This document shows, one piece after another, positions 1-64,000 of a stretch of DNA of 64,000 nt. Each line of letters opens with the position of its first letter. Positions within the stretch are counted from its first letter, which is position 1. This stretch comes from a virus, in the IMG/VR virus record IMGVR_UViG_3300046787_000129, positions 32,001 through 96,000 of that record. One strand, 5' to 3'. The notes under the pieces are model-generated. The model was not told where the DNA came from. It ran no database searches and saw nothing but the letters and a program-made list of their open reading frames with translations. The translations under genes were made by a program, and so were the position numbers.

Positions 1-110
1 TGATTCTAAGCAATCCAGAGTTCGTATTCTTTGAGCCATCTGAGACTACGGTAAAACTTGGATTTAAGTATCAAGATGGAAAGTTTATCAATCCAGAAGA
101 GGAAAAGTAA
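1..110 (+). CDS. 3' end of a hypothetical protein (partial)
   Basis: Frame open from the window edge (ILSNPEFVFFEPSETTVKLGFKYQDGKFINPEEEK) to TAA 108-110, abutting the next gene. Confidence 0.6.
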   Translation, partial: ILSNPEFVFFEPSETTVKLGFKYQDGKFINPEEEK

Positions 111-773
111 TTGGGTAAGAAGAAGATAACCTTTCACTCAGAAAGGACAGACCTAGACCTACTGAAGCCTATTCCGACTTCAAGGGCTATGCCAGACTGG
201 TTTAGATCAATGCCAGGATCAATTCAGGGCGTAGAGACAGTTAAGAAGTGCGTACCAGTACTTGACGCACTAACAGCTGGATACGTTATTCCAATCCCAG
301 CAGACGCATACTGGGACAAAGAGTCTAAGAGATTTGTTTCAGCTTTCGTAGACAAGCTAGACTCTGACCACATGAAAGAGCAAACATCATTTGTAGAAAT
401 TCCAGACAACTTCGATCCACAGCCACACAAGTGGATTAATCGCTGGTTTATAAAGACACCAAAGGGATACAGCACACTATTCATTCACCCACTTAACAGA
501 CAGGATCTACCGTTTAGATCATTCTCTGGAATTGTGGATACTGACAAGCATCCTATGCCAGTAAACTTTCCTTTTATTCTAGAGAAGGATTTCGATGGAG
601 TAATCCCTGCAGGTACACCAATGATTCAGGCAATTCCATTCAAGAGGGACGACTGGGAGTCAACAATCATTGACACTGGAGACTCGTACTTCTATCCATA
701 CTCGTCTGACAACATGAACCCACCATTTGCCTGGTATAAGCGTAAGTGGTGGAGTAGAAAGCTTTATAGCTAA
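111..773 (+). CDS. DUF6065-like phage protein
   Basis: Motifs KCVPVLDALTAGY, W-x-IKTPKGYS, SGIVDTD, VNFPF and IPAGTPMIQAIPFKR recalled as typical of this family. Confidence 0.55.
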   Translation: MGKKKITFHSERTDLDLLKPIPTSRAMPDWFRSMPGSIQGVETVKKCVPVLDALTAGYVIPIPADAYWDKESKRFVSAFVDKLDSDHMKEQTSFVEIPDNFDPQPHKWINRWFIKTPKGYSTLFIHPLNRQDLPFRSFSGIVDTDKHPMPVNFPFILEKDFDGVIPAGTPMIQAIPFKRDDWESTIIDTGDSYFYPYSSDNMNPPFAWYKRKWWSRKLYS

Positions 774-1511
774 ATGATAAAACTTTTAATTGGAGACGCT
801 TGTAAGCTAGATGTACAGTCTAATAGCGTAGACTTAATCATAACTCACCCACCATATCTAGGGATAGATACCGTTAGGTATGGTGGCGATAGCTCTAAGC
901 AAATAAATTATTCTCAGGATAAGACAAAGATGCTGAAGCTTCTCAAAAAGGCTACAGACGAGATGGTCAGGGTTTTAAAGCCAGGAGGACACCTCGTAAT
1001 TGCCAACGGCAGAGACCAAGGAATAGACCTAGAGTACATTGTAAATGCTAGAAAGAATAAGCAGTTAAAGTATCTAGACTTTATTTGTCAGAACTCATAT
1101 AGCTCTAAAGACAACTCTAGTCAAAGTAGAATTATGAGCGAGTCTATAACAGTATGGCATCACTTTGTAAAAGACGGGGATGCATATTATAACCCCTTTA
1201 TCACAAAGAGATACAGTGACCCAGTGTGGAACTTGCCAGAAAACAATATAGATGCTACAGTAGATACTCTAATCCACAGAGAAATAAACATCATTGATAC
1301 AATGAATGTAGAAATACCAAAAAGATTTATAGAGATGTTTACAAAAAAGAATGCTATAGTTCTAGACCCATTTGGGGGATCTGGACTGGTAGCGGTAACA
1401 GCAGCAGAACTGGGTAGACGAGGAATATCTAACGATATCTCTGAGGACCAGAACAAGGCAGCAGAACAAAGAGTCTTGCTTACATTAGGAGAGAAATATG
1501 TCGGAAGCTAA
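774..1511 (+). CDS. Amino-methyltransferase, N4-C/N6-A, beta-class layout
   Basis: GDAC...VDLIITHPPY (motif IV) N-terminal, RVLKPGG, and VLDPFGGSG (SAM-binding motif I) C-terminal. Confidence 0.85.
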   Translation: MIKLLIGDACKLDVQSNSVDLIITHPPYLGIDTVRYGGDSSKQINYSQDKTKMLKLLKKATDEMVRVLKPGGHLVIANGRDQGIDLEYIVNARKNKQLKYLDFICQNSYSSKDNSSQSRIMSESITVWHHFVKDGDAYYNPFITKRYSDPVWNLPENNIDATVDTLIHREINIIDTMNVEIPKRFIEMFTKKNAIVLDPFGGSGLVAVTAAELGRRGISNDISEDQNKAAEQRVLLTLGEKYVGS

Positions 1512-1743
1512 ACCAGTAAGGCCATGGGACCTCTTCAATAAAAATAAGGAGAGAGCCTCAGCAGAGCTAAAAGAGAAGCGTATGGAGATTTGCAGAAGTT
1601 GTGAGTTCTTTGTATCTCTGACGCAGCAGTGCAAGAAGTGTGGATGCATTATGCCAGCAAAGACAATGCTAACAGAGGCATACTGTCCAGTACACAAATG
1701 GGAAGCAGAGCTTCCAAACGATAACTTACCATTCAAGGAATAG
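1498..1743 (+). CDS. Small Cys-rich metal-binding protein (DUF6171-like)
   Basis: RMEICRSC...QCKKCGCIM...K...AYCPVHKW. Confidence 0.7.
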   Translation: MSEAKPVRPWDLFNKNKERASAELKEKRMEICRSCEFFVSLTQQCKKCGCIMPAKTMLTEAYCPVHKWEAELPNDNLPFKE

Positions 1744-1745
1744 CA

Positions 1746-2789
1746 GTGAAAATAGCCGTATACACCATAGCATTAAACGAAGAGCAGTTTGTAGAGCGTT
1801 GGGCAGAGTCAGCAAAGGACGCTGACTACCTATACATTCTAGATACTGGCTCTACGGATGCCACCGTGTCTAAGGCTAAAGATCTTGGGGTAGTTGTTAA
1901 CGTTGCTTCGATTAAGCCATGGAGATTCGATGATGCTAGGAATACATCTCTATCTCTGCTACCAGATGACGTAGATATTTGCATCGCACTTGACATGGAC
2001 GAAGTCCTAGTTCCAGGCTGGAGAGAAGAGCTAGAGAAGATAAAACCAGAAACAACAAGACCTAGATACCAGTACACATGGTCCTGGTCAGAAGATGGTA
2101 AGCCAGGTTTGCAGTATGGTGGAGACAAGATCCACGCACGTCATGGATACCGCTGGAAGCACCCAGTGCACGAAGTAATAACTGCAGATCGAATTGAAGA
2201 GGTGCAGGAATGGATTGGTCTAGAGATTCACCACTATCCAGACAACACTAAATCACGTGGACAGTACTTCCCACTACTTGAGCTTTCTACAAAAGAAGAT
2301 CCGCTAGATGATCGCAATGCTTTTTATCTAGGAAGAGAGTACTTCTTCTATCAGCGTTATGCCGAGGCATCCAAAGAACTTAGAAGACACCTATCACTTC
2401 CTAAAGCAGTCTGGGCACCAGAGCGAGCAGCGTCCATGAGATACCTTGCTAAGGCCGAACCAGAGAATACCAGGGAATGGCTAGAGAAAGCTATCAAAGA
2501 GTCTCCAGGACGCCGTGAGGCCCTTGTAGAGCTATCTCAGTATTTCTACATCCGCAACGATTGGCAGAACTGTTACTGGAGAGCTCTAGATGCAATAGCA
2601 ATCGTAGAAAAGCCGCTAGACTATCTATGCGAAGAGTTCGCCTGGGGAGCCCTACCATTTGATCTTGCTGCAATAAGTGCCTGGAACTTGGGGTTCAAAG
2701 AAGAGGCGGTAAGGTATGGAGAAAAAGCCCTAGAACTTGACCCAGAAAACCAAAGACTCAGAGATAACGTCAAATATTACGGTCTATAA
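1746..2789 (+). CDS. Glycosyltransferase family 2 with C-terminal TPR repeats
   Basis: IALNEE, DTGSTD, RFDDARN, DxD motif LDMDE, HPVHE; TPR-like helical C-terminus. Confidence 0.85.
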   Translation: MKIAVYTIALNEEQFVERWAESAKDADYLYILDTGSTDATVSKAKDLGVVVNVASIKPWRFDDARNTSLSLLPDDVDICIALDMDEVLVPGWREELEKIKPETTRPRYQYTWSWSEDGKPGLQYGGDKIHARHGYRWKHPVHEVITADRIEEVQEWIGLEIHHYPDNTKSRGQYFPLLELSTKEDPLDDRNAFYLGREYFFYQRYAEASKELRRHLSLPKAVWAPERAASMRYLAKAEPENTREWLEKAIKESPGRREALVELSQYFYIRNDWQNCYWRALDAIAIVEKPLDYLCEEFAWGALPFDLAAISAWNLGFKEEAVRYGEKALELDPENQRLRDNVKYYGL

Positions 2790-2793
2790 TCAA

Positions 2794-2802
2794 TGGTATA
2801 AT
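2794..2802 (+). promoter_or_regulatory. Extended -10 promoter, probably leaderless
   Basis: TGGTATAAT with ATG 8 nt downstream and no SD. Confidence 0.6.
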
Positions 2803-2810
2803 TAAATATC

Positions 2811-3257
2811 ATGGCAAGACTAGATATCTCTACCGTAAAATCCTACTTTGAATCAGGTGACCGTCCTACTGGACAGAACTACGCTGACCTGATTGACACG
2901 CTCATTCAGCAGTCTACAGATCTTGGATCTGCTGGAAACAATGAGCAAACTATCAACGGTATTGAGAATGTTACAGTCGTAGATTCTTTTACAGCATCTA
3001 CATGGAGAATGGTTAAGTACCTAGTGTCCATTTCAAAGACATCTAGCGGAGATAATAAATTCTATGCCACAGAGCTTACCGTACTAATTGACCAAACAAA
3101 TATCAGTGTTAGTCAGTATGGCATTATAGACAACGATGGGGATATTGGAACCATTAGTGTCTCAAAGGATGGAAGCTTAGTAAAACTAATACTAACACCC
3201 AATCCTGCAGTTACGCCTGTTACCGTGCGATTCAGTCGCATGGGACTCAAGGCCTAA
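2811..3257 (+). CDS. Putative virion/tail-fibre accessory protein
   Basis: YFESGDRPT...YADLID N-terminus; C-terminal beta domain resembles the C-terminus of the next gene. Confidence 0.6.
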   Translation: MARLDISTVKSYFESGDRPTGQNYADLIDTLIQQSTDLGSAGNNEQTINGIENVTVVDSFTASTWRMVKYLVSISKTSSGDNKFYATELTVLIDQTNISVSQYGIIDNDGDIGTISVSKDGSLVKLILTPNPAVTPVTVRFSRMGLKA

Positions 3258-3274
3258 AATAAGGAGATAAAAAA

Positions 3275-4663
3275 ATGGCAACAGTTGACAAAAACTTTAA
3301 AGTCAAACACGGACTGATTGTAGAAGGCACAACAGCAACCGTAAACGGTGAGGACATCCTTACCACAGCAAGCACCACTAGCGATCTAGGCGAAGGTACT
3401 AATCTTTACTTTACCGATCAAAGAGCTATCGATGCAGTATCATCTAGCGTTTCTTCAGCAGTTTCAACAGCTATCAATGCACTTACCACAGACGACATTG
3501 AAGAAGGTTCTAGCAACCTATACTTCACAAACCAGCGAGCACTTGATGCAACATCATCGGCATACGATGCTGCAGGAGCAGCCTCTTCTGCACAAACTGC
3601 AGCACAGTCTTATGCAGATGGTCTTGCTATTAATTACGATGCAGCAGGGGCAGCAGCAACGGCAGAGTCAAATGCTAACTCTTACACAGACACTGCAGTT
3701 TCAAACCTTGTTAATGGTGCACCAGCACTACTAGATACCCTTAACGAGCTAGCCGCAGCAATCAATGATGACGCATCATTCGCAACTACGGTTGCTACTC
3801 AGATTGGCGAGAAGCAAGACACCTTGACCGCTGGAACAGCAATCGATATAGATGCTTCTACTGACACCATCTCTGTAAAGGTTAAGCCTAATGCCGCAAT
3901 TCAGGTAAACGCTAGCAATGAGATATTCCTTCAGGCTGGAGATGGTCTTTTTGAAAGTCCAATGACTGGAACCCTTCATGTCGGCCGAGGAACTGGTGTT
4001 ACTCTAGAAAATGAGGGTACTGCCATAGCAGTAGACACAACTGTAATCGCCTCTGTGTCTTACGTGGATACTAACTTTGTTAATGTTGCAGACCTACCAG
4101 GACAGCTAGATGACTATGTTCCAGTAACTGAAAAGGGTGCCGCTCTTGGAGTTGCAACCCTGGATGCAAGCGGATATGTTCCAGCCTCACAGCTAAACAT
4201 CGACGTGTCTGGAGACATCACTACAGCAATTAATGCCCTAACAACATCTGACATTGAAGAGGGAACAAATCTATACTTCACTAACACTCGTGCAGTAGAT
4301 GCTCTAGAGGCAGTTGTTCCAAACTTCACAGCAGTAGAGCTTAACTCTATTTCTAAGCAGATTGCTGCAACTGCTACAGTTACAGCTGCTACGTCAGCTA
4401 GCGTATACAGCTTCCGAGTAAGTGATTACAAAGTTGCAAAGTTCTTGGTTAAGGTTTCAGATGGATCAAACGTCGAGGTATCTGAGGTGCTATTGGCTGT
4501 AGACTCATCTGACAACATATCAATTACCGAGTATGGAAACGTTGCATCTAACGCATCGCTATCATCAATCTCGGCATCATATGTTGGAGGATCTTTTATC
4601 TCTCTAGATGTGACTCCAGTATCAAACGGAACCGTAAAGGTCTTCGGAACACTTATCGTCTAG
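3275..4663 (+). CDS. Tail fibre / virion fibre protein
   Basis: GAPALLDTLNELAAAINDD and GVATLDASG fibre motifs; three TTxDxxEGxNLYFTxxRA repeats; SD AAGGAG. Confidence 0.75.
   Translation: MATVDKNFKVKHGLIVEGTTATVNGEDILTTASTTSDLGEGTNLYFTDQRAIDAVSSSVSSAVSTAINALTTDDIEEGSSNLYFTNQRALDATSSAYDAAGAASSAQTAAQSYADGLAINYDAAGAAATAESNANSYTDTAVSNLVNGAPALLDTLNELAAAINDDASFATTVATQIGEKQDTLTAGTAIDIDASTDTISVKVKPNAAIQVNASNEIFLQAGDGLFESPMTGTLHVGRGTGVTLENEGTAIAVDTTVIASVSYVDTNFVNVADLPGQLDDYVPVTEKGAALGVATLDASGYVPASQLNIDVSGDITTAINALTTSDIEEGTNLYFTNTRAVDALEAVVPNFTAVELNSISKQIAATATVTAATSASVYSFRVSDYKVAKFLVKVSDGSNVEVSEVLLAVDSSDNISITEYGNVASNASLSSISASYVGGSFISLDVTPVSNGTVKVFGTLIV
3371..4294 (+). repeat. Three dispersed ~19-aa peptide repeats in the fibre gene (~3371, ~3482, ~4238)
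   Basis: STTSDLGEGTNLYFTDQRA / LTTDDIEEGSSNLYFTNQRA / LTTSDIEEGTNLYFTNTRA. Confidence 0.85.
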
Positions 4664-4674
4664 TTAGTTAAGTT

Positions 4675-4716
4675 ATAGAATACCCCATCATTAGTTTGGT
4701 GGGGTATTTCTATTTA
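4675..4716 (+). terminator. Intrinsic terminator
   Basis: AATACCCCATCA-ttagtt-TGGTGGGGTATT hairpin followed by a T-rich tail. Confidence 0.75.
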
Positions 4717-4729
4717 TCTAAGTTAAGTA

Positions 4730-4738
4730 TGGTAAAAT
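4730..4738 (+). promoter_or_regulatory. Extended -10 promoter, probably leaderless
   Basis: TGGTAAAAT right after the terminator, ATG 8 nt downstream. Confidence 0.55.
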
Positions 4739-4746
4739 AGACTATC

Positions 4747-7700
4747 ATGGCAAATCCTTCCAATCTGTATGCTGAAAAAGTATTTAGCGAACATCCAATA
4801 TCTCTATGGGCTCTAGACGACCAGGTAGACTATATTTCGCTAATTACTGACACACAAAGACATATCGAAAATTGGACGGTAACAGGGGCAACCGCCACCA
4901 ACAACTCCTCAGCAGTAGACGATCCATTTCCAACAAGCCCAACTACAAAGTTTGTAGCTACACTACCATCTACGCAGTATGGCCAGATAAAAGTAGTCAG
5001 CCCTAACCTGATTAAGTTTGAAGACCTTTCTTCAGCACTAGAAACATTTTCTATCGGTACATACATCTACTCTTTGAATAATCCAATCAGCTATGAGATA
5101 GGCTACGAGTTTACAGATGCAGTCTCTAGCAATACCGTAGAGGTCACCAAAAGATACGAGAGCGAAATTACTGGCAAGTGGCTGTTCGTATCTGAGACAT
5201 TTAAGAGTGATAAGATCGGTAATGATCCAGAGTACGTTAGGCTAGTAATAAAGATAAACTACATAGTCTCTGGAAGTCCAGTAGGAGGATATGTCTTCTA
5301 TGTAAATGGAACTTCTTTTGGACAGTGGTCAGAAGAGTTTGCTACCACGTCACTTGGGCAATCAGCTACAGACCTTCCATCAGCTCTATCAAGCCTTAAC
5401 ACAGAAATATCTACTGGAGTACCTGCAAACCAAAAGAAAATAACTGCAGCAGCATACGGACTAAGCGATTCAAACGGATACTACCTAACTGACGGTCACT
5501 CAATGTTTGCTAAAAACTTCGGGGTACCACTAGTCTATGGAGCATCTAGCTCAACAGCCATATTCCCAAATCATAATGGACTTAGACCATCGTTAGTCCT
5601 ACCAAGCCAAGGATTTCTAAATAACTCTGGACGATATAACGACTATACAGCAGAGTTCTGGGTTAGACTAGACAATAGATCATCCGCACCAAGAAGAATC
5701 TTCGGTCCAATCGTAGAGTCAGCTTACCTAGCAGACTCCGAAGCATTGTCAACAATATATCCAGACGGAATATACGTAGACGGTCCTTTTGTAAAGATAA
5801 AGGTCGGAGACTCCATAGGATCCCACTTTGTCGGGGAATGGTCAAGACCAATGCTATTCGACTTCAAGGTAGCAGACGGAGTAGCAGGCTTGATGATAAA
5901 TGGAGAGCAAGTAATCTCTATGACCATAGACCTGAAAACACTATCTCTTCCAGCAGAGTCAGTATACGTATCTGGCATATCAGATCTACAGGATCAAAAC
6001 TGGGTAGGCTTCTACGCCTACGACGATATCCCTAAGATAGAAATCGATTGTGTTGCAATCTATAGCTATCAGGTTTCAGCAGTTTTAGCTAAACGTAGAT
6101 TTGCATATGGGCAGGCGGTAGAGTTTCCAGAAGGAGCTAACACAGCCTACGGAGGAACCTCAGCATTTATTGACTACCCATTTGCTAGCTATACCAATAA
6201 CTACTCTTATCCAGATGTAGGCAAGTTCGGTAGCGGTATTGTAGACAACGCTACAATATCAACAAAGTCAATATCTTCGCCACAGTTCAGCTTGCCAGAA
6301 ATAGTTTTCCTAGATAACCAAACTACTTTAGATTCTTGGAACGAGCACAACCAAGCATTGTCAGCAACCGCAGGTATTCCAGCCGCATCCTTCGGTTCCG
6401 AATATGAGGGGTATCTATTCTTTAGCAAGCTAAACGTATTAAAGGAAGATGTAAAGGCAGTATACGGAATCTTCACAGCTTATGAGCATCCTTCAGAGAA
6501 GCAGCTTCTGATAAAGATACAGAATAGAACAACTGGAGATTACTTTCAGTCCTACATTCTAGGAAACCAGGTGTTCTATGAGCTAAAGTTCAATGGGGCA
6601 TCACCAGAAACACTTTATAGTGAGGGTGAATTTGTAATAGGAGACCAGATCTTCTGTAACATAGATATAGAGGCTTTAACATCATTCTATGGATCAGACA
6701 TAACCGCTTTCTTTGGAAACAAGTCTCAGCTTATGATGTATGTTGGATCAACTCCAGACTTTGATATCACCTTTAATGGTCAGATAAATAAAATAGGTTT
6801 CTGTACTGCCAAGAATCTAAAGGCTATCAAGAAGTACTTTAACAATACATTCTCTGGGGTTCCAGGCTACGATGCAGGAGAGTCTTACTATGGATCTTTG
6901 GCATCATTCTGGAGCGAAATCGTAGATGGAGGATCGCCATCTGGATCTTTTATTAACTCAGGTTTATACTCACACACAGCAAGCTATACCCTGGTGCCAA
7001 AGAATAACTATGGAAACTTCGGGCTTTCTATTGCAACCAGCTCGTACTGGGAAGACTATGTGCCACTCTCATTCCTATCTCAATACGTAGACGGTATTTC
7101 TGGCGACAGTACATACGACCTAGACTTTATTCAGTTCAATATTGGCTATCCAGCACTCCCAGTTTACAGCGGTAGTGCTTATGATACTTCATCATCACTA
7201 GTAAAGACATACGTAACTTTTAGATATGCATCAGAGGCACCATCAAACTTCGAAGACAAGTATGTAAATACGATACCTGCTCAAAAAAATGGTGTGGTAT
7301 CTCCTGGAACATATGTCATTGGCTATACAGACCAGAACGCACCAATATATGATAACTTCTACAACACTAGATATGAGGTTGTAGATGGGCTAATCATCTA
7401 TCCACCAGCTGGGGTAAACGTAAACAAGCTTGTAATGGCTACACATATACAGATAGTTACAGATGGAGCACAGGAGTCTCAGGTAAAGATAAAGTCTTTG
7501 CAGTACGCATCAGAGTCTTTCAATAGCTACATCCCAAATCCAATCGGTACCAGATTTGGAAACAAGATTTACCCGTATAGGAAGTATGGTCTATACTACG
7601 ACTACAACGGTAGAAACCCTTATAGAATCTACAAGGGCAGCACGCCATACCTTTACCTGACGAGAGACAGCGGAATTCAGAAGGTTGGAGACTCTAACTC

Positions 7701-8403
7701 ACTGATAAGTAGCGGTCTAGAGATGCCTATCAATGAGAACGTAGCAGATGAATACAAGATAATTGCTATGCAGATGGCAATAAGGTTTAATGCGGAAAGC
7801 TTCCCTACAGTTGCAACTCAGATATTTGAAATACAGGGTAAGGATTCTTACACTAGGTTCTTCGTTGTAGCTAATGATACCTCTGGTAAGCGAGGTAGAA
7901 TCTATGCTATAAACTCTAAGACTGGACAAGTTGAGAATGGCATCGCCTTCTACCTGAATGGAAACTTGGTAAGAGAGCCAGTAATATCTCTAGAGTCCTG
8001 GGCGTTCCTAGGAATAAACTTCCAGAAGAGCATAGACCTAAACGGCTATGTCGGGGCATTTAGAATAACTGGACAAATGCTAACTAACATTGTCTCTATC
8101 TATAAGTCAACAAACCTACAAGAGGTACAGAAGAGCGACTTCAGACCTTGGTCAATGATTAAAACATCAGCACTTGTAGGAGACCTAGCTTGGTCGTACT
8201 GGAAGAGCAACTTTACCTGGAATGGTCTACTAGTGGCGGCATCTCTGGATTACTATGGAATTGACCCGTCTACAATATATAAGATTTATACTGGAACTAA
8301 CAAACTAATCGTTGATGACTCTAGAAAGATTAAGGTCGCTGACTACGAGTATGGCATTTATAGCTATGGGGCTACAAATGCAAAAATTATCAATGCCGTT
8401 TAA
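4747..8403 (+). CDS. Large virion structural protein with LamG/concanavalin-like domains
   Basis: 1218 aa, beta-rich; HPISLWALDD start, YTAEFWVR and IDCVAIYSYQVS LamG-like motifs. Confidence 0.6.
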   Translation: MANPSNLYAEKVFSEHPISLWALDDQVDYISLITDTQRHIENWTVTGATATNNSSAVDDPFPTSPTTKFVATLPSTQYGQIKVVSPNLIKFEDLSSALETFSIGTYIYSLNNPISYEIGYEFTDAVSSNTVEVTKRYESEITGKWLFVSETFKSDKIGNDPEYVRLVIKINYIVSGSPVGGYVFYVNGTSFGQWSEEFATTSLGQSATDLPSALSSLNTEISTGVPANQKKITAAAYGLSDSNGYYLTDGHSMFAKNFGVPLVYGASSSTAIFPNHNGLRPSLVLPSQGFLNNSGRYNDYTAEFWVRLDNRSSAPRRIFGPIVESAYLADSEALSTIYPDGIYVDGPFVKIKVGDSIGSHFVGEWSRPMLFDFKVADGVAGLMINGEQVISMTIDLKTLSLPAESVYVSGISDLQDQNWVGFYAYDDIPKIEIDCVAIYSYQVSAVLAKRRFAYGQAVEFPEGANTAYGGTSAFIDYPFASYTNNYSYPDVGKFGSGIVDNATISTKSISSPQFSLPEIVFLDNQTTLDSWNEHNQALSATAGIPAASFGSEYEGYLFFSKLNVLKEDVKAVYGIFTAYEHPSEKQLLIKIQNRTTGDYFQSYILGNQVFYELKFNGASPETLYSEGEFVIGDQIFCNIDIEALTSFYGSDITAFFGNKSQLMMYVGSTPDFDITFNGQINKIGFCTAKNLKAIKKYFNNTFSGVPGYDAGESYYGSLASFWSEIVDGGSPSGSFINSGLYSHTASYTLVPKNNYGNFGLSIATSSYWEDYVPLSFLSQYVDGISGDSTYDLDFIQFNIGYPALPVYSGSAYDTSSSLVKTYVTFRYASEAPSNFEDKYVNTIPAQKNGVVSPGTYVIGYTDQNAPIYDNFYNTRYEVVDGLIIYPPAGVNVNKLVMATHIQIVTDGAQESQVKIKSLQYASESFNSYIPNPIGTRFGNKIYPYRKYGLYYDYNGRNPYRIYKGSTPYLYLTRDSGIQKVGDSNSLISSGLEMPINENVADEYKIIAMQMAIRFNAESFPTVATQIFEIQGKDSYTRFFVVANDTSGKRGRIYAINSKTGQVENGIAFYLNGNLVREPVISLESWAFLGINFQKSIDLNGYVGAFRITGQMLTNIVSIYKSTNLQEVQKSDFRPWSMIKTSALVGDLAWSYWKSNFTWNGLLVAASLDYYGIDPSTIYKIYTGTNKLIVDDSRKIKVADYEYGIYSYGATNAKIINAV

Positions 8404-8405
8404 TA

Positions 8406-8414
8406 TGGTATAAT
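8406..8414 (+). promoter_or_regulatory. Extended -10 promoter of the portal operon, probably leaderless
   Basis: TGGTATAAT with ATG 8422 seven nt downstream. Confidence 0.6.
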
Positions 8415-8421
8415 GGTGGTT

Positions 8422-8790
8422 ATGAATGATAAGTTTCCTGGACAAATTGGTGAATCAAAGATAACAGTACTAGACAAACAGTACGAATGGGGTATCTATT
8501 TCTGGAAAAAGGCTAACGGAAAGCCTTTTACCGACGGTAATGGAAGTGTTTTAAACATTCCATCTCACCGTGGAGATGCTCTACAGATCCGCAAACTAGA
8601 GCAAGAAGCACGTGCACTTGGACAGGGTGATGGCTCATACGAGTTCATGCCAGGTGTAGAAAGAGTCTCAGAAGATGAGTATGCAGAGCAAGTTGAGCGT
8701 ATGAAGAGCGGACTTATTCCAAACCTTAACGACCTTGGTGCTGTTCAAGCTGCCAAGGATACAATTGCTATGTACGGAAGTGACGATTAA
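8422..8790 (+). CDS. Hypothetical protein upstream of portal
   Basis: Coupled to portal by TAATG; start moved to 8422 because ATG 8413 lies inside the -10 box. Confidence 0.65.
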   Translation: MNDKFPGQIGESKITVLDKQYEWGIYFWKKANGKPFTDGNGSVLNIPSHRGDALQIRKLEQEARALGQGDGSYEFMPGVERVSEDEYAEQVERMKSGLIPNLNDLGAVQAAKDTIAMYGSDD

Positions 8791-10451
8791 TGTCAGAATA
8801 TGAACACTACATCAGAGATATCGGCTTGCCTGAGTTTGAGCAAGAAGCAGATATCTTCAAGGCTCAGGACCCATTCAATAAGACTTGGGATGACCTCAAG
8901 GGACTGACTGGCCTAGACAAGAACTTTAAGCGTCGCAACGATCGTATTGCTAAGGCAAGCGTTTCAGACCAGACCTACGCCACTGACGTATCGTCTACTG
9001 GATACCAGAACGTAGACACCACACGTCCACAGTACCAGGACTCAGCACTTGCAGTTCGCCAGGGTATCAATGGAGCACACTCTAAAGAGATTAATCCAGG
9101 ACTAGTTTATCGTAATGGATATGGCATGTTTGATGTCATTACTCCACCATGGAACCTGTATGAGCTTGCAAACTTCTATGACACCTCATTCGCTAACCAC
9201 GCAGCTATTGATGCAAAGGTAGAGAACATTGTTGGTCTAGGATATGACTTCGAGATCTCTAAGCGTACACAGATGTCGCTAGAGTCTCAGGAGAACGCCT
9301 CTGCAGCAGAAAAGGCTCGTAAGAGAATTGAACGTGCAAAGGTAGAGCTTCGTGACTGGGTAGAAAACCTAAACCAGGACGACTCATTCACTAACACCCT
9401 GATGAAGTTCTTTACTGACGTACAGGCAACTGGAAACGGATACCTAGAAATCGGTAGAACTACCACTGGTGCAATTGGTTATGTAGGACACATTCCTGCA
9501 ACCACAATGCGTGTACGCAGACTACGTGATGGCTACGTTCAGATTATTGGCCAGAAGGTTGTCTACTTCAGAAACTTCGGGGCAAAGAACCAGAATCCAG
9601 TGACAGCAGATCCACGTCCAAATGAGATTATTCACTATAAGGAATACTCTCCGCTAAACACTTTCTACGGTGTGCCAGATATTATGGCAGCCATTTCATC
9701 GCTTCATGGGGATCAACTAGCATCGCAGTACAACATTGACTACTTTGGTAATAAGGCTGTACCACGATATGTAGTCACTCTAAAGGGTGCAAAGCTGTCT
9801 GAGGAAGCGGAAGATAAAATGTTCCGATTCTTACAAACTAACTTAAAGGGTTCGAATCACAGAACACTATACATTCCGCTTCCTCCAGATAGTGATAACA
9901 ACAAGGTTGAATTCAAGATGGAGCCAATCGAGAATGGTGTCCAGGAGGCATCGTTCAACGAATACCGCAAGCGTAACCGTGACGACATTCTTGTTGCACA
10001 CCAAGTTCCACTGTCAAAGATTGGTGGAGGAGACTCTTCTGCTATTGCGGCGGCACTTGCACAAGACCGTACATTCAAGGAGCAGGTTGCAAGACCAGCA
10101 CAGACTAATCTAGCAAAGATGATTAACAAGATCATCCACGAGAAGACAGACATCCTTGATCTAAAGTTCAACGAGCTTACTCTTACAGATGAGATCTCTC
10201 AGTCACAGATTCTTACAGAGTATGTAAAGAACAAGATTATGGTTCCTAACGAAGCTCGTACAGTTCTAGGTCTACCACACATCGACGGTGGAGATGTTCC
10301 TATGGAAATGACTCCACGTCAGGCTACCGATGCACGTGCAAACAACGCAGGTAACCGTGAAAGAGACTCGCAGAGAGCAGCAAATTCTTCAGATGGAGTA
10401 ACAACTACCACAGGAAGAAATGCCAAAGGTGAAGGAAGAAGCTCCGAATAA
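8790..10451 (+). CDS. Portal protein
   Basis: TGNGYLEI, NEIIH, FYGVPD, YFGNKAVP, ILVAHQVP, PNEAR...LGLP..GGD (HK97/PBSX-type portal). Confidence 0.92.
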   Translation: MSEYEHYIRDIGLPEFEQEADIFKAQDPFNKTWDDLKGLTGLDKNFKRRNDRIAKASVSDQTYATDVSSTGYQNVDTTRPQYQDSALAVRQGINGAHSKEINPGLVYRNGYGMFDVITPPWNLYELANFYDTSFANHAAIDAKVENIVGLGYDFEISKRTQMSLESQENASAAEKARKRIERAKVELRDWVENLNQDDSFTNTLMKFFTDVQATGNGYLEIGRTTTGAIGYVGHIPATTMRVRRLRDGYVQIIGQKVVYFRNFGAKNQNPVTADPRPNEIIHYKEYSPLNTFYGVPDIMAAISSLHGDQLASQYNIDYFGNKAVPRYVVTLKGAKLSEEAEDKMFRFLQTNLKGSNHRTLYIPLPPDSDNNKVEFKMEPIENGVQEASFNEYRKRNRDDILVAHQVPLSKIGGGDSSAIAAALAQDRTFKEQVARPAQTNLAKMINKIIHEKTDILDLKFNELTLTDEISQSQILTEYVKNKIMVPNEARTVLGLPHIDGGDVPMEMTPRQATDARANNAGNRERDSQRAANSSDGVTTTTGRNAKGEGRSSE

Positions 10452-10509
10452 TTTAAAGTGTGATAAACTATTATTGTTACATTATAAAAAGGGCTTATAA
10501 TTAATTACC

Positions 10510-11874
10510 ATGACTATTGCTAAAGCACATTGGGATACCGAAGGCGAGAACGTTCGTCTATCGATGCCATTCAGTAAAGTAGATCAGGAACGTCGTATCG
10601 TTTCTGGATTTGCCACACTTGACAACGTTGACCGCCAGGCAGACATCGTAACTACAGAAGCCAGCCTACAAGCCTTCGCTAAATTCCGAGGGAACATCCG
10701 TGAGATGCACCAGCCTATTGCTATTGGCAAGATGATCTCTTTCAAAGAAGACAAGTACTTCGACCCAGAGACCAAGAAGTTCTACTCAGGCGTATATGTA
10801 TCTACATATATCTCAAAGGGTGCTCAGGACGCTTGGGAAAAGGTTCTTGATGGAACCTACACAGGCTTTTCTATCGGCGGTAGAATGAACAAGTGGGATG
10901 ACGCACTAGACACAGTATCAGACAAGGCAGTTCGTATCATTAAGGACTATACCCTTACAGAGCTATCTCTAGTTGACAGTCCAGCAAACCAGTTTGCAAA
11001 TATCCTTTCAGTACAGAAGAATGCTGCTGGAGAATCTGTTGTCAAGGGTGACAATGTTGATGTTGCAATTGAAAATGTATTCTGGGACAAAGAGTCTGGA
11101 CTAGTACTCTTGTCAGAGAACGAAGTGGCGAACAGCCCTACTTCTGGTGCACCCATGCAAAATATAGGTTTCGTTGAAAAATCAGATAACGAAAAAACAG
11201 ATATGATAAAGTTCTTAGTTGATAGTGCTAAAGGCATTAGTACAATTGAGATTAACAAGGAGGTAAGTCCTATGACTGACACAACAAATGAAGTAGTTGT
11301 CGATGCCCCAGCCGAAGAGGTTGTAGCAGAAGACGTTGCTGTTGAAGAATCACAGGTCGCTCCAGAGGCAGAAGTAACAACTGATGTATCAGACGTAGCA
11401 GTAGAGAAGTCAGCAGATGCTGACGAGGATGACAAGCCTGGTTCAACCGTTCCTGAAGAGGCAGACGACATGTCTGGCGAAGAGGATGACAAGGAAGAGA
11501 CCAAGAAGTCAGACGCTACCGATGCTGAGAATCTAGAAGTTACAGTCAAGTCTGATGACACCTTCGATGCTGCAATTGCAGAAGTCAAAGATGTTGTCAC
11601 AAAGGCCTTTAGCGATCTAACTGCAGTTGTTCAAGCACAAGCTGAGCAGATTGCAGAACTAAGCAAGTCTATTGGAGCAGTAAAGAATGAGGTAACTGCA
11701 ACCAAGGGTGAGTTTAACGAGTTTGGTAAGCGTTTTGAAGCCGTAGAGGCTGACACCGCTTTCCGTAAGTCTGGCGATCTCGGTGAGATCGTACAGGAAA
11801 ATCCTCAGATGAACAAGTCTGATGATTCCCCATGGGGCGGACGTTTCCTCAAAACAGCCGATCTATTTAAGTAA
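10510..11874 (+). CDS. Prohead protease (XkdF-like) fused to an acidic scaffold region
   Basis: VDRQADIV, IREMH, GFSIGG, LTELSLVDSPAN; acidic coiled-coil C-terminus; between portal and capsid. Confidence 0.88.
   Translation: MTIAKAHWDTEGENVRLSMPFSKVDQERRIVSGFATLDNVDRQADIVTTEASLQAFAKFRGNIREMHQPIAIGKMISFKEDKYFDPETKKFYSGVYVSTYISKGAQDAWEKVLDGTYTGFSIGGRMNKWDDALDTVSDKAVRIIKDYTLTELSLVDSPANQFANILSVQKNAAGESVVKGDNVDVAIENVFWDKESGLVLLSENEVANSPTSGAPMQNIGFVEKSDNEKTDMIKFLVDSAKGISTIEINKEVSPMTDTTNEVVVDAPAEEVVAEDVAVEESQVAPEAEVTTDVSDVAVEKSADADEDDKPGSTVPEEADDMSGEEDDKEETKKSDATDAENLEVTVKSDDTFDAAIAEVKDVVTKAFSDLTAVVQAQAEQIAELSKSIGAVKNEVTATKGEFNEFGKRFEAVEADTAFRKSGDLGEIVQENPQMNKSDDSPWGGRFLKTADLFK
11272..11874 (+). 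CDS. Putative nested scaffolding protein (internal in-frame start)
   Basis: AAGGAGGT (11257-11264) 7 nt before in-frame ATG 11272; TACAAT at 11241-11246. Confidence 0.6.
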   Translation: MTDTTNEVVVDAPAEEVVAEDVAVEESQVAPEAEVTTDVSDVAVEKSADADEDDKPGSTVPEEADDMSGEEDDKEETKKSDATDAENLEVTVKSDDTFDAAIAEVKDVVTKAFSDLTAVVQAQAEQIAELSKSIGAVKNEVTATKGEFNEFGKRFEAVEADTAFRKSGDLGEIVQENPQMNKSDDSPWGGRFLKTADLFK

Positions 11875-11899
11875 ACACAAAATCACAGGAGGTGACGAT

Positions 11900-13042
11900 A
11901 TGTCGGAAGAAATTATTAAGAACCAGCCAGGAGAGTCTGGCGAGCTAGGTGGAACCGCACCAGGTCTATATCAAGGCCAGGGTGCATTTGCATCTGGATC
12001 AACCGCTGGCGATAACGTTCCAGGAAACTACGCTACTGGCGGAGCTATTGGAAATATCCCAAACGCAACACTTGGTGCCACCGATGGCCCAAACGCAATT
12101 AATCCATCTGGAGCCGCAGGATCAGGTATCCTACGTCCAGAGCAGGCTCGTCGTTTCATCGATTACGTCTGGGACGCAACCGTCCTAGCTAAGGATGGAC
12201 GCAGAGTTACCATGAGAGCTAACACCATGGAGCTTGAGAAGGTTAACGTTGGAGAGCGTGTTATTCGTGCCGCAGCCCAGGCTGACGGTGCTTACACCAA
12301 CACTGGAGCAACCTTCACCAAGGTTGAGCTTACCACCAAGAAGATTCGTCTTGACTGGGAAGTTTCTGCTGAAGGTCTAGAGGATGGCATCGAGGGCGGA
12401 GCTCTTGAGGACCACCTAGTACGTCTAATGACAAATGCATTCGCAAATGACATCGAAGACCTAGCCATCAACGGAACTGGAACTGGTTCAAACGCTTTCA
12501 CATCAATCATGCAGGGCTTTGTTAACAAGGCAACCACTGGTGATGCACACGAAGCAGTTGCAACTGTTGCAGACAACGCTTGGACCACCGATGTAATGCA
12601 GAGCATTATCTTGGCTATGCCTCGTAAGTACCGTGCACTTAAGAACAACCTTAAGTTCTACGCTGGTACCGATGCATTCCAGGGCATCATCAAGCACAAC
12701 GGTACCCTAGCTGACGCAATTGCTGAGGCATTCGCTGGTACTCCAGCAGGTACCCCTGCTAACCGTCAGGCTTACCTTGACGGCAACGGCCAGACCTTCG
12801 GTGGAGCACGTACTACTCGTGTTCTAGGTATCGATGTTCAGGAAGTTCCTTACTACCCTGCAGGCTATGTAGACCTTACATTCCCTCAGAACCGTGTATG
12901 GGGTTTCCAGCGTGACATCACCGTAAACCGTGAGTACAAGCCAAAGAAGGACACCATTGAGTACACCGTATTCGTACGTTTCGGTGTTCAGTGGGAAGAA
13001 GAGGACGCCATTGCGTTCGCAGATGCTGGTGCAGACTCATAG
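11900..13042 (+). CDS. Major capsid protein (HK97 fold)
   Basis: GILRPEQARRFID, FANDIEDLAING, RVLGIDV, QRDITV; SD AGGAGGT before ATG 11900; strongly biased codons; followed by a terminator. Confidence 0.92.
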   Translation: MSEEIIKNQPGESGELGGTAPGLYQGQGAFASGSTAGDNVPGNYATGGAIGNIPNATLGATDGPNAINPSGAAGSGILRPEQARRFIDYVWDATVLAKDGRRVTMRANTMELEKVNVGERVIRAAAQADGAYTNTGATFTKVELTTKKIRLDWEVSAEGLEDGIEGGALEDHLVRLMTNAFANDIEDLAINGTGTGSNAFTSIMQGFVNKATTGDAHEAVATVADNAWTTDVMQSIILAMPRKYRALKNNLKFYAGTDAFQGIIKHNGTLADAIAEAFAGTPAGTPANRQAYLDGNGQTFGGARTTRVLGIDVQEVPYYPAGYVDLTFPQNRVWGFQRDITVNREYKPKKDTIEYTVFVRFGVQWEEEDAIAFADAGADS

Positions 13043-13063
13043 TCTGTAACGGTTCCTTTTGAG

Positions 13064-13097
13064 AGAGGGTAGGAGTTTCGGCTCCTGCCCTCTTTTC
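13064..13097 (+). terminator. Intrinsic terminator after the capsid gene
   Basis: AGAGGGTAGGAGT-TTCG-GCTCCTGCCCTCT followed by TTT. Confidence 0.85.
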
Positions 13098-13109
13098 ATG
13101 TTTAATATC

Positions 13110-13129
13110 TGGTATAATTTATTAGGAGG
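13110..13129 (+). promoter_or_regulatory. Extended -10 promoter plus SD
   Basis: TGGTATAAT then AGGAGG. Confidence 0.6.
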
Positions 13130-13134
13130 CCGCT

Positions 13135-13353
13135 ATGTCAAAAAAGATAAACAATGACCAAGCCATTGTAGCAAAATCAAAGTCAGAACAAACAGTTGCG
13201 GTTCACTCATCTAGAAACGTTAGTTGGCAAGGAGTGGGCAGCGTAAGCAAAGGGTACAATATTGTATCCGAATCAGCTGCTGAAAAATGGCTAACCCGTA
13301 GTCACATAAGAATGGCTACCCCAGAAGAAGTTGCAGGAGCATACAGAACCTAA
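13135..13353 (+). CDS. Small hypothetical head-region protein
   Basis: Good SD; TAATG coupling to the next gene. Confidence 0.7.
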   Translation: MSKKINNDQAIVAKSKSEQTVAVHSSRNVSWQGVGSVSKGYNIVSESAAEKWLTRSHIRMATPEEVAGAYRT

Positions 13354-14276
13354 TGGAAATCTTAAGAGTCCCACCATACCCAATTGTGACAACCTGGAAT
13401 TTGCCAGATGCAGATTACGATTACATCGTGTACGTAGAAGACCTAATCGATCACTCTATCGAAGAGACCACTATCACGTCAGACGAGAACGGTATTGTGA
13501 CTTATGAGATACCAATCTCAAAGGTAGAGTTTGACCGTGAGTTCTTGATTAGATTCTATGATGCAGAGCACCAGCACATAATCTACGAAGAGGGTCTAAG
13601 CATTATTAGACCATACGTAAACCCATCGTCTCTAGGAGAGACAAAGTCTGAGATTGCTGAATACAAGATGTACGAAGTAATTGCTAGATCGATCATAGAT
13701 ACTTTTATTAATGATGGATTCTACAACCACAAGTCAATCCTACAGGCCCAGGGTAATGGTGCAGACTACATGCCAGTATGGAGAATGGCAAACCGTGTAC
13801 TAAAGGTATACGAGAACAACGTTCTTATCTACGACATTGATGCTGACCCAGCAGACAACCTATACAACTTTTCTATTACCCTAGATAACTCTGCTATCCA
13901 AAAGACGACCAACCTTGAGTACAATAGAATCTCTCAGACACTGCCAGGTCTAAGCCTTCCTATATCTAGAGGCGACACTATGTACTCATTCGAGAGACCA
14001 GATGGCGGAGCCTTTAGAACTGGCTACGACTATCTATTTGTTTTGGACGAGGGCTTCCGAGCACTCCCACCAGACGTTGTACGTGCTACAACAATTCTTA
14101 TAAACGACATCAAGTGTGGCAAGCTAGACTACTTCCAGCGTGGAGTTTCTTCATACGACACAGACCAGTTTAAGCTACAGTTCGACAAGGTAATTTTGAG
14201 CGGTACAGGAAACCTACTTGTAGACAAGATGCTAGAGAAGTACACTAGAGGAATCCTTAAACTAGGAGTCCTATAA
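13353..14276 (+). CDS. Head-to-tail adaptor (putative)
   Basis: Position; IARSIIDTF, GF..LPPDVVRAT and TGNLLVDKMLEKY adaptor-like motifs. Confidence 0.65.
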   Translation: MEILRVPPYPIVTTWNLPDADYDYIVYVEDLIDHSIEETTITSDENGIVTYEIPISKVEFDREFLIRFYDAEHQHIIYEEGLSIIRPYVNPSSLGETKSEIAEYKMYEVIARSIIDTFINDGFYNHKSILQAQGNGADYMPVWRMANRVLKVYENNVLIYDIDADPADNLYNFSITLDNSAIQKTTNLEYNRISQTLPGLSLPISRGDTMYSFERPDGGAFRTGYDYLFVLDEGFRALPPDVVRATTILINDIKCGKLDYFQRGVSSYDTDQFKLQFDKVILSGTGNLLVDKMLEKYTRGILKLGVL

Positions 14277-14725
14277 TGGCTTATTGCGAAACTACAGACT
14301 TCATGTATCCGCTACTAGCTGACGTATACTACCCATTAGTAGAGCAGTCAGCATATGGTAGTGTCAAGAAGCAGTGGATTCTAGATAGAACAATTGCTGT
14401 AGCTCTAAATCCAGCAGGCACTAGATCAAAAGCTCAGGTTCAGACCAATGCAAATATAACCCTAGATAACATGCTGATCGGCAGAACCAGAAAAGACATT
14501 CTTGTTTCAACTGAAGAGTCTCCTATTGCTCTAACAAACATAATCTTAACAAACATTAGAGACATTAATGGAGTGCCAATCTACACAGAGTCTTCTGGAA
14601 TAAGAACTGGCAAGTCAACAATATTCGAGATCTCTACCTTTATGCCTATTGTAGGACCCTTTGGATCTACGGAGTATTACAAGATGATCGTTGCTAGATC
14701 AGATAACCAGGCGGCTGACCTTTGA
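14276..14725 (+). CDS. Head closure/stopper (putative)
   Basis: Synteny and beta-rich 149 aa. Confidence 0.5.
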   Translation: MAYCETTDFMYPLLADVYYPLVEQSAYGSVKKQWILDRTIAVALNPAGTRSKAQVQTNANITLDNMLIGRTRKDILVSTEESPIALTNIILTNIRDINGVPIYTESSGIRTGKSTIFEISTFMPIVGPFGSTEYYKMIVARSDNQAADL

Positions 14726-15399
14726 TACTAGAGCTTGATTCAAAACAGTTTATGCGTGACATGAATAATCTCATGCAGTATTCTGTTGGGTTTCTTAATG
14801 GCGTAGAAAAGGGCAAACCTGCTTTTTTGGACAACCTGGGTAGAACAGCTATCGAAGCACTCAAGGAGTTTGTGGACTCAAACGCCAGGGTAGATCCAGA
14901 GATGCTGGCTCACGTGTATGAGTGGTATCAGGTTGGAAGCCCAGAGGCAAGACTATACGATGTAGCCTATACGGTAAATAATACTTTTGGTTTAAGTCTG
15001 CAGTCTACCTTTAGACAGTCTACTACAGTCAAGAATGGATCTAATGAGCCGTTCTACGACAAGGCAAGAATAATGGAAGATGGTATTCCAGTAACTATTC
15101 GTCCAAAGAAGTCTGGAGTCCTAGCTTTTGAGGATAACGGAGAAATGGTTTTTACAAAGTCTCCAGTCAGGATAGAGAATCCTGGAGGGGCTATGGCACA
15201 GGGTGGATACGAAAAGGTATTCAGAATATTCTTTGAGAGATACTTCACCCAGTCATTTATGGTGTCTTCTGGAATCTTTTCTCATCTACAGAATCCTGTA
15301 GACTATAAGAGCAACCTTCAGGCTGGCAAGACTGGCGGCAAATCAACAGGTTTCAGAACGGGATATCAATGGATATCTAGAGGAGGACTATTACAATAA
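14722..15399 (+). CDS. Neck / tail-completion protein (putative)
   Basis: Synteny; IRPKKSGVLAF and VFTKSPVRIENPG motifs. Confidence 0.5.
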   Translation: MILELDSKQFMRDMNNLMQYSVGFLNGVEKGKPAFLDNLGRTAIEALKEFVDSNARVDPEMLAHVYEWYQVGSPEARLYDVAYTVNNTFGLSLQSTFRQSTTVKNGSNEPFYDKARIMEDGIPVTIRPKKSGVLAFEDNGEMVFTKSPVRIENPGGAMAQGGYEKVFRIFFERYFTQSFMVSSGIFSHLQNPVDYKSNLQAGKTGGKSTGFRTGYQWISRGGLLQ

Positions 15400-16007
15400 T
15401 GGCCATATATCACCCACCAAGCTTTATCAATGCATACCTACAGGATAAGGTAGCATATTTTCACGGATTCGGAATGCCGTTTTTCCCTACAATGCCAACA
15501 GACCTACAGGCAGCCACTGATGGATTCTCCTACAGCAAGCTAACTGGTAGCGACGTAGAACAGAAGTATTACTTCAACGGTGCAGCAGCAATCTATGACA
15601 GAATGTTTAAGATGAGAAGAACTGCCTTCCCATACATCAAGTGCGAGCAAGTTCTATACTACATGTACTCTATAAACGAGACTGCAGTATCAACCCTGAT
15701 TGAGGCAACGCAAAGCATTCACGATCTTCTAGACAGAGGGGATGACTCTGCAAAGGACATCAATGCATGGATTCAGTCTCTCTATATTTCTCAGGGCAGA
15801 CGTAAGATAGATGTTCCAGACATTGTTACTGGAGTTACAGAGAATAAGAAGGTTGTAACCCTTAATGGACAAGACATGCTTCTTCCATACTTCCATGACA
15901 TCAAGGTCTATCAGCTACAGGAAACAAGAGACATTATTGACTTTGCTACAGCAAGAACTTATGCTGGGAATAAAATAATTGTCGATTACGACTGGCACAA
16001 ATCATAA
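15399..16007 (+). CDS. Tail terminator (putative)
   Basis: Directly precedes the tail tube gene. Confidence 0.5.
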   Translation: MAIYHPPSFINAYLQDKVAYFHGFGMPFFPTMPTDLQAATDGFSYSKLTGSDVEQKYYFNGAAAIYDRMFKMRRTAFPYIKCEQVLYYMYSINETAVSTLIEATQSIHDLLDRGDDSAKDINAWIQSLYISQGRRKIDVPDIVTGVTENKKVVTLNGQDMLLPYFHDIKVYQLQETRDIIDFATARTYAGNKIIVDYDWHKS

Positions 16008-16082
16008 ATTCAAAAAGACTGCTATACTTATAACGAGGAAACACCCCCATTTTTTATTATCCTAAGAAAGAGGTGAAAAAAT

Positions 16083-16736
16083 ATGGCATATACACGTGGT
16101 AATGATAAGCAGATTATCGTTGGTGCAGCAGCACTATTCACATATGAGCCAGCAACTGGAGACAGCTTCCTAACCGATGCAGACCTACCAGATCTAGTTG
16201 AAGACGTATCTATCAAGGAGACTCTATCATCAGACGCTGACTTCCGTAACGTTGGTTACACATCAAATGGTCTTGAGATTCAGTTCCAGCCTGACTTCGG
16301 TGAAGTTAAGGTTGACCAGTTGCTTGACGTTGCAAAGCTTTACAAGCAGGGCATGAAGGTTAACCTAAAGACAACCTTCGCAGAGGCAACTCTAGAGAAC
16401 CTATTGTTCTCGCTTGCAGGTAAGAGTGCAGACCTAGATACTCCAGGAACTGGTAAGTATGCAGGCAACGATGTTCTAAACCTATCAGCTGGTGACATTG
16501 GAGAATGTCCAGTTGAGCGTGGTCTCGTAGCAGTTGGTCCAGGTACAGGTGACTGTGCAGCTGGTAACTCTATCGAGCGTATCTACGTTGCATACCGTGC
16601 ACTCTCAATTGAGAGCGTTAACGTATCAGCTAAGCGTGACGCAGCAACCGAGTTCGAAGTTTCGTTCCGCTTGCTTCCAAACGGTAACGCTTCATACGGT
16701 AAGATTGTAGACCGTACAATCTCACTAGTTAGCTAA
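16083..16736 (+). CDS. Major tail tube protein
   Basis: IIVGAA, VGYTSNGLEI, VKVDQ, FAEATLENL; SD GAGGTG; own promoter (TGCTATACT 16020-16028) and terminator. Confidence 0.85.
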   Translation: MAYTRGNDKQIIVGAAALFTYEPATGDSFLTDADLPDLVEDVSIKETLSSDADFRNVGYTSNGLEIQFQPDFGEVKVDQLLDVAKLYKQGMKVNLKTTFAEATLENLLFSLAGKSADLDTPGTGKYAGNDVLNLSAGDIGECPVERGLVAVGPGTGDCAAGNSIERIYVAYRALSIESVNVSAKRDAATEFEVSFRLLPNGNASYGKIVDRTISLVS

Positions 16737-16758
16737 TAACTAAATAATAACTGAATAG

Positions 16759-16799
16759 AAGCCGCTCACCTAGTTTTTCTAGGTGGGCGGTTTTGTTTT
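16759..16799 (+). terminator. Intrinsic terminator
   Basis: GCCGCTCACCTAG-ttttt-CTAGGTGGGCGGT followed by TTTGTTTT. Confidence 0.85.
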
Positions 16800-16815
16800 A
16801 CTGTACAATAGAGTG

Positions 16816-17526
16816 ATGGCTACTCAAATATACAAAAGCGGAACCGTGACCACACTAGATGGTCAGAGGCTATATCTAACGCCATTAAAGATAAAGTACC
16901 TTAGACAGTTCATGACCGCATATGCAGAAGTTGGCAAAGCCGAGGGGCAGATAGAAGTTCTTTCAGCACTAGCAGAATGTGCACTGATATCAATGCAACA
17001 ATATTGCCCAGATATAAGAACCCTAGAAGACCTAGAGGACAGAATTAATCTCCCAACCATATACAAGATCATAAACATAGCAGGAGGAGTAAGTGCTGAT
17101 CCAAATGAGCCAGTAGATACTTCTGAGGCAAATGATGGAAAATCAGACGAAGCAAAGGGTTCATCTTGGGATGAGTTAGATTTAGCAAAGCTAGAAGCCG
17201 AGGTATTTTTGCTGGGCATATGGAAAGACTATGAAGAGCTAGAAACCTCGCTATCTATGCCAGAACTAGTAGCAACACTGGAGTCAAAGAGAGAGATAGA
17301 CTATCAGGAAAAGAAGTTCCTGGCAGCTATTCAGGGTGTAGACTTGGATGAGAGCACTGGCCAGAAAGATGCTAACCCTCAAAGCAAGTGGGAAGAGATG
17401 AAGGCTAGAGTGTTTAGTGGTGGAGCTGCCACTAACTCAAATGACATAGTTTCCCTGCAGGGGCCTAGTGCTCAAAAGGCAGGGTTTGGAATAGGCATGG
17501 GCCTAGACTACGTAAAACTGGGATAA
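16816..17526 (+). CDS. Tail assembly chaperone, GT-like (G-like domain plus C-terminal extension)
   Basis: Between tube and tape measure; N-terminal ~90 aa paralogous to the next gene; ATG 6 nt after TACAAT. Confidence 0.7.
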   Translation: MATQIYKSGTVTTLDGQRLYLTPLKIKYLRQFMTAYAEVGKAEGQIEVLSALAECALISMQQYCPDIRTLEDLEDRINLPTIYKIINIAGGVSADPNEPVDTSEANDGKSDEAKGSSWDELDLAKLEAEVFLLGIWKDYEELETSLSMPELVATLESKREIDYQEKKFLAAIQGVDLDESTGQKDANPQSKWEEMKARVFSGGAATNSNDIVSLQGPSAQKAGFGIGMGLDYVKLG

Positions 17527-17582
17527 AATAATTAAGACCTGTGTTATAATTGTATAAACCCGTCGAAAAGAAAGAGAACAAA

Positions 17583-17900
17583 ATGACAACAACAATCAAT
17601 GAAGAGAAGCAGATAGAGCTTTCAAACGGAGCCATTCTAACTGTTCGTCCACTAAAACTATCACTACTTAGACTATTTATGAAGAAGTTCGAATCTCTTT
17701 CAGCAGTAGCCGAAGATAATGACAAGTCACTTGATGTACTCCTAGAGTGCGTAAAGATTGCACTAAAGCAGTACAACCCTGAGCTCGCAGAAGCAAAGGA
17801 CTTGGAAGACATTCTAGACCTTCCTACAGTTTACAAGATTGTTGAAGAGGCTTCAGGCATTAAGCTTGGAGATACAGACCTCCTCAACAGTATTGCATAA
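17583..17900 (+). CDS. Tail assembly chaperone, G-like
   Basis: 105 aa just before the tape measure; own TGTTATAAT (17542-17550) and purine-rich leader. Confidence 0.7.
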   Translation: MTTTINEEKQIELSNGAILTVRPLKLSLLRLFMKKFESLSAVAEDNDKSLDVLLECVKIALKQYNPELAEAKDLEDILDLPTVYKIVEEASGIKLGDTDLLNSIA

Positions 17901-17924
17901 TAATTAAAAAAGAGGTGTTCCTGG

Positions 17925-20900
17925 ATGGCTGATATTCAGTCCAATATTAATGTAAACATTGATACTACAAATGCATTAGCAAGTATCAAGGCTTTACAGT
18001 CACAGATATCAGCCTTCCATACATCTATGGCAAGGGGCGGAGCCCAAGCAACATCTTCGCTTGCCCAGCAACAGCAGAAGCTTCTAGATGGCATTAATGC
18101 AACTGGAAAGTTTTCGGCACAAGTACAAAACATTAAGACTACTACCGAGTCTTTTACCACAGCACTAGAGAAGAACAAGCTCTCTCTAGGACAATACTTT
18201 AAATACTCCGTAGCATCTACCAAGTCATTTGGTAGCATGTTCAAGACAGAGATGAACGTCGTCGAGAAGGTAGCTCGTGAAAGAGTAAAGAGCCTTCAGA
18301 CTCAATACATCAATCTAGGCCGTGATGCAAATGGTGCATTAAAGGCTATATCAATTAGACCGCTTCTTCTTGATCTAGATAACATGCAGACTAAGACTGC
18401 ATTGGCTGCTCAAAAGCAGCAGATCCTCAACCAGTTGCTACACCAGGGATCTACAAATCTTCTAAACTTCGGTAAGAACACTCAGTGGGCTGGTCGTCAG
18501 CTCATGGTTGGTTTTACTATTCCTCTATCTATGGCAGGTACAGCAGCAGCTAAAGCCTACATGGACATGGAAAAGGCTGCTATCAAGATCAAGCGTGTCT
18601 ACGGAGACCTAAATACTAGTGTTAAAGAGACCAACCAGGCTGTAGATGCTATCAAGAGCCTAGCTGCAGAGTATACAAAGTATGGCATTGCAGTAGCTGA
18701 CACCATGGAGATGGCTGCATCTGCAGCTGCTATGGGTAAGACTGGTGCAGACCTTCTTGCACAGGTAAACCAGGCAACTCGCCTAGCCGCTTTGGGTGGG
18801 GTGGAACAAGCTCAGGCCCTAGAGACAACAATCTCTCTAACAAGTGCATTTGGACTATCTACAGAGATGCTTGCATCTAAGATTAACTATCTTAACGCTG
18901 TTGAAAACCAGACCGTAACATCTATCGAAGACCTTACCATTGCCATTCCAAAGGCTGGTCCAGTTGTCAAGCAACTTGGTGGAGACGTAGAGGACCTAGC
19001 ATTCTTCCTAACCGCTATGCGTGAAGGTGGCATTAATGCATCTGAAGGTGCTAACGCACTAAAGTCTGGTCTTGCAGCACTTATCAATCCAACTGGCAAG
19101 GCATCAGAAATGCTTGCTGGATTTGGCATTAATATCAAGGCAATCGTTGAGGGTAACAAGGGTGACCTAAAGAAGACTGTTATTGACTTCGCTACAGCCC
19201 TAAACACCATTGACCCACTAAACCGTGCACGTGCCATTGAGCAAATGTTTGGCAAGTTCCAGTTTGCACGTATCTCTACATTGCTTCAGAACGTAACTGC
19301 CAGCGGTAGCCAAGCATCTAAGGCTCTAGCCCTAGCAAACATGTCTTCAATTCAACTTGCTGCAATGTCACGTAAAGAGTTGGACAGAATTTCTGCATCA
19401 CCAATGTACAAGTTCCAGAAGGCTATTGCAGACCTTCAGGTAAAGATTGCTCCAGTTGGAGAAGCCTTCCTAAAGGCAGTAACTCCAATTATTGGATTTG
19501 TATCTAAGATGCTGGATGGTTTCAATGGAATGAGCGACCAGTTCAAGAACTTCACAGTTATTGGTGTTGCGGTTCTTGGTGGACTTGCTCCAGTACTTCT
19601 AATGGTTGTTGGTCTTGTTGCTAATGGTGCTGCAAACATCCTCAAGTTCCTGACCCAAATAAAGTCATTCTTTAACAAAACTTCTGCAGGACAGAAGGAC
19701 CTAGGTTCAAGCACAAGCTACCTAACTACTGAGCAGATTAAGGCCGAAGCTGTAGCAGCTTCTCTAGACCAGATTCACGGAAAGCTAAAGCAGACATTCA
19801 CTTCTGAAGCAGGAGCAGTTGACTCGCTTACTGGTGCATACCAGAGATACCTAGCCGCTACTGGAAAGTATTCGGCACCAGCAGCAAAGGCTGCCCCAGG
19901 ACTATTTACGCCAGTTGTCAGCAAGGCAAAGGGCTTTGCTACTGGAGGAATGGTTCGAGGCCCAGGCAGCGGTACGTCAGACTCAATCCCTGCAAACCTA
20001 TCTAATGGCGAAGCAGTAATTGATGCAGAAACAGTAGAAAAGAATCCAGCCATCATCGCAGCACTATTTGCTGGTAAGACAATCAGTATTCCTGGATACT
20101 CTAGAAACAACTCTAGAGACATTGCAAGCTCTAGAGATTATGCAAAATTTAGAACATACACCGATGCAACATCTGGATTATCTAGTGGAGCTAACTCGGC
20201 ACTAAACACTGGAACGGCATCACCATCAGATATAGCAAGAGAGTATACTACATCACCTACTAGAATTCAGGGTCCACTAATTGCCGCAGTTGCATCCGAG
20301 CTAACTGGTGCAAACACACAGTCTCAGATAGATCAGGCTATTAAGAATAACCCAGAAATACTTTCATATGCAAAAAGCCTAAGCCTCGGTATCGCTAGTG
20401 AAGTAAGCAAGATAACTGCAAAGACTATGGGGGACCCAGAGTATACTGGTGCAGTAGCTAAGGCAAGGGCAGACATAAAGGCATCTCCAGAGATCGCAGC
20501 CGCATCTGAAAAGTTCTTTACGGAACCAAGCACATATGAAGATGACACAATCGAAAGAAAGCGTTCGAGCGGCAGATATGTCGCCGCTGGCCGTGAAAAG
20601 CTTCGTGCCATGGGGGCAAGATATACCGCACTTTTTAAGAGGGGTATGAGAGTTGCAAAAAACTTAAACGTGGATGAGCCACAGCTAGTAGATCCATCAG
20701 CAGCACACATGACATCTCCAAGAGATATGTCCGTATCTGAAATGGATGAATCTGGAATGATGCTTGGAGAAAATGCCCAAGCAGCCCGTGACCGCAAAGC
20801 AAAGAATGAAAAGCTTGTCTACAAGCAGGGTCAGTCAAAGACAAAGGTAACTGTTCCAGCATCAGCTAGTCAGGCTCAAAAGGATGATGCTCTATCTGCT

Positions 20901-23900
20901 GCTGGAGTAGTCATGGCAGACAAGTCTCTAGAGACTATTGGCTCAGCAGCAAAGTCACGTGCCGCTATCCAGTCTCCATCAAAAGAGATGGCAAAAATTG
21001 GTGAGGATCTTGCTGAAGGTGCTATAGAGGGCATGAAGTCTAAGGCCAAGGAGTCTAAGACCGCTGGGAAAACCATATATGACGCATCAGGCTTAACATC
21101 AGTTAAGGCAGCACTTGCTTCAGGACCAAAGATGCTTGGCCCAGCAGGTGCAGCTCAGGTGGATAGCTATCCGTCTCCAAAGACTCAGTCTGAAAGAGTT
21201 GCCGCCGTCAAGTCTCCTAGAGCTGCTTCACCATTTATGCAAGACGTACGAGCATCAGCTCAAAATGCAATGCCAAGACTACGTGTTGCTAAGCAAGAGT
21301 TCGTAGACGACATGAAGGGTGCCTTTGCCCAACTAAAGAACTTGTTCCGCAATGGCGGAAAGGATATGGTAGATGCTACTAAGTCTGGACTTATCCAGGA
21401 AACTCCTAGACTACGAGTCGCTGGTAAAGAGGCTGGCTTTGACTATGTAACTGCTCTAAAGGGCGGTAACGGTTCAATCGCTGCTGTAGTAACTGCAGGA
21501 AATCAAAAGATCGTATCTGCAGCACTAAAGGAATACTCTGAGGGTGGATTTAGAATTGCAGGAGCAGTTAGCCTTGGACTAGATAAGGGCATTGCTGGCT
21601 CTGTCGCAAAGGGTATTATTGCAGGAGAAAAGCTAGCAGACTCAGTTACCGACGGAGTAATAAAGAGAAGCAGAAAGCAAAAGAACCTTCCTATGGGCTC
21701 ACAAGGCCCACTAGAGGAAGGTGGAACTAGAGGCAATGTATTCCAGCGAGCAAAGGCATCAGCCGCTGAGAAGGCTTCTGCAGCCAAAGCAGGGTATAAC
21801 AAGCTTAATAGCAAGATCAACATATCATCCGATGGCTCTGGAACTTTTGCAAAGGTAGGAGCCGCAGCAACGACTGCTGCATTTGCTCTATCTGGAATGC
21901 CAGGACCTATTGGTGAAACTGTTAGCAAACTTCTTCCTTTTATGGGAATCATGACAGCTGTCTCTGGAATAATGTCAATGTTTAATTTGCAGGTGGTTAA
22001 TGGAGCAATTGCTCTAGGAGCCTTCTCACTTCCAATCATACCTCTGACTGCAGCCATTGCAGGCCTAGCTATAGTCATTGCTGGAGTTATCTGGTGGATG
22101 AATGCTGTTAATGATGCAAAGAAGGAAGAGCTTGCTCAGATAAACAATACTACCACTGCTCAGAAGAACGCTGCTAAGTCAATTGCAGAGCTTGGAAAGC
22201 TTGCTGGAATAACTCCAGGACAAAGTCGTGGGGAAATAGCAAAGACCGCACTTGCCGCAGGTATTGGTACAAAGCAAGCCAGCGATGTAAATATACTTCT
22301 AGAGAGCGAAGAGTTCAAAGATCCAGAGTCAGCCATCAACAAGATGATTAGTGGAATCAAGGGAATGTCTAATGTAGCAGCAAAGGACTTCCTTGCTACA
22401 TATGCAAACCAGTTAAAGGGATTCGGATTTGACGATAAGACTATTGAATCAATTCTAAATGCTATTAAAATTAAGGCTAACAAGACAGACTTGAAGCTCG
22501 ACTTTGCAAGCGTCGATATTAACACAAAGAAGGGGCAGGCCCAGGTATCAGAGGGAATCAAGAATGCCCTTGCTGGTGTTTCAGACCAAGACGCAAAAGA
22601 TGTTGCAGCAAAAAAGTCAGTCGCAGCTAATCCAGTAATTGGTCAGGATGGAAATGGCAATGACATATATCTATCAGACATTAAAAAGAATAGGGCTAAA
22701 AATGCTGCAATAGTTGAGGACCCAACCAAAAAGGGTACAGCTGAATACGATGCAGCCAAAAAGCAACTTGCTGAGCAAGACAAAACAATAGCGGCTCAAA
22801 AAGTCATTGCCGATAACAGCATGAAGGTAATAAACAAAGACACGAAAGTTGCTAAAACTAATGCTGCACTAAAAGAAGGTGCTACAGCAGTTACAACAAC
22901 TATCGATAGTGCACTGTCTCAGTTTAGTGCCAAGACAATGACAAAGGCAAACTTTGATAAAACTATCAAAGCAACTATTGCTGGACTTAAGTCTGGCAAG
23001 GCAGCAGCAGCAACTATGGGTGCAGCACTCAAGGGCCTTGGCCCTGCCGCAACCGCAGGTGGTAGCAAGATCGCTGGACTTACGGCTAAAACTCTTGCAA
23101 ATGGAACAGCCTTTGATACTACTAAGGCACAGGTAGAGCTTTACGCCATTGTAGCTGGAAACCCAGAAATTGGTGACAAGCTATTACAGGATATTGCAAA
23201 GATTGACACCACAGCTGCAGGTGCAGCACAGCAGATACAAAATCTTATAAACGTTGCCAAGGGTGGAAGCATTAGCACATCTGCAGGGGTCACAAATCCA
23301 GAGATCGTCACCGACACTACAGGCGGAGGAGACGGAGGCTCTGATCCAGCACAACTCCTAAAGGATACCAAGGCTGCTGTCCAGTCAAACATCATGAGCA
23401 TCAACCTTATGAAGAAGGGTTACAATGCAGAGTTCATAGCCTCTATTGCTGGTGCCGATGCTGCAACTCAAAAATACTACACAACTATGAAGAATGGCAT
23501 TCCAGTTCTAAATGCCCAGGGTCGTGCACTTCTAGCTGCATATAACACCAAGGCTATCAGCGACTTCCTAATTGCTCAAAAGCAATTGGTTGCTGGAGCA
23601 GCTATGGAGCTTTCTGCGAGAAAGACCCTGTCTGCAGCAGGACTAGATGAAGAAACTGTTAAGGAGATGGCTGCCCGTGCAGACGTCCAGGCAGCTCTAG
23701 CAGCCGCAAAGGCAGCGGTAGGCAAGAATGCACAGGCGAAGGCTATCAAGAGCGTAGTTGACGGTCTAAAGGCAGAGAAGGCAGCAGCAGATAGTCTATC
23801 AACAACAGTAGCACAAGACAAGTTCCAGAAGACGTACGATACTGGAACTAAGTATCTAGACATTCAGTCATCAATCATCAACAACGATTTTGAGAGAAAC

Positions 23901-25088
23901 GAAGCAAACAAGAAGAACGCAGACGCTATACTAAAGGCTAACCAGGAAATTCAGGACCTACAGACTGGTGCTGGAAAGACTACTGGTTTGAACCAGTACA
24001 CAAGCGGCCTAAGCAAGCTTCAGTTTGCAGAAGATGCCATTAACAAGAGATACGACGAACGTGCCAAGGCTCTTGACAAGGTTGCTACAATTAATCAAAG
24101 AATTAATGAGCAGCAAAAGGGTCAGTTATCTCTTGCCCAGGCTTTGGCTTCTGGGGATATAGCTGCAGCTGCCCAAGCAGCAGAAAACATGAATGCTCAA
24201 AATGCAACAGCTGCCATGGCAGATCAGAAGACAAACCTTGATGCAGCTAAGCAAAAAGAGCTTGATAAGCAGGTAGTCAATGTAAACGGCAAGCTTATGA
24301 CTAGAAAAGAAATTGATGAAGCCTCTAAGGTAATTCAGGAAAGAATTCTAGACATACAGATTAAGCAGCTAGATCCTGCACAGACTGCTCTAGACCTTGC
24401 TACACGTGCAAGAGACAAGAGCCTAAAGGCACTAACTGACCAGAAGGCAGATTGGGATGCTTGGAAGCTAAGTGTCGAGGCAGCAACTACAAGCTTGGCC
24501 AAGTACAACAAGGCTCTCGCAGATGCTGGGCCACAGGCCAAGAATGCGGAAGCAGAAGCCAAGGGGCTTACGGCTACAAAGGCACCAACAACTGCTCCTG
24601 GTCCAGGATCTCCAGCACTGTACAAGAGCTGGAAGGCCGCAGGATCTCCAGATCCAAAGAGATCACCAGACTCATTCTCTAAGTGGGCAGACTCAACCAT
24701 AATCTACAAGTCTATGGGTGGAATGATTCCTAACTACTATGCTGCTGGAGGTTTTGCAAAGGGGACAGACACTGTTCCAGCCATGCTTACTCCAGGCGAG
24801 TTTGTTGTTCGCAAGTTTGCGGTAGACAACTTCGGTGTAGATAAGCTAAATGCCATTAACTCTGGACAGTCTATCGGCACCGATACAGGTAACATACTGA
24901 CTGCTGTAACCTCTAACACTGGGGTATCAACAAGTTCTTCTGCATACACCGACGCTTCAGTGTATAATTATAATGTCAATGTAAATGTTAAGACAGACTC
25001 TAACCCAGACCAGATTGCAAGTGCTGTGGTTACAAGGATTAACCAGGCATCTGGACAGAATATAAGAGGAAACAGATTCTATGGCTAG
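17925..25088 (+). CDS. Tape measure protein
   Basis: 2387 aa, Ala/Lys-rich helical; TP901-type core (GINASEGANALKS), hydrophobic segments, FATGG..GPGSGTSDSIPA.LSNGE and GTDTVPAMLTPGEFV motifs. Confidence 0.93.
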   Translation: MADIQSNINVNIDTTNALASIKALQSQISAFHTSMARGGAQATSSLAQQQQKLLDGINATGKFSAQVQNIKTTTESFTTALEKNKLSLGQYFKYSVASTKSFGSMFKTEMNVVEKVARERVKSLQTQYINLGRDANGALKAISIRPLLLDLDNMQTKTALAAQKQQILNQLLHQGSTNLLNFGKNTQWAGRQLMVGFTIPLSMAGTAAAKAYMDMEKAAIKIKRVYGDLNTSVKETNQAVDAIKSLAAEYTKYGIAVADTMEMAASAAAMGKTGADLLAQVNQATRLAALGGVEQAQALETTISLTSAFGLSTEMLASKINYLNAVENQTVTSIEDLTIAIPKAGPVVKQLGGDVEDLAFFLTAMREGGINASEGANALKSGLAALINPTGKASEMLAGFGINIKAIVEGNKGDLKKTVIDFATALNTIDPLNRARAIEQMFGKFQFARISTLLQNVTASGSQASKALALANMSSIQLAAMSRKELDRISASPMYKFQKAIADLQVKIAPVGEAFLKAVTPIIGFVSKMLDGFNGMSDQFKNFTVIGVAVLGGLAPVLLMVVGLVANGAANILKFLTQIKSFFNKTSAGQKDLGSSTSYLTTEQIKAEAVAASLDQIHGKLKQTFTSEAGAVDSLTGAYQRYLAATGKYSAPAAKAAPGLFTPVVSKAKGFATGGMVRGPGSGTSDSIPANLSNGEAVIDAETVEKNPAIIAALFAGKTISIPGYSRNNSRDIASSRDYAKFRTYTDATSGLSSGANSALNTGTASPSDIAREYTTSPTRIQGPLIAAVASELTGANTQSQIDQAIKNNPEILSYAKSLSLGIASEVSKITAKTMGDPEYTGAVAKARADIKASPEIAAASEKFFTEPSTYEDDTIERKRSSGRYVAAGREKLRAMGARYTALFKRGMRVAKNLNVDEPQLVDPSAAHMTSPRDMSVSEMDESGMMLGENAQAARDRKAKNEKLVYKQGQSKTKVTVPASASQAQKDDALSAAGVVMADKSLETIGSAAKSRAAIQSPSKEMAKIGEDLAEGAIEGMKSKAKESKTAGKTIYDASGLTSVKAALASGPKMLGPAGAAQVDSYPSPKTQSERVAAVKSPRAASPFMQDVRASAQNAMPRLRVAKQEFVDDMKGAFAQLKNLFRNGGKDMVDATKSGLIQETPRLRVAGKEAGFDYVTALKGGNGSIAAVVTAGNQKIVSAALKEYSEGGFRIAGAVSLGLDKGIAGSVAKGIIAGEKLADSVTDGVIKRSRKQKNLPMGSQGPLEEGGTRGNVFQRAKASAAEKASAAKAGYNKLNSKINISSDGSGTFAKVGAAATTAAFALSGMPGPIGETVSKLLPFMGIMTAVSGIMSMFNLQVVNGAIALGAFSLPIIPLTAAIAGLAIVIAGVIWWMNAVNDAKKEELAQINNTTTAQKNAAKSIAELGKLAGITPGQSRGEIAKTALAAGIGTKQASDVNILLESEEFKDPESAINKMISGIKGMSNVAAKDFLATYANQLKGFGFDDKTIESILNAIKIKANKTDLKLDFASVDINTKKGQAQVSEGIKNALAGVSDQDAKDVAAKKSVAANPVIGQDGNGNDIYLSDIKKNRAKNAAIVEDPTKKGTAEYDAAKKQLAEQDKTIAAQKVIADNSMKVINKDTKVAKTNAALKEGATAVTTTIDSALSQFSAKTMTKANFDKTIKATIAGLKSGKAAAATMGAALKGLGPAATAGGSKIAGLTAKTLANGTAFDTTKAQVELYAIVAGNPEIGDKLLQDIAKIDTTAAGAAQQIQNLINVAKGGSISTSAGVTNPEIVTDTTGGGDGGSDPAQLLKDTKAAVQSNIMSINLMKKGYNAEFIASIAGADAATQKYYTTMKNGIPVLNAQGRALLAAYNTKAISDFLIAQKQLVAGAAMELSARKTLSAAGLDEETVKEMAARADVQAALAAAKAAVGKNAQAKAIKSVVDGLKAEKAAADSLSTTVAQDKFQKTYDTGTKYLDIQSSIINNDFERNEANKKNADAILKANQEIQDLQTGAGKTTGLNQYTSGLSKLQFAEDAINKRYDERAKALDKVATINQRINEQQKGQLSLAQALASGDIAAAAQAAENMNAQNATAAMADQKTNLDAAKQKELDKQVVNVNGKLMTRKEIDEASKVIQERILDIQIKQLDPAQTALDLATRARDKSLKALTDQKADWDAWKLSVEAATTSLAKYNKALADAGPQAKNAEAEAKGLTATKAPTTAPGPGSPALYKSWKAAGSPDPKRSPDSFSKWADSTIIYKSMGGMIPNYYAAGGFAKGTDTVPAMLTPGEFVVRKFAVDNFGVDKLNAINSGQSIGTDTGNILTAVTSNTGVSTSSSAYTDASVYNYNVNVNVKTDSNPDQIASAVVTRINQASGQNIRGNRFYG

Positions 25089-25740
25089 TAACCAGTATAT
25101 ATCTAATAAGAAGAGATTTCAAAGACCACAGGCTATTCTTTGGGCAAACAACCCTGGAACCCTTGTAAATGGAACATACTCTCCAGACGGATATGAGGTT
25201 GGAACTAACCTTTCACAATCTGGAGGTAGCTCACTTGAAAATAGCTTCCTGATTTTATCTGACCATAATAGAGGACCTTTAGAGTTTAAACCAACAAGGA
25301 TAGATAAGAAAGAGCGTATGATCAATGGCCGTATGCGTTCATATCACATTGCAGACAAGCTAACCCTGTCAACCTCTTGGACAATGCTTCCTTCAAGGTC
25401 ATACGCTGAATTCCCAGACTTTGACTCTACCACTGGATTATCCCTGCTAGCAGGAAAGTCTGGAAGTTTCACATCTGCTGACTCAGAGTACACTGCAGAT
25501 GGTGGGGCAGGTGGAGTTGACATTCTTAACTGGTATGAAAATCACCAAGGTCCATTCTGGGTATACCTAGCCTACGATAGACTAGATAACTTTGAAGACG
25601 CTACAAACCAGTACAACCGACTTAATCAATACAATCAGATTGTAGAAATGTACATCTCTGACATCAGCTATAGCGTAGAGAGTCGTTCTAATAATCGTGG
25701 AGATCTCTGGAATATTTCGGTTACCCTGGAAGAGGCATAA
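25081..25740 (+). CDS. Distal tail protein (putative)
   Basis: Follows tape measure; ERMINGRMRS and C-terminal WNISVTLEE. Confidence 0.6.
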   Translation: MASNQYISNKKRFQRPQAILWANNPGTLVNGTYSPDGYEVGTNLSQSGGSSLENSFLILSDHNRGPLEFKPTRIDKKERMINGRMRSYHIADKLTLSTSWTMLPSRSYAEFPDFDSTTGLSLLAGKSGSFTSADSEYTADGGAGGVDILNWYENHQGPFWVYLAYDRLDNFEDATNQYNRLNQYNQIVEMYISDISYSVESRSNNRGDLWNISVTLEEA

Positions 25741-28700
25741 TGTTTTCCAACCTAGAATTAAGACAACACCTATCTTCTTCTTCAACGGTAAAGTCCCAGT
25801 CAGTAATCATCTCTGAATGGAACATGAACCTACTAGACAACATAGTAGCCATTGGAAATTATAGATACAGGAAGAACACTGCTGGCAAGTATTCATCAAT
25901 TCCAAACGTATTCGATGCCAACGATTCTGGAAACTACTATACAGACGCTACATACTCAGACATAACTGTAGATGGCGGACTAGATGATACCGATGATACG
26001 CCAGTTTTCTTTGTTAGCAAGAAGCAAAAAGAAGGCTTGCTATATTCTCTAGAGGATTGCTTTGGTAGAGTAAGGCCAAGATCTGGAATCAATAAGGCCA
26101 GGGTAGGAATAACAAAGTACCTGCACCACTCTAACATAGACATGTTTAATCGTCCTAGATACTACATGGCTGACAAGACAGATAAGTTTAAGTACTGGAC
26201 ATCGTTCAGAACAGAGTCTGGCAAGGAGTATGGAATTGCCAATAAGACCATAAATGGCAAACACTACATTGACGACGCAGCTCCTTTCGTAGTTTATAAA
26301 GAGCAAGTTCCAGTAAACAGGGTTGTAGTGAAGATGCAGACAAGTGTGGGAAACGTAAATCTTGGGCCATTCTCTACTCCTAGCGGTCAGATGGATGACC
26401 CATTCTTTGGATATCAAAATCAGACAACCCCTACCAGATGGAAGATTCAATCTCTAGACAACAAAAATAATTGGGTAGATCTAATTAAGTTTGACGAGAC
26501 ATCTAAGAGAAGAGACGGATCAGAAGTAATTGGACCAGATGGATACGTTGAGATCTCTTATGGACTAGTAGTTCCAAACCAGTTTAAAGATACCTTTGTG
26601 TTTAATGGAGAGGTAACCTCTGAACTCATATTGCCAACCGATAGCCACGACGGACACGCATACTTGGTCAAGACCAATTCTTCAGAGATCGGGACCATGT
26701 ACATTTGGTCTTCAGATAGATACCTAAAGTTTAAGCCAGTTTATAACTGGCAGCTAGAAGACTATGCAACAAGTCCAGCAACTCCATTTGTAACATCTAC
26801 AACGGTACACGACTCATTCTCCGAGCCAACTACAGGAAAGTCTAAGTTTAGAGAGTTTACCTTTATCTCTGGGCTAAGAGTTGTTGTAGATACAATGAAC
26901 AAGTCAGAGTCAACCTTTGACTTAATCGAGCTATCTCCAAGACTAGCGGTAGACATGTCTGGAAAGACTCAGAACTTTTCTGTAAAGAAGCCAGCTTCAG
27001 ATTTGGGTATTACTGGATTGCCAGTTGGACAACTTCTCGCAGGTACTGGATCGCTAACTTTGTTTGACTATGACCAATCATTCAATGTTAACAATGCGTA
27101 CGATGCCACAAGTAATCCAAATGGAAGCATCGTAGCCAAGTATACGGCTAGAAACATTCAGACAAAAATCTACGAAGTTATTTGTGACGTGTTTGGCAAA
27201 GATGTATTCGTGCCAATTAAGACCATGTATTCAGACGGATTCCCAACTATCAATAATACCGATAGAACGGTATCAATTAATCTAAGAGACCTATACTACT
27301 ACCTAGAGTCTACTACTGCCCCAGAACTTCTAATCCAGGATGTATCTTTATCTTATGCAGTATCTATTCTTCTAGACTCTATTGGATTTTCAAACTACGT
27401 ATTTAAGCGAGTAGAAGGAGAGAGCGATCCAATAATCCCATTCTTCTTTGTAAGTCCTAAGCAGTCTGTTGCCCAGGTTCTGCAGAGCTTGGCGGTATCC
27501 ACACAGACAGCAATGTTCCTAAATGAAGAGAACACCTTTGTACTCATGAGCAAGCAGTACCTGATGCCATCAGAAACCGACAGAGACGTTGACATGACTC
27601 TATTTGGATCTCAGGATACAGAAACCTATGACTACGATGGCGATGATAGATATTCTGTAATAAAGAATAAGAGAGCTGTAGGAAAGACAATAGCCAACAT
27701 TATAGATATTGCCTCACAGGATAACAATATTTACAACGATGGAAAGATTTCTTATACTACCAGATCTATTCAGAAGAGCTACGGGTCTCTAAAGCAGGCG
27801 TACCTTCTCGATGAGAACAAGACCTGGATATACAAGCCTGCAGTTCTCTGGGAAGTCTCTGGAAGCGGAAACACCAAGTCTATAAATGAAGAGGTAGGAA
27901 ACCAGGGTAAGTATAACCTTGCAGCAATACCACTAAATACAACACTATCCGATAGCCTACCAGAGGTAGTTAACGGAGTAGTCGTAAACAACATTATTGA
28001 TCTTGGTGAGGCAGTATACTGGATGCCAAGATACAATGGATACTTCTATGCAAATGGCGAAATCATCAAGTATGACGCTGTAGAGTATAACGTGGCATCT
28101 ATTGGAAATGTTTGGATTACAAGCATTCAGGACTACCAGAAGTACTTCTCAAAAATCTCTTTCAATGGAAAGATCTATCCAACTGGTAGAGTTAGAATCT
28201 ACTCAGAGCCAAACTACGAGACTTTAAATGGCGTAACCACTCTGAAGCTTGGAGCTGTTGCAAAGCACGGAAGAGCTCAATTTGGAACTACTATCACTAC
28301 TCACAACGCTGGAATAGCTAACAACTGGACAAGCTCTGACTATGTAGGTGGAGTTGATATGGAGTCAAAGTATCTAGTTAATCCAGCACTAACAGTCCCA
28401 TCAACTACACCTGGTGCTGCAGGAGTAAGCAAGTCCAAGGCTACAGAGGCTGCTCGCTCTGGAATCATCAAGAACTTCTTAAGTGAGTCATATTCTCAGG
28501 AGTCAGACATCCTTGAGGATGCAGAAAAAGATGGTAGAACGGTTCAGTCTTCTGCTCTAGTTATAACTGGACCACAGTTTAAGACAGACGAGTCTCCACA
28601 AGACTTTGTCTCATACGTCTACAAGCCACTTGCTCCAACCATAGTCATTTCTGCTGTATCTAAGACTGAGACTACGGTTACATACACAACATCCACAATA

Positions 28701-30335
28701 CACGGTATCCGTGTAGGGGAAAAGGTATCGATTACTGGAGTAAACCCAACAGCCTACAACCTATCTAATCAGGCTGTAACAGCTGTCACAGCAACAACCT
28801 TTACTGTTTCTAAGACCATCACTCCAGCATATGTATCTGGTGGTATGGCAAAGGTAACTAGTGCTGGCATATCATACAAGCACTTTGGAACCAGAATGAG
28901 AGTTGTCGGTAAGATTGAGAACGACAAGAATAAGGTTCAGACAGCTGCTGGTGCCACACCAATGTACACTATTGTTCCAGCAACTGCAGATGCTCCAATC
29001 ACCATCTCTGGTGGTGGAGGTGGTGTAGCGGTATTGCTAAACCCATCTACAAACGAGGGGTACTACTTTGAGATCACTGCACTATCAGAAGCCAATATGG
29101 AGCAGTACGATAAGGCAGAGAATGTAAAGAACATCATGTTCTACAAGATTCAGAAGAACGCATCATCTAACAAGGCTGTTCCTCTATTCCTCAACCAGGC
29201 TGGAACAAAAGATCCTTGGGTAGGTGGGCTAACCCAGATACTTGTTGACGACGGTAGATTTACTGGACAGTCAAGAGTTGTATCCACTGAGAAGAATACT
29301 GTATATGATATCTCTGTAGAGTATCAGGATATTGGATCTATCAGAAGGTTCTTTCTTTATATAAATAACAATCAGGTTGCAACCCTAGACGACCTAAGTC
29401 CTCTACCAGTTTATAATAACATGGCACTATTCGTTCGTGGTGGGTCTAAGTGTATGTTCGAGAACATCTACGCTTTGGCTGGTAACTATTCTAACAATAG
29501 CAACTACGCACTAGAGCCAGTAACCAGCTCTGCATTCGGTGATCCAAGCCTAAGTGCGAATGAGTCATTCAGAAAGTATGCCGTGAGTGGAATGATTCAG
29601 TCAACCTATCTTTCGGGGGTAAGTGCTACTGAGCCACCAAAGCATAACCTATACTATGAAGAGTTCGGAACTATCATGAGAGAGGCATCATACTTTAATG
29701 TTAAGTACGACAAAGCCTATCCAGCACTTTATGCAAAGATTGCTCCAACATTCAACAGCATTAGAGGCTATACTGTATCAGGTTTCCACGGTGGATCATA
29801 CGGGGCAGAGTTCCTAGTGTTCAATGCTACAGACTCATCTCTAAACCTAGATGAGACATCTGGAAACTACCTACGCATTTTGGGAATCACCTTTACACAG
29901 GCTTCTCAGAATGACTACACTGTTGACGACTACTTCTCTAAGAAGAGCGACTTCTCTAATCCAGAAATATCTACTGGGGTAGTTGCTGAGTCACCTCTCA
30001 AGGTAAAGAAAGACTTCTATGATGTAAAGAACTCTAGGTCTATGTATGGTAGAAACGAGTTCTCACTAGATGCAACCTATATTCAGAGCAGAGACTCCGC
30101 AACCGAAATGATGTCTTGGATTATTTCTAAGGTTATGAAGCCACGTAAGTCTATTGGTGTAAAGATATTTGCTAATCCAACCATTCAGCTTGGTGACCTT
30201 GTAAAGATCGACTATGTTAAAGATGGCGTATCGCAGCTATCAAATCCAGACACTAGGTTTGTAGTGTACAATATTGAGTACAGCAAGTCTAGCAACGGAC
30301 CAGAGATGACTGTTTATTTGAGTGAGGTAGTGTAG
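25740..30335 (+). CDS. Baseplate hub / central tail protein
   Basis: 1531 aa; SVAQVLQSLA, SRSMYGRNE, ANPTIQLGDLVKI and VVYNIEY hub-type C-terminus. Confidence 0.7.
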   Translation: MFSNLELRQHLSSSSTVKSQSVIISEWNMNLLDNIVAIGNYRYRKNTAGKYSSIPNVFDANDSGNYYTDATYSDITVDGGLDDTDDTPVFFVSKKQKEGLLYSLEDCFGRVRPRSGINKARVGITKYLHHSNIDMFNRPRYYMADKTDKFKYWTSFRTESGKEYGIANKTINGKHYIDDAAPFVVYKEQVPVNRVVVKMQTSVGNVNLGPFSTPSGQMDDPFFGYQNQTTPTRWKIQSLDNKNNWVDLIKFDETSKRRDGSEVIGPDGYVEISYGLVVPNQFKDTFVFNGEVTSELILPTDSHDGHAYLVKTNSSEIGTMYIWSSDRYLKFKPVYNWQLEDYATSPATPFVTSTTVHDSFSEPTTGKSKFREFTFISGLRVVVDTMNKSESTFDLIELSPRLAVDMSGKTQNFSVKKPASDLGITGLPVGQLLAGTGSLTLFDYDQSFNVNNAYDATSNPNGSIVAKYTARNIQTKIYEVICDVFGKDVFVPIKTMYSDGFPTINNTDRTVSINLRDLYYYLESTTAPELLIQDVSLSYAVSILLDSIGFSNYVFKRVEGESDPIIPFFFVSPKQSVAQVLQSLAVSTQTAMFLNEENTFVLMSKQYLMPSETDRDVDMTLFGSQDTETYDYDGDDRYSVIKNKRAVGKTIANIIDIASQDNNIYNDGKISYTTRSIQKSYGSLKQAYLLDENKTWIYKPAVLWEVSGSGNTKSINEEVGNQGKYNLAAIPLNTTLSDSLPEVVNGVVVNNIIDLGEAVYWMPRYNGYFYANGEIIKYDAVEYNVASIGNVWITSIQDYQKYFSKISFNGKIYPTGRVRIYSEPNYETLNGVTTLKLGAVAKHGRAQFGTTITTHNAGIANNWTSSDYVGGVDMESKYLVNPALTVPSTTPGAAGVSKSKATEAARSGIIKNFLSESYSQESDILEDAEKDGRTVQSSALVITGPQFKTDESPQDFVSYVYKPLAPTIVISAVSKTETTVTYTTSTIHGIRVGEKVSITGVNPTAYNLSNQAVTAVTATTFTVSKTITPAYVSGGMAKVTSAGISYKHFGTRMRVVGKIENDKNKVQTAAGATPMYTIVPATADAPITISGGGGGVAVLLNPSTNEGYYFEITALSEANMEQYDKAENVKNIMFYKIQKNASSNKAVPLFLNQAGTKDPWVGGLTQILVDDGRFTGQSRVVSTEKNTVYDISVEYQDIGSIRRFFLYINNNQVATLDDLSPLPVYNNMALFVRGGSKCMFENIYALAGNYSNNSNYALEPVTSSAFGDPSLSANESFRKYAVSGMIQSTYLSGVSATEPPKHNLYYEEFGTIMREASYFNVKYDKAYPALYAKIAPTFNSIRGYTVSGFHGGSYGAEFLVFNATDSSLNLDETSGNYLRILGITFTQASQNDYTVDDYFSKKSDFSNPEISTGVVAESPLKVKKDFYDVKNSRSMYGRNEFSLDATYIQSRDSATEMMSWIISKVMKPRKSIGVKIFANPTIQLGDLVKIDYVKDGVSQLSNPDTRFVVYNIEYSKSSNGPEMTVYLSEVV

Positions 30336-30336
30336 C

Positions 30337-31203
30337 ATGGCTAGCAAGGGTATCCCTAATTTTGAAACAGTTGTGTCTGCAGCCTCAAAAGCCCAAGGAG
30401 CAGTCAGAGAAGCTGGAATGGCCACCGCTGGTGCTAAGGCAGCAGCCGCAGCAACTGCAACAGGTGCAACACGTGAAGCAGGTATGGCTGCTGCAGACAA
30501 AGCCGCAGCGGCAAGAGCAAAAGCCGCAGCAGACAAGGCTAGGGCAGATGCTGCAGCAAAAGCAAAAGCGGATCAACTTAAAAAGAACTTGGCTGCAAGA
30601 GCAAACGCAGCACCAGTGTTAATGAATGATGAGATTCTTTCTAGAAGCAAATTCCTACGGGCTGACACAGAAGCAACTCCGCCAAGCGGCAATCAGGCTG
30701 CTAGCGGCGTATCAAACGGTGGAAATGCAGGAGGCTCAGTATCTGCTGCAAACGTTGGAACGCCAACAAATTCTCCAGCAATCAAGGTAGCAACACCAGA
30801 CATCATAACCATTGATCAGGAAACGCTCCCTGCAGAGCTAATGACAAGTATGATCTTTGAGAACATTGGTGGGCAAGAACTCTTAAGCATATCAAGACAT
30901 GACCTGATTTCGGGTAGTAACATGGACTATCAAGCAATTAAAAACTTGAGAGATGTCTATCTAAATAACAATCCGCTAAACATAATCCCAATGCCAGACC
31001 TTTCTAATAACTATGCAAAGAACTTCCCAATAGTTTGGGAAAGCCACATTATAGAAGAGTTCTCCAGCTTAGACTCAACTCATATTTATCTGGACAATGC
31101 TAAGAAGGAACTGAACCTATTGGTTACAAACATGAAGCCAGGAGAGCAAGTTGAAGTCGAGATTCTGTCATCTGTTACGGGATATAACGCTACCAAGTTT
31201 TAA
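30337..31203 (+). CDS. Minor tail protein with Ala/Lys-rich N-terminus
   Basis: Synteny; REAGMA repeated twice. Confidence 0.55.
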   Translation: MASKGIPNFETVVSAASKAQGAVREAGMATAGAKAAAAATATGATREAGMAAADKAAAARAKAAADKARADAAAKAKADQLKKNLAARANAAPVLMNDEILSRSKFLRADTEATPPSGNQAASGVSNGGNAGGSVSAANVGTPTNSPAIKVATPDIITIDQETLPAELMTSMIFENIGGQELLSISRHDLISGSNMDYQAIKNLRDVYLNNNPLNIIPMPDLSNNYAKNFPIVWESHIIEEFSSLDSTHIYLDNAKKELNLLVTNMKPGEQVEVEILSSVTGYNATKF

Positions 31204-31227
31204 TGGTACAATAGACTAGGAGATAAG

Positions 31228-32616
31228 ATGATTACTAATACTGGCAAGAACATTCTTGCAAAATACTTAATTGGGCAGGCCCCATCATATGCCTCACACA
31301 TTGCTATTGGGTGTGGAGCAAAGCCTTTAGCATCCGACTATGTCTTTTCTAGTCCAGAGCTTACAGCATACTCAAACAAAAAGACCCTAGACTTTGAGAT
31401 GTTTAGAGCACCAATTGTATCTCGTGGATACGTTAACGAAAACGGTACCCCTAAGATTGTTCTCACAGCAGAACTACCAACAACAGAGAGATATGAGATA
31501 ACCGAGGTAGGGGTTTACTCATCTGGATCTAATCCATCTGCAGGAACAGCAGACAGCAAGGCAATCTACGTATTCTCTGAGAACGAGAACTGGGAGTACC
31601 ACGCAAGCTCATCACCAACAGCTATTCCAGTTATTGCAGAGCCCCTAGCAACAGTTGATGCACCTAGAATTATTGACCAGACTTCCCCAGTTTTTATTAC
31701 AAACTCTGATAACAAGACCCTGATGGACGAGACTAGAATACTTAGATATGAATCTCCTAGATACTTTAACAGAGGAATCTTTATTTCGGGGGACAATTCA
31801 TCTCTTCAGAACGCAACAGCCACAATTACTGGAGTTGTTGGAAACGGAACCACTGTCACATACACTACATCTACAAACCATGGAATTAGAGTTGGAGAAG
31901 CGGTAACCATATCTGGAGTAGACCCGTCAGCATATAACTATTCAGGTGCGACCCAAACAGTTACTGCCGTAACTCCAAAGACCTTCTCTCTAGCTAAGAC
32001 AACAACCACAAGCTATGTTTCTGGCGGTACCGTAACTACTCAAAGACTTGCAATACCTACAGGAGCAAACCACATTCACTTAGTAAACTCTAAGCTAAGT
32101 CTTTCAAGCAACCTTCCAAAGGATCAGCTAAAACTTGCATTTGCTGTTGTGAATAAAGATGCGTCTGATAGTGCAATTCCAGCAAAGGTCAGACTGGTAG
32201 TGGAGTTTGGACCAACAGATGACTCATCGTCCAGCACTGACTGGGCTAGATTTGAAGTTGACATAGCACACTCACTGACCCCGACAGGACCATATCAGCA
32301 AGACTTGTCTACCAATAGGTACGTCGTGGTAACGAAAGAGCTACAGGAGCTTTACCAGGGAGACACCTTTACCTGGAACAATGTTAGCGTGGCCAAGATC
32401 TATGCATCTGTGCTAGATTCGAACGATGAACCTACTGGAGACTTCTATGTAGCACTAGATGCAATAAGACTAGAGAACCTTACATCCGCTAACCCTCTAT
32501 ATGGGCTTACAGGATACACGGTAGTAAAGAACGTTCAGTCTAAGACAGTGGTAAAACTATCAAACACTACCAACCTAGTAGAGTTTAGGTTTGCTCTTGG
32601 CGTAGAGGTGGCCTAA
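31228..32616 (+). CDS. Tail/baseplate structural protein
   Basis: MITNTGKNILAKYL...IAIGCG and ITEVGVY fibre-base motif; TGGTACAAT promoter and SD AGGAG upstream. Confidence 0.7.
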   Translation: MITNTGKNILAKYLIGQAPSYASHIAIGCGAKPLASDYVFSSPELTAYSNKKTLDFEMFRAPIVSRGYVNENGTPKIVLTAELPTTERYEITEVGVYSSGSNPSAGTADSKAIYVFSENENWEYHASSSPTAIPVIAEPLATVDAPRIIDQTSPVFITNSDNKTLMDETRILRYESPRYFNRGIFISGDNSSLQNATATITGVVGNGTTVTYTTSTNHGIRVGEAVTISGVDPSAYNYSGATQTVTAVTPKTFSLAKTTTTSYVSGGTVTTQRLAIPTGANHIHLVNSKLSLSSNLPKDQLKLAFAVVNKDASDSAIPAKVRLVVEFGPTDDSSSSTDWARFEVDIAHSLTPTGPYQQDLSTNRYVVVTKELQELYQGDTFTWNNVSVAKIYASVLDSNDEPTGDFYVALDAIRLENLTSANPLYGLTGYTVVKNVQSKTVVKLSNTTNLVEFRFALGVEVA

Positions 32617-33278
32617 TGGCCAGCAAGAAGGTAACTATTCCAATAAAGGACTTGCCTGCACCAACTGCAGACAATACTTATTTAGTTAGATATAGAATCA
32701 TTTCGGATGACCGTAATAGAATTTCTCAGTGGTCTCCGATATATACTATTCCAGTTCCTTATATAACAAAAGCTATATCTGGAATAACTGGAAGCGGAAC
32801 TAAGGTTACTTTTACAACCGTTACGCCACATGGATTTGTTGTGGGGGATATAGTAAGCATCTCTGGAACAGACCCTGTAGAATATTCTTATACATCAGTA
32901 GCTATAACAGAAGTTGGTTCTACAACACAGTTCTCAGTTGCAAAAACAGATACTACTACATGGGTTAGTGGAGGAAGAGTTAATGCAGGAAAGCAAATAC
33001 TCAAGAGCGTTGTCGTAGCATCTAATACAGCAACAGTTACCTGGTCACTACCAGACACAATAACCAATACATCGTTTGATGTCTACGCAAAAACCCAGAC
33101 TGGAGATCCAGCAGTATGGGGATCGTTCGTGCACAAGGCCACGGTAAGCTCAAACTCATTCTCCATGATCGCAGATGACGAGGACCTGAAGGTTCAGTTC
33201 TTGGTCCAGGCAGTAACAGATACCAAGGTAGAGTCTCCAGGGGCAGTAATATTCTATTCGGCAGAATACGCTATCTAG
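32616..33278 (+). CDS. Minor tail protein (FN3-like with inserted module)
   Basis: YLVRYRIIS...ISQWSP and ATVTWS motifs. Confidence 0.6.
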   Translation: MASKKVTIPIKDLPAPTADNTYLVRYRIISDDRNRISQWSPIYTIPVPYITKAISGITGSGTKVTFTTVTPHGFVVGDIVSISGTDPVEYSYTSVAITEVGSTTQFSVAKTDTTTWVSGGRVNAGKQILKSVVVASNTATVTWSLPDTITNTSFDVYAKTQTGDPAVWGSFVHKATVSSNSFSMIADDEDLKVQFLVQAVTDTKVESPGAVIFYSAEYAI

Positions 33279-33293
33279 TGCTATAATAGACTT

Positions 33294-33737
33294 ATGTCAA
33301 AAATACCTACACCAGATAGAGGACAGCCTCTAGACGTATCCTATATCTATCAGCTAGCAGAAGCTATCAACGAAGTTGCTGCAACTACAAGTTCGGCAAC
33401 ATATAAGTATGCAGCCATCGATACCTCTAACGGTGTTCAAAACTCTTTGATCACAGAGACAAAGCTTGTTGCTGGAGAAAAGGTTATCTATCAGACAGTG
33501 ACCACAGTAACCGCAGACACTACTGTTCCATTCTCATATCAGTTTAAGGGCGAGTTCAAGTACGCTCCGATTGTTACTGCAACTCCAGTTTTGCTAGAGG
33601 GCAGCGGTAGTGGACAGAACGTTACTGTAACCCTGCAGAGCGTCACCACATCTAGAGTAGACGGAACTGTTAGATTCAACACTGCTGGATCTGTTGCTGT
33701 AAAGGTAAACCTCATAGCAGTTGGCGTACCAGTATAA
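33294..33737 (+). CDS. Tail-associated protein with H-type-lectin-like C-terminus
   Basis: FKYAPIVTAT...VTTS...VNLIAVG; ATG 6 nt after TGCTATAAT. Confidence 0.55.
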   Translation: MSKIPTPDRGQPLDVSYIYQLAEAINEVAATTSSATYKYAAIDTSNGVQNSLITETKLVAGEKVIYQTVTTVTADTTVPFSYQFKGEFKYAPIVTATPVLLEGSGSGQNVTVTLQSVTTSRVDGTVRFNTAGSVAVKVNLIAVGVPV

Positions 33738-33749
33738 TAGGAGACTGCA

Positions 33750-34298
33750 ATGTCTGCAAAAAATGCCAGAAAGTCTATGGGCGGCGAAGGCTATAACACA
33801 TCTGATGTTATTCCTGGAAATAAAAAGGTTTGGTTTTTAAACGGGGACCTAGTAAGAATTCATCATCTAAATAAGTCTAACGGTATAATGTCCGTATATA
33901 ACATTATCCAAGATAGAATCGAAAGCTGTCTGATTGCTGATTTTAAAAAGAATCGTGAGAGAGCCTACACCGTAGGACAGACTGCAGAGCTAGTAAATAG
34001 ACACAAGAAGTACATGCCATCGCTGATGAAGCGTGGAGTTATTCCCTTTCCAACAGGCTCTCAAAAAGGTGGAGCAACTGGATGGCAGGTAAGATCTTAT
34101 TATTCAGAGTCGCAAGTTCGAGAGATTCGTGATATACTAGCTTCCTACCACATGGGAAGACCTCGTAAAGACAAGCTCATCACAAACAGTATAACTCCTT
34201 CATCACAAGAGTTGACAAGGAAGATGGGAGATGGTATGCTTACATATACGAGAACAGAAGACGGTAGATTCATTCCAATCTGGTCTGAATCAATTTAA
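33750..34298 (+). CDS. MerR-like HTH DNA-binding protein
   Basis: YTVGQTAELVNRH...RGVIP...RSYYSESQV. Confidence 0.65.
   Translation: MSAKNARKSMGGEGYNTSDVIPGNKKVWFLNGDLVRIHHLNKSNGIMSVYNIIQDRIESCLIADFKKNRERAYTVGQTAELVNRHKKYMPSLMKRGVIPFPTGSQKGGATGWQVRSYYSESQVREIRDILASYHMGRPRKDKLITNSITPSSQELTRKMGDGMLTYTRTEDGRFIPIWSESI
34212..34240 (+). promoter_or_regulatory. Sigma70/SigA-type promoter for the replication operon, inside the upstream CDS
   Basis: TTGACA-17-TATGCT with extended TG. Confidence 0.6.
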
Positions 34299-34311
34299 CA
34301 AAGGTATGGGT

Positions 34312-34503
34312 ATGGAACAAACTAAGATTAATGTAATGCTCGGTTATACACTTAACATGGGCAACTTCCAATCGCTACGCATTGACGTAGGAATTGAAGA
34401 CCACAAGCGTGAGGGTGAGAACACCAACGAAGCGTTTGAGCGAGTATACTCGTTTGTAGAGCAGAAGCTCACAGAGAAGATTAACGAGAACCAGGAAAAG
34501 TAA
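34312..34503 (+). CDS. Small conserved phage protein
   Basis: YTLNMGNFQSLRID motif; coupled to the next gene. Confidence 0.65.
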   Translation: MEQTKINVMLGYTLNMGNFQSLRIDVGIEDHKREGENTNEAFERVYSFVEQKLTEKINENQEK

Positions 34504-34811
34504 TGGCTGAACGCAAAGACCGCATGGCTTTGCTCAGTCGCTATAGCAAACTACATACTATTCGGTATGAGGAAAAGCCACTTTTAAATTTAAACGTAGA
34601 GCAGTGGGCAGCAGATGCCCTTATTGAATCCTACGGTATGCCATACTGCTACGATCTACTAGAATACTATTTCGAGGCAGCACAAACCCCAGCATGGAAA
34701 TACTTTGCCAACTATGCTGATAAGATTATCGACGGCAGAGCAGATTATAAACGAGATTTAGAGGAGAGAGCAGAGCGTCGTAGGATGGCTCAGCAGTGGT
34801 TAAATGAATAA
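34503..34811 (+). CDS. Hypothetical protein, possible helicase loader
   Basis: Overlaps the DnaB start; function inferred from position only. Confidence 0.5.
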   Translation: MAERKDRMALLSRYSKLHTIRYEEKPLLNLNVEQWAADALIESYGMPYCYDLLEYYFEAAQTPAWKYFANYADKIIDGRADYKRDLEERAERRRMAQQWLNE

Positions 34812-36024
34812 TACAGAGTCAAAACTAATTTCAGCGGTACTTCAGGACAAGCAGATTCACGTATTGCTTCAGGCAAACGTGGAGACGCTTCTGCGTACCC
34901 ACAATGACATCTGGACATTCATTCGCAACTACTCAGAAAACAATGGTTCTACTCCACCAGTAAACCTTGTAGTGGATAAGTTCCGTGACTTCCAGCCAGT
35001 AGAGGGTGTTGGGGCAACCAAGCACCACCTAGAAGAACTCCAGGTGGAGTACATGAACGATAGCTTGAAGGACATCATTCGTGTCGCTGCATCTGAGGTT
35101 CAGGCTGGTGAGGGTGTAAAGGCCCTTGAGGACCTTATCCAAAAGACCTCTGCACTCAAGAAGAACACCTCCACCATTCGTGACATTGATGCCACAGACC
35201 TAGAAGATGCAGTCGCATACTATGAGAACGTGCAGCGTCAGAAAGAGCTTGGCTCACTAGGTATCAAGACTGGCCTTGGTGGATTTGACAACTATCTCCC
35301 TGCTGGAATCATGCCAGGACAGCTAGGCGTATTCCTAGCCTATCCAGGTATCGGTAAGTCGTGGATGGCCCTATACTTTGCGGTACAGGCATGGAAGCAG
35401 GGTAAGTCACCACTAGTAATCTCTCTAGAAATGAGTGAGACAGAAGTCCGTAACCGTGTATTTACTATTATGGGTGAAGGCCTGTGGTCACACCGTAAGC
35501 TTAGCGATGGCCAGATTGATATCGACGACCTAAAGCGTTGGCACAAGAAGGACCTAGCTGGCAAGCCAGAGTTCCATATCATCTCAAATGACTCTGGTGG
35601 AGAAGTTACTCCATCTGTTATTCGTGGCAAGATTGACCAGTACAAGCCAGACCTAATCATCGTAGACTACCTACAGCTGATGAGTCCTAACCAGAAGTCA
35701 GAGAACGAGACTGTTCGTATGAAGAACCTTTCTCGTGAGCTAAAGCTTTTGGCTATCGGTGAAGAAATGCCTATCATTGCAATCTCCTCAGCGACCCCAG
35801 ACGACGTTAACAAATTGGACACTGTTCCTACCCTAGGTCAGACTGCATGGTCCCGTCAGATCGCTTATGACGCTGACTGGGTGCTAGCCTTGGGTCGTGC
35901 TACCAACAGCGATGTTATCGAGTGCGTGTTCCGAAAGAACCGTAACGGATTCATGGGTGAGTTCATGGTTCAGGCAGACTTCGATAAGGGCTGGTACAAG
36001 TACAAGGACTTTGAGGACAAGTAA
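34804..36024 (+). CDS. dnaB: DnaB-like replicative helicase
   Basis: AYPGIGKS, ISLEM, IIVDYLQLM, LSRELK, IAYDAD, KNRNG. Confidence 0.93.
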   Translation: MNNTESKLISAVLQDKQIHVLLQANVETLLRTHNDIWTFIRNYSENNGSTPPVNLVVDKFRDFQPVEGVGATKHHLEELQVEYMNDSLKDIIRVAASEVQAGEGVKALEDLIQKTSALKKNTSTIRDIDATDLEDAVAYYENVQRQKELGSLGIKTGLGGFDNYLPAGIMPGQLGVFLAYPGIGKSWMALYFAVQAWKQGKSPLVISLEMSETEVRNRVFTIMGEGLWSHRKLSDGQIDIDDLKRWHKKDLAGKPEFHIISNDSGGEVTPSVIRGKIDQYKPDLIIVDYLQLMSPNQKSENETVRMKNLSRELKLLAIGEEMPIIAISSATPDDVNKLDTVPTLGQTAWSRQIAYDADWVLALGRATNSDVIECVFRKNRNGFMGEFMVQADFDKGWYKYKDFEDK

Positions 36025-36956
36025 TGAAGAAGTATCCTAAGACTACCTACACTCCAGAGCAGATTAAGCGTATCCTTGTTGGCTCTGGTGTAACGATTGA
36101 GTCAGAGATTGACTCAGACTACATCATCTTTTGTCCATACCACAATAATCACCGCTCACCTGCTGGAGAAGTAGATAAGTTTAATGGAACATTCTTCTGC
36201 TTTTCTTGTCAGAAGGTAGCAGACCTGACTGAATTTGTTATGCACATGTCTGCAAGAACTTACTTCGAGGCTGTTCGTTTTATTAAGAGCAAAGAGCAAG
36301 AAGGCAACTTTGACCAGGATATTGCTAAGCAGCTAGTTGAAAAGCCAGCATATGTTCAGTATGACCAGCTACTGATCAAGAGATTAAACCAGCAGGCATT
36401 AGAATCAGCCAGAGCAATGAGATATTATTCTGGCAGACTTATTACAGAGGCATCTGTAAAGAAGTTCCAGCTAGGCTTCTCTGAAAAGCAGGACATGGTA
36501 ACTATCCCAGTACACTCTCCAGATGGAATGGAGATTGGGTTTGTGGGTAGATCTATCGAGGGTAAAGAATTTAAGAACACTCCAGGCTTGCCAAAGAGCA
36601 AGACCCTGTTCAATCTAAACCGTGTTAAAACATCAAGTAGGGTTTATGTGGTAGAATCGTCTTTCGATGCTATTCGCTTAGACCAGTGTGGTTTTCCAGC
36701 GGTAGCAACGTTGGGTGCTAACGTATCCAACTTTCAAACAGACCTACTACAAAAATACTTCAATAACATTATTGTTATTGCAGACAATGATGAAGCAGGC
36801 GGTAACATGAAGGACAAGATTCTAGAACGTCTTGGCTCACGTGTTAGCGTAGTAAAACTAGATAAGCAGTACAAGGACATCGGAGACATGTCTGACGAAG
36901 CAATAAAAAACATTGACGAGTCGTTTGACAAATCAATTGCTTCTATGCTAAACTAA
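36024..36956 (+). CDS. DNA primase (Zn finger plus TOPRIM)
   Basis: CPYH...CFSC, GFVGRS, VVESSFDA, ADNDEAG, KDIGD. Confidence 0.92.
   Translation: MKKYPKTTYTPEQIKRILVGSGVTIESEIDSDYIIFCPYHNNHRSPAGEVDKFNGTFFCFSCQKVADLTEFVMHMSARTYFEAVRFIKSKEQEGNFDQDIAKQLVEKPAYVQYDQLLIKRLNQQALESARAMRYYSGRLITEASVKKFQLGFSEKQDMVTIPVHSPDGMEIGFVGRSIEGKEFKNTPGLPKSKTLFNLNRVKTSSRVYVVESSFDAIRLDQCGFPAVATLGANVSNFQTDLLQKYFNNIIVIADNDEAGGNMKDKILERLGSRVSVVKLDKQYKDIGDMSDEAIKNIDESFDKSIASMLN
36925..36954 (+). promoter_or_regulatory. Sigma70-type promoter for ssb
   Basis: TTGACA-18-TAAACT with extended TG. Confidence 0.6.
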
Positions 36957-36984
36957 TAAACCAAAGAAAATATAAGGAGAAAAC

Positions 36985-37641
36985 ATGAGTATCATTCGAG
37001 GGCTAAAAGATATCAGTGCACTAATGGATAAGCCAAAGTACGAAAACACAGGAGCAAAGGTTCGCTGGGTAAAGCTAGACGACGGCCAGTCGGTAAAGAT
37101 TCGCTTCGTAGAGGAGCTAGACGCAGACTCAGCAAGCTATGCAGAAGACCGTGGTCTGTCTGTAGTTATTTCAGAGCACACCAATCCAAAGGATTACAAG
37201 CGTAAGGCAGCATGTACCATCGACTCAGAGGGTCGCTGCTTCGGTTGTGACATGGCTCGCAAGGAGCCTAAGTCAGGCTGGCGTTCACGTCTACGCTTCT
37301 ACTGCAACGTAGTAGTAGACGACGGCCGTGAAGACCCATATGTAGCCGTATGGTCACAGGGTATTTCAAAGCAGTCTGCATTCAACAACATCCGTGAGTA
37401 TGCTCTAGACACTGGCTCAATCTCTAACCTAGAGTGGAAGCTAAAGCGTAATGGACAGGGAACTGAGACCAACTACACCTTGCTACCAAGCAAGCCAGAC
37501 TCAGAGCCATTTGCATGGAACGGTATTGAAGCATTCAACCTTGAGAAGGTTGTCCGTGATGTTCCTTATGCAGAGCAGGAAGCCTTCTACCTAGGCTTTG
37601 ATGGCGGATCATCAATTACCTCAAGTAACACTGACTGGTAA
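36985..37641 (+). CDS. Single-stranded DNA-binding protein (gp32-like)
   Basis: KLDDGQSVKIRF, H/C..C..C ligands, KRNGQGTETNY, C-terminal DW. Confidence 0.8.
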   Translation: MSIIRGLKDISALMDKPKYENTGAKVRWVKLDDGQSVKIRFVEELDADSASYAEDRGLSVVISEHTNPKDYKRKAACTIDSEGRCFGCDMARKEPKSGWRSRLRFYCNVVVDDGREDPYVAVWSQGISKQSAFNNIREYALDTGSISNLEWKLKRNGQGTETNYTLLPSKPDSEPFAWNGIEAFNLEKVVRDVPYAEQEAFYLGFDGGSSITSSNTDW

Positions 37642-37653
37642 TAACTAATGTGG

Positions 37654-37688
37654 GTGGGGATGGCTTATGGCTGTCCCCACTTTCATTT
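37654..37688 (+). terminator. Intrinsic terminator
   Basis: GTGGGGATGGC-ttatg-GCTGTCCCCAC followed by TTTCATTT. Confidence 0.8.
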
Positions 37689-37693
37689 ACCTA

Positions 37694-37722
37694 TTGACAA
37701 CCATGACTTTTCATGTCATACT
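37694..37722 (+). promoter_or_regulatory. Sigma70-type promoter for dnaE with dyad spacer
   Basis: TTGACA-17-CATACT; spacer contains CATGA-cttt-TCATG. Confidence 0.65.
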
Positions 37723-37751
37723 TAAACTTCAAATAAACAAGAAGGATTTCA

Positions 37752-40700
37752 ATGAATTACGCAGGACTCCACGTACACACCCACTATAGTTTGTTCGATG
37801 GAATTGCCACTCCACAGGAATATGTGGACCGAGCAGTAGCACTAAAGATGCCAGCTATTGCAATCACCGATCACGGTTCGCTATCTGGCCACCGTGAAAT
37901 GTACCGTGCTGCCAAGGAAGCAGGCATCAAGCCTATCCTGGGTATCGAGGGGTACATCACCAAGGACCGCTTCGACCACGAAGACAAGAAGGCCAAGAAC
38001 GACCCACTTGACCTTAACTACAACCACCTTATTATTCTGGCTAAGAACCAGCAGGGTCTAGAGAACCTTAATAAGCTAAACGAAATTGGCTGGACTGAGG
38101 GATACTACAAGAAGCCACGTATTGATTGGGAGATTCTTGCAAAGTACAAGGATGGCCTAATTGTAACCTCTGGATGTCTATCAGGCTTTCTAGCTAAGGC
38201 TATCGAGGCAGAGAACCTTGCTGTTGCCAAGGAGCATATCGCTTGGGCAAAGAAGACGTTTGGCGAAGACTACTATGTTGAGGTAATGCCTCACAACGGT
38301 GCAGAGGTTAATAAGATACTTATTGATCTTGCAGATGAGTTCGGTATTAAGATTATCACTACTCCAGACTGCCACCACTCTGGTCCAGAGCAGAAGGAGA
38401 TTCAGGAGTTCAAGCTTCTCCTAAACAGCCACGGTAACAAGGTTCAGAAGGAATCTACCTACGCTGAGTCTGCAGAGTACACAGACATGATGGAACGCCT
38501 AGACTATCTATACGGTGAAGAGCGTCCTATGTCATTCAACAAGTTCGACATTCACCTGCTCTCATACGAGGAGATGAAGTCTGCTATGGAGGCACAGGGC
38601 ATTGATCGTCCAGACATCTACTCAAACACCCTTGAGATTGTAGACCGCATTGAAGACTATGACATCAAGGACCACCAGGACCTACTGCCTGTACAGTACA
38701 AGGATCCAGATGGAGAGCTTCTAGAGCTTGCTGTAGCAGGACTCAAAGAGCGTGGAGTGTACAACGATGAATACATGGCACGTCTAGAAGAGGAACTTCA
38801 GGTAATCAAGGACAAGAACTTTGGCCCTTACTTCCTAGTCGTACGATCTATGATCGCATGGGCTAAGAAAGAAGACATCATGGTAGGGCCAGGACGTGGT
38901 TCTGCTGCAGGCTCACTACTCTGCTATGCCCTAGGCATTACAGACATCGACCCTATTGTTCACGGACTACTGTTCTTCCGTTTCATCAACCCTGAGCGTA
39001 ATGACTTCCCAGATATCGATACAGATATCCAGGACTCACGACGTGAAGAAGTAAAGGATTACCTTGTACGCCAATACCGTCATGTTGCTTCTATTGCTAC
39101 CTTTCTTTCCTTCAAGGACAAGGGCGTTGTACGTGACGTTGCTCGTGTACTTAACATTCCTCTACCAGATGTAAATAAGGTACTTAAGCTTGTAGATACT
39201 TGGGACGAGTACTGCCTATCAAAGTCAACCGAATGGTTCCGTGAAAAGTACCCAGAGGTAGAGATTTATGGTGAGCAGCTACGTGGTCGCATCCGTGGTA
39301 CTGGTATTCACGCTGCAGGTGTTGTTACTGCTAAGGAGCCTATCTTCCGCTTTGCACCAATGGAGACCCGTTCTGCAACGGGATCTAAGGAACGTATTCC
39401 AGTAGTGGCAGTAGATATGACAGAAGCAGAACGTATTGGTCTTATTAAGATTGACGCACTGGGTCTAAAGACCCTGTCAGTATTGCAAGACACCATGAAG
39501 ATTATCGAACAGCGTGATGGCAAGAAGATTGAGCTTCTTAAGCTTAATATGGAAGATGCTAACGTCTACAAGATGCTATCTGACGGTTATACCAAGGGCG
39601 TATTCCAGTGTGAAGCTACTCCTTACACCAACTTGCTAGTCAAGATGGGTGTTAAGAACTTTGCTGAACTTGCTGCATCTAACGCTCTCGTGCGTCCAGG
39701 TGCTGCTAACACCATCGGTAAGGACTACATCGCACGTAAGCACGGTAAGCAGAACATCGCATACCACCACCAGGTGATGAAGGCCTTTACCGCAGAGACC
39801 TATGGATGCATCTTGTACCAGGAGCAGGTCATGCAGGCTTGTACCGAACTTGGTGGAATGTCTATGGCAGAAGCTGATAAAGTTCGTAAGATTATTGGTA
39901 AGAAGAAGGACGCTCGTGAATTTGACGCATACCGTGATCAGTTCGTTAAGGGAGCATCTAGATTCCTATCTCCAAACGTCGCAGAAGAGCTGTGGACGGA
40001 CTTTGAGGCCCACGCTGGGTACTCTTTTAACAAGTCTCACGCAGTGGCTTATTCGACCTTGTCGTACTGGACAGCATGGTTGAAGTATTACTATCCAATC
40101 GAGTTCATGTACTCGCTACTTAAGAACGAGAAGGACAAGGATGCTCGCACAGAGTACTTGATTGAGGCAAAGCGTATGGGTATCTCCATTAAGCTTCCAC
40201 ACATCAATGACTCAGACGCTGACTTCAAGATTGAGGGCAAGGGTATTCGCTTTGGACTAACTGCAATCAAGTACATCTCTGACAACATTGCCAGCAAGTA
40301 CATGGAACAGCGTCCATTCAACTCCTACAAGGAGCTAGAAGAGTTCACCTTTACCAAGGGTAGCGGAGTCAATAGTCGTGCACTACAGGCATTACGAGTA
40401 GTCGGAGCAGCAACGTTCCCAGATAATCCTCGTAATGATGATGAGATTAAAGAGAATCTATATGAGTATCTAAATCTACCAGAGTTCAACCTATCGGTTC
40501 CATCGCACTTCCACGCCTTTATCAACGAGGTAGAAGAGTTTGAGGAAAAGGGCTCATTTATCCTTATGGGAATGATTAAGGGTATTAAGCGTGGTAACGG
40601 TTGGTCTCGTGTAGAGTTGCTAGATAAGACTGGTAGTGTTGGTATCTTCGATGAAGAGCAGACCAAGATTGAGGCAGGTAAGACTTACATCCTACTTGCT

Positions 40701-41027
40701 AGCGATAACCGTATTGTTTCAGCAGTTCCTGTAGACGAGATTAAGACCTCGGATGCAGCGTTCCTAAAGTTCCTAAACTATCGTCAGCTACCTTACAAGG
40801 AAGACGAGAAGTTCGTGGTATCGTTTAGACCACGAGTGACCAAGGCTGGAAAGAAGATGGCATCACTTGTGGTGGCAGACACCGACCGAGACTTGCACTC
40901 AGTTACAGTATTTCCTACGTCTTTTGCCAAGGCGTATATGAAAATTGAAGAGGGTACAGCGTATAACTTTACCTTTGGACAGACAAAAGATGGCACAGTG
41001 ATTATGGAGGATGTAGAAAGTGTTTGA
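37752..41027 (+). CDS. dnaE: DNA polymerase III alpha subunit (family C)
   Basis: LHVHTHYS, AITDHG, GPGRGSAAGS, PDIDTD, HAAGVV, GVFQCE, YQEQVM, YSFNKSHA. Confidence 0.97.
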   Translation: MNYAGLHVHTHYSLFDGIATPQEYVDRAVALKMPAIAITDHGSLSGHREMYRAAKEAGIKPILGIEGYITKDRFDHEDKKAKNDPLDLNYNHLIILAKNQQGLENLNKLNEIGWTEGYYKKPRIDWEILAKYKDGLIVTSGCLSGFLAKAIEAENLAVAKEHIAWAKKTFGEDYYVEVMPHNGAEVNKILIDLADEFGIKIITTPDCHHSGPEQKEIQEFKLLLNSHGNKVQKESTYAESAEYTDMMERLDYLYGEERPMSFNKFDIHLLSYEEMKSAMEAQGIDRPDIYSNTLEIVDRIEDYDIKDHQDLLPVQYKDPDGELLELAVAGLKERGVYNDEYMARLEEELQVIKDKNFGPYFLVVRSMIAWAKKEDIMVGPGRGSAAGSLLCYALGITDIDPIVHGLLFFRFINPERNDFPDIDTDIQDSRREEVKDYLVRQYRHVASIATFLSFKDKGVVRDVARVLNIPLPDVNKVLKLVDTWDEYCLSKSTEWFREKYPEVEIYGEQLRGRIRGTGIHAAGVVTAKEPIFRFAPMETRSATGSKERIPVVAVDMTEAERIGLIKIDALGLKTLSVLQDTMKIIEQRDGKKIELLKLNMEDANVYKMLSDGYTKGVFQCEATPYTNLLVKMGVKNFAELAASNALVRPGAANTIGKDYIARKHGKQNIAYHHQVMKAFTAETYGCILYQEQVMQACTELGGMSMAEADKVRKIIGKKKDAREFDAYRDQFVKGASRFLSPNVAEELWTDFEAHAGYSFNKSHAVAYSTLSYWTAWLKYYYPIEFMYSLLKNEKDKDARTEYLIEAKRMGISIKLPHINDSDADFKIEGKGIRFGLTAIKYISDNIASKYMEQRPFNSYKELEEFTFTKGSGVNSRALQALRVVGAATFPDNPRNDDEIKENLYEYLNLPEFNLSVPSHFHAFINEVEEFEEKGSFILMGMIKGIKRGNGWSRVELLDKTGSVGIFDEEQTKIEAGKTYILLASDNRIVSAVPVDEIKTSDAAFLKFLNYRQLPYKEDEKFVVSFRPRVTKAGKKMASLVVADTDRDLHSVTVFPTSFAKAYMKIEEGTAYNFTFGQTKDGTVIMEDVESV

Positions 41028-41355
41028 TGAAGTATCAGATCACCTGCACGAAGTTGCAGTAGAAAAGGGTTTCTGGAATGTTCTGGAAGGAGCATCGCAG
41101 GAACAAAAGGATATCTTTATGACAAAGCAGTTGATGATGATTGTATCAGAGGCTGTAGAGGTTATGGAGGCTATCCGTAAGTCAAGAGGTCCAGCAGAGG
41201 TTGCCGATGAGATGGCAGACATTCTGATTCGTACCTTTGACCTATACGCTGGTCTGGTGGAGCATGAGTATACTCACGTATCGCTAGATGAGGCATTTGA
41301 AAAGAAGACTGCATTTAATAAGTCACGACCAGAGAAGCATGGAGTAAAGTTCTAA
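41020..41355 (+). CDS. MazG-like NTP pyrophosphohydrolase
   Basis: VSEAVEVMEA...DEMADILIR, KTAFNKSR..KHG. Confidence 0.85.
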   Translation: MFDEVSDHLHEVAVEKGFWNVLEGASQEQKDIFMTKQLMMIVSEAVEVMEAIRKSRGPAEVADEMADILIRTFDLYAGLVEHEYTHVSLDEAFEKKTAFNKSRPEKHGVKF

Positions 41356-41579
41356 TGGCAATTACCGTATATACAAAGCCAGCGTGTGTCCAGTGCGACG
41401 CAACAAAGCGTTTGCTTAATAAGCTAGAGTTAGATTATGACACTGTAGACATCACAGAGGATGCTGCAGCGTTGGAGATGATTCTGTCTAAGGGCTTCCA
41501 GGCAGCTCCAGTGGTTAATGCTGGTGACGACTGGTGGTCAGGGTTCAACCCAGAGAAGATTAATGGGTTGGTAGGCTAA
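41355..41579 (+). CDS. nrdH: Glutaredoxin-like NrdH
   Basis: ITVYTKPACVQC, QAAPVV, WSGFNPEKI. Confidence 0.93.
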   Translation: MAITVYTKPACVQCDATKRLLNKLELDYDTVDITEDAAALEMILSKGFQAAPVVNAGDDWWSGFNPEKINGLVG

Positions 41580-42592
41580 TGACTACTATGGAAGAGGCCC
41601 TAGCGGCACTAGACCCACGCATACGCAAGCGTCTATCAGACGGAACTGGATTCAAGACTGACTTTCAGCCAACACCAAGCTTTGGGCTAAACCGTGCATT
41701 GAATGGTGGACTACCTTATGGTCGTCAGATTCTTATCTGGGGATCGAAGTCGTCTGCAAAGTCTTCTCTATGCCTTCAGATGATTGCCCTTGCTCAAGAA
41801 GAGGGAAAGCTTTGTGCATGGATTGATGCCGAGATGTCATACTCAGAAGAGTGGGCTCAAAAGCTTGGGGTAGATACTAAGAACCTTATTGTATCTCAAG
41901 CACGTACTATCAATGAAATGGTAGACGTTGGTACCAACCTAATGAACGCTGGAGTTGATCTAATTGTAGTTGACTCTATCACATCTCTACTACCTGCAAT
42001 CTACTTCGAGAAGGACTCTGATGAACTTAAGCAACTTGAAAACACAAAGCAAATTGGAGCAGAGTCTAGAGACTTTAGTAACGCATGGAAGATGCTCAAC
42101 TATGCTAATAACAAAGTTAAGCCTACGCTTTTTGTTCTTATTAGTCAATCTCGTAACAATATTAGTGCTATGTATACAAGTCAGCAGCCATCGGGTGGCC
42201 AAGCGACTAAGTTCTACAGCTCAACTGTTATCAAACTTTTCTCGTCTGAGTCAGACAATCAGGCTATTAAAGGCAAGATTGCGGTGGGAGATAAGCTTAT
42301 TGAAGAGAAGGTAGGCCGTAAGGTCCGCTGGGAGCTTCAGTTCTCTAAGACATCACCAGGCTTCCAGTCTGGAGAGTACGACTTCTACTTCAGAGGCCCT
42401 ATGGTTGGCGTAGACAGCGTTGGAGACCTGGTAGATACAGCAGAGATGATGGGCATTGTAAGCCGTACAGGAGCCTGGTACATCCTACCAGATGGCTCTA
42501 AGGTTCAAGGTAGAGATGCATTCGTAAACCGTGTAAGAGAAGATGTAGATCTTCAGGATTCAATTAAGGCTCAGGTCAATGGCGAAATATAA
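41579..42592 (+). CDS. recA: RecA-like recombinase
   Basis: GGLPYGR, WIDAE, LIVVDSI, ISQSR, PSGG, GAWY, QGRD; variant Walker A GSKSSAKS. Confidence 0.9.
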   Translation: MTTMEEALAALDPRIRKRLSDGTGFKTDFQPTPSFGLNRALNGGLPYGRQILIWGSKSSAKSSLCLQMIALAQEEGKLCAWIDAEMSYSEEWAQKLGVDTKNLIVSQARTINEMVDVGTNLMNAGVDLIVVDSITSLLPAIYFEKDSDELKQLENTKQIGAESRDFSNAWKMLNYANNKVKPTLFVLISQSRNNISAMYTSQQPSGGQATKFYSSTVIKLFSSESDNQAIKGKIAVGDKLIEEKVGRKVRWELQFSKTSPGFQSGEYDFYFRGPMVGVDSVGDLVDTAEMMGIVSRTGAWYILPDGSKVQGRDAFVNRVREDVDLQDSIKAQVNGEI

Positions 42593-42755
42593 CATTTATC
42601 CAGGAACATTCAAGTGTCAGGAGTGTGGGGTAGAGGTAACATCTCTACGCTCATACCCAGATACAAAAGAGCTAACCTGGATGTGTAAGGATAAGCACCT
42701 TAGTCAGGTTAACCTGAAGATTAAAAAGACCAAGAAAGATTATGTAAGTGAGTGA
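42579..42755 (+). CDS. Small Zn-ribbon protein (58 aa, absent from the ORF track)
   Basis: MAKYNIYPGTFKCQECG...WMCKDKHLS; overlaps both neighbours. Confidence 0.7.
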   Translation: MAKYNIYPGTFKCQECGVEVTSLRSYPDTKELTWMCKDKHLSQVNLKIKKTKKDYVSE

Positions 42756-43032
42756 ACGAGGAGAGTCTAGAAGACTAGGTGCTAAGCAGCACAAAAACTC
42801 TGGTCGTGGCACACACAAGGGCGATGCTTCTTGGGAGGGATTCACCATTGACTTCAAAGAGGTTGGCAAGTCCTTTACACTTAATAAAGAGGTATGGGCT
42901 AAGGCTACTACAGATGCTATTCGTAACAACAACGATCCAGCAATTGTAGTAGTCCTTGGTGACTCTGGAATTAAAACTAGATTAGCAATTATAGAAATGT
43001 CTATATTAGAGCAACTAATTGATGGCGAATAG
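42748..43032 (+). CDS. PD-(D/E)xK nuclease, Holliday-junction-resolvase-like
   Basis: SERGE...NSGR...KGD...IDFK. Confidence 0.65.
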   Translation: MSERGESRRLGAKQHKNSGRGTHKGDASWEGFTIDFKEVGKSFTLNKEVWAKATTDAIRNNNDPAIVVVLGDSGIKTRLAIIEMSILEQLIDGE

Positions 43033-43078
43033 TCAGCGGTAGTGCTATACTATTAATAGTAAAACAACAGGAGTTCTT

Positions 43079-43384
43079 ATGGAACAACAGCAAACAACAC
43101 TAGATATGGTCAATGGTCTTACAGAGATCGCTGACTTTATGAATGATGAAGAGTTAACCGCAGCACTTACCTTTGTTGCTAAACTAATTATTAAACCAGA
43201 TATTCCCCTACAGGTAGCAACCGTAGAGATTGTCCGACTGCAAGCAATTGCAACTAAGATGTCTTTCAAAGCAACCTGGATGGCTAACGTAGATAAAGGA
43301 GACAGAGCGAAGAAGAACTTGTACTATACTGCTGCAGAATCAATTAATGCACTAGTATCAGCACTCAAGTACATTACTCGCTAG
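43079..43384 (+). CDS. Hypothetical helical protein
   Basis: TGCTATACT promoter (43043-43051) and SD AGGAG upstream. Confidence 0.7.
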   Translation: MEQQQTTLDMVNGLTEIADFMNDEELTAALTFVAKLIIKPDIPLQVATVEIVRLQAIATKMSFKATWMANVDKGDRAKKNLYYTAAESINALVSALKYITR

Positions 43385-43391
43385 TGTTAAC

Positions 43392-44195
43392 ATGGCAAAA
43401 AGTTTATTGCAGCAGGTAATGCTGAAACCAGTTCAGAAGAAGATTGACTCTTTTCTTGACGCTGACCAGCTTATTGAAAAGATTCGTTCTGGTTATACGA
43501 TTAATCGTGTAGCCAAGCACACACAGAAGAAAACATTTGCACCATCGACAATCGCATTCTCACACGGAGAGTGTGCTCGTTATTGGTACCTAGCCTTTGA
43601 TGGCGGTATCTTTGAGGACAATGCAGATGCTTATGGTGGTGCTAACATGAACGCTGGTACTAAGTCTCACGAGCGTATTCAGGAGGCCATGGGCAATGTC
43701 CCAGACTTCCTAATCGACTCTGAGTTTAAGATTACCTATGAGAACCCTCCAATCTTTGGTTACGGTGACGTAATGCTTAATTGGGAGGGACAAGAACTTC
43801 TTGGCGAAATTAAAACAATGCCAAGTGAGGGATTCGAGTATAGAAAGATGCACGGTAAGGCCAAGACTGGTCACCTAGTGCAGCTACTAATCTATATGAA
43901 GATTCTAAAGAAGGATAAGGCAGTTCTGATCTATGAGAATAAGAACAACCATGAACTACTTATCATACCAGTAGAGTTAAACGACTACTATGCTAGGTGG
44001 GTAGACCAGGCATTTGATTGGATGAGCAGTGTTCGTAAGGCATGGACAGATAGAACCTTGCCAGAGAAGAACTACCGTTCAAATTCAAAAATCTGTAAAA
44101 CATGTCCTATTTCTAAGATGTGTGCAGAAGCTGGTATCGGAGACATTAAGATGAAATCTCTGGAGCCAATAGATGAAACACTGTCAATGGTGTGA
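43392..44195 (+). CDS. Cas4-like PD-(D/E)xK exonuclease
   Basis: PSTI...CAR, GTKSH, GYGD...EIKT, QLLIY, C-terminal CKTCP...C. Confidence 0.82.
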   Translation: MAKSLLQQVMLKPVQKKIDSFLDADQLIEKIRSGYTINRVAKHTQKKTFAPSTIAFSHGECARYWYLAFDGGIFEDNADAYGGANMNAGTKSHERIQEAMGNVPDFLIDSEFKITYENPPIFGYGDVMLNWEGQELLGEIKTMPSEGFEYRKMHGKAKTGHLVQLLIYMKILKKDKAVLIYENKNNHELLIIPVELNDYYARWVDQAFDWMSSVRKAWTDRTLPEKNYRSNSKICKTCPISKMCAEAGIGDIKMKSLEPIDETLSMV

Positions 44196-44457
44196 CCACA
44201 CATTCGAAACTAAAATATCTTATCAGATATACTGTTCTGCATCTTGTAGAGAATCTGCAACTAAAGAAAAGATATCTGCCAGGTACTTGCTGACACGTAG
44301 AAGCAAGCGTACTGGTAAGGATAGAAAGTGTAAGCATTGTAGTTCACAACTATCAATATACAACGATGACGAGCTTTGCACAAAGTGCGAGGTAAATCCA
44401 AAGGATGTATTCAACGTCCTTAAAGATATCAAAGGCTTGGCTAATGGTAAGAATTAG
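44173..44457 (+). CDS. Zn-finger protein
   Basis: CQWC, YCSASC, CKHC, CTKC. Confidence 0.7.
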   Translation: MKHCQWCDHTFETKISYQIYCSASCRESATKEKISARYLLTRRSKRTGKDRKCKHCSSQLSIYNDDELCTKCEVNPKDVFNVLKDIKGLANGKN

Positions 44458-45016
44458 TTCATCAATAAAACCAGACAAGATCTGTGCAATTGACGCTAGT
44501 ACCAATAGCCTTGCCTTTGCTATTTTCCATGGTGGCAAGCTGCATAGCTGCGGTAAGATTAGATTCGATGGCATAAACGCCTATCAGAAGCTAGGAGATG
44601 CTGCTAGAAAGTCTCTGCCATTCTTTGAGCAGCTAGACATAGACGCAATTGTTATTGAGCATACTGTGTTTATAAACTCACCAAAGACTGCTTCAGACCT
44701 TGCCCTGATACAGGGAGCACTTCTGGGGGCAGCAAAACTTGCAGGTATTAGAACAGCAGGATCTATTAATCCTATTACATGGCAGAGCTTCATTGGTAAC
44801 AATAAGCTCTCTGTAAAGGAAAAGCAGGAAATGGCTGCTGAGTTCCCAGGCAAGTCTAAGAACTGGTACCAGAACAAGTCTAGAGAAATAAGAAAGCAAC
44901 GAACAATTAAGTTTGTTAATACTTATTATGATAAGAACCTGACAGACGATGATGTTGCAGATGCAGTTGGCATTGGCCACTATGCAATTCACAATTGGGA
45001 AAAGATTGACAAATAG
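44444..45016 (+). CDS. RuvC-like Holliday junction resolvase
   Basis: AIDAST, IVIEH, PITWQ, DDVADAVGIG. Confidence 0.85.
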   Translation: MVRISSSIKPDKICAIDASTNSLAFAIFHGGKLHSCGKIRFDGINAYQKLGDAARKSLPFFEQLDIDAIVIEHTVFINSPKTASDLALIQGALLGAAKLAGIRTAGSINPITWQSFIGNNKLSVKEKQEMAAEFPGKSKNWYQNKSREIRKQRTIKFVNTYYDKNLTDDDVADAVGIGHYAIHNWEKIDK

Positions 45017-45024
45017 GAGATAGT

Positions 45025-45177
45025 GTGTCAAAATTATATACTAGCGAAGTTTGGTTAAAGAAACGCTACTGGATGGACAAGAAAACTCCAGAAGAAATTG
45101 CAAAAGAATGTGGGACAAGCGTAGAGACTATCTATGTTTATCTTGCTAAGTTTAAACTAAGACGATCGAAGCGATGA
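45025..45177 (+). CDS. Small HTH protein (50 aa, absent from the ORF track)
   Basis: SD AGGAG, GTG start; KTPEEIAKECGTSVETIYVYLAKFKL is HTH-like. Confidence 0.75.
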   Translation: MSKLYTSEVWLKKRYWMDKKTPEEIAKECGTSVETIYVYLAKFKLRRSKR

Positions 45178-45338
45178 GAATTTTAAAACATTTTAAGAAA
45201 AAGCTTGTTGGGTTCTATGTAGGACTAACATGTAAACACGAGGCTCCCAGAGAGTCATCATGTCCCTTTACTGGGATAACCTATATTGTATGTAATAAAT
45301 GCACTAAGATAATTGGTGGAAGGAAAACAAATGGCTAA
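45174..45338 (+). CDS. Small Cys-rich protein (54 aa, absent from the ORF track)
   Basis: ATGA coupling; CKH...CPFTG..Y..CNKC. Confidence 0.65.
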   Translation: MRILKHFKKKLVGFYVGLTCKHEAPRESSCPFTGITYIVCNKCTKIIGGRKTNG

Positions 45339-45573
45339 AGCAACAGCACTAGAGATCACCGTGGATCAGGTTAATCACCCGTCCCACTACACGGCCCACC
45401 CAAGCGGTATTGAGGCCATTCAGATTACTAGGCACATGAACTTTAACCTTGGTAACGCTATTAAGTATATATGGAGGGCAGGACTTAAGAATGAAGGAAA
45501 GCACATCGAAGATCTCAAGAAAGCGATCTTTTACATTAATGACGAGATTAAACGAATTGAAGGACAAGCCTAA
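45331..45573 (+). CDS. DUF3310 (SaV-like) protein
   Basis: DQVNHPSHY, FNLGNAIKYIWRAG.K, EDLKKAIFY. Confidence 0.88.
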   Translation: MAKATALEITVDQVNHPSHYTAHPSGIEAIQITRHMNFNLGNAIKYIWRAGLKNEGKHIEDLKKAIFYINDEIKRIEGQA

Positions 45574-45824
45574 TGACCCAACTCCTAAAAGAGCCACAGG
45601 TAACACTCCCCAGCGGAAAGATCATTGAAAAGGGAGAAATCTTTAGAGTATCTGGAGAGTATGGACTTAAGTTTAAGTTCGAGAGTTTAACCATCAACCC
45701 AGAGACTGGGTCAGAATGGGTAGATTGCTTTGAAGTATTTCGAGGCAGAGCAGGAGCGTTTAGATCATTCAGAATTGAACGAGTAAAGCGTATCCCTAAG
45801 AAGAGAATTAAGAAGGCTAAGTAA
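45573..45824 (+). CDS. Hypothetical small beta protein
   Basis: Coupled ORF; EWVDC...FRSF. Confidence 0.65.
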   Translation: MTQLLKEPQVTLPSGKIIEKGEIFRVSGEYGLKFKFESLTINPETGSEWVDCFEVFRGRAGAFRSFRIERVKRIPKKRIKKAK

Positions 45825-46360
45825 TGTCATTTGAAGACTTAACAGTTGAGCACCTGGATGAGGTGAACAAGGTTGTAGAGAAGTATCTGCAGGGCAGTGA
45901 GCCTACGCAGATATCTAAGGAACTATCCTTGCCACGTCAAAAGGTAGTTGCTCACATTCAGCAATGGCGTGAGATGGCTTCTGACAACGCAGCTATCCGT
46001 GCACGTGCTAAGGAAGCACTTGTGGGGGCAGACACCCACTACACAAAGCTAATCAGCAAGGCGTATGAGGTCATTGACGAGGCTACGACTACTGCAAATC
46101 TAAACGCTAAGACTTCTGGCATCAAGCTAGTCATGGACCTAGAGTCCAAGCGTATTGATATGCTCCAGAAGGCAGGACTCCTTGAGAACAAGGAACTTGC
46201 AGAAGAGATGGTTGAGATTGAGCGTAAGCAGGATATCCTAGTTAATATACTTAAGGATATTGCTTCAGAGCACCCACAGATTCGTGACGAAATTATGCGT
46301 AGACTTTCTTTGGTTGCCAGAGAACGAGAGGTAATCACAATTGTCAACGATGTTCAATGA
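45824..46360 (+). CDS. Terminase small subunit (putative)
   Basis: N-terminal HTH (PTQISKELSLPRQKV), helical, overlaps TerL. Confidence 0.7.
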   Translation: MSFEDLTVEHLDEVNKVVEKYLQGSEPTQISKELSLPRQKVVAHIQQWREMASDNAAIRARAKEALVGADTHYTKLISKAYEVIDEATTTANLNAKTSGIKLVMDLESKRIDMLQKAGLLENKELAEEMVEIERKQDILVNILKDIASEHPQIRDEIMRRLSLVAREREVITIVNDVQ

Positions 46361-48125
46361 TTTCTTTGAGGTTCTCAAGGATAACAACTTTGCTGAAAGA
46401 CCAGTAGACGCTCGTACATTCGTCGAGGGCACGGCATATCTAAACCAGCCACCACTGTCACAGATTCAGTATGACATCGTAGAGGCTATGAGTCAAATTT
46501 ATAAGCTTGAAGATCTTATAGATCTGTTAGGTGAAGAAGAGGGTAGACGTTATTTTAAAAAGTATACAAAGAATGAAGTCATTCTTCAGCTTGGTAAGGG
46601 TAGCGGTAAGGACTTTGTCTCTACAGTGGCTTGTTCTTACATCGTATATAAGTTACTATGCCTTAAAGACCCTGCTCGCTATTTCGGTAAGCCTTCTGGC
46701 GATGCTATTGACATTATTAACGTGGCTATCAATGCCCAACAGGCGAAAAACGTTTTCTTTAAGGGATTTAAGACAAAGATCGAAAAATCTGAATGGTTTG
46801 CTGGTAAATTCCACGCTAAGGCTGAAAGCATTGAGTTTGATCACGCTATCACAGTTTACTCTGGACACTCTGAACGTGAAAGCCATGAGGGGCTTAACCT
46901 CATACTCGCTGTTCTTGACGAGATTTCTGGATTTGCTCAGGAAATTGGAACAGGAAACGACCAAGGCAAGACGGCTGATAATATTTACAAGGCTTTCCGT
47001 GCATCAGTTGACTCACGTTTCCCAGACCTAGGAAAGGTAGCCCTGCTATCCTTCCCACGTTATCCAGGAGACTTTATCTCTCAGAGATACGATGCAGTGA
47101 TCGCAGAAAAAGAAGTTGTCACAAAGCATCATAAGTTTATTATGAATGAGGACCTACCAGAAGATGCAGAGGGCAATACCCTAGACATCGAATGGGATGA
47201 AGACACAATCCTCTCATACAAGTTCCCAGGCATGTTTGCTATCAAGCGTCCAACCTGGGTAGTCAATCCTACAAGAAAGATTGACGATTTCAAGTTAGCG
47301 TTCTATACTGATATAGGTGACGCTATGCAACGCTTTGCGTGTGTTCCAACTTTCTCATCCGATGCGTTTTTTAAGCAGGTAGAGAAGGTACGTGCATGTA
47401 TGACTATTCGTAATCCTATTGATGGATATAAACGAATTGATGATACATTCACTCCAGATCCAGACAAGACCTACTACGTCCATGCTGACCTTGCACAGAA
47501 ACATGACAAGTGTGCTGTTGCAATCGCTCACGTAGAGAAGTGGGTTAATGTTCAGGTAGTTAAGGATTATCAGCAGGTAATGCCTGTGGTAGTCGTAGAC
47601 GCTGTAGTTTGGTGGGAGCCAAGAGTTGAAGGCCCTGTAAACCTATCAGAGGTTAAGCAGTGGATTCAAGGCCTACGCAGAAGTGGATTCAACATTGGCA
47701 TGGTCTCGTTTGACCGCTGGCAGTCGTTTGATATCCAGAATGAGCTGAAGCAGGTTGGTATTCGTACTGAGACTGTTTCGGTAGCAAAGAAACACTACGA
47801 GGATATGGCAATGCTAATGTACGAAGAGCGTCTAGTTCTTCCAACAATTGAGCTGCTATTCGAAGAACTTACAGAGCTTAAGATCGTTAAGCAGAACAGG
47901 GTAGACCACCCACGTAAGTCTTCTAAGGACCTTGCGGATGCTGTCTGTGGTGCCATATTTGGTGCCATTAGCCACACACCGAAAGATACTAACCTTGAAG
48001 TAGAGGTTCATACATTCAGAGATAGACCAAAGAAACAAGTTGACATGGGCAACGACAACGTGATACAATTAAAACCCATGACCGAAGAAGTTCGTGAATA
48101 CTTACAACGATTTGATTTAATCTAA
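46341..48125 (+). CDS. Terminase large subunit
   Basis: Walker A LGKGSGKD, Walker B AVLDE, nuclease HADLA...D, SFDRWQS, VDHP..SSKDLADA. Confidence 0.92.
   Translation: MSTMFNDFFEVLKDNNFAERPVDARTFVEGTAYLNQPPLSQIQYDIVEAMSQIYKLEDLIDLLGEEEGRRYFKKYTKNEVILQLGKGSGKDFVSTVACSYIVYKLLCLKDPARYFGKPSGDAIDIINVAINAQQAKNVFFKGFKTKIEKSEWFAGKFHAKAESIEFDHAITVYSGHSERESHEGLNLILAVLDEISGFAQEIGTGNDQGKTADNIYKAFRASVDSRFPDLGKVALLSFPRYPGDFISQRYDAVIAEKEVVTKHHKFIMNEDLPEDAEGNTLDIEWDEDTILSYKFPGMFAIKRPTWVVNPTRKIDDFKLAFYTDIGDAMQRFACVPTFSSDAFFKQVEKVRACMTIRNPIDGYKRIDDTFTPDPDKTYYVHADLAQKHDKCAVAIAHVEKWVNVQVVKDYQQVMPVVVVDAVVWWEPRVEGPVNLSEVKQWIQGLRRSGFNIGMVSFDRWQSFDIQNELKQVGIRTETVSVAKKHYEDMAMLMYEERLVLPTIELLFEELTELKIVKQNRVDHPRKSSKDLADAVCGAIFGAISHTPKDTNLEVEVHTFRDRPKKQVDMGNDNVIQLKPMTEEVREYLQRFDLI
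48040..48069 (+). promoter_or_regulatory. Sigma70-type promoter inside the terL 3' end
   Basis: TTGACA-18-TACAAT with extended TG. Confidence 0.6.
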
Positions 48126-48153
48126 TCAATATATAAAAGGAGAGAAACAAAAT

Positions 48154-49086
48154 ATGGCTTCATTTAAGAAGACTCTAATCGCTACTGCATCGGCAGTGGC
48201 ACTTGTAACAACCGCTCTAATCGCAGCACCTGCAAACGCTGCAGTGTCAACCGCTCTAACTGTTGCTGGCTCAGCTGCAACTGGCGGAACCACTGAGGCA
48301 ACCGCAATTGCCCTACCAGTTCCTGCAGATAACTCTGTAGACACCGTAGACACTCTAGACGTTGCTCTATCTGGCATCACCGCTGGAGAGGCCGTAGCCG
48401 TTGTTGCTACTGACGCAACCCTAGTTGCTGCTGGCACCACTGGTGCAATTACTGTAACCACTGGAGCATCTACTCTAAACATTGCAACTGGTACTGGTAC
48501 CACTGCAGGCTTCCGAGTATATACTAAGACTACTAAGGTTGGAAAGGTTGTTGTTACCGTTGGTGCTGCAACTCCAGTAACCTACTATGTCAAGGGTACT
48601 GCTGGTGCACTTAACGCTATCGCATTGACTGCTCCTACTGCTGCTCTAGGAACCACAGCTAAGGTTACTGCTACTGGTACTGACGTATTCGGTAACGTAG
48701 TTTCTGGTGCAACTGTTGCCCTTCAGGTAATCAGCGGTTCAGCAACCAACACCTACTCACTGACCACCACTGCTGACGGTACTGCCGTTAAGGAGCTAAC
48801 TGGTCTATCGGTAGACTCATATGACCTACTTGCAACTGCTACCGTAGCTGCACAGGTAACTGGTCTTGCAAAGCCAGTTGGCTTTGTTAAGGGTCAGCTA
48901 AAGGTTGTAGACCTGTCAGCACTTGCTGCTGGTAAGGATGCAGAGCTTGCTGTTGCTATCGCAACCATCGCAGACCTAAAGGCACAGATTGTCGCCCTAA
49001 AGGCTGCAGAAATCGCCAAGTACAACGCTCTTGCTACTCGTTGGAACAAGGCACACCCAGCTAAGAAGATTGCTCTACGCAAGTAA
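48154..49086 (+). CDS. Secreted Ig-like surface (S-layer-like) protein
   Basis: Signal peptide ending APANA; Thr/Ala/Val-rich beta body with TDVFGNVVSG; basic coiled-coil C-terminus; SD AAGGAG. Confidence 0.7.
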   Translation: MASFKKTLIATASAVALVTTALIAAPANAAVSTALTVAGSAATGGTTEATAIALPVPADNSVDTVDTLDVALSGITAGEAVAVVATDATLVAAGTTGAITVTTGASTLNIATGTGTTAGFRVYTKTTKVGKVVVTVGAATPVTYYVKGTAGALNAIALTAPTAALGTTAKVTATGTDVFGNVVSGATVALQVISGSATNTYSLTTTADGTAVKELTGLSVDSYDLLATATVAAQVTGLAKPVGFVKGQLKVVDLSALAAGKDAELAVAIATIADLKAQIVALKAAEIAKYNALATRWNKAHPAKKIALRK

Positions 49087-49103
49087 TTAGCTAACAGATT
49101 GGC

Positions 49104-49133
49104 TAAGGGGCAGGAGGTAAAACTTCTGCCCTT
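49104..49133 (+). terminator. Hairpin, probable terminator with weak U tract
   Basis: GGGGCAGGAG-gtaaaa-CTTCTGCCCT. Confidence 0.55.
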
Positions 49134-49170
49134 AAGTCTCTCTGGACTATTAAAAACGGAGGTAGAATAG

Positions 49171-49555
49171 ATGTCTATCCAAATCATATACTTCTCAAAT
49201 TATTCAGGGAATACCAAGAGATTTGTAGAAAAGCTAACGGACACAGCCGTTAGAATCCCCATAAAGGGAGACAGCCCTAGGGCCAGCAGTGAGTACATCC
49301 TCTGCGTTCCTACCTATGGTGGTGGCAGTATCAAGTCAGCCATCCCCAGGCAGGTAAAAGAGTTTTTGAATATCCCTGAGAACAGGGACCTCCTTCGTGG
49401 AGTTATAGGTTTAGGCAACACAAATTTTGGAGAAGACTTCTGCAAGGCTGCAGAGCTAATCTCACAAAAAGCTGGGGTACCAGTAATAGCCAGAGTGGAA
49501 ATCTTTGGTACAGACGACGATGTAATTAAAGTAAAAGAAAGGTTAAGGTTACTGT

Positions 49556-49566
<11 letters not shown>
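49171..49566 (+). CDS. nrdI: Class Ib RNR flavodoxin NrdI
   Basis: [31 protein letters not shown]. Confidence 0.95.
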
Positions 49567-52641
<3,075 letters not shown>

Positions 52642-52658
52642 CCTAGATACATCGGCTT

Positions 52659-52689
52659 GGGGTCTACCTTTCGGGGTAGGCCCCTTTTT
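52659..52689 (+). terminator. Intrinsic terminator
   Basis: GGGGTCTACCT-TTCG-GGGTAGGCCCC followed by TTTTT. Confidence 0.88.
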
Positions 52690-52748
52690 GACGCCTAACA
52701 ATATAGTATAATAGTATTACTAGACATCCAAAACCCAAGGAGGATGAC

Positions 52749-54737
52749 ATTAATAAATTATTTAGGTTCAACCTGGCAGTATCAATAGCCTTCGGATCAT
52801 TATTTTTTGCTACTCCAGCCATAGCCGTAGAGTCAACTTTAGAAGAGGCCCAGGCAGCCTTAGTCGTCGCAGAGCAGTCAGCATCAGACGCAACAGCTGC
52901 ATTCTATACAGCAGCAGACAGTGCCACTGCAGCTGCCACAGCCAGAGACAATGCTGTAACTGCGTATGATCAGGCGGTAGCGGCCTGGGAGGCAACAAAA
53001 GTCACTCACCCAGGAACAACTTCAACTAGTACTCAGAACGTTGTTCAGAATGGCACCTTTGATAGTGCTTCTAACTGGACAAACGTCGTGGCAAGCAACA
53101 CAGTTTATACTGGTGGTGCCAACCCTATCATTTACAATGGAGCCCTAAAGGGATCATACACTGCTGGATACTATATTCAACAGACTGGGGTCTTCCCAAG
53201 TCCAACTAGACAAGTAACCTTTTCTGTAGACGTTTGGAATTACGATACAAACGAGGGGAATCGAATAAACAACCCAGACTACTATCGCATTGAGTTCCGC
53301 ACCTATAATGCTGCAGGTGCAAGACTAAACTATTACAACATTGAGTGGTCTCAGTGGCATGATCTGATGACCAGATCTGCATCCTATACACTATCTGACG
53401 ATGCTGTAAGGTGGGACATAGGCTTTAGAATGGCTGACGCTGGATACTGGGCTGGAGCATTTGGTCCAGTAATCGACAACGTTCGTCTGATTGCAACGAT
53501 GGGAACCACAACCCCAGAAACATATACTTATGGTGAACCAGAAACAGCTGCAAAGGATTCAGCATATCAAGACTTCATTTCTGCACAGTCAGCATCAAGC
53601 TTAGCAGACTTAGCAAGAAGTTCGGCACAGACCGCTTTGGACACTGCAACAGCAGAAGTTTCTAGACTTACTCAGCTAGTCTACAGCCTTACCCCTGTTC
53701 CAGTAATCACTCCACCAGCCGCAGGGGATTATTCTGCAGGTGAAGGTGGAACTATAGAGCTAACTGCTCCAGCAGGAAAGAAATTTTCTACCGTAACAGC
53801 CTGGTATGGATCACCTACAGACGTAGCTTGTGGAGGTGACGTATCTGCTCAGGTTAGCCAGATAATAAACGGGGCAACCTCTGTAATAGTTAATGCAGAC
53901 AACTCTCTAGGAGATACTTGTGGAGGAGTCGTAAAGGTATTAACCCTAAGTAACCTAACATATACAGACATCCCTGCAACATCGGTTGACACTACTGATC
54001 CAGTCGTTCCACCAGTAGTCACCCCACCAGTAATTGAGCCCCAGCCCCAACCACAGCCAATTCCACTTCCAGTAGTTCCGTCACCACCAGCAGAAACTCC
54101 TGTTATAATAGAACCAACACCTACCCCTACAGAGGAGCCAACAGTTGAGCCAACACCAGCCCCAACAGTGGATCCCACCCCAACCCCTACACCTACAGAA
54201 GAGCCAGCACCTGCACCTACGCAGAGCCAGGAACCTACTGAAGAGCCAACAGAGAATGTCGTACAGCCGTTACCAGAACCAGAGCCGTCAGCAACCACAG
54301 AAGTACAACCAGAACCTGAGCTATCTGTAGAAGAAGCGGTAGCTGAAATAGCTATCTTATCAGAGATAGTTCCAGAGAAGTTGACAGACGCACAAGCAGA
54401 AGAGCTAAAGGATGCGGCCATTACCGTATTGGACACAGCGGTTCAAGGATCAGCAGAGTATAACCAAGCACTAGAGGCCCTTGCTATTGTTGCTGAGGCA
54501 GACGACGTCGAGCTACCAGAAGAGCTAGCAGCTATTCCAGGTGCGGCAGCAGTCCTAGATGCCTTAAATAATCTAGGTAACATCGGTGCTGACATGAGCC
54601 CAAAGCAGCGTGAAGAGTCTGAAAAAATTGTTGTATCTGCCATTGTTGTTGGACAAGTTGCTCAGATGGCAACAGCGGCAGCTGCTTCGGCAGCGGTAAG
54701 TTCAAGTGGTTCATCAGGACCAAGAAGGAGAAACTAA
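52749..54737 (+). CDS. Exported multidomain lectin-like surface protein (662 aa if started at ATT 52749)
   Basis: Frame open from 52707; SD GGAGG 5 nt before ATT; signal peptide NKLFRFNLAVSIAFGSLFFATPAIA; CBM/FBA-like and Gal-lectin-like domains; Pro/Thr/Glu linker. Confidence 0.7.
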   Translation: MNKLFRFNLAVSIAFGSLFFATPAIAVESTLEEAQAALVVAEQSASDATAAFYTAADSATAAATARDNAVTAYDQAVAAWEATKVTHPGTTSTSTQNVVQNGTFDSASNWTNVVASNTVYTGGANPIIYNGALKGSYTAGYYIQQTGVFPSPTRQVTFSVDVWNYDTNEGNRINNPDYYRIEFRTYNAAGARLNYYNIEWSQWHDLMTRSASYTLSDDAVRWDIGFRMADAGYWAGAFGPVIDNVRLIATMGTTTPETYTYGEPETAAKDSAYQDFISAQSASSLADLARSSAQTALDTATAEVSRLTQLVYSLTPVPVITPPAAGDYSAGEGGTIELTAPAGKKFSTVTAWYGSPTDVACGGDVSAQVSQIINGATSVIVNADNSLGDTCGGVVKVLTLSNLTYTDIPATSVDTTDPVVPPVVTPPVIEPQPQPQPIPLPVVPSPPAETPVIIEPTPTPTEEPTVEPTPAPTVDPTPTPTPTEEPAPAPTQSQEPTEEPTENVVQPLPEPEPSATTEVQPEPELSVEEAVAEIAILSEIVPEKLTDAQAEELKDAAITVLDTAVQGSAEYNQALEALAIVAEADDVELPEELAAIPGAAAVLDALNNLGNIGADMSPKQREESEKIVVSAIVVGQVAQMATAAAASAAVSSSGSSGPRRRN

Positions 54738-54925
54738 TGAAGAAAATTCTAGACGGAGTTACTAATCTAGTTAGAGATATACTCGACCAGGCCTGGACCC
54801 TTGTTGGTCTTGCAATTGGTTGGCTAGTTTTGGAGGGCAGTGCAAAGACTGTAACCGCAAACCTAGTTATAGGAACTCTACTAATATGGATAGTAACCTA
54901 TCGTATTCGTAATCCAAAAGAGTAG
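54737..54925 (+). CDS. Small two-TM membrane protein
   Basis: Two hydrophobic segments; SD AAGGAG. Confidence 0.7.
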   Translation: MKKILDGVTNLVRDILDQAWTLVGLAIGWLVLEGSAKTVTANLVIGTLLIWIVTYRIRNPKE

Positions 54926-54938
54926 TTATAATAGTAAC

Positions 54939-55214
54939 ATGAAAAAAACCCTAATTTCATCAGTTCTACTTGTCGCAACCTTGTCACTATCTGGTTGCGG
55001 ATGGAGCGGTTATTACCGTTATCCATGCCAAGATCCAGTGAACTGGAATGCAACAGAGTGTAAGCCACCTATCTGCACGGCCAATGGATGGTGTTCACCA
55101 GACCTTCTAGGGTTTGATCCAAATGCACCTGTAGAGACCGTAGCTCCTACAGACCCTACAGTCGTTGATGAGACAGTTGTAGATACTACCACAGGAGAAG
55201 AAACCAATGGCTAA
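54939..55214 (+). CDS. Lipoprotein
   Basis: MKK-hydrophobic-LSGC lipobox; four further Cys; ATG 6 nt after TATAAT. Confidence 0.75.
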   Translation: MKKTLISSVLLVATLSLSGCGWSGYYRYPCQDPVNWNATECKPPICTANGWCSPDLLGFDPNAPVETVAPTDPTVVDETVVDTTTGEETNG

Positions 55215-55488
55215 GGAAAAATATACGCCACAAGACCTAGATGCTAGACTGAAGTTTACCATTGGTATTACTTTAGGAGCAGTTCTATTTGTAACTGTTA
55301 TAGCAATCCTTTATGGTCTTATCTTTGTCACACAGCCTATTGGTGCTCAGGCAGAGAACGATAAGATGTTCTTCAACGTTCTATCAAGCATTGCTACGTT
55401 CATCACTGGTGCACTTGCAGGACTAATGGTTGGTGCCAAGGGCCAAGACGGAGCATCGGCAGTTACAGAAGAGCCAACAGAGTTCTAA
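55207..55488 (+). CDS. Two-TM membrane protein (holin candidate)
   Basis: Two long hydrophobic helices; overlaps the lipoprotein gene. Confidence 0.6.
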   Translation: MAKEKYTPQDLDARLKFTIGITLGAVLFVTVIAILYGLIFVTQPIGAQAENDKMFFNVLSSIATFITGALAGLMVGAKGQDGASAVTEEPTEF

Positions 55489-55505
55489 AAACTTTTTAAA
55501 AACAC

Positions 55506-55557
55506 TTGACAACCCTTTCTAGGAACCGTATACTTGATATACAACCTAGAGAGGGTT
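55506..55557 (+). promoter_or_regulatory. Sigma70-type promoter overlapped by a 13-bp inverted repeat
   Basis: TTGACA-17-TATACT; AACCCTTTCTAGG / CCTAGAGAGGGTT. Confidence 0.7.
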
Positions 55558-55563
55558 TTCAAA

Positions 55564-55755
55564 TTGAGTGAAGATATTATTATTCTAGACAAAGAAGAAG
55601 TCTGGAAGTGGCTAGATATCGGTATTGCCAATGGCTGGATATCAGAGCCTTTCTGCTATACGCATGATGGCGATCCATACATGACAGAAGAAGAAGAAAA
55701 AGAATGGGAAGACGGCGGAGATCCGTGTGCCCCAGTAATCAAAGTTTTAGTATAG
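55564..55755 (+). CDS. Small hypothetical protein
   Basis: W...GIANGWIS.P.C.THDG.P...GGDPC pattern. Confidence 0.65.
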   Translation: MSEDIIILDKEEVWKWLDIGIANGWISEPFCYTHDGDPYMTEEEEKEWEDGGDPCAPVIKVLV

Positions 55756-55756
55756 G

Positions 55757-56635
55757 ATGGGTATGAAGAAGAGTCTTGCAATTGCCACTGGTATCGTACT
55801 GCTATCAGCAATCACAGCCCCAGTACAGGCTGCAGAAAAGCCAACGGTAGCAATTATCGATAGCGGATTCAATACATCACTAATCAATAACGTAGTTGCA
55901 GAGGTATGTATTGTAAAGCTTACATATGGATGTAACAACGGAAAGCTATTTGATGATTCAGTAGGCTCTACTGGAACCAGCATTCCAATTCTAAAGAACT
56001 GGAAGTCAGAATGGGACCATGGAACCAAGATGGCTGGTGTAGTTAACCAAGTAAATCCAGATGCAAATGTATTGCTGATTCGAAATGCACTTGTGTTAAA
56101 GTCTGGTGCAGTTAATATGGGTGGGGAAATTGAATTTGGCCTTGCTCTTGACTGGGTAATTGCAAACAAGCAGAAGTACAACATTCAGGCTGTTTCATTT
56201 TCTCGTGGATCAAACGTTAAGACAAAGACTGGCGTATGTCCAATTGAAAAGGGGTTGCAGTCTAAGATTGTAAGCCTACAGTCTGCAGGAGTTCCAACGA
56301 TTATTGCTGCAGGAAATGACAGGGACAAGGTTAACGTTAGTTATCCTGCTTGTATTCCAGAGGCAGTAGCTATTGGTGGCATCTTCTCTGCTAGCTACAC
56401 TCCAAAGGTGTGGTCATCATATTATAAGACGCTAGGAACAAACGACGGTGTTGCTCTAGACTTCTTTGCCTATGGTAACTTCAAGACCCCTGCTGGTCCT
56501 GTAGCAGAGTCTACATCATCTTCAGCAGCTGCATTTGCAGGGTACTGGAGTAAGGTCTCAAATGGAAATTACTTTGAAACTTATGAAAAACTTTCAAAAA
56601 GTACTAGTAATAAATTCATCAATGTGCTAAACTAG
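55757..56635 (+). CDS. Secreted subtilisin-like (S8) protease
   Basis: Signal peptide; VAIIDSG, HGTKMA, AAGND, YPAC; atypical Ser motif ESTSS. Confidence 0.8.
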   Translation: MGMKKSLAIATGIVLLSAITAPVQAAEKPTVAIIDSGFNTSLINNVVAEVCIVKLTYGCNNGKLFDDSVGSTGTSIPILKNWKSEWDHGTKMAGVVNQVNPDANVLLIRNALVLKSGAVNMGGEIEFGLALDWVIANKQKYNIQAVSFSRGSNVKTKTGVCPIEKGLQSKIVSLQSAGVPTIIAAGNDRDKVNVSYPACIPEAVAIGGIFSASYTPKVWSSYYKTLGTNDGVALDFFAYGNFKTPAGPVAESTSSSAAAFAGYWSKVSNGNYFETYEKLSKSTSNKFINVLN

Positions 56636-56660
56636 ATTAACAGTATGATATACTGTTAAT

Positions 56661-57092
56661 ATGAAAATATGCGTTAGATGTAATCAGGAAAAAGAATTAG
56701 AGCTTTTTGCCAAAGGTAAAAACTATAAAGATGGAAGACGTGGCACTTGTAAGCAATGTCATTCTAACTATATGGTGGAGTATTACAATAATAACGATGA
56801 ACAAAGAAAAATTAAAAATAAGATAAACTCTGGCAAAGATTTTAATTGGAAAAGGCATCGTATTTCTAAAGAATTATTTGAAGAGATGGTTGCAAAATTT
56901 GATGGCAAGTGTTATACTTGTAATATAAATAAGGCTACAAATATAGACCACGATCATTCTTGTTGTTCTGGACAAAGAAGTTGTGGTAAATGTATTCGTG
57001 GCATACTTTGTAGTCAGTGCAATACGGCTTTGGGATTAGTTAAAGATTCCAAAGAAGTATTACAAAATTTAATACAATATTTAAGCAATTAA
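56661..57092 (+). CDS. Endonuclease VII-type HNH, probable free-standing homing endonuclease
   Basis: CVRC, CKQC, CYTC, IDHDH, RGILCSQCNTALG; visibly more AT-rich than its neighbours. Confidence 0.85.
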   Translation: MKICVRCNQEKELELFAKGKNYKDGRRGTCKQCHSNYMVEYYNNNDEQRKIKNKINSGKDFNWKRHRISKELFEEMVAKFDGKCYTCNINKATNIDHDHSCCSGQRSCGKCIRGILCSQCNTALGLVKDSKEVLQNLIQYLSN

Positions 57093-57096
57093 ATAT

Positions 57097-57167
57097 TGCC
57101 CTATAGTTAAAAGGCATAACGAGCGGCTGTTAACCGCTGATTCTTGGTTCGAGTCCAGGTGGGGCAG
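57097..57167 (+). tRNA. tRNA-Asn(GTT)
   Basis: Acceptor TGCCCTA/TGGGGCA; anticodon arm AGCGG-CTGTTAA-CCGCT; T loop TTCGAGT. Confidence 0.9.
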
Positions 57168-57189
57168 CTAATAACTAAATAGAGATCTT

Positions 57190-57263
57190 ATCAGAGTAGA
57201 GCAGTTAGGAAGCTCGCCAGGCTCATAACCTGGAGGTCGTAGGTTCAAATCCTACCTCTGAAA
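57190..57263 (+). tRNA. tRNA-Met(CAT), initiator-like
   Basis: CCAGG-CTCATAA-CCTGG; 1:72 mismatch; A11:U24; T loop TTCAAAT. Confidence 0.88.
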
Positions 57264-57314
57264 CTAATGGTTCCGCTTGCACCACTTCCAGGGTATGGGA
57301 TAAAAGCAAGCAAT

Positions 57315-57385
57315 GCGAATGTTGCATAGTGGTAGTGCCCCATCCTTCCAAGTTGGTGGTGCGAGTTCGATTCTCGCCATTCGCT
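57315..57385 (+). tRNA. tRNA-Gly(TCC)
   Basis: Acceptor GCGAATG/CATTCGC; loop CTTCCAA; GCGAG-TTCGATT-CTCGC. Confidence 0.88.
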
Positions 57386-57398
57386 CTATAGGCTAATC

Positions 57399-57464
57399 AC
57401 CTATACGCATGAGGAAGTTGTTAAATTTCTCGGTTCTAAGTGACTTTATACTTAGCGTGTAGGT
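57399..57464 (+). ncRNA. Putative structured RNA (three-way junction)
   Basis: ACCTATACGC/GCGTGTAGGT closing stem enclosing two hairpins. Confidence 0.45.
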
Positions 57465-57549
57465 AATCTCACGATATAGGTTCGGGGCTGGTCACCTGTC
57501 TTACGGAACGACTCAGGGATATAGATCTGATTAATCTGATATCCCACCT

Positions 57550-57616
57550 GGATAGATGGTGTAATGGCAACACAGCATTGATCAGCAAGTTGGGAGTTCG
57601 ACTCTCCCTCTGTCCA
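57550..57616 (+). ncRNA. tRNA-like RNA / pseudo-tRNA with truncated anticodon arm
   Basis: Acceptor GGATAGA/TCTGTCC, D arm GTGT-AATGGCA-ACAC, T arm GGGAG-TTCGACT-CTCCC; only 18 nt between the D and T arms. Confidence 0.7.
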
Positions 57617-57716
57617 CGACTTATGTCTGCGGTTCGTAATTGTTCAGCACCTCGAAAGAGATTAAGCCATAAGCCATCAAGGCTCGCCAGAGCCCGTGTA
57701 TGCGAATCTGGCACTA

Positions 57717-57790
57717 GGCTTCATAGCTCAATTGGTTAGAGCACCGCCCTGTCACGGCGGAGGTTGACGGTTCAAGTCCGTTTGGAGTCG
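57717..57790 (+). tRNA. tRNA-Asp(GTC)
   Basis: CCGCC-CTGTCAC-GGCGG; D arm GCTC/GAGC; T loop TTCAAGT. Confidence 0.92.
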
Positions 57791-57900
57791 CTCGAAGCAT
57801 AGGTCTGAACAACTTATGTGTAGATCGTATATCTGAAGATTACACTGTTCCAGCCGTGGAGTGAAGGCGTTCAGGCCCACAGACTTTGTGTTGAAGCGAG
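57791..57900 (+). ncRNA. Putative multibranch structured RNA
   Basis: GGTCTGAAC/GTTCAGGCC 9-bp stem enclosing two hairpins; outer CTCG/CGAG. Confidence 0.4.
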
Positions 57901-57962
57901 AACTAGGATATACAGCCAGTAGGAATGAACCCTTAACCAAAAGGTGACCATGACTGGCAAAC

Positions 57963-58034
57963 GCCTCCTTAGCTCAGTGGTAGAGCAGCTCACTTGTAAT
58001 GAGCAGGTCGTCAGTTCAATCCTGACAGGTGGCT
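57963..58034 (+). tRNA. tRNA-Thr(TGT)
   Basis: GCTCA-CTTGTAA-TGAGC; GTCAG-TTCAATC-CTGAC. Confidence 0.92.
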
Positions 58035-58063
58035 CTGAAACAATTAAATAGAAGGAGGAAATC

Positions 58064-58939
58064 ATGGCCAAGGCACAATTTCCAATTGACGGCAAACTCG
58101 GAAAAGATTTTAAAGTCACCTCACTAATGGGTTATAGAATTCACCCAGTTAAAAAAGTAAAGAAGCACCACAACGGTACAGACATCTGGTCTCCACATGA
58201 GCCATGCTGGATCGAAGCTCCATATGACTGTGTAGTCTTGGAGGCAAAGAAGTCAACTGCACCTGGCGGTGGCTTTGGTAACTATGTAGTTATCCTAATG
58301 AAGATCAATGGCAAGTTCTATACTTCGCTATTTGCACACATGCAGGATGGCTCTATCAAGGTTAAGAAGGGTCAGAAGATCCCTGCAGGAACTCCACTTG
58401 GTAAGATGGGCACTACTGGTATGTCTACTGGTAAGCACCTCCACTGGGAGCTTCGTCTTGGAAAGGTTCACACCTGGAACGACACTGGCAAGGACTACAT
58501 TGAGCCTATTGGCTTCTTCAAGGCTCTGATTGCTATGGAGGCTTCTATTGCCTCTGCTCCAGTCCTTGGAAACGATACCGTAGTTGCACCAGCACCTACC
58601 CACAATGCAGCAACAGCTGCAAAGGTAGAGGCTGAACGCAAGGGTATTGCTCCAGCAGCTAAGCCTGCTGCTAAGCCTGTGGTTAAGCCAGTTGCAAAAC
58701 CAGCAGCTGTAGCAAAGCCAGTAGCTGTTGCCTCTGCAAAGCCTGCCCTAAAGGGAGAGCTTAAGCTAGGAACAAAGAATGGTCTTGTAACTTACCTACA
58801 GAAGTCTCTAAAGGTGACTGGAGATGTTGCTGGAACCTTTGGGCCAAATACAGCGAAGGCAGTGTCAGCACTACAGAAGGCTAATGGGCTGAAGGCTGAT
58901 GGAGTTGTTGGTCCACTAACTTGGAGTAAGATTAAATAA
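58064..58939 (+). CDS. Endolysin: M23 peptidase plus peptidoglycan-binding domain
   Basis: HNGTD, GFGNYV, FAHM, STGKHLHWE; AKP-rich linker; LQKANGLKADGVVGPLTW. Confidence 0.9.
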   Translation: MAKAQFPIDGKLGKDFKVTSLMGYRIHPVKKVKKHHNGTDIWSPHEPCWIEAPYDCVVLEAKKSTAPGGGFGNYVVILMKINGKFYTSLFAHMQDGSIKVKKGQKIPAGTPLGKMGTTGMSTGKHLHWELRLGKVHTWNDTGKDYIEPIGFFKALIAMEASIASAPVLGNDTVVAPAPTHNAATAAKVEAERKGIAPAAKPAAKPVVKPVAKPAAVAKPVAVASAKPALKGELKLGTKNGLVTYLQKSLKVTGDVAGTFGPNTAKAVSALQKANGLKADGVVGPLTWSKIK

Positions 58940-59116
58940 ATGGCAACATATGAATACCAGTGTGTAGAATGTGAAACTAAATTAGTAGTGAGCAGAAGCA
59001 TATCAGAATCAGATCCTGGATATTTTTGTGAGACTTGCGGAAATAGAATGAATAGGGTATACTCAATGAGTAACCCTGTTTTCAAGGGTAGTGGATTCTA
59101 TAGAACGGATAAGTAG
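58940..59116 (+). CDS. FmdB-family Zn-ribbon protein (58 aa, absent from the ORF track)
   Basis: YEYQCVEC...CETCG...FKGSGFYRTD. Confidence 0.85.
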   Translation: MATYEYQCVECETKLVVSRSISESDPGYFCETCGNRMNRVYSMSNPVFKGSGFYRTDK

Positions 59117-59349
59117 TGTCAGAGACAGTAGAGTGGGTACTTACTGCTAACGATCGTTGCGACAGTTGCGGAGCACAGGCGTACGTCCAGGTAACAGGAG
59201 TTACTGGAGACCTTGTGTTCTGCAACCATCACTATAACAAGATTATGGACAGTACCACTGGGTACGAGAAGATGATGAATTTTGCTTATAATATTCTTGA
59301 CGAGAGAGAAAGACTTGTTGAGAATAGACTAGTAGGAAGTGACAGATAA
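59116..59349 (+). CDS. Small Zn-binding protein of actinobacterial type
   Basis: LTANDRCDSCGAQAY...LVFCNHH...DER. Confidence 0.75.
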   Translation: MSETVEWVLTANDRCDSCGAQAYVQVTGVTGDLVFCNHHYNKIMDSTTGYEKMMNFAYNILDERERLVENRLVGSDR

Positions 59350-59753
59350 TGTTTGAATATTTTGTCAAAGAAGTAACCAACGTAGTAGATGGAGATACCA
59401 TTGACGTTGTAATCGATCTAGGATTCGATATTAGTTTTAGCTCACGTGTACGCCTAGCAGGCATTGATACTCCAGAGTCACGCACTACTGATAAGGTAGA
59501 GAAGGCCCTAGGCCTTGAGTCCAAGGAATATCTAAAAAAGACTATTAAGGCTGCAAAGACTGTTGTTATTAAGACTGAGAAGATGGACTCATCTGAGAAG
59601 TATGGTCGTATCCTTGGTTGGGTATATCTAGATGGTTCTGGTAACTCGATCAACAACGAAATGATTGAGAAGGGCTACGCCTGGGGGTACCTAGGAGACA
59701 CCAAGGTTAAGGACTTTGAAGCACTTGCCAAAGCACGTGCACTCCACAAGTAG
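59349..59753 (+). CDS. Thermonuclease (SNase) family nuclease
   Basis: VVDGDTI, VRLAGIDTPE, KYGRILG, INNEMIEKGYA. Confidence 0.9.
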   Translation: MFEYFVKEVTNVVDGDTIDVVIDLGFDISFSSRVRLAGIDTPESRTTDKVEKALGLESKEYLKKTIKAAKTVVIKTEKMDSSEKYGRILGWVYLDGSGNSINNEMIEKGYAWGYLGDTKVKDFEALAKARALHK

Positions 59754-59764
59754 TATAATTAATC

Positions 59765-60190
59765 ATGGAATATTTACTGGGATCACTTGTAACAGTAGCA
59801 TTATTCTTTATCACTAGAAGAATCTTTAATAGTACAGATAGCAAAGACCGTGACTTTAAGATAGTACATAGTCAGAGTTATGTGTATAGTCTAGTCAAAC
59901 CACTCCTAAACCTTCAGTATATTGTAAGCAACAAGACCACTCAGGCATCTAAGTATTTAGATAGCCTATATGTCAGGGTAGTTATTGCAGAAAATAAAGC
60001 ATACTGGATAACAGGAAATACATTCTTCGTAGCAGATGAAGAAGATGGTTTCGTTGACAAGGACACTGCAAAACCTGTAGACGTAATGTCTATGGATGAT
60101 GTACAATTAAAGAAGATGATGTTTATTGTAGAAACACTCACGGAAGGAGCAGAAGATGAAGATCGCAATTCAGGGAACAAAAAGTTTTAA
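59765..60190 (+). CDS. Membrane-anchored hypothetical protein
   Basis: N-terminal TM segment; ATG 5 nt after TATAAT. Confidence 0.65.
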   Translation: MEYLLGSLVTVALFFITRRIFNSTDSKDRDFKIVHSQSYVYSLVKPLLNLQYIVSNKTTQASKYLDSLYVRVVIAENKAYWITGNTFFVADEEDGFVDKDTAKPVDVMSMDDVQLKKMMFIVETLTEGAEDEDRNSGNKKF

Positions 60191-60506
60191 CGACTACACT
60201 ATTTTTCTAAGAGCCATGGGCACAGCGATGTCCTCTATGACTCCAGAAGATAGAGAGTTAACCATATTTTCTGCAGGACCAATGCAGATTAACTCATTCG
60301 GCATGGAGTTTTCTAACATATCTGAGCGTAGCCTAAAGGCTCGTGGTATCAGAATTAAGTTAGTTAAAGTTCCACCTAGCTGGATAAAGACAAACATTCA
60401 CGATATAGATTACCTAGCATACTTCAGTAAGCCAAAGGAGCCACTGTCTGATCTAGTAGATTATGCAGAGGCCAAGGATATTGAAGTCGGAGTCTATAGA
60501 TATTAA
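60156..60506 (+). CDS. SLOG/YspA-like hypothetical protein
   Basis: MKIAIQGTKSFNDY N-terminus resembles SLOG GxRxFxDY. Confidence 0.5.
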   Translation: MKIAIQGTKSFNDYTIFLRAMGTAMSSMTPEDRELTIFSAGPMQINSFGMEFSNISERSLKARGIRIKLVKVPPSWIKTNIHDIDYLAYFSKPKEPLSDLVDYAEAKDIEVGVYRY

Positions 60507-60560
60507 ACTTAGCAAATAAAGTGTTTGCTATATTCAAATAACGAATCAAAAGGAGCTATG

Positions 60561-60770
60561 ATGTTAATCAAGTCTCTAGAACAAATGGAACAGATTGTAA
60601 AGAAGAATAAGTCTTTGATCTGGGATGGCTGGACAGTAGTAAGCCTACAGCCAACACACAATGGCGTCATGTCTAAGGACGGCGTAAAGATAAACGGTCG
60701 TTGGTATCTACAGAAGCGTTACGATGCCGATACTAATGGATGGAATATACCAGACAATATAGTAGGCTAG
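60561..60770 (+). CDS. Hypothetical protein
   Basis: SD AAGGAG; WDGWTVV. Confidence 0.65.
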   Translation: MLIKSLEQMEQIVKKNKSLIWDGWTVVSLQPTHNGVMSKDGVKINGRWYLQKRYDADTNGWNIPDNIVG

Positions 60771-60771
60771 T

Positions 60772-61059
60772 ATGGATAAACATGAGTGGAAAGAAAACGC
60801 AGCATGTTTAGACCTTGATAGAGACCTATTCTTTGATAAGTATGAGGAAGACCTAGAGCTTAGGCCTAAGATAGATGCCCTGTGCTCTAACTGTCCAGTA
60901 CTTAGACAGTGTTTCGCTGTTGGAATCTCCCAGAAGGAATGGGGAGTCTGGGGCGGAATCTATGTAGAGAACGGTAAGATCTCTAGAGAATTTAATAGAC
61001 ACAGGACAAAGCAAGATTGGGCTGAAACATGGCAAAATCTTACAATGGATTCGGAGTAA
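60772..61059 (+). CDS. whiB: WhiB-family transcription factor
   Basis: W...AAC...LFF...CSNCPV..QC...WGVWGG. Confidence 0.92.
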   Translation: MDKHEWKENAACLDLDRDLFFDKYEEDLELRPKIDALCSNCPVLRQCFAVGISQKEWGVWGGIYVENGKISREFNRHRTKQDWAETWQNLTMDSE

Positions 61060-61063
61060 CAGA

Positions 61064-62077
61064 ATGCAAACTACCCAGGTAAACTTAGGGCCAGTAGATA
61101 CATATAAGTTCTTTGAAGATACTCAGCAAATTAGATTGCCAGGTGCAGGCTCATACATAGAGCTTGCTGAATGGAATGCTGCAAACCGTACAACCATAGG
61201 TAGCGAAGATAAGGTTCTAAGCCTGATCTCTGATAACAAAAAACTGGTTGCTACGATGCATGTTTCATTTTATCACTTCTATCTAGATTTTGTTGGAAGA
61301 ATCATTGAGCAGATAAACAAGCATCCAGATACGGAAATCATTATTCATAGGCCACCTAGTGTAAATGAGCCTACTTCTGGAGCCTATGTCTTTGATTCAT
61401 TCTTGCAGACGCTAGACTCGAAGGGCATCAAGTATTCTGTTTATAATCTAAGTGACTATAATGTACTAGAGATTAACAATGTATACTTGTTCTCTCACAG
61501 TAACGTCCCTAAAAATTATCCATCGGCCATCTTTGACTTCTTCTCAGACTATGTTAGAAATCCTGGAATTACTCCGCATAGAGATATATTTCTATCTAGA
61601 AGACACATGGGGAACAGGCATTTCGGCAATGCCCCAGAGTGGGCATGGGCTAACAATGATAACAGGATAGACAATCATGACAAGATAGAAGAGTACTTTA
61701 GTTCAATTGGGTATGAAGTAATCGTTCCAGAAACCTTAAATAGTTTTGAAGAGCAAATGAATACCTTTTACGAAGCAAGAACTATAGTGTCTACTACTAG
61801 CTCTGGACTTACAAACGCTGTATTTATGCAGCCAGGACAGACTATGATAGAGCTAGTAACACCACTGATGATCCACGTTCCAAAAGAGGGTGAGCCAGCC
61901 GAGAATGAGTTTGATCGCTGGACCATCCAGGAAGAGCTTCACCATTTTTATTCTGTAATAGCACTTCACAAGAAGCACAAGTTTCTAATGCTTGGAAACA
62001 AGTATAGAAGCTCTCAGGAAGTTATAGAGCAAATAGAAAGCGATGAATTCTTGAAACGCTTTATAGTCAGAAAGTAA
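61064..62077 (+). CDS. Glycosyltransferase family 61 (DUF563-like)
   Basis: FYHF, IFLSRR, NRIDN, PETL.SFEEQ..F..A, SSGLTNAVFMQPG. Confidence 0.75.
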   Translation: MQTTQVNLGPVDTYKFFEDTQQIRLPGAGSYIELAEWNAANRTTIGSEDKVLSLISDNKKLVATMHVSFYHFYLDFVGRIIEQINKHPDTEIIIHRPPSVNEPTSGAYVFDSFLQTLDSKGIKYSVYNLSDYNVLEINNVYLFSHSNVPKNYPSAIFDFFSDYVRNPGITPHRDIFLSRRHMGNRHFGNAPEWAWANNDNRIDNHDKIEEYFSSIGYEVIVPETLNSFEEQMNTFYEARTIVSTTSSGLTNAVFMQPGQTMIELVTPLMIHVPKEGEPAENEFDRWTIQEELHHFYSVIALHKKHKFLMLGNKYRSSQEVIEQIESDEFLKRFIVRK

Positions 62078-62706
62078 TGATGAATAAGTTAATTATTTTT
62101 GATCTAGATGGCGTACTCATAGATAGTAAAGAGATACATTTTAATGCACTAAACCTTGCACTAAAGGAATTTGGAAACGAGTTCATAATTAGCAGGGATG
62201 AGCAGAACAGCACGTTTGAAGGGTTGACAACCAAGTCAAAGTTAAATATATTAACTAAGACTAAGAATCTTCCAGAAAGCCTGCATTATTATGTGTGGAA
62301 GCTAAAGCAGTCATATTCGTCTGCACTATTTATGAGCGTATCTGTAGACCAGGAACTAATTAATTTATTTAAGTTTATAAGGTCAAGCGGTATAAAGATT
62401 GCAGTAGCAAGTAATAGCATTAGAGAAACGCTAGACACTTGCCTGAAATCTCTAGGACTTCTTGACCTTATAGACTATTCATTAAGCAATGAAGATGTAG
62501 ACTTGCCAAAACCTAGTCCAGAGATGTATAATAAAGTTATAGAGCATTTCAATACAACACCAGACAAGGTTGTTATCTTTGAAGATAGTCCTATTGGTCT
62601 TATGGCAGCCCAGGCAAGTGGTGCCATGGTAGAGCCAGTGAGAAATAGATCGGACATATGGTTCGATAGAATACTTAGAGTAGTTGAGGAATTAAATGAA
62701 GCCTAA
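62077..62706 (+). CDS. HAD-family phosphatase
   Basis: FDLDGVLID, ASNS, KPSPE, FEDS..GL.AA. Confidence 0.9.
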   Translation: MMNKLIIFDLDGVLIDSKEIHFNALNLALKEFGNEFIISRDEQNSTFEGLTTKSKLNILTKTKNLPESLHYYVWKLKQSYSSALFMSVSVDQELINLFKFIRSSGIKIAVASNSIRETLDTCLKSLGLLDLIDYSLSNEDVDLPKPSPEMYNKVIEHFNTTPDKVVIFEDSPIGLMAAQASGAMVEPVRNRSDIWFDRILRVVEELNEA

Positions 62707-63406
62707 CGTAGTGATACCAATGGCAGGTCTTGGGAGCAGGTTCGCTGAAAGTGGATATGCCCTACCAAAGCCATTGATAAAGATATTTGGCAAGCCAATG
62801 ATTAAGTTGGTAGTCGATAGTCTGCAGCTAGATGCTAACTATATATTTATTGTTCAGAAGGAACACAGAGTAAAGTTTCATCTAGACGACGTTCTTGACG
62901 AGATTGCTCCAGGATGTAAGATTGTAGAAGTTGATGGAGTCACCGATGGTGCTGCAAGAACAGTTCTTCTTGCTAAAGATCTTATCGATAATGACACCCC
63001 ACTCATAATATCAAATTCAGACCAGGTTGTAGTATGGTCGAGTTTTACTTTCGAGTCTGTACTGGCCTCACACAGCGTTGTAGCCCTATTCCGTGCAGAC
63101 GATTCCAAGTGGTCATATGCTAAGATTGATGAGCTTGGATTAATTTGCGAGGTAGCAGAGAAGAAAGTCATTAGCAACAATGCTAGTGTTGGTATTTATG
63201 GATGGAAGACTGGCTCTGACTATGTGAAGTATGCAGAGCAGATGATATCTAAGGATATCAGGACTAACAATGAGTTCTACATCGCTCCAGTCTACAATGA
63301 GGCAATCGCTGACGGAGAGAAAATCATTCCATACTTTGTAGATGAGATGCACGGACTTGGAACTCCAGAAGACATGAATAATTTTATTAAGGATAAAGTA
63401 AAGTGA
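62696..63406 (+). CDS. Sugar-phosphate nucleotidyltransferase / GT-A fold protein
   Basis: IPMAGLGSRF..GY..PKPLI, TDGAA, NSDQ, EKK, EFYIAPVYN, LGTPED. Confidence 0.85.
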   Translation: MKPNVVIPMAGLGSRFAESGYALPKPLIKIFGKPMIKLVVDSLQLDANYIFIVQKEHRVKFHLDDVLDEIAPGCKIVEVDGVTDGAARTVLLAKDLIDNDTPLIISNSDQVVVWSSFTFESVLASHSVVALFRADDSKWSYAKIDELGLICEVAEKKVISNNASVGIYGWKTGSDYVKYAEQMISKDIRTNNEFYIAPVYNEAIADGEKIIPYFVDEMHGLGTPEDMNNFIKDKVK

Positions 63407-63840
63407 TTAAGATAGCACATAGGGGAAACCAGAATGGCCCAGCACAGAATGAGAATGAGCCAACGCAGCTTGTAGCAACTCTTTCAGGCGGTTTTGATAT
63501 TGAGGTAGATGTCTGGAAGGTTGAGGGAGAGTTCTTCCTAGGACACGATGCCCCACAGTATCCAGTAGACGAGCAGTTCTTGAGAGACATCGGAGACAGT
63601 GCCTGGTATCACTGTAAGAACCTCGATGCACTGGAGCACTTCAACAAGCACCTGTCAGACCTGAGATATTTCTGGCACCAGGAAGATGCCTATACACTAA
63701 CTAGCAATGGCTACATCTGGACTTATCCTGGACAACAGGTTACAGATAGATCTATCCTTGTTCATCTTGGTAAGCCAGATCTATCTACATTTGACGTTAT
63801 GCCATACGCTATCTGTTCAGACTACGTAAGAGAGTTCTAG
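63403..63840 (+). CDS. Minimal GDPD-like phosphodiesterase
   Basis: IAHRG, ENEP, EVDVW, LGHD, HCKN, ICSD. Confidence 0.8.
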   Translation: MIKIAHRGNQNGPAQNENEPTQLVATLSGGFDIEVDVWKVEGEFFLGHDAPQYPVDEQFLRDIGDSAWYHCKNLDALEHFNKHLSDLRYFWHQEDAYTLTSNGYIWTYPGQQVTDRSILVHLGKPDLSTFDVMPYAICSDYVREF

Positions 63841-63841
63841 C

Positions 63842-64000
63842 ATGTATACAGACGCAATGAAGAGAGCCTTTCACTCGGTAACACCACCAAAGAATTTTGC
63901 GGTACAGATAATTGACGAGGACAACTTCCTTACAGTTCGTGCTAGCGAAAGAATGTTCATGAAACTACTTGACGAAGACAAGCGTAGTGCGATAGAATAT
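63842..64000 (+). CDS. Hypothetical protein (5' part, runs off the window)
   Basis: ATG 63842 open to the window end (MYTDAMKRAFHS...). Confidence 0.65.
   Translation, partial: MYTDAMKRAFHSVTPPKNFAVQIIDEDNFLTVRASERMFMKLLDEDKRSAIEY

What the first reader, a model, noticed from the sequence alone, without database searches (positions are those of the whole stretch)
57550..57616. tRNA mimic with intact acceptor, D and T arms but a shrunken anticodon arm
Seen: 7-bp acceptor, D arm with conserved GG, and canonical T arm, but only 18 nt (AGCATTGATCAGCAAGTT) where 22-23 are expected. That segment can fold into a bulged 6-bp stem with a 5-nt AUCAG loop and no variable loop. The rest is undamaged, which argues against random decay. 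Inference: an elbow/acceptor mimic that cannot decode and would lack a normal anticodon-nuclease site; it could be a decoy for tRNA-binding defence or stringent-response proteins, or a processing signal for the flanking RNAs.
Basis: partly seen in the sequence, partly recalled or inferred. Interest (0 to 1): 0.7.

Follow-up and report, generated by a model that had tools for sequence, protein, structure and literature searches.

The report
Anticodon-less tRNA-like RNA in phage
A phage of actinobacteria carries, inside its tRNA gene cluster, a conserved tRNA-shaped RNA whose anticodon arm is a 12-base stub, so it cannot read codons; it most likely marks cutting sites for neighbouring structured RNAs or has a still unknown partner.

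Summary
Window 57550-57616 (+) has a 7-bp acceptor stem, a D arm with GG, a 5-nt variable loop and a canonical T arm, but only a 12-nt stub where the 17-nt anticodon arm belongs. Rfam's tRNA model scores it 44.2 bits (cut-off 29); ARAGORN misses it.

It is neither an assembly error nor a recent deletion. Twelve further contigs carry it as six distinct sequences, always at the same place in the cluster. The stub is always 12 nt. Every stem stays paired, with changes on both sides in the acceptor, D and T stems.

The stub is a 2-bp GC clamp with an 8-nt loop that has no conserved U33 or triplet, so the RNA cannot decode.

It most likely descends from tRNA-Gly(UCC): a distant relative has that tRNA at the same spot behind the same leader RNA. 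The D and T arms are nearly identical, but the acceptor stem is rewritten and Gly identity is lost.

It always sits between long structured RNAs; in four relatives the downstream one is a manA RNA. My best reading is a processing mark like a plant t-element or mascRNA. A decoy role is not excluded, since the phage also encodes RtcB. Function is untested. This scan had already noted the same stretch of this genome.

The parts
57550..57616 (+). 67-nt tRNA-like RNA gene ('stub-arm tRNA'): acceptor 57550-57556 / 57609-57615, discriminator A at 57616
   Evidence: Rfam tRNA 44.2 bits; sequence; six homologous variants
57559..57573 (+). D arm: stem GTGT/ACAC, loop AATGGCA with A14, G18 and G19
   Evidence: stem pair 12-23 switches G-C to U-A in relatives
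57575..57586 (+). 12-nt stub in place of the 17-nt anticodon stem-loop: GC...GC clamp plus an 8-nt loop; no U33 and no conserved triplet
   Evidence: always 12 nt in every copy found
57587..57591 (+). 5-nt variable loop AAGTT, invariant in all copies
57592..57608 (+). T arm: GGGAG stem, TTCGACT loop, CTCCC
   Evidence: stem pair 3 switches G-C to A-U in L122
57387..57549 (+). 163-nt structured leader RNA (type A). It ends in the hairpin GGGATAT/ATATCCC (57516-57545), 4 nt before the tRNA-like unit
   Evidence: alignment fold; homologous in L122, L042 and L019
57617..57716 (+). 100-nt spacer RNA between the tRNA-like unit and tRNA-Asp. It stands where four relatives have a manA RNA
   Evidence: no homologue found outside this genome
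57315..57386 (+). tRNA-Gly(UCC), the upstream boundary of the leader RNA
57717..57791 (+). tRNA-Asp(GUC), the downstream boundary

Best explanation
It is a maintained tRNA-derived RNA gene that cannot decode. It most likely descends from the tRNA-Gly(UCC) that occupies the same slot in a more distant relative. It keeps the acceptor stem, T arm, D arm, elbow nucleotides and variable loop, which from established knowledge are what RNase P, 3'-end trimming enzymes and the CCA-adding enzyme read. The anticodon arm, the only part those enzymes do not need, is replaced by a 12-nt stub.

Inferred mechanism: the unit is transcribed with the tRNA cluster. RNase P cuts at 57549/57550, which fixes the 3' end of the upstream 163-nt structured RNA; that RNA is then capped by a hairpin 4 nt from its end. 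3' processing after A57616 frees the 5' end of the downstream RNA. The unit therefore acts as punctuation between two non-coding RNAs, as plant mitochondrial t-elements or mascRNA do. The excised 67-nt RNA is probably CCA-tailed and stable, but not charged with glycine.

Shown here: the architecture, its conservation, its synteny, and that it cannot decode. Inferred: expression, cleavage and role.
For: 1) Twelve further contigs carry the unit as six distinct sequences, always between tRNA-Asn/Gly and tRNA-Asp. 2) All 18 pairs are paired in all variants. Acceptor pair 4, D-stem pair 3 and T-stem pair 3 change on both sides; 0 of 500 shuffles reach the observed covariation score. 3) Substitutions fall only at positions that also vary in real tRNAs. 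U8, A14, G18, G19, A21, G53, T54-C56, A58 and C61 are invariant. 4) Its identity to relatives is 84-93%, against 60-90% for the true tRNAs beside it. 5) It is always preceded by a 163-193-nt structured RNA that ends in a hairpin 4 nt upstream. 6) In L042, L139, L049 and L137 a manA RNA starts 7-8 nt after it and ends at most 19 nt (0-1 nt in three of the four) before tRNA-Asp. In L018 a true tRNA-Asn takes that same boundary role. 7) The flanking modules are swapped independently of the unit. 8) No non-coding spacer above about 220 nt occurs without a tRNA or tRNA-like boundary; the one 484-nt gap is an ORF. 9) The neighbouring tRNAs and flanking genes in the window are all on the + strand, with no credible terminator inside the cluster. 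10) Precedent: t-elements are cut by RNase P and RNase Z (PMC1920247).
Against: There are no expression or end-mapping data. True tRNAs are nearby and could punctuate equally well, and relatives without the unit manage (L017, L024). Against the putative Gly ancestor, 5 of 7 acceptor pairs differ while 0 of 9 D and T stem pairs do (my own hypergeometric p is about 0.005, computed after the fact). The stub length is invariant and 8 of its 12 bases are conserved. Both points hint at a specific partner beyond mere processing. The six variants are closely related (92% mean column identity), so the covariation rests on three pairs.
Confidence: 0.45

Rival explanations
1. It is a tRNA-body decoy or competitor. 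The mature RNA binds a host or rival-phage factor that recognises the acceptor end or elbow of tRNAs, for example tRNA 3'-end-modifying toxins or acceptor-cutting nucleases. Because it lacks the anticodon arm and Gly identity, it drains neither GlyRS nor the ribosome.
For: The phage is equipped against tRNA damage. A Metallophos_2 phosphoesterase gene stands directly before an RtcB ligase gene. RtcB is present in both complete genomes that have the unit (G000, G001) and absent from the complete genome that lacks it (G004). The acceptor stem is rewritten while the D and T arms stay nearly identical to tRNA-Gly. Sequence conservation is as high as in real tRNAs. Phage tRNAs are known countermeasures to tRNA-cutting defences (PMC10264068, PMC12445682).
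Against: Classical anticodon nucleases mainly read the anticodon stem-loop, which is missing (established knowledge plus inference). No partner protein is identified. The RtcB co-occurrence is phylogenetically confounded and amounts to about one independent observation. A stoichiometric decoy against a catalytic enzyme is a weak strategy.
Confidence: 0.2
2. It is a dead tRNA gene (pseudogene) that persists by hitch-hiking in the cluster and has no role of its own.
For: It cannot decode. ARAGORN rejects it. The same genome holds other odd tRNA-like sequences. More distant relatives lack it.
Against: Every stem pair is kept in all six variants, with compensatory changes. No universal tRNA core base has mutated. 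The stub length is fixed. The unit is kept while both flanks were exchanged, and even in minimal clusters (Asn, unit, Asp, Thr).
Confidence: 0.1
3. It is one domain of a larger ornate RNA (leader + tRNA-like + downstream RNA, about 330-450 nt), comparable to GOLLD RNAs that enclose a tRNA-like gene. It would not be a separately released RNA.
For: Structured RNAs abut it on both sides. GOLLD in phage-derived mycobacterial tRNA clusters contains a pseudo-tRNA (PMC6582537).
Against: No GOLLD, ROOL or other large-RNA hit, even at E up to 10 or at gathering score in relatives. Upstream and downstream modules assort independently: A or B leader with manA, a 178-nt, a 100-nt or a 51-nt follower. That argues against long-range pairing between them.
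Confidence: 0.08
4. It is an aminoacylated carrier or regulator. An anticodon-independent synthetase would charge it, and it would serve a non-ribosomal aminoacyl transfer or a regulatory role, as tRNA-Other does in Bacillus cereus.
For: The acceptor stem sequence is strongly conserved (positions 1-3, 5, 6 and A73 are invariant). It shares A73 and G2-C71 with bacterial Ala identity (Table 1 of PMC9976931).
Against: Position 3-70 is A-U, not G.U, so Ala identity fails. There is no G-1 (His) and no long variable arm (Ser). Of the Gly determinants only G1-C72 remains (PMC9976931). No FemAB or Acetyltransf_6 transferase is found in the genome.
Confidence: 0.07

Closest known systems
Plant mitochondrial t-elements (tRNA-like processing signals)
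   Same: A non-canonical cloverleaf that keeps the acceptor and T arm, sits between other transcripts, and is a proposed or shown RNase P / RNase Z site that can be released as a small stable RNA (PMC1920247).
   Different: Here the setting is a phage tRNA operon and the unit separates non-coding RNAs, not mRNAs. The D arm and tertiary core are fully kept. There is no sequence relationship. Processing is untested.
mascRNA / MEN-beta tRNA-like RNAs (Rfam RF01684)
   Same: A roughly 60-nt tRNA-like RNA with a reduced anticodon arm that lies directly 3' of a structured non-coding RNA. RNase P cleavage there makes the 3' end of the upstream RNA, and the small RNA is CCA-tailed but not used in translation (established knowledge).
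   Different: mascRNA is eukaryotic. The RF01684 model gives no hit on this unit, so the two are analogous, not homologous.
Canonical tRNA-Gly(UCC) of related phages (L018, L019, L020)
   Same: Same slot behind the homologous leader RNA. The D arm is 17/18 identical and the T arm 16/17 identical. It is the best match among 149 tRNAs of related phages.
   Different: The anticodon arm is 12 nt instead of 17. Five of 7 acceptor pairs are changed, the discriminator is A instead of U, and the variable loop has 5 nt instead of 4. C2-G71, G3-C70, U73, C35 and C36, the Gly identity elements, are all gone.
Phage tRNAs altered to escape tRNA-cutting defences (anticodon-loop variants; phage tRNA-Thr with a shorter anticodon stem that resists P2 OLD)
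   Same: A phage-encoded tRNA-cluster member changed in the anticodon domain, in a phage that also carries an RNA-repair ligase (PMC10264068, PMC12445682).
   Different: Those tRNAs still decode and replace the cut host tRNA. This RNA has no anticodon loop at all.
YrlA-type bacterial Y RNAs and the tmRNA tRNA-like domain
   Same: Bacterial or phage RNAs that mimic the acceptor/T/D part of tRNA without an anticodon arm (PMC4201824 abstract; established knowledge).
   Different: There is no Ro/TROVE gene, no Y RNA or tmRNA hit and no G3.U70. Here the acceptor ends are free and the RNA is only 67 nt long.

Membership tests
tRNA (Rfam RF00005), homology | Score at or above the gathering threshold over the full model | tested here: met
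   44.2 bits against 29, model positions 1-71; homologues score 42-46 bits
tRNA, functional decoder | 5-bp anticodon stem with a 7-nt loop carrying U33, a triplet and a purine at 37 | tested here: not met
   12-nt stub of 2 bp plus an 8-nt loop. The loop reads ATTGATCA, AATGATCA, ACTGATCA or AAGGAACG across variants, with no common U33 or triplet. ARAGORN at default makes no call.
tRNA, L-shape core | U8, A14, G18, G19, A21, a purine-15:pyrimidine-48 pair, G53-C61, T54, C56 and A58 present | tested here: met
   All present and invariant in the six variants; position 15:48 is A:U
tRNA-Gly identity (bacterial) | U73, G1-C72, C2-G71, G3-C70, C35 and C36 (PMC9976931, Table 1) | tested here: not met
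   Only G1-C72 is kept. The unit has A73, G2-C71, A3-U70 and no anticodon.
t-element-like processing signal | Ends coincide with mapped transcript termini; cut by RNase P and RNase Z | not testable with these tools
   No transcript data. Only the geometry is seen: a hairpin 4 nt upstream, and manA 7-8 nt downstream in relatives.
mascRNA-menRNA (RF01684) | Match to the covariance model | tested here: not met
   No hit on 57550-57616 at E up to 10
GOLLD / ROOL large RNAs | Match to the Rfam models across the cluster | tested here: not met
   No hit in the window at E up to 10 or in 21 related loci at gathering score
Y RNA (YrlA) system | Ro60/TROVE gene and a Y RNA with a Ro-binding stem | tested here: not met
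   PF05731 is absent from the complete genome; no Y RNA hit
tmRNA tRNA-like domain | G3.U70 alanine identity and a tag reading frame | tested here: not met
   A3-U70; ARAGORN finds no tmRNA

The most novel reading that the evidence does not exclude
The stub-arm RNA is a purpose-built tRNA body. A former tRNA-Gly was stripped of its anticodon arm and of glycine identity. As a mature CCA-tailed RNA it engages a specific protein that reads the acceptor end and elbow of tRNAs. That protein could be a host tRNA-targeting defence or toxin, which the RNA would blunt, or the phage's own phosphoesterase-RtcB repair pair. This would be a new class of RNA counter-defence in actinophages.
Probability: 0.15. 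Interest if true: 0.8.

Novelty: new variant of a known kind. Interest (0 to 1): 0.55.

Why it matters
Gene finders drop this RNA, so phage tRNA clusters probably hide more conserved tRNA-shaped RNAs that do not decode. This family is a clean case: a datable origin from a real tRNA, loss of the anticodon arm and a rewritten acceptor identity. The same clusters also suggest that manA RNAs, filed as riboswitch candidates in 5' leaders, can be cut out as stand-alone RNAs by tRNA-processing enzymes. If the RNA proves to have a protein partner, that would add an RNA decoy to the contest between phages and hosts over tRNAs.

Tried and rejected
1) Assembly error or recent deletion: rejected. Independent contigs carry the same 12-nt stub. 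A scan allowing 8-30 nt between the same D and T arms found no normal-length version. A scan allowing stub interiors of 4-12 nt found only the known copies plus one chance match in coding DNA, L144.
3) Pairing of the stub with the flanks: rejected. Stub type (A or B) assorts independently of leader type and follower type; L139 has a B leader with an A stub, and L042 has an A leader with manA.
4) More divergent members: the R1 covariance model over 39 sources (363 kb) found none, only ordinary tRNAs at 55 bits or less. One metagenome scan added L139 and further copies. The prokaryote genome collection gave only an unrelated Bacteroidota tRNA. A loose 15-base pattern gave 81 chance hits.
5) Public phage records: only ordinary tRNA matches.
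6) CCA-adding enzyme, Ro/TROVE, FemAB and Acetyltransf_6 genes in the phage: none found.
7) Five-base complementarity of the stub loops to the 3' tail of 16S rRNA (UGAUC, AAGGA): I saw this by eye, judged it post hoc and within chance, and did not pursue it.
8) Promoter and terminator scan: counts do not exceed shuffles, so it is uninformative.
9) Literature searches found no description of this family.

Full report
**What is there.** The window is bases 32001-96000 of a 109,629-bp virus record rated complete. Its two ends overlap by about 1 kb, so the true genome is near 108.6 kb. A WhiB gene at 60772-61059 points to an actinobacterial host.

On the + strand ARAGORN finds tRNA-Asn, Met, Gly, Asp and Thr between 57097 and 58035, but nothing at 57550-57616. 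Rfam's tRNA model does match that stretch from first to last position. The score is 44.2 bits against a cut-off of 29 (E 9.6e-8), and 13 model positions of the anticodon arm are replaced by 8 nt.

Read directly:
- The acceptor has seven pairs, one of them U.G.
- U8 is present.
- The D stem has 4 bp around a loop with A14, G18 and G19.
- A single base occupies position 26.
- A 12-nt stub follows.
- AAGTT forms a 5-nt variable loop.
- The T arm is canonical and the discriminator is A.

**It is inherited, not an accident.** I used the downstream M23 peptidase gene to fetch 36 related loci. I then ran sequence-pattern scans of viral and metagenome contigs. Together these gave the same unit in 12 further contigs, plus one copy cut by a contig end. 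There are six distinct sequences of 67-68 nt, always between tRNA-Asn or Gly and tRNA-Asp. All score 42-46 bits with Rfam and all are missed by ARAGORN.

The stub is 12 nt in every copy. Scans that allowed other lengths found no normal-length version and no other stub length.

In alignment A1 all 18 pairs are paired in all six variants:
- Acceptor pair 4 runs U-A, U.G, C-G.
- D-stem pair 3 switches G-C to U-A.
- T-stem pair 3 switches G-C to A-U.
- No shuffle of 500 reaches the observed covariation score, and shifted registers drop to about 50% paired.

The other substitutions fall at positions 7, 9, 17, 26 and 59 and inside the stub. These positions also vary among real tRNAs, while the universal core bases never change. 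Identity to the window copy is 84-93%, against 60-90% for the neighbouring true tRNAs.

One caveat: the six variants are close relatives, so the covariation rests on three pairs.

**The stub.** Its consensus is GCA, N, T/G, GA, T/A, C, A/G, GC. The minimum-energy fold of the window copy is a cloverleaf with a 2-bp clamp and an 8-nt loop. On its own the stub is worth -1.1 kcal/mol, no better than shuffled sequence. The loop has no common U33, no common triplet and no purine at 37, so the RNA cannot act as an adaptor (inference from structure).

**Origin.** Among 149 tRNAs of related phages, the best match to the unit's D arm and T arm is the tRNA-Gly(UCC) of L018, L019 and L020. The D arm is 17/18 identical and the T arm 16/17 identical.

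In L019, a complete genome without the unit, the homologous type-A leader RNA runs up to that tRNA-Gly. The alignment puts the 5' end of the unit exactly on the 5' end of the tRNA-Gly.

Against this ancestor, five of seven acceptor pairs differ yet all remain paired, and none of the nine D and T stem pairs differ. My own hypergeometric estimate is p about 0.005, computed after the fact. The discriminator is A instead of U and the variable loop has 5 nt instead of 4. Of the bacterial glycine identity set (U73, G1-C72, C2-G71, G3-C70, C35, C36; PMC9976931) only G1-C72 remains. It also fails alanine identity (A3-U70), histidine (no G-1) and serine (no long arm).

**Surroundings.** The unit is always preceded by a 163-193-nt RNA of one of two unalignable types. 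Both types are structured, with some compensatory changes, and both end in a hairpin 4 nt before the unit.

What follows the unit varies:
- 100 nt in this window.
- 178 nt in the L006 group.
- A 50-nt leader plus tRNA-Gly in L136 and L138.
- In L042, L139, L049 and L137, a manA RNA (RF01745, 65-69 bits). It starts 7-8 nt after the unit. It ends 0-1 nt before tRNA-Asp in three of the four and 19 nt before it in L042.

In L018 the same manA geometry is bounded by true tRNA-Asn and tRNA-Gly. The leader and follower modules recombine freely around the unit. That rules out pairing between them and makes a single large RNA unlikely. Rfam gives no GOLLD, ROOL, Y RNA or mascRNA hit. No non-coding spacer longer than about 220 nt lacks a tRNA or tRNA-like boundary; the single 484-nt gap, in L122, is an ORF.

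**Wider context.** Besides this unit the genome has 11 normal tRNAs and at least two further odd tRNA-like sequences outside the window. It also carries a Metallophos_2 phosphoesterase gene directly before an RtcB RNA ligase gene.

RtcB is present in both complete genomes that have the unit and absent from the complete one that lacks it. These genomes are close kin, so this counts as about one observation. No CCA-adding enzyme, Ro, FemAB or Acetyltransf_6 gene was found.

**Reading.** With high confidence (about 0.85), this is a maintained, non-decoding RNA derived from a tRNA.

For its role I favour punctuation, at about 0.45. What is kept is what RNase P, 3' trimming and CCA addition read. 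What is lost is what they ignore. The unit stands where a true tRNA stands in relatives, between RNAs that need defined ends. This is how plant t-elements (PMC1920247) and mascRNA work.

The rewritten acceptor, the fixed stub length and the RtcB context keep a decoy or partner-binding role alive, at about 0.2. Anticodon nucleases are unlikely targets, because their recognition site is gone. A pure pseudogene fits the compensated stems poorly (about 0.1).

I found no paper describing this family. I class it as a new variant of a known kind.

Noticed in passing
L042:5585-5766 (-), L139:226-407, L049:10149-10330 (-), L137:198-379, L018:1497-1678: manA RNAs (RF01745, 64-69 bits) sit tightly between two tRNA or tRNA-like units: 6-8 nt after the upstream one and 0-19 nt (0-1 nt in four of the five) before the downstream one. 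This suggests they are cut out as stand-alone RNAs by tRNA-processing enzymes rather than acting as 5' leaders, in phages that appear to infect actinobacteria rather than cyanobacteria.
   Followed up: partly
outside the window: G000:C1:106094-106185 (-): A 92-nt Tyr-like type II tRNA with a 6-nt anticodon loop CTATAA (ARAGORN 'tRNA-?(Ile|Tyr)(at)'; Rfam 46.1 bits). The relative L122 has a normal tRNA-Tyr(GUA) at the syntenic place. A weak Sec/Tyr-like hit lies next to it at about 106190-106270.
   Followed up: partly
outside the window: G000:C1:~103434-103536 (-), = L143:235-338: Between tRNA-Met and tRNA-Leu lies another tRNA-like sequence. It has a 7-bp acceptor (CTTCCAG/CTGGAAG) and a canonical T arm (CTGGG-TTCGATC-CCCAG), but a rearranged core that the Rfam tRNA model does not match.
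   Followed up: no
outside the window: G000:C1:108134-108619 and 108.6 kb to 1146 across the contig junction: A Metallophos_2 phosphoesterase gene stands directly before an RtcB RNA ligase gene, about 2 kb from the third tRNA cluster. The contig ends repeat about 1 kb, so the record is circularly permuted or terminally redundant.
   Followed up: partly
window 57265-57314; also L122:2212-2260, L138:3299-3346, L136:2648-2695: A 50-nt hairpin element (92-96% identical) always precedes the window-type tRNA-Gly, whatever lies upstream (tRNA-Met, tRNA-Asn or the tRNA-like unit). The clusters look assembled from 'leader RNA + tRNA' cassettes.
   Followed up: partly
window 56661-57092 (+): An Endonuclease VII family gene (PF02945, E 6e-18) ends 4 nt before tRNA-Asn. 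It is a possible homing-type nuclease that could drive the cassette shuffling seen in the cluster.
   Followed up: no
window 57792-57962; also L139:483-653, L002:85-249, L138:3674-3846: The 171-nt spacer between tRNA-Asp and tRNA-Thr is conserved at 79-84% in relatives and has no Rfam match. It is likely another structured RNA.
   Followed up: no
L122:2756-3239: In this relative a ~150-aa ORF with a signal-peptide-like N-terminus is inserted between tRNA-Asp and tRNA-Thr.
   Followed up: no
L018:2145-2358: The type-B leader RNA, which precedes the tRNA-like unit in the L006 group, precedes a true tRNA-Glu in L018. The leaders are therefore not specific to the unit.
   Followed up: partly
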